Source: a bacterium (GTDB lineage: Bacteria > Eisenbacteria > RBG-16-71-46). Taken from it: 19,635 nucleotides of DNA. The DNA is taken from contig JAYWEM010000125.1 in assembly GCA_043779265.1 (NCBI GenBank), positions 1-19,635 of the forward strand, in the 5' to 3' direction. This document shows, in pieces, positions 1 to 19,635 of the stretch. A model generated the notes under the pieces. The model worked only from the letters and a program-made list of their open reading frames with translations, was not told the origin of the DNA and searched no databases. Made by a program: the position numbers and the translations under genes. Numbering within the stretch: position 1 is the first letter of the stretch; each line of letters opens with the position of its first letter.

Positions 1-161
1 CGGACGCTCCCTCGCGGTTGCGCCCTTGCGGTTCCCTTGAGTCCCTGTGACCAAGTTCTCGGAGGACTTCCACCTCCAAGTCAGCGCCCATGCTGGGCGC
101 AACAAGAACGCCCGGCCCCCTCTCGGGGACCGGGCGCCTGTTCCTCGGGCGGGAAGGAGCG

Positions 162-701
162 TTACTTGCCCGCGGAGATCACCGCGATCAGAGCACCGTT
201 CTCGATGCGGAACGAGTACGTCCCCGTGGTGCCGAGGGCGTAGAGCGCGAACTCGCCATCACCCTTGATCTCGTCGATGAGCGCCTGCCGGCCGACGAAC
301 AGCTGGGCCGACTGGTCCCAGCCGACCGAGGCCGTCTCGCTCGAGCCCAACGCGACCGGGCCCCAGAGACGCTGGCCCGCGGCTCGCACCGCGGCGTCCG
401 TGGTCAGCGCGGCGCCGGGCGACGCCACCATCCACACTTCGACGGACGTGGCCGCACCGGTGTTGGTGAACTGGCCGAGCAGCGCCAGATCCGACACGGT
501 CTCGATCTTGTCCTTGTTGTCGTTGTACTCGGACTCGGTCGACAGATCGACCAACTGGCCGAACACCGCTGTCGGAGACGTGACGTTGATGGGCGTATCG
601 AACTCGTAGCTGACCGTGAACTGGCCGGAGATCAGGAAGCACCCGGCCGACATGAGAGCGGCAAGCGACAACGTCGAAGCCCAGAACCGGAACTTGTTCA
701 T
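162..701 (-). CDS. Putative lipoprotein of unknown function (179 aa)
   Basis: ATG at 701 with GGAGG 8 nt upstream. N-terminus MNKFRFWASTLSLAALMSAG-C has a basic n-region, a hydrophobic h-region and a lipobox-like Cys. The mature part is beta-rich. It starts 17 nt after the upstream beta-barrel gene, so likely an operon. Confidence 0.75.
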   Translation of the reverse strand: MNKFRFWASTLSLAALMSAGCFLISGQFTVSYEFDTPINVTSPTAVFGQLVDLSTESEYNDNKDKIETVSDLALLGQFTNTGAATSVEVWMVASPGAALTTDAAVRAAGQRLWGPVALGSSETASVGWDQSAQLFVGRQALIDEIKGDGEFALYALGTTGTYSFRIENGALIAVISAGK

Positions 702-718
702 GAGGTCTGCCTCCTCTC

Positions 719-1255
719 TCAAGGTGCGCTGAACAGCGCGTAGTGGAGTCCGACGGTGGCGTTGCCGAACTTGCGCGACGTCTCACCGTCCACGACGGCC
801 TGCAGCTCGCCGCGAATGTGGATCGAGACCTTGGGCGCCGGCGAGATGCCGATCCCGAGGCCGCCATTGAACGTGGTGAAGCTCTCGTCGGAGCCCGCAC
901 GCTTGAGCGACGTCTGACCGACGCCCGCGAACGGATAGAACGAGACCGGGCCGCCCATCGTCAGCAGCACGTTCGCCCCGAAGCTCGTGACATCGAACCC
1001 TTCACGGGTGTACGTGAAACCGGCGATGACCTCTTCCGCCTCGCCCATCGCCGCGCTCGCGAAGAAGGGCTCGATGGTGAGCAGCGGGACGAGCTTGATC
1101 GGCACGCGAAGGCCGAACGTGGTGCCCTGCTTCTGATCATCCTGGATGATCGGAATGCTGAGTCCGCCGAAGACACCCGCTTCGATGCCTGCGGCGTGCG
1201 CCTTCGTGCCGGCAAGTGCCAGCACGACACACGCGGTGACGAACAATCGCTTCAT
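719..1255 (-). CDS. Outer-membrane beta-barrel protein (OmpA/OMP_b-brl-like, probably 8-stranded)
   Basis: Strong SD (AAGGGGAGGAG) before the ATG. Signal peptide ends AHA-A. Alternating amphipathic strands: FGLRVPIK, SFYPFAGVG, FNGGLGIGI, IHIRGEL, ATVGLHYAL. Confidence 0.8.
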   Translation of the reverse strand: MKRLFVTACVVLALAGTKAHAAGIEAGVFGGLSIPIIQDDQKQGTTFGLRVPIKLVPLLTIEPFFASAAMGEAEEVIAGFTYTREGFDVTSFGANVLLTMGGPVSFYPFAGVGQTSLKRAGSDESFTTFNGGLGIGISPAPKVSIHIRGELQAVVDGETSRKFGNATVGLHYALFSAP

Positions 1256-1376
1256 GGGTCTCCTCCCCTTTGCGAGTGACCCCAGGTTGGCCCTGGGTCA
1301 CTTTCCAAGACGGTGCTCGGGTGCCCCGGCGTCACGGGGTCCGCGCACCATCGTCCACCTCGGCTGCGGCGCGACT

Positions 1377-2060
1377 CTACTGCAGCGTGTGCACGAGGTG
1401 AACCGTCGCACCGCAGTACCGGGTCAGCAGATCGGTGACGCGTGCGAGCATCACCGAGAGATCCTCTGTCGAGCGTTCAGCAGGACTGTACACGACGCAT
1501 AACAGGGCCCGGGTCGCCCCAGTGACCTGCGTGCGGGCGGAATCCGAAGTCGGGGCACCGAATGCGCCGATGTCGTCCGCGAGGAGCGGGCGCTCGGTCA
1601 GGCCGACGCGGCCCTTTCGGATCCCCTCGTAGCCCTCGCCGCCGCGGCCCATGCGGGCGAAGACGGCGCCATGGACGAGATCGCGATCGTAGAGTCCGAG
1701 CGAGAACTGGTGCTCGACCGACGCGAGATTGCAGCAGTCGACCGCGGGGACGATGCTCGGGAACGCCTTGCCCTGCTGGACGCGGCGCAACAGCGCCTCG
1801 CTCGAGGGGCGAGTCTTGGTGGGGTCGACGCCGAGTCGGTGGAACATGCGGCGATTCTCGCCCACACCGGGAAGATCGCCCGCCGAACGGCCGGCCAGAC
1901 GCGAGACGACACGCGTCAGGGCATCATCGCGTTCGTGCGCGAAGCCCTCTTGGAGCCCCTCGGGCGAGAGACCGTCCGCCTCCAACCAGCCCAGCGTCAA
2001 AATCCCGCGGAGCGCTGCGTCCACCTCGAAGGCGAGGCCGTTGCGTGTCGGAAGCGTCAT
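1377..2060 (-). CDS. Stand-alone B3/4 (PheRS beta-subunit editing-like) domain protein
   Basis: Motifs LGVDPTKTRPSSEALLRR, DCCNLASV, LGLYDRD, GYEGI and LADDIGAFGAPTSDSART are typical of free-standing B3/4 proteins. GAGGA SD upstream. Confidence 0.85.
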   Translation of the reverse strand: MTLPTRNGLAFEVDAALRGILTLGWLEADGLSPEGLQEGFAHERDDALTRVVSRLAGRSAGDLPGVGENRRMFHRLGVDPTKTRPSSEALLRRVQQGKAFPSIVPAVDCCNLASVEHQFSLGLYDRDLVHGAVFARMGRGGEGYEGIRKGRVGLTERPLLADDIGAFGAPTSDSARTQVTGATRALLCVVYSPAERSTEDLSVMLARVTDLLTRYCGATVHLVHTLQ

Positions 2061-2412
2061 CGGTTGGTCCTCGCCGCGGTGCGCGAGGATCGCGCTTCAA
2101 CACGGATCATCGTGAACCGGAATCGAATGCCCTTGTATCGATGAAGAGAAGCGGGCGGCGGGAAGTCCTTTTCCAACCCAGCGCCAGAGGGTGACGCGGA
2201 TAGCGCCCCCTTGTCGCTGCGGCCAACAATCCTCTGTCCGCCACCCGCCGGTTCCTGAGCTCTCTTCACACGAGGGCCATACTCGTGCGTCGCTCCGGCT
2301 TCGACTGCGCTTGCTGCTCTTCATTCGCGACGCAATCGTGGTGCGGTGAACGCGGTGGCAACATAGCCGACCGTTTACGCGTGCGCCAGCACAAAAGCAC
2401 GCACGTTCGACA

Positions 2413-5130
2413 TCAGGAGTTCGAAGGTGCCCCTTCGGGCGCGGGCGGCAACTTGCGATCGACGGATTCGATTCGCCACACGCGACGAGCTTCACCCTCA
2501 CCCAACTCGACGGCGTCTCCGATGGCACGTCCGACGAGCGAGCGAGCGATCGCCGCCTGATGCGAGATGACGTTCTCTCCCAGGTGATGTTCGCCATCAC
2601 CGAGGATCCAATAGCTCACGTTGTCGTCTTCGGACACCAACGTGACTTCCGTGCCAAGACCGGCGATGCCCTTCACGAAATCGGTGTCCTCGACGAAGCG
2701 AGCGCGGGAAAGCCGCAGCTGGAGCGCCCCCACGAGATTCTGGTAGTTCGCCTGCTTGTCCTTGGCGGAGTGGTACTCGGCGTTCTCCTTGAGATCGCCG
2801 AGCTCACGCGCGGTCTGGATGGTCTGCGGGATGGTGGTGCGGAGTTCACGCTCCAGCACATCCATCTCAAGATGAAGCTTGTGGAACGTGGCACGAGTCA
2901 TGATAGGGACGTCGAAGGACTCCGCCTGCTCTCCGACCGAGCTGAACAACTTCTCGACGCGGCGCTGACGATGCTCGAGCACGCCGGTCTTCTCGTCCTC
3001 CATGCCGAGACGGGAGATCGCCTCGAGCGTGGGAAACAGGTACCGATCGCTCGAACGCCACTGCCGCAGCAGGACGCGCACCTTGAGACGCGTCTCGTTG
3101 ATCATCGGCACCGGCTTCACGAGGCGCTCGAAATCCCCGCCCGACTCCAGCCAGCGCAGCACCTTCTCCGCCGTCGAGGGCTTCGGGCGCTCCTCGATCA
3201 GCTGCAGCGCGGAGAACAGCAGTCGCCACGCATCCTCGACCGGCGCGGGCGTGACGAACGCCTCCTCGATCAGCCGGAGCGCAGCCGCCGGATACTGAAC
3301 GCAATGATCGAGTAGCACGCGGCGCAGACGAGCGCGGCCCTCGTCGTCGAGCTGCAGTCGGGCCTTCTCCGCTTCATCGCGAACCGCAGCGAACCGCGAG
3401 TCGAGCGCCGAGAGGATCGCCTCCGCATCGACACCGGCGGAGCGCGAGTCGGCCAACAACCCGAGCTGCTCGTCCTCGGTCGAGAGGTCGGAGATCGTCA
3501 GGCCCTGCTCCCACAGGATACGCAGCACTCCCAGCCATTTCTCGCGCATCTCCGGGTACCAGCGCGACTGATAGAGCCCGGCACGAGCGCGATCGGGGCG
3601 CTCGGCGTCCTCGTCGGCGACGAGGCGCTGCACGAAGCGACCGAAGCGGCCCCTCAGCGCCTGCTCGCTCGCGGGATGCTGGGCGAGGAACTTCTTGATG
3701 ACGCCGAGGTTCGTGCGAGCGGGCTTGCGCGGCTCGAACGGCGGCAGCGGGATGGTGTCGTCCTCCGCCTCCTTGGCCGCGCCCTCGGGTGCAAGGCGAT
3801 AGTGCTGCTCGAACGCGCGCGCGTGATCGATGCGCGGGTCCTTCTCGCAGGCGGGCTTGCCCTTGCGCCAGAACGGCGTCCACTCCTTGGCGGGCACCAG
3901 ATGGGCGCTCACCATGAACATCTTGAGTCGGCTGGCATCGGCCTCGCCGCCGAGCGCTTTGAGGGCGCCGACGATCAGCGTGCCGTGTTCCTCGCCGCGA
4001 AGGCGCAGCAGCTCGGCCGGATCCGACAGGCGCAGCAGGCGCACATCATCCTCGAGGATCGGCGCGAGCGTCCGGCGGGCCGCCTGATACGGCATCGTGC
4101 GGCCCTTCTCCTTCACGAAGTCGATGACGACGGTATCCGTGTCATTCGAGACGATCCGCCCGGGGCCGAAGCCGTCATGCAGCACACCACGACCCGGCGC
4201 GAGCGCCGCGATCGAGTCGAAGGCCTCCATCGCCTTCTGCACCGGCACCTCATCGCCGAGGAGACCGCTCTGGACGAGCGCGTCCTCGACGTTCGGCACG
4301 CCAGCACCGGGACCCTGGCGCATCGCGAGTGCGACGGCCCCGCGGAACGGCTCGGCGGCATCGTCGCCCTTGGCGCCGGTTGCGGTGGCGACCACGCGGC
4401 GCAGGGGCTCGAGCGCGGTGCCAGCATGGTTGCTCTTGGCCAGCCCATCCACGGCGACCGCCGCGATCTGTGCCGCTTCCTTCAGCGCACCCTGCGATGC
4501 CGCGATCGGCAGCGCGAGCGCGAGCTGTGTGAGGCCCTCGTGATCGCCGTGCTCCGCAAGCTCGACGGCGGCTTCCTCGAGTTCGCCGAAGCGCTGGTCC
4601 TCGGCGAAGTGCGGGGCCAGCTCCGCCAGCAGGATGCGGCGGTCCTCGCCGCGCGAGGCTTCGCCGAGTCGCTTGGCGAGCTGCATCGCGAGATCGATGT
4701 CATCGGGCATCACCGCCCAGGCGCGCGACAGCGCTTCGATGCGGTCGGGTTCCTTGCCGAGCCCCTCGTGCGCCTGAACCAACAGCTTGGCGGCGGCTTG
4801 CGAGGCGACCAGACCGAGCGCGCGATCGGCGATGGCGGCGAGTGGCTCCCACTTCTTGCCTGCAGCGAGTTTCTGTCCGAGTTGGAGCAGCGTCTGATTC
4901 GCGCGCTCGAGATCGCCGTGCAATGCCGAACACGCCGCGAGCAGATACGAGACACCCCACGGAGCGTCGGCTTCGCGCTGGCGATTGGCCAGCTCCTTGA
5001 TCACCGACTCGATGCGCTTCTCACTCTGCGCATCACCTGCGATGGACTCGAGTTGCTCGCGCGAAGTCGGACTGAGATCGGAGCCGAGATCACCCCGGAG
5101 AACAGACGGCAGGACTTCGCGGACGGGCAT
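2413..5130 (-). CDS. greA: Transcription elongation factor GreA with a long (~740 aa) N-terminal extension
   Basis: The C-terminal ~160 aa is a GreA domain (MTRATFHKL...ARELGDLKENAEYHSAK...ISHQAAIARSLVG) with the acidic D/E tip intact. The N-terminal part is helical (TPR-like) plus an HxxFGxGRI Tudor/CarD-like strand motif. GAGGGA SD upstream. Confidence 0.85.
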   Translation of the reverse strand: MPVREVLPSVLRGDLGSDLSPTSREQLESIAGDAQSEKRIESVIKELANRQREADAPWGVSYLLAACSALHGDLERANQTLLQLGQKLAAGKKWEPLAAIADRALGLVASQAAAKLLVQAHEGLGKEPDRIEALSRAWAVMPDDIDLAMQLAKRLGEASRGEDRRILLAELAPHFAEDQRFGELEEAAVELAEHGDHEGLTQLALALPIAASQGALKEAAQIAAVAVDGLAKSNHAGTALEPLRRVVATATGAKGDDAAEPFRGAVALAMRQGPGAGVPNVEDALVQSGLLGDEVPVQKAMEAFDSIAALAPGRGVLHDGFGPGRIVSNDTDTVVIDFVKEKGRTMPYQAARRTLAPILEDDVRLLRLSDPAELLRLRGEEHGTLIVGALKALGGEADASRLKMFMVSAHLVPAKEWTPFWRKGKPACEKDPRIDHARAFEQHYRLAPEGAAKEAEDDTIPLPPFEPRKPARTNLGVIKKFLAQHPASEQALRGRFGRFVQRLVADEDAERPDRARAGLYQSRWYPEMREKWLGVLRILWEQGLTISDLSTEDEQLGLLADSRSAGVDAEAILSALDSRFAAVRDEAEKARLQLDDEGRARLRRVLLDHCVQYPAAALRLIEEAFVTPAPVEDAWRLLFSALQLIEERPKPSTAEKVLRWLESGGDFERLVKPVPMINETRLKVRVLLRQWRSSDRYLFPTLEAISRLGMEDEKTGVLEHRQRRVEKLFSSVGEQAESFDVPIMTRATFHKLHLEMDVLERELRTTIPQTIQTARELGDLKENAEYHSAKDKQANYQNLVGALQLRLSRARFVEDTDFVKGIAGLGTEVTLVSEDDNVSYWILGDGEHHLGENVISHQAAIARSLVGRAIGDAVELGEGEARRVWRIESVDRKLPPAPEGAPSNS

Positions 5131-5353
5131 GGTCCCTCATATGGGTGAAGACGATGGGCTGGGTGCGGACCAAGGAATATCCCCGAGCACGACGCTGGCC
5201 GCAAGCGAGTGGCGCAGGTAATTCGCAGCCTTCTGAACCCGCGGCGCAACCCCCTCTCCGGTCGCGGCTTGCGGCGGCGACCAGGAAGCGGTCCGGGACT
5301 GTCCTTTGACATCTCGGCGCGCACGCGTCCTCGCCACCACAGGTCCGCCCCAC

Positions 5354-5359
5354 TATGCT
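5354..5359 (+). promoter_or_regulatory. Candidate -10 hexamer (TATGCT) for a near-leaderless pduO transcript
   Basis: TANNNT lies 9 nt before the ATG and no SD precedes the start. No correctly spaced -35 is visible. Confidence 0.3.
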
Positions 5360-5368
5360 GCTCGCCAC

Positions 5369-5911
5369 ATGCGCATCTACACACGCACCGGGGACGATGG
5401 CACGACCGGCCTGCTCGGCCGCGATCGCGTGCCCAAGCACGACGCTCGCGTCGAGGCCTATGGCAGTGTCGATGAGTTGAACGCCGTCCTCGGCGTGGTG
5501 CGCGCACAGGATGGCGAGCGCTGGTTCGAGGATCTGCTGCCGGCGATCCAGTCGGCGCTCTTCCGTCTCGGCGCCGAGTTGGCGACCGCGGATCAGAAGA
5601 TGCTGGAGAAGCTGGACCGCATCGCCGATACCGACATCGAAGGGCTGGAGCGCGCGATCGACCGTCTCGAAGCCGATCTGCCGCCGCTCACCTCTTTCAT
5701 CTTGCCAGCGGGGACGCTGCTGGCCGCGCAACTCCACCTGGCCCGCACCGTGTGTCGTCGCGCGGAGCGCCGGGTGACTGCCCTGGCAGAATGCGGTCCG
5801 GTGGAACCGAGGATCGTGCGTCATCTCAACCGGCTCGCCGATCTTCTGTTCGTGATGGCGCGCTGGAGCAACCATCGTGCGGGCGTGCCGGAAGTGACCT
5901 GGCCCACCTGA
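5369..5911 (+). CDS. pduO: ATP:cob(I)alamin adenosyltransferase, PduO type
   Basis: Signature motifs MRIYTRTGDDGTTGL, EAYGSVDELNA, FILPAG, LHLARTVCRRAER and LNRLADLLFVMAR. Confidence 0.93.
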   Translation: MRIYTRTGDDGTTGLLGRDRVPKHDARVEAYGSVDELNAVLGVVRAQDGERWFEDLLPAIQSALFRLGAELATADQKMLEKLDRIADTDIEGLERAIDRLEADLPPLTSFILPAGTLLAAQLHLARTVCRRAERRVTALAECGPVEPRIVRHLNRLADLLFVMARWSNHRAGVPEVTWPT

Positions 5912-6084
5912 ACGAGACCCCGAAGCGAGGGCACAGCACCCTCGCCTCGGCACCCGGACGTCCGAGCCGCGCCCGACCCCCCTGGAAACGCGGGCTTGCA
6001 TCCGGCCGCGGGTTCGGCTTTCATGGTGTTGCTGCCGCCGATGCTGCTGACGTCAGGCGGTTCTGTATCGCACGGAGGAAGCCC

Positions 6085-7263
6085 ATGCACCGTTGGCTCG
6101 CGCACAGCGCGCCCGGTGGCTCCTCTCGCACCCTGCTCCTCGCCGTAGTTGCGGCCTGCCTGATGTCGACGCCAGCCGCAGCGGATGTCACGGTCAAGGA
6201 GAGGACGGTGTCGTCCGGCCTCGGTGGTTTCGGGAACGGCACCAGCACCACGACCATGGTGATCGCGGGAGACAAGAGCCGCAGCGACGAGGAGTACATC
6301 TACACCGGCCGGATGAAGACGCTGGTGGGTGGCAAGCCGAGGCAGTCCTCGACGATCGTCCGCTTGGATCGCGGGATGATCCTGGACGTCGATCATGCCA
6401 AAAAGGAATACTCCGAGCTGACGTTCGCCCAGATGGGCCAGATGATGACCCAGGGCATGGCCGACATGCAGTCTCAGATGGCCGACCCGAAGGCGCGGCA
6501 GGCGATGCAGGAAGTCGAGATGACCTATAAGCTCGACGTCCAGCGGACCGGCAAGAAGGAAACGGTCAACAGCTTCGCGGCCGAGCAGGTGATCGTGACG
6601 ATGGTCGCGACCCCGAAGGACAAGTCCCAGGCCGGCGCGCCCGGCATGGGCAGCTACACGATGAAGATGGACCAGTGGCTGAGCACCACAGTGCCCGGCC
6701 AGGCCGAGATGTCCGCGTACTATCGGCTCTGGGCTGAGAAGATGGGGCTCGATCCGCAGCTCCAACGCATGGGCCGTGCGATGGCCGGTCCCTATGCAGC
6801 AGGTTTCAAGCAGATGGCCGAGAAGCTCAAGGACATCAAGGGCACGCCCGTCCGGAGCACGGTCACGATCGACATCGATGCGGCCGCCGGGATGACACCC
6901 GCGCAGAAGGCCGACATGGAGAAGGCCATGGCCGACGCCGAGACGTCGCGTGCCACGGCCAAGAAGAAGAAGGACGCGCAGGACGAGAAGGACTCCGATT
7001 CGGATGCTGCCTCGAGTGTCGCCAAAGGCGATGTCGGGGGCGCGCTGGGCGGGTTCCTCTCCAAGAGGCTCGGCAAGGCCGCGGAGAACAAGGTCGAGAA
7101 GTCGGTCGGCACGCCCAGAGCATCGGGTGGCAGCGCCGCATTCTCCTCCACCACCGACATGCTGAGTGTCAGCACCGGTGCCGCCGCCGCGAGTTTCGAA
7201 GTGCCTGCCGGCTACAAGAAGGTCGAGCGCAAGCTTCCGACGACCACTTCGCCCAAGAAGTGA
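6085..7263 (+). CDS. Secreted protein, DUF4412-like (392 aa)
   Basis: GGAGG SD at 6074-6078. Signal peptide (LLLAVVAACLMSTPAAA-D). Family-typical segments: IVRLDRGMILDVDHAKKEYSE, TGKKETVNSFAAE and C-terminal FEVPAGYKKV. Confidence 0.7.
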   Translation: MHRWLAHSAPGGSSRTLLLAVVAACLMSTPAAADVTVKERTVSSGLGGFGNGTSTTTMVIAGDKSRSDEEYIYTGRMKTLVGGKPRQSSTIVRLDRGMILDVDHAKKEYSELTFAQMGQMMTQGMADMQSQMADPKARQAMQEVEMTYKLDVQRTGKKETVNSFAAEQVIVTMVATPKDKSQAGAPGMGSYTMKMDQWLSTTVPGQAEMSAYYRLWAEKMGLDPQLQRMGRAMAGPYAAGFKQMAEKLKDIKGTPVRSTVTIDIDAAAGMTPAQKADMEKAMADAETSRATAKKKKDAQDEKDSDSDAASSVAKGDVGGALGGFLSKRLGKAAENKVEKSVGTPRASGGSAAFSSTTDMLSVSTGAAAASFEVPAGYKKVERKLPTTTSPKK

Positions 7264-7497
7264 CGGGGTCGTCCGACTGGCGGGCTGAACGCCGCCAGAT
7301 CGAGCAAGCGCTCTCCCGATATCCCGCGCGGTGCGCTGGGCCACATGTGCCCAGCGACGCGCACACGAACCACCCCCGGGGTCGACTCCAGTCGCCCGGC
7401 AAGGACCCAACCCATGAGACCTCGCCGTCGCCGTGTCCGCACCCCCCGTCCAGTCGACGGTGGTGGTGCCCCCGAGAACCAGAATGAGGCCCCACCG

Positions 7498-8757
7498 ATG
7501 AACGATTCACCTAAGCAGTTCGACGCGCCCACACCCGCATCCGAGAGCAGCGCCGAAGGCGCGCCGTCGGGTGGCGGGGAAGGCGATGGCGGACGCGAAG
7601 GAGGCTCCCGCGAGGGCGCCTTCCGTTACAGCAACAACAATCGCAAGCGCCGTCGGCGCCGTCGCGGCCCGGAGCCGCGCCAAGATGGCCGTGCAGCCAG
7701 CGGCCCGTCGAGCGGTGGCCCGTCCGGAGGTGGCCAGTCCAGCGGCCCCAGCTATCAGGACCGTGGCGATCGCCCCGAACGAGGTGGCCGTCGTGGTCGT
7801 CGCGGCCGCAGCACCGGCGGTGACTCGCCGCGTCCGCAGCGCCGTCGCGGACTCGAGGTGTTGCGCCAGATGCAGAACGTGGGCGCCGCGCTCGATCCGA
7901 CCGAACGCCTGATCCTCGAACTTCCCGCCGGTCAGGGCAGCCCGCCCGATGGCGATCGCATCACCGGCCGCGCGCTCGATCTGATCGCGCCTCTGGGACG
8001 CGGCCAGCGCTGCCTGCTGGTGGCGCCGCCCAAGGCCGGCAAGACGCGCATCCTCCAGTGCATCGCCGCCTCGATCGCGCACAACCACCCGGAGATCAAG
8101 GTGTACGCGCTGCTCGTGGACGAGCGCCCCGAGGAGGTCACCGACTTCAAGCGCAACACGCCGGCCGAGGTGATCGCCGCCTCCAGCGACATGAGCGCTC
8201 GCGAACACATCGAGTGCGCCGAGGAGGCGATGGACCGCGTGGCGCAGGAAGTGATCGACGGCAAGGATGTCGTGCTGCTGCTCGACTCGATCACGCGTCT
8301 GGCGCGCGCTTACAACTCGGCGGCCGGCAACGGTGGTCGCACGATGTCGGGCGGCCTCGACTCCAATGCGATGCAGGCACCGCGCCAGATCTTCGGCTCG
8401 GCCCGCAAGATCGAGAACGGCGGCTCGCTCACGATCATCGGCACCGCGCTGGTCGATACCGGCAGCCGCATGGACCAGATCATCTTCGAGGAGTTCAAGG
8501 GGACCGGTAACTCCGAGGTCTACCTGTCGCGCGAGCTGGCCGAGCGCCGCATCTTCCCGGCGATCGACATCGCCAAGAGCGGCACGCGCAAGGAGGAGAA
8601 GCTCATCGCCCCCGAGCTGCTCGGCACGTTCCAGACCCTGCGCCGCGTGCTGCTCGGCATGCCGCTGCAGGAGTCGATGAGCAAGCTCATCGACCGCCTG
8701 CAGAAGACCCAGACCAACGAGCAGTTCTACCAGTTGGTGCGGGTGGGCGAGAGCTAG
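7498..8757 (+). CDS. rho: Transcription termination factor Rho, atypical (no recognisable N-terminal RNA-binding domain; Arg/Gly-rich disordered N-terminus)
   Basis: Intact ATPase core: DLIAPLGRGQR, Walker A APPKAGKT, DERPEEVTD, Walker B LLLDSITRLARAYN, Q-loop SGGLD, R-loop EEFKGTGN and SGTRKEE. Start chosen at ATG 7498 (GAGG upstream). The ORF is open from 7345. Confidence 0.9.
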   Translation: MNDSPKQFDAPTPASESSAEGAPSGGGEGDGGREGGSREGAFRYSNNNRKRRRRRRGPEPRQDGRAASGPSSGGPSGGGQSSGPSYQDRGDRPERGGRRGRRGRSTGGDSPRPQRRRGLEVLRQMQNVGAALDPTERLILELPAGQGSPPDGDRITGRALDLIAPLGRGQRCLLVAPPKAGKTRILQCIAASIAHNHPEIKVYALLVDERPEEVTDFKRNTPAEVIAASSDMSAREHIECAEEAMDRVAQEVIDGKDVVLLLDSITRLARAYNSAAGNGGRTMSGGLDSNAMQAPRQIFGSARKIENGGSLTIIGTALVDTGSRMDQIIFEEFKGTGNSEVYLSRELAERRIFPAIDIAKSGTRKEEKLIAPELLGTFQTLRRVLLGMPLQESMSKLIDRLQKTQTNEQFYQLVRVGES

Positions 8758-8784
8758 GGAGTCGGCATCTCGTCCGGCGCGATT

Positions 8785-9456
8785 TCACTTCTTCAGCCGG
8801 TAGGGGAAATTGCCCGCGACCTTCTTGAAGAGTGACTTCGCCATCGCCTCGGAGGAGTTGGCCATGCCGCCCTTGTCGGTGTGGTCGTAGCTCCACAACA
8901 GGCTGGCGTTCGCTCCGTCGTGCAACGTCATGTTGATGTCGACACGCTCGGTGGAGCCGCTGAAACCCAGCAGCAGGGTCTGTGCGAAGGCGGCCCCCGT
9001 CGAGGTCGGCTTGGACATGCGGATGGAACCGGAGACGAGCGCATCCACCCCGAGCGCTCGGGCCACCTCGTCTTTGGTGTGTGCTCCGAGGCTGTCCATC
9101 GAGATCCCTGCTCGCAGCAGCAGCGTGTTGGTCTGGTCGATGTCCTGGAACTCGACTCGATAACCGTCGGTCGCCGCCCTCGAGAGGAATCGCGCGTACA
9201 TCTGGCGCTGGAACTCGAGTGCCTCGTCGGACTGCATCTTCTCCACCATCTCAGGTGTCGTGTGCTTGGGCAGGTTCTTCGCGGCGATCGTCACGCGGAA
9301 CGGAAGGATCGCGATGGTTCTGTGGTTCGCGCTCAACTGTGCGAATTGGGGGCTGACGAACTGCTGCGCGCCGGCGTGAACCGCCGGGTGCGAGGCGAGC
9401 ATCGCGAACAACGTGAGCGAGTGAATGGCCACAATGCTTCGAGCAGATAGACACAT
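8785..9456 (-). CDS. Exported alpha/beta-fold protein (CsgG/DUF799/GNA1162-like), function unknown
   Basis: Signal-like N-terminus ending VHA-G, with motifs TIAILPF, ALGVDALVSGSI and LLWSY. The start is uncertain (the ORF is open to 9552). A TATGCT -10 lies on the minus strand at 9493-9498. Confidence 0.65.
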   Translation of the reverse strand: MCLSARSIVAIHSLTLFAMLASHPAVHAGAQQFVSPQFAQLSANHRTIAILPFRVTIAAKNLPKHTTPEMVEKMQSDEALEFQRQMYARFLSRAATDGYRVEFQDIDQTNTLLLRAGISMDSLGAHTKDEVARALGVDALVSGSIRMSKPTSTGAAFAQTLLLGFSGSTERVDINMTLHDGANASLLWSYDHTDKGGMANSSEAMAKSLFKKVAGNFPYRLKK

Positions 9457-9548
9457 CGGAGACTTCCGGTTCGCGACGGCGTCGGGGTCGCGAGCATAGG
9501 CTCGTCCCTCGCAACCGGCCAGCGCCAGGGACCGGGCAGCGCGCGCCC

Positions 9549-11033
9549 TCAAATGTCCAACTCCGGCTGGCCGCGGTGCCTGGGCCTCCGGGGCGTCGGA
9601 CGCGAACCCGGCGGCGGTTCACGCAGGTGCAGATACGCCGCGTAGTGCACGAGCGATTCGAGGTTCTCCTCGGGCAGCACGAGCAGCGCGTCCACGAATC
9701 GCGCGAGCGGCGTCGAGAGCGCCACGAGGCGCGAAAGCACCCAGGCGACCTCGGCCGGACGCCTTCCCTGCTCGAACTGCTTCCATGACAGCAGTCGCGA
9801 GCTGCGCAGGTGCTGGAACTGCACGCGCGGCTTCAGTTCCTCGATGGCGCGCTGCGCATCCTCGGCACTGAAGTGCACCGGGGACTCGGCTGCCGGTGGC
9901 GGTGGCAACGCGCCGCCGTAGGCCGCGCGACGCAGCACATCGACGCCGATGGCGGGGCAGGCGCGGCCGCCGGCCTCGGCCTCGCTGAGCAGCTGGAGTT
10001 GGGCGGTCCCTTCGACCGCCTCGCGTTGTACACGCACGCCGGCCACTCCCTTCTCGACCAGCTCCGGCAGTTGCCAGGCGATCGGCGAGAGCACCTTCGC
10101 GAGCAGCCGCGTCAGGCCACGCGCACCGGTCCCGCCCTCATGCGCGCGCTGCGCCAGCGCCTCGCCGGCGCCATCCGTCAGCTCGAGGCGCAACCCATGG
10201 CGCTCGAAGTGGTGCCGCTCGAGACTCAGCGGCGAACCCTCGACGTCGCCGAGGATGCGCACCAGGTCGGGGACCTCGAGTGGTTCGACCACGGAGATCG
10301 TGGCGAAGCGCCCGACCAGTTCGGGGATCAGGCCGAAGCGCACGAGGTCGTCGGTCCCGGCGATGCGATAGGCCTCGGCATCATCCAGTGCGCCCTGGGG
10401 CGAGCCTGCGACACCGCCGAAACCGAGCGTTGCCCCGCGCCGGCTCCTGGCGCGCTCGCGCATCATCGCGGGCAGCCCGGCGAAGGCGCCGGCGAACACG
10501 AACAGCACGCGCGAACTGTCCATCTCGACGGTCGTCTCGCCGCGCTTCCAGCGCACGGGGATGCCATCGAGCAGCGTGAGCAGGGCGTTCTGGACGCCCT
10601 CGCCCGACACATCGCGCCCGACATCGGTGGCGCGGCGCAGCTTGTCGACCTCATCCAGGAAGATGATGCCGCGCTGCGCCTTGGCGAGGTCGCCACCCGC
10701 TGCGAGCACGAGCGAGGCGAACAGGCTGTCGACGCTCTCGCCCATGTAGCCGACTTCGGAAAGGCTGGTGGCCGCGCAGATGGCGACCGGGACGCCGAGG
10801 ATGTCGGCGAGTGTGCGGACGAGATAGGTCTTGCCGCTGCCGGTCGGCCCCAAGAGCAGCGCGTGATGCCGCCCTGCGCGCATGCCGGGGTCCGCAGCGC
10901 GCTGCGTCTGATCCAGGTAGTGGCGATAGACCGCGGTCGCGAGTTCTCGCTTGGCGCGAGCCTGACCGACGGCGCGTCGGTCGAGTTGATGCACGATCTC
11001 GGAGGGTACGGGGAGTCGGTCGAGGGCGACCAT
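9549..11033 (-). CDS. ClpX-like AAA+ ATPase lacking the N-terminal Zn-binding domain, with a C-terminal extension (494 aa)
   Basis: PSEIVHQLDRRAVGQARAK, Walker A GPTGSGKT, pore-1 GYMG, Walker B IIFLDEVDK, pore-2 RDVSGEGVQ, LGF loop, FGLIPELVGR and GARGL. ATG 11033 has an AAGGAG SD. An alternative GTG start lies at 11108. Confidence 0.88.
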   Translation of the reverse strand: MVALDRLPVPSEIVHQLDRRAVGQARAKRELATAVYRHYLDQTQRAADPGMRAGRHHALLLGPTGSGKTYLVRTLADILGVPVAICAATSLSEVGYMGESVDSLFASLVLAAGGDLAKAQRGIIFLDEVDKLRRATDVGRDVSGEGVQNALLTLLDGIPVRWKRGETTVEMDSSRVLFVFAGAFAGLPAMMRERARSRRGATLGFGGVAGSPQGALDDAEAYRIAGTDDLVRFGLIPELVGRFATISVVEPLEVPDLVRILGDVEGSPLSLERHHFERHGLRLELTDGAGEALAQRAHEGGTGARGLTRLLAKVLSPIAWQLPELVEKGVAGVRVQREAVEGTAQLQLLSEAEAGGRACPAIGVDVLRRAAYGGALPPPPAAESPVHFSAEDAQRAIEELKPRVQFQHLRSSRLLSWKQFEQGRRPAEVAWVLSRLVALSTPLARFVDALLVLPEENLESLVHYAAYLHLREPPPGSRPTPRRPRHRGQPELDI

Positions 11034-11196
11034 CGGGAGGTCTCCTTCGGAGCGGGGCGGATGTTCGTGGGGTGCGGGGATGCGCGCGAGAGAGGCGATG
11101 CGCGCCACTCCATCTACGACGAGTTCGCGATGTGCGTCGAGACAATTCGTGCAGCGCGTTGTGCGCGTGATGATTGTCGAGCGTCTCGCGAAGTCG

Positions 11197-11237
11197 ATGT
11201 TCGCCCTTGACGACGAATCGTCATGTTGCCCTTGACG
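11197..11237. repeat. Direct repeat ATGTT(C)GCCCTTGACG x2
   Basis: GCCCTTGACG occurs at 11203-11212 and 11228-11237 (25-bp period), upstream of the ClpX-like gene. Confidence 0.6.
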
Positions 11238-11240
11238 CGA

Positions 11241-11471
11241 TCACTCCGAATCTGATTCAGCGCCCCGCTCGTGCGCCTCGCGTTGCAGGCGCGCATGGTG
11301 CGCCAGCTGCGCGATGAGATGCGTCTTACCGCTCGGCGACAGGAAAGCCCGCGACTGGTGCGATGTTCCGAGGAACTCGCTCGCATCGCCCGAGCGCTGC
11401 CGCTGCTCGATCATGCGGTCCAAGTGACGGATGATCTCGGCCGGAGTCGGTGGCGATTCGCGATCGCTCAT
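11241..11471 (-). CDS. 76-aa mini-ORF homologous to the N-terminal part of the ClpX AAA+ domain (small protein or gene remnant)
   Basis: Its ATG overlaps the kinase stop (ATGA, 11471-11468). Segments PPTPAEIIRHLDR, IEQRQRSGD and SGKTHLIAQLAH align in order with PVPSEIVHQLDR, LDQTQRAAD and SGKTYLVRTLAD of the downstream ClpX-like gene. Confidence 0.6.
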   Translation of the reverse strand: MSDRESPPTPAEIIRHLDRMIEQRQRSGDASEFLGTSHQSRAFLSPSGKTHLIAQLAHHARLQREAHERGAESDSE

Positions 11472-14293
11472 CCCCGACCGGCCGCGAGTGCCGCGCGCCA
11501 CTTGGCGACCTCCGTCGGCTTGCGCCAGTCCTCGTAGAGCTGGATCAGTGCCTGCGTCGCCTTGAGGGCATCCGGGTCACGGGCACCACGCGCTTCGAGC
11601 GCGGCCTTCCGCGCCGAGAGCAACAGGGCCTCGGCCTCGAGCCACGACGAGGCCAGGCGTTTCGCCCGCAGGATGTCCGCGAGCCCCAACTGCGCGTCGA
11701 GCGTGCCGCGACCGCTCTTGCCCTGGGACTCCAAACGGATCGACAGCCCCTCACGCGCCAGCTTCTCCGCTTCTCCCATGCGGCGCTGCTGGATGCGAAG
11801 GCTGGAGAAGTCCCGGTACGCCGCGGCGAGATCGGGGTGGCGAGGGCCCAGTTTGGACTTGATGATGCCGAGCCCGGATTCGAACGCGGCCTGGGACTCG
11901 CGCAGCTTGCCGGCGCGCGCATAGGCCGGAGCGATGGCCAGCCACGTCCGGCCAACCGCCTCGCTCTGGGGTCCGAGCCCCTGTTGCCGGATGGCGAGCA
12001 CCTGCTTCATCACCTCCAGGCTCTGCTCGGCTCGACCGGTCCGATAAAGCAGCGCTCCCTGATTCTCGAGCGCGCGCGCCACCAGCGGATGGTTGTCCCC
12101 GAGGTTGCGGCGGCGGATGGCCACGGCTTCGCTGTACAGCGAGTCGGCGCTGGCCACATCGCCCATGCGCGCGCGGTTGGCAGCGAGCTCCTCGAGCGCC
12201 TCGGAGCTCTCGAGCCCGCGATCGCCCGAACGGGCCGTCAACTGGATGACACTGGCGAGCAACAGCGAATCGGCCCCGGCGTAGTTCTCCTTCCAGTTGG
12301 CTTCGATGTAAGCCCGGGTGCGCATGATCGCCGGAGTGGCCGTGCTGACCGGGCCCTCGCCGCGCCGAACCAACCGCATCGCCGCGAGCGACAGCGTATC
12401 GGCCTCCGCGTAGCGGCCCTGCCGCGCCAGGGAAGCCGCCACTTCGTTCATGATGAGCGCCGATGTCTCGTGCTGCTTCCCGCCCGACTGTGCCTCGCTG
12501 GCCAGCGCTGAGCGGAACTGCTGCTCGGCGACTCCGTAGTTCGCGGTCTGGCTCAGGACCCGTCCGAGGTTGCGCTGAAGTCCGGCGACCAGATCCATTC
12601 GCGGGCTGGGTCCCTCGCCCAACCGCTCGATGCCCACGCGCAACAGGCTCTCGGCTTCGGCGTACTTGCCGACGCCGGCGAGCGCGGAGGCGACGGTGCC
12701 TCGAATCGCGTAGTCGACCTCGGGGTCGCTGCCCGCCCATTTGCCGATGCGCGTCTGCGCCTGCTCGAGAGCAGCGTCGAGCGTCACCTTGCCGCCCCCG
12801 CCCGACCACGGGTCGGCGGTGGTCAGCATGTCCTCCAGGAAGCGGCTGATGGCACCGGCCTTGGCGGCCTCGAGCCTCGCCAGCGACTGGCTCACTTCCG
12901 CCGCGGTCCGCGCGCGCACCGCTCCCGTGCGTTCCCGCACCGCGGTGGCCTGTTGCAGTTCGGCCTCGGCGCGGCGTTCCTCGGCCATGGCGCGTGCTTC
13001 ATCCGCCTCCCGGCTGCGCGAGAGCGCCAGCGCCTCGGCGTACTCGGCGCGCGCCATACGCGAAGTCGCGAGCGCCTCGGCGCGGTTGGCGCGCATCGCC
13101 TCTCGCGTGCTGACCACGACTCCCGCCAGCAACACGACGAACGTCGCCGCCACGCCGAACACCAGCGCGCGGTTCCGGGCCGCGAACTTCTGGAACTGGT
13201 AGAGCGTGCTCGGTGGCCGTGCCAGAATGGGCTGCGACGAGAGATAGCGTTCCACATCATCGGCCATGGCTGCCGCGCTCGAATAGCGCCGCTCCGCGTC
13301 CTTCTCGAGCGCCTTGCCCACCAGTGTCTCGATGTCCGGATCGAGGCGGCGCGAGCCGCTCATCGTCAGGCGCAGCGAACGCGGCGGCTGCTCGCAGATG
13401 ACGCGCACCGCTTCGAGCAGCGAGGTGCGGCTCACGTCGTAGGGCTTCGCATTCGACAGCATCTCGTAGAGGACCACGCCCAGTGCATAGACGTCGGTGC
13501 GCAGATCGATGGCATCCACGTTCCCGCGTGCCTGCTCGGGGGACATGTACGGCAAGGTGCCCTTGATGACCCCGACCTCGGTGACCTGCGTCGCCTGCAC
13601 GTCACTCTCGGTGATGCGGGCCAGGCCGAAGTCCAGGATCTTGACGTCCGGAAGCCGCGCGCCCGAGAGCGTGTTGATGCTGGTCTCGCTGTTCGCCTCG
13701 CGCGAGATGATGATGTTGGAGGGCTTGAGGTCGCGGTGGATCACGCCGCGCTGGTGCGCGTAGTGGACCGCCTCCGCGATGCGCCGGAACAACCCGAGAC
13801 GGAAGCGCACCTCGTCGGAAGTCATGACCCGTGTCCGCCGGGCGAGGAACACATCGAGATGATCGCCCCGCACCAGTTCCATCGCGAAGAAGTACTGGCC
13901 CTCGTTGGTGCGGCCGGACTCGTAGATGCCCCCGATGTTGGGATGGCGCAGGCGCGCCAGCGTCTCGACCTCACGTCGGAACGCGCGGACCGTGGCCTCA
14001 TCGATCACTCGCCCGCCGCGAACGACTTTGAGCGCGACGAGTCGGCGCGGAAACGGCTGCTCGGCCTCGTACACGATGCCCATGCCGCCCTCGCCCAACT
14101 TGGAGAGAATGCGATATCCGCCGATCGAGTCAGGAAGCTCCTCCGCGTCCGCCGAGCGCTCCGCGCGATCATGCTCGCTGCGTCCTCGGTCAGGGCCCGC
14201 GATGGTCGCGGCATCTTCCATGCTGATGCCGGATCCCGAATCGGGAGGCGACGGCGGCACGCTGCTGCCTCTGGCGATGGGGTCGTCGGACAA
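11468..14293 (-). CDS. Hanks-type Ser/Thr protein kinase with TM helix, coiled coil and TPR array
   Basis: Kinase motifs LGEGGMGIVY, VALK, HRDLKPSN, DFGLA and GTLPYMSPEQ. TM helix ALVFGVAATFVVLLAGVVVST, an Ala/Arg/Glu-rich coiled coil, and ~42-aa TPR_10/12-like repeats (LGDNHPLVARALENQG, LGPRHPDLAAAYRDFS). The start is uncertain: TTG 14293 after GAGGA, while the ORF is open to GTG 14347. Confidence 0.9.
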   Translation of the reverse strand: MSDDPIARGSSVPPSPPDSGSGISMEDAATIAGPDRGRSEHDRAERSADAEELPDSIGGYRILSKLGEGGMGIVYEAEQPFPRRLVALKVVRGGRVIDEATVRAFRREVETLARLRHPNIGGIYESGRTNEGQYFFAMELVRGDHLDVFLARRTRVMTSDEVRFRLGLFRRIAEAVHYAHQRGVIHRDLKPSNIIISREANSETSINTLSGARLPDVKILDFGLARITESDVQATQVTEVGVIKGTLPYMSPEQARGNVDAIDLRTDVYALGVVLYEMLSNAKPYDVSRTSLLEAVRVICEQPPRSLRLTMSGSRRLDPDIETLVGKALEKDAERRYSSAAAMADDVERYLSSQPILARPPSTLYQFQKFAARNRALVFGVAATFVVLLAGVVVSTREAMRANRAEALATSRMARAEYAEALALSRSREADEARAMAEERRAEAELQQATAVRERTGAVRARTAAEVSQSLARLEAAKAGAISRFLEDMLTTADPWSGGGGKVTLDAALEQAQTRIGKWAGSDPEVDYAIRGTVASALAGVGKYAEAESLLRVGIERLGEGPSPRMDLVAGLQRNLGRVLSQTANYGVAEQQFRSALASEAQSGGKQHETSALIMNEVAASLARQGRYAEADTLSLAAMRLVRRGEGPVSTATPAIMRTRAYIEANWKENYAGADSLLLASVIQLTARSGDRGLESSEALEELAANRARMGDVASADSLYSEAVAIRRRNLGDNHPLVARALENQGALLYRTGRAEQSLEVMKQVLAIRQQGLGPQSEAVGRTWLAIAPAYARAGKLRESQAAFESGLGIIKSKLGPRHPDLAAAYRDFSSLRIQQRRMGEAEKLAREGLSIRLESQGKSGRGTLDAQLGLADILRAKRLASSWLEAEALLLSARKAALEARGARDPDALKATQALIQLYEDWRKPTEVAKWRAALAAGRG

Positions 14294-14553
14294 GCGGTCC
14301 TCGGGTCTGATCCAGGGTGGGGAGCGGCAGGACGACGGCGTGCGCACGTCCTCGCGTCCGTCCGCCGAACAGCTCTCCGCGCGGGCGCTTCCAGCGTGGG
14401 ATGCCTGAGCATCCCGATCACCGGAGGAGCAAGTCGGGGCTGGTGCGGGATAAGCCTACGGACTCCGCCGTCTCGATGTCCATGGTGATACTGCGGGGCG
14501 GAGCGATTCGGCGGAGTGATCCGGGGCTGGAATCCAGACGCTGCGCGAACGCG

Positions 14554-14562
14554 TGCTAAAGT
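14554..14562 (+). promoter_or_regulatory. Candidate extended -10 promoter (TGcTAAAGT) for the second kinase
   Basis: A TGn-TANNNT motif ~57 nt upstream of ATG 14620 in an otherwise very GC-rich spacer. Confidence 0.35.
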
Positions 14563-14619
14563 CCCCTGCCGACTCCCGTGCGCACCGTCCATCCGTCCTT
14601 CCGACCAGGGAACCATCGC

Positions 14620-17295
14620 ATGAGCCTTGCAGCCGGAACCCGCCTCGGGCCCTACGAGATCCTCTCGCCACTCGGCGCCGGCGGCATGGGCGAGGTGTTC
14701 CGGGCCCGCGACACGCGGCTCGGGCGCGATGTCGCCGTGAAGGTGCTGCCGCAGCACTTGTCGGCCAATGCCGAGGTCCGGGCGCGCTTCGAGCGCGAGG
14801 CGAAGACCGTCTCGAGCCTGAATCATCCCAACATCTGCACGCTGTTCGATGTCGGTCGAGAGGGCGAGACCGACTACCTGGTGATGGAGTTGGTGGAAGG
14901 CGGCACGCTCGCACAGCGCCTGCAGCAGGGCGCACTGCCCGCCGCGGAGGTGCTGCGCATCGGCGTGCAGGTGGCCGACGCGCTCGACCGGGCGCATCGC
15001 GCCGGCGTGATCCACCGTGACCTGAAGCCGGGCAACATCATGCTCACCAAGAGCGGCGCCAAGCTCATGGACTTCGGCCTGGCGCGCGCCACCGGCATGG
15101 CGGGATCTGTCAGCGGCAGCGGGACCACGATGGCCGCGCTCACGCAGTCGCCGACGGTGGCACAGCCGTTGACCGCCGAGGGCACGATCATCGGCACGTT
15201 CCAGTACATGGCCCCCGAGCAGCTCGAGGGCCGCGAGGCCGATGCGAGAAGCGACCTGTGGGCGCTCGGCTGCGTGCTGTTCGAGATGGCGACCGGCCGC
15301 CGCGCGTTCGATGGCCCGAGTCAGGCCAGCCTCATCGCCGCGATCATGCACGTGCAGCCGCAACCGCTGTCGCAGGCGGCGCCCGCCCTGCCTCCCGCGC
15401 TCGACCGGTTGGTGAGCGCCTGCCTGGCCAAGGACCCCGCCGACCGGGTGCAGAGCGCGCATGACATGAAGCTGCAGCTGGCCTGGATGGCCGAGGGCGT
15501 GGACTCGAACTTCGCCTCGGCGGCCCCGGCACTGCCGCTGGCGCGCCGTCGCCGCTGGCTGGTCCCTGCGCTGCTGGCACTCGCGCTCGTGGTCGTCGCC
15601 GTGGTCGTCACCACGATGCTCGCCCGGCAGCAGGCGTCGGGTGCGGATGCGCCCCAGCGATTTGTGCTCGGCTCCTCGGACCTGACGCCTTCCTGCACAC
15701 CCATGGTGTCTCCCGATGGGGCCTCGGTCGTGTTCTCCGTGCGCGAGGATGGTAAGACACGGATCGTCCGCCGGATGCTGTCCACTTTCGAGGTGCAGCC
15801 GATCGCCGGGACCGAGGACGGGTACGCGCCGTTCTTCTCGGCCGATGGCCGATGGATGGGATTCCTCACCACGACGGCCATCCGCAAGGTGCCGATCGAA
15901 GGCGGCACCGCGCAGACCATCGTGAACACGCCGCGCGTGGACGCGGCCGACTGGGGCCGGGACGACTGGGTCTACTTCACGCCCCGCTCGGGCGGCACGG
16001 ACGGTCGCACGGCGCTCGCTCGCGTCTCGGCATTGGGCGGTCCGATCGAGGTCGTCGCCCAACTGGACACCGCCTCGAATGAACGCGAAGCCTGGCTCCC
16101 CGAGATCCTCCCCGACGGCAAGACGGTGCTGGTCAGCATCCAGTCGAGCTCCGCGACCCCGTGGCGAATCGTGGCCTTCCGAATGGGCGGCTTCCGGCAG
16201 GTCGTGCTCGAGACCGGCTGGCTGCCCCGCTATGCCGGCAATGGCCACCTGCTCTATGTGGACAGCGAGTCCGATGCGGTGCTCGCCGCGCCGTTCGACG
16301 CCGGCAAGCTGAAGTTCACCGGCCCGGCCATGGCCGTGACCGAGCGCGCGGCCACCAACCACGCCTACGATGTCTCCGAGAAGGGCGTGCTGGTCTACGT
16401 GCCCACGACGGGCGCCGGAGCCGGCGAGGAGGTCGGCTGGATCGATCGCCGCGGCGTCTACACGCCGCTCATGGAGACTCGCGCCGACTGGATGCAACCG
16501 CGGGTCTCGCCCGACGGAAAGCGCGTGCTGCTGCGCAAATCAGGCACGAACTGCGAGCTTTGGGTCTATGACATGGGCCGCGGGCAACTCTCGCGCGTGG
16601 CACCCGACTCCGACAATCACGACGCGGTGTGGTCACCCGACGGAAGGAGCATCGCCTACCTGCAGAGCAGTGCGCCGGTACGCATGCTGTCGCTCAGCGT
16701 CGAGGGGCCGCGCGAGGTGCGCACGCTGGCCGAGGGGCTTGACTCCGGCTCACCGGAGTCGTGGTCGGTGGGGGGCGACCTGCTCGCCTACACCGTCACA
16801 GGCCGCACGACCGGCAGTGACATCTGGGTCCGCTCGATGCGCGAAGGTGCGGCGAAGCCCTTCCTCGCCACGCAGTTCCGCGAGACCTCGCCCGCCGTCT
16901 CGCCCGATGGCCGCTGGATCGCCTACTCGTCGGACGAGGCCGGGCCGCCGCAGATCTTCATCCGACCCCATCCCGACACCGGGGTCTCATGGCAGGTCTC
17001 GAGCGATGGCGGGGTCGGTCCGCTCTGGTCGCGCGATGGTCGTGAACTCCACTTCGTGAGCGGCACCAAGATGATGACAGCACGCATCGAGACCGAACCG
17101 GCGATCCGCGTCGGGATCCCCACCGTGTTGTTCGATGGCGGGTTCGGCGTGAACCGCGCACGGGACTACGACGTGGCGCCCGATGGGAGATTCGTGGTGC
17201 TGCGCCGCTCCGGCGAAGCCTCGCAGATGCGCGAACTGCGAGTGGTGCTCCACTGGCGCGCCGCGCTGAAGGAGCAGGTCGGCCGCAGCCACTGA
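14620..17295 (+). CDS. Hanks-type Ser/Thr protein kinase with TM helix and TolB-like (PD40) beta-propeller
   Basis: Kinase motifs MSLAAGTRLGPYEI, LGAGGMGEVF, VAVK, HRDLKPGN, DFGLA and GTFQYMAPEQ. TM helix WLVPALLALALVVVAVVVTTML follows RRRR. Repeated (V/W/F)SPDG blades. AGGGA SD upstream. Confidence 0.93.
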   Translation: MSLAAGTRLGPYEILSPLGAGGMGEVFRARDTRLGRDVAVKVLPQHLSANAEVRARFEREAKTVSSLNHPNICTLFDVGREGETDYLVMELVEGGTLAQRLQQGALPAAEVLRIGVQVADALDRAHRAGVIHRDLKPGNIMLTKSGAKLMDFGLARATGMAGSVSGSGTTMAALTQSPTVAQPLTAEGTIIGTFQYMAPEQLEGREADARSDLWALGCVLFEMATGRRAFDGPSQASLIAAIMHVQPQPLSQAAPALPPALDRLVSACLAKDPADRVQSAHDMKLQLAWMAEGVDSNFASAAPALPLARRRRWLVPALLALALVVVAVVVTTMLARQQASGADAPQRFVLGSSDLTPSCTPMVSPDGASVVFSVREDGKTRIVRRMLSTFEVQPIAGTEDGYAPFFSADGRWMGFLTTTAIRKVPIEGGTAQTIVNTPRVDAADWGRDDWVYFTPRSGGTDGRTALARVSALGGPIEVVAQLDTASNEREAWLPEILPDGKTVLVSIQSSSATPWRIVAFRMGGFRQVVLETGWLPRYAGNGHLLYVDSESDAVLAAPFDAGKLKFTGPAMAVTERAATNHAYDVSEKGVLVYVPTTGAGAGEEVGWIDRRGVYTPLMETRADWMQPRVSPDGKRVLLRKSGTNCELWVYDMGRGQLSRVAPDSDNHDAVWSPDGRSIAYLQSSAPVRMLSLSVEGPREVRTLAEGLDSGSPESWSVGGDLLAYTVTGRTTGSDIWVRSMREGAAKPFLATQFRETSPAVSPDGRWIAYSSDEAGPPQIFIRPHPDTGVSWQVSSDGGVGPLWSRDGRELHFVSGTKMMTARIETEPAIRVGIPTVLFDGGFGVNRARDYDVAPDGRFVVLRRSGEASQMRELRVVLHWRAALKEQVGRSH

Positions 17296-17414
17296 GTCGC
17301 GCAGTTCTCCCTCACGCGTCCGCGCGGAGGGATGGTACCGTCGATGCTCGCGGTCACTCGATCCCGCCCCCTTCCCCTAAGCTGGAACGGACTCCAGGGA
17401 GCCTCTCCCCCGCA

Positions 17415-18008
17415 ATGCCTCCCTTCGTCCCCAGCTGGCTGCCACTGGCGCTCTCGCTGCTGTGCGCGGACCACGTGCCCGCGCCGCGCCAATCGATCGC
17501 CCCCGCATACTCGAACGCTGCCACCGTCACATGGACGATCTCGGTCGCCGACGCACAGGGTCGCCCGCTCGAAGTGCGCGGCCGCGTCCATGCGGTCGGG
17601 GGCGGGCTCTTCCCGGTGGGACGCGACACGACGTTGCTGTCCCATCTCGGTGCGGGTGGCCACTTCTACATCGACGGCACCGCCTCACTGCAAGTGCCGC
17701 CCGGCGAATACGACTTGATGCTGGGCCGCGGCTTCGAGTGGAAGGCGCGCAGCATCCGCCTCACCGTGAACCGCGACACCACCACGACACACACGCTCAC
17801 GCGCGCGTTCGACCTGCGCCCCGAGGGTTGGTACGGCGGCGAGATGTATGCGCACGCCAAGCATCCGCCGCTCGAATACCCGATCGGTCCCACCGAGGCG
17901 ATGCGCGTGGCGCGCGCCGAGGGACTCGCGGTGACGCACTTCCTCGACCAATGGGAGGGCTTCACCGGCACGCCACACGCCACCTCCGACAGCGCGAACC
18001 TGCTGTAA
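17415..18008 (+). pseudogene. Probable truncated CehA/McbA-family (PHP-like) metallohydrolase, N-terminal fragment
   Basis: Signal-like N-terminus and an Ig-like segment (LQVPPGEYDLMLGRGFEW). GWYGGEMYAH is a degenerate form of GWxxGDxHxH, followed by ARAEGL. The ORF stops about 50 aa into the catalytic domain, and I saw no continuation in the other listed frames. Confidence 0.5.
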
Positions 18009-18343
18009 CGGTGCGCATCCCCGGCTGCTAGGTGCGGGTCCCGCCCGGACCGTATCGGCGATCCTGGCACAAGGCACGCGTCCAGGTCCGCGAACTGCTC
18101 GATGGCCGGCTCTTCGTCCTCCACCCACGGCACAACCTCCGACATCCGCCGCCCGTTCTGACATCGGCTCGGCCTCCGACATGTGCACGCGAGCGGCGGA
18201 ACATCCCTGGCGTGCTCGCTTCTCACCCCAGGGACCGCCGAACCGCTTCGGTGGCGGGAGGACATGATCACTGACGCGTCAGGCGGACAGAGTCACTGAC
18301 TTGCGACAGTGCCAGCTTCCGGGGGGAAGGTCATTCCCGCTTC

Positions 18344-19542
18344 TCAGCGCTCGAGCCGCACTATAGTTCGCGAAGTGGCGGCGCCGCTCGCCGTGCGCAG
18401 GCGTGCTAGGTGCACGCCCGGGCGCGCACCCAGCTGCTGCAGTCGGAGCGCGTGCTCCCCAGCTCCGAGTGAACTCCACCGCTGCCGCGCCACGCACCGA
18501 CCTGCCACGTCGTAGAGCGCCACCTCTGCCCACGCCTCCGGCGAGTCGAGCAGGAGTCGCGTCTCGAGGGCGTCCCCTCGTTGCAGCGTGGCCGCGTGCA
18601 AGCGCGGAAGGCGTACCGCCGTGAGCGCGACGTCGAGCGTGTCCGAGATTGCTTCGCCACTCGAGTGCAACACGTAGCGCAAGCGACGGGCGCCGGATGG
18701 TAAGGCGTCGCGAAGGCGGACCGTGTTGACTCCAACGCGCTCGAGGCCCGCGTGATCGGCGAAGGCGGTCTCGTCGACGGCGCGAACTAATGAGATCGGA
18801 GCCTCGCCTGCGCCTGCCAAGCGCCACTCCGCCTCGACCCGGCCCTCATGCACACGATGCTCGATCACTTGTGCAGTCAGCAGAGTCGCCACTGTGCCAT
18901 CTTCGATCCGGAAGCGAGCGTGGCGGACTCCGAACTCGCCCGCCCGCTCTTCTGTCCACGCGACCGTGAACGTGCCGTCGTCGTGCACGAGCAGTGCGGG
19001 TTCGCTGCGCGTTCCGACGCCGGGGCATAGCACCATCCCTGTCGAGGGCCAGCCTGCGAGATACTGGCCGGTGTGCGTGTCAATCGCGTTAGCATAGAGC
19101 GTGCCTGCGTGCGCCCACACCACGACCGCTCTCCCAGCCGAATCAGCCCCAATCAAAGGCGGGAGCGTGAGCAAGGGAACGATCGCTGAGAGCGGGACGA
19201 CATCGGTCGACCAACCAGCCGGCCTCGTGCCACTGATGCTGCGTCCAAGAACGCCGATTTGAAGTTCGCCGGCCTGGTTGTTGATGTTGACAACTGCCGG
19301 AAGCAAGTAGTCTGACGATGTTGTCACTACCGCCTGCGGGCCGCGCCCGTAAGAGTCTCTGCCTGGCCGATTGGCGATTCCACTCGAGTACGGCAGGCCC
19401 TCCTCTGGCCAGCCAGGGGCAGTCGTTCCATCAGAGAGGAGCCGAATGAGCCGAAAGGCAGTGGGATACGGATACCTTCCGAACCACAGGGCGAAGCACC
19501 CTCCGGTCCCGTCGGGCATGACCAACAAGGATTGCCCCCTAG
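18344..19542 (-). pseudogene. 3' portion of an exported protein with beta-propeller-like repeats and an FlgD-Ig/T9SS-like C-terminal domain; 5' end missing
   Basis: Repeats PDGTGGCFALW, ADSAGRAVVVW, DDGTFTVAW and (A/P)GWP. C-terminal ALYDVAGRCV...GAGEH...PGVHLARL. There is no signal peptide or SD at TTG 19528, and an in-frame TGA at 19553-19555 lies inside the putative IS end. Confidence 0.65.
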
Positions 19543-19635
19543 CCCGGACTATTCACGAAGCGTAGCGAACACGAAGGCCTCCGCATGGTAGAAAGGGCTT
19601 GTTCAGGGACCTTTCTCCAAGGACGGAGGCCTTCG
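19543..19635 (+). mobile_element. Putative left end of an insertion sequence (IS1380-like), cut by the window edge
   Basis: Begins CCCGGACTATTCA, which resembles IS1380-type CC-starting terminal IRs (from recollection). It is followed by TGgTAGAAA (extended -10-like) and a GGAGG inside a long hairpin. It coincides with the break in the minus-strand gene. No transposase lies in the window. Confidence 0.45.
19572..19635. repeat. Nested inverted repeat / hairpin
   Basis: Perfect 12-bp IR CGAAGGCCTCCG (19572-19583) / CGGAGGCCTTCG (19624-19635), with an inner AGAAAGG / CCTTTCT pair. Confidence 0.85.

Follow-up and report, generated by a model that had tools for sequence, protein, structure and literature searches.

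Known systems with which the 76-aa ORF can be compared

In Synechocystis PCC 6803, AcnSP is the product of a small ORF that arose when the 5' part of an enzyme gene was duplicated, and is a catalytically dead N-terminal fragment that alters the kinetics of its parent (PMC7336809). AcnSP is 81% identical to its parent, is located on a plasmid and has been shown to be expressed. It represents the closest tested precedent for the 76-aa ORF analysed here, which likewise encodes a catalytically dead N-terminal fragment generated by partial 5' duplication. Unlike AcnSP, the 76-aa ORF is only ~29% identical to its parent, is internally deleted, adjoins the parent gene and derives from an AAA+ ring protein. 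More generally, MicroProteins are small proteins related to a larger multidomain protein and defined by parent binding and regulation (PMC7534434). The 76-aa ORF resembles them in being small, related to a larger protein and possibly reduced to an interaction surface.

Neighbouring subunits of ClpX pack as a rigid body, the large domain of one on the small domain of the next (PMC12383707). Within the large AAA+ domain of ClpX (TIGR00382 / PRK05342), the homology of the 76-aa ORF covers the first helix and the helix that follows the P-loop; unlike ClpX, the ATPase encoded next to the ORF has an extra domain at its C-terminus and no zinc-binding domain. Among the top literature matches, no microprotein derived from an AAA+ protease ATPase was found. 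Pseudogene remnants of partial duplications are characterised by patchy occurrence, poor codon usage and truncation in close strains. The family of the 76-aa ORF shares all three features, but differs from such remnants in that two copies are open and in register at high divergence.

The locus

The window, which is the whole stretch of 19,635 nucleotides that was analysed, comes from a bacterium of the Eisenbacteria and contains the 76-aa ORF between a Ser/Thr kinase-TPR gene and a gene for a ClpX-like ATPase (Table 1). Translated from 11471 to 11241 on the reverse strand, the ORF is open and consists of 76 residues followed by TGA, with its ATG in exact register with Met1 of the ClpX-like parent, whose gene lies downstream after 207 nt. 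It is a short open ORF from part of a larger protein, as expected of a microprotein. The stops or frameshifts that would mark a pseudogene are absent from the homologous stretch, both here and in a second copy, P0124, whereas the copy in the sister genome G002 is truncated. Gene callers differ on the start, with 76 aa in Logan and 86 aa from a GTG at 11501 in NCBI and ENA.

The sequencing runs X1 and X2, which may be the source sample, match positions 9000-13740 without differences; the small-share runs X3 and X4 were left out of this region comparison, and the runs listed for the region include no RNA run. The small ORFs had no match in Pfam, NCBIfam, PADLOC or PHROGs, the ESM Atlas gave no usable match for the 76-aa ORF or P0124, and tblastn with the small ORF against plasmids returned nothing. 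The codon score of the 76-aa ORF is 0.10, against a coding mean of 0.49; an equally low score is found in only 3% of coding chunks, and the score exceeds that of 88% of stop-free off-frame chunks.

Table 1. Positions of the features discussed in the text
Feature	Coordinates	Strand	Remarks
ClpX-like AAA+ paralogue, 494 aa	9549..11033	(-)	Walker A/B intact, LGF loop, extra helical C-terminal domain
Ribosome-binding site GAAGGAG of the ClpX-like gene	11042..11048	(-)	Also in relatives
Conserved non-coding block	11109..11240	(-)	82% over 79 nt to G002
76-aa ORF	11241..11471	(-)	Degenerate copy of ClpX-like paralogue residues 1-76
PSGKTHL, broken Walker A remnant	11316..11336	(-)	Common to the 76-aa ORF, P0124 and the G002 ORF
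Block 1, PTPAEIIRHLDR, residues 8-19	11415..11450	(-)	First helix of the large AAA+ domain, the best preserved stretch; PSSM top rank
ATGA start/stop overlap	11468..11471	(-)	76-aa ORF with the kinase-TPR gene
Ser/Thr kinase-TPR gene	11468..14221	(-)	Start codon inferred

Homology to the ClpX-like neighbour

The sequence-only reading had recognised three colinear blocks shared with the neighbouring ATPase, the loss of a box II segment of ~19 aa and a collapsed P-loop, and all of these observations were borne out. A recount against the neighbour gave 7/12, 4/9 and 7/12 identities for the three blocks, and BLASTP placed a single 19-residue gap at the box II segment (pairwise E=5e-5). The first Gly of GxxxxGK is lost whichever register is used, the change being either the loss of two residues or, when read in the gapless register of BLAST, a set of substitutions. 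The shuffle test proposed beforehand also came out in favour of the resemblance, with a local score of 64 against the neighbour that none of 10,000 shuffles reached, whichever of the three gap settings was used. Of 39,513 stop-free genome segments, 20,000 were sampled, and 7 of these matched the score, one being the parent and the others mostly P-loop proteins, while a genome-wide tblastn with the 76-aa ORF by itself was not significant (E=0.13).

A PSSM built from 119 homologues, with the neighbour left out, ranked block 1 first of 6,852,362 six-frame genome positions with 37.0 bits, ahead of the neighbour (26.1) and the next position (17.0). Block 3 came eleventh in this ranking, and the match of block 2 is weak. 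Block 1 is identical at 10 of its 12 residues to the ClpX-like protein of G002, compared to 7/12 for its own neighbour, and coincides with a 25-nt DNA repeat of 76% identity and a spacing of 438 nt. As judged from these alignments, the homology of the 76-aa ORF to the ClpX-like family is real.

The ORF aligns to parent residues 1-19 and 39-76 only, and is devoid of box II, Walker A, Walker B, the pore loops, the IGF loop and the small domain. No GxxxxGK[ST] motif is present: counting back from GK, G62, which is invariant in a 120-sequence alignment, is replaced by Phe in the 76-aa ORF and by Trp in P0124, and G65 is lost too. The product would be unable to bind ATP. The structure model of the 76-aa ORF presents helices at residues 10-26 and 46-74 without a packed fold (pTM 0.32), which correspond to helices 10-20 and 68-79 in the model of the parent; block 1 is thus helical in both models.

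Related copies and the age of the duplicate

A two-ORF profile searched against 1.84 billion representatives retrieved four proteins, namely the 76-aa ORF itself, P0124 (87 aa) and two false matches, P0125 and P0126, which were rejected as family members for being repetitive proteins. No further copies were found in 5.8 billion proteins, in the 1.84 billion representatives or in 206 phylum genomes. The unpublished genome G026 underlies none of the conclusions drawn here. In these genomes, the best outside matches of the profile were the N-termini of the ClpX paralogue family, and the matches in G189 and G130 were discarded as stop-containing and devoid of the 7-mer PSGKTHL. Viral contigs yielded 24 pattern matches, none of which was confirmed.

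With at most one mismatch, PSGKTHL occurs a single time in the window's genome and, among 185 loci that include 51 from a metagenome scan and 8 from a genome scan, it is found only in the loci of this genome and on the G002 contig. Neither the 7-mer nor the collapsed P-loop is present in any of 120 parent-family proteins, and an exact 7-residue match to the 76-aa ORF was seen in 1 of 15,388 control tiles. In G002, the 7-mer is encoded within a 40-codon ORF located just downstream of the conserved non-coding block, with silent differences from the 76-aa ORF in 4 of the 7 codons, including an AGC/TCG serine. The alignment between these two ORFs scores modestly, 39 of 6,000 random windows doing as well. 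Read in antisense, the shared block starts with ATG and has a few identical residues, a reading that was rejected on account of its rare TTA/AGA codons and of the serine swap, which is silent in the sense frame.

P0124 equals the G002 ORF at 32 of the last 33 residues of the latter and additionally possesses the N-terminal half, which has been lost in G002, where just the C-terminal 40 codons are kept. Compared as a whole, P0124 and the 76-aa ORF score above all of 10,000 shuffles (0/10,000), whereas their N-terminal halves alone are matched by 209 of 10,000; identity between copies is 31-34% overall. Over the stretch between Met1 and residue 76, P0124 is also colinear with the ATPase encoded in the window, apart from gaps of 1 and 2 residues (score 57, 11/5,000 shuffles), and it resembles three other parents more weakly (35, 619 and 1,855 of 5,000 shuffles, the last two not significant). 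The 19-residue deletion is confined to this genome and is not seen in P0124. The orthologue check set beforehand therefore gave a divided answer, since P0124 is a second, full-length copy in which the P-loop is broken in the same way, but in a near-identical strain the N-terminal half is gone.

The presence of the same P-loop lesion in P0124 and in the G002 copy implies that the lesion is older than the split of the lineages, and a second copy with the same dead Walker A, absent from 120 parents, places one ancestral partial duplicate behind all three copies. At least 30 of 120 homologues outscore the neighbour against the 76-aa ORF (best 81 vs 64), and 59-69% of the silent sites of block 1 have changed, which is near saturation. 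The earlier proposal of either a decayed tandem duplicate or a retained microprotein thus stands with regard to the derivation from a ClpX-like gene, and both of its options are live, but the ORF is not a young duplicate of the present neighbour, given the higher-scoring homologues. From the sequence comparisons, it is an old partial duplicate of a ClpX-like paralogue gene.

The history that emerges begins in an ancestor of this genus, where the 5' ~76 codons of a ClpX-like paralogue gene were duplicated, possibly together with promoter and leader. Walker A was lost early, after which the lineages rearranged the copy. In the present lineage, a further 19 residues were lost and the kinase-TPR gene came to lie upstream, where it would have replaced the first promoter; the G002 lineage would have lost other parts.

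The kinase junction and the conserved non-coding block

The ATG of the 76-aa ORF overlaps the TGA of the kinase-TPR ORF that ends at 11468, in agreement with the start at the kinase stop that had been noted originally. Such an ATGA follows 210 of the 1,033 TGA-ending long ORFs of this genome. On either side of this locus, the G002 sequence runs colinear with the window but lacks the kinase-TPR gene in between, and the gene is a probable insertion at this locus relative to G002. Kinase-TPR orthologues are found in 11 other genomes of 206. None of the 11 is followed by the ORF or by a ClpX-like gene within a flank of at most 1.5 kb (~0.3 and ~0.8 kb for two of them), and 10 of the 11 have a C-terminal tail that is 5-9 residues longer. 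The argument of the sequence-only reading that the in-frame deletions and the ATGA favour expression is consequently weaker than claimed, as the deletion is absent from P0124 and the coupling from all 11 kinase orthologues. From this comparison, the ATGA coupling is a local arrangement that would permit translation without showing selection.

The C-terminal 410 aa of the kinase-TPR protein are 83% identical to a copy in another genus (G044). The gene was not found in two genomes of the same genus (58% and 82% complete) and its neighbours differ in every genome, which suggests that it is mobile.

With regard to the conserved non-coding block, a DNA search of 88 other family genomes gave G002 as the only strong match (L002, 1176-1311). 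The block contains a 10-nt direct repeat, 25 nt apart, a GACAAT/ATTGTC inverted repeat and a TTGTCT located 23 nt before TAGATG; relatives present TTGACT 23 nt before AAGAAT at the same distance from the ClpX-like start. A sigma-70 promoter and terminator scan returned none, Rfam had no match for the block, and its fold z-scores, from -0.5 to +1.0, are nothing unusual. On its sequence features, the block is probably a promoter or regulatory region with an operator of the ClpX-like gene. In the sister genus (L051, L053, L054, L003, L103-L106), DnaA-box-like 9-mers (TTATCCACA and variants) are located ~120-150 nt upstream of the ClpX-like start; such 9-mers were not seen in the window.

Selection or decay

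Ancestral residues are retained by the 76-aa ORF in 13 of 24 family-conserved columns against 4 of 24 variable ones (p=0.007) and, with a stricter ancestor, in 11 of 21 against 3 of 18 (p=0.022); both copies keep 11 of 45 columns where 7.2 are expected (p=0.019). These column tests are biased upward, the blocks having been first noticed for their kept conserved motifs. In P0124, conserved columns are not favoured (12/34 vs 10/29, p=0.58), and this copy decays evenly. Block 1 compared to the G002 parent has a pS of 0.69 and a pN of 0.11 over 12 codons, a block dN/dS that, like the others, covers 7-12 codons picked post hoc. For the single pair formed by the 76-aa ORF and the G002 ORF, dN/dS is ~0.6 when all 34 codons are counted and ~0.9 when the 7-mer is left out, compared to 0.44 for the ClpX-like parent and 0.26 for the divergent kinase. 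In neutral simulations, which start from a proxy ancestor and use assumed rates, two intact copies with the shared 7-mer were obtained in no more than 0.4% of the runs (3,000 for each setting) when indels were on, and in 3.8% without indels at the lowest divergence. At divergence 0.46-0.64, the shared 7-mer alone was obtained in 3-27% of the runs.

Weighed together, these results bring a constrained, translated microprotein to just below an even chance. The 76-aa copy would then still be translated here, by re-initiation at the kinase stop, and be subject to weak protein-level selection. A sizeable probability, though clearly below one half, has to be granted to a neutral remnant, that is, an old partial duplicate which decays in both lineages and whose translation is incidental, the frame being open as stops are rare at 68% GC and the ATGA being a by-product of the kinase junction. 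The even decay of P0124, the loss of half of the copy in G002, the low identity between copies, the poor codon score and the total of only three copies all fit such decay, as does the longer tail of most kinase orthologues, as if this kinase was cut at the junction; furthermore, one copy stays intact in 8-37% of the neutral runs at divergence 0.46-0.64. Neutral decay accounts less readily for two copies that are open and in register from the parent's Met1, for a 7-mer kept despite four silent codon changes and for the enrichment of conserved columns in the 76-aa ORF. Bacterial pseudogenes are, moreover, usually deleted before orthologue dS reaches 0.46-0.64.

The remaining explanations fare worse. 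It is improbable that the element acts in cis, as a leader peptide or as a DNA or RNA site tuning the expression of the ClpX-like gene: the G002 40-codon ORF does form part of the leader, with the promoter-like block before it and the ribosome-binding site after it, and the 7-mer is the only strongly shared part, but in the window the ORF lies upstream of the promoter-like block, so that the position is not kept, the differences are silent in the sense frame, and there is no RNA family or stable fold. Read-through into an N-terminally extended ATPase is a very improbable explanation. The ORF and the ClpX-like gene share one frame, with 438 nt or 146 codons from ATG to ATG, interrupted by a single stop (TGA) that is followed by 69 open codons; however, these codons score as non-coding (-0.18) and contain a strong ribosome-binding site as well as the conserved promoter-like block, and the G002 block is in a different frame relative to the ATPase. 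The lack of matches in Pfam, NCBIfam, PHROG and PADLOC and the tblastn result would be expected of a spurious GC-rich ORF, but a chance resemblance is scarcely credible, since the rank in the PSSM scan and the existence of P0124 refute it.

Possible action on the parent ring

If the microprotein reading holds, the two helices of the large AAA+ domain that are kept would make binding of the first helix to the surface of the parent ATPase its most likely action. The peptide would dampen assembly or activity of the parent ring. In E. coli ClpX, first-helix residues were reportedly cross-linked to the small domain of the neighbouring subunit; if this is right, the best-kept block would be an interface helix, and the peptide could cap a subunit. 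By analogy with ClpX, docking on the parent through the first helix with this dampening effect is a speculative and rather unlikely proposal, and it is equally doubtful that an ATP-blind two-helix fragment at the subunit interface of the ClpX paralogue blocks or tunes ring closure in a manner tied to kinase-TPR expression. A complex prediction with the 76-aa ORF and parent residues 1-345 gave a score of 0.01 (mark 0.32) and was used neither for nor against binding.

Were the peptide expressed and able to bind, a ClpX-type ring would be inhibited or tuned in nature by a piece of its own sequence, and the birth of a microprotein would have been caught at three stages (full-length, internally deleted and truncated). 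A remnant would represent an ordinary trace of local duplication and kinase insertion.

The ClpX-like paralogue and other genes in the window

Residues 6-345 of the ClpX-like neighbour align to solved ClpX chains. Nevertheless, the protein scores below both curated NCBIfam cut-offs for ClpX (274<359 and 252<371) and thus does not qualify as an equivalog; it has no N-terminal zinc-binding domain, its profile match beginning at position 58-63. Paralogues of this kind are patchy, being present in 22 of 206 phylum genomes including this one (alignment profile, E<=1.7e-119), and the closest named homologues belong to Candidatus Eisenbacteria. The paralogue is fast-evolving, with 309/487 residues identical to G002 and a dN/dS of 0.44, compared to 715/888 and 0.26 for the divergent kinase. 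Its extra C-terminal domain (residues ~385-475; 9549-9900 (-)) has no Pfam match, is strongly conserved in more distant homologues and is missing in a shorter subgroup of ~410 aa.

Canonical clpX and clpP were not found in this assembly. The gene that precedes clpP-clpX in a relative is matched at a contig edge (G000 contig C31, last 130 nt), and because this match ends at the edge, the missing canonical clpP-clpX cluster is probably an assembly gap.

Elsewhere in the window, a Rho-like ATPase at 7345-8757 (+) has a long low-complexity N-terminal region, and Pfam gives the ATPase domain only. Additionally, a 905-aa protein at 2413-5130 (-) carries GreA/GreB domains only at its C-terminal end.
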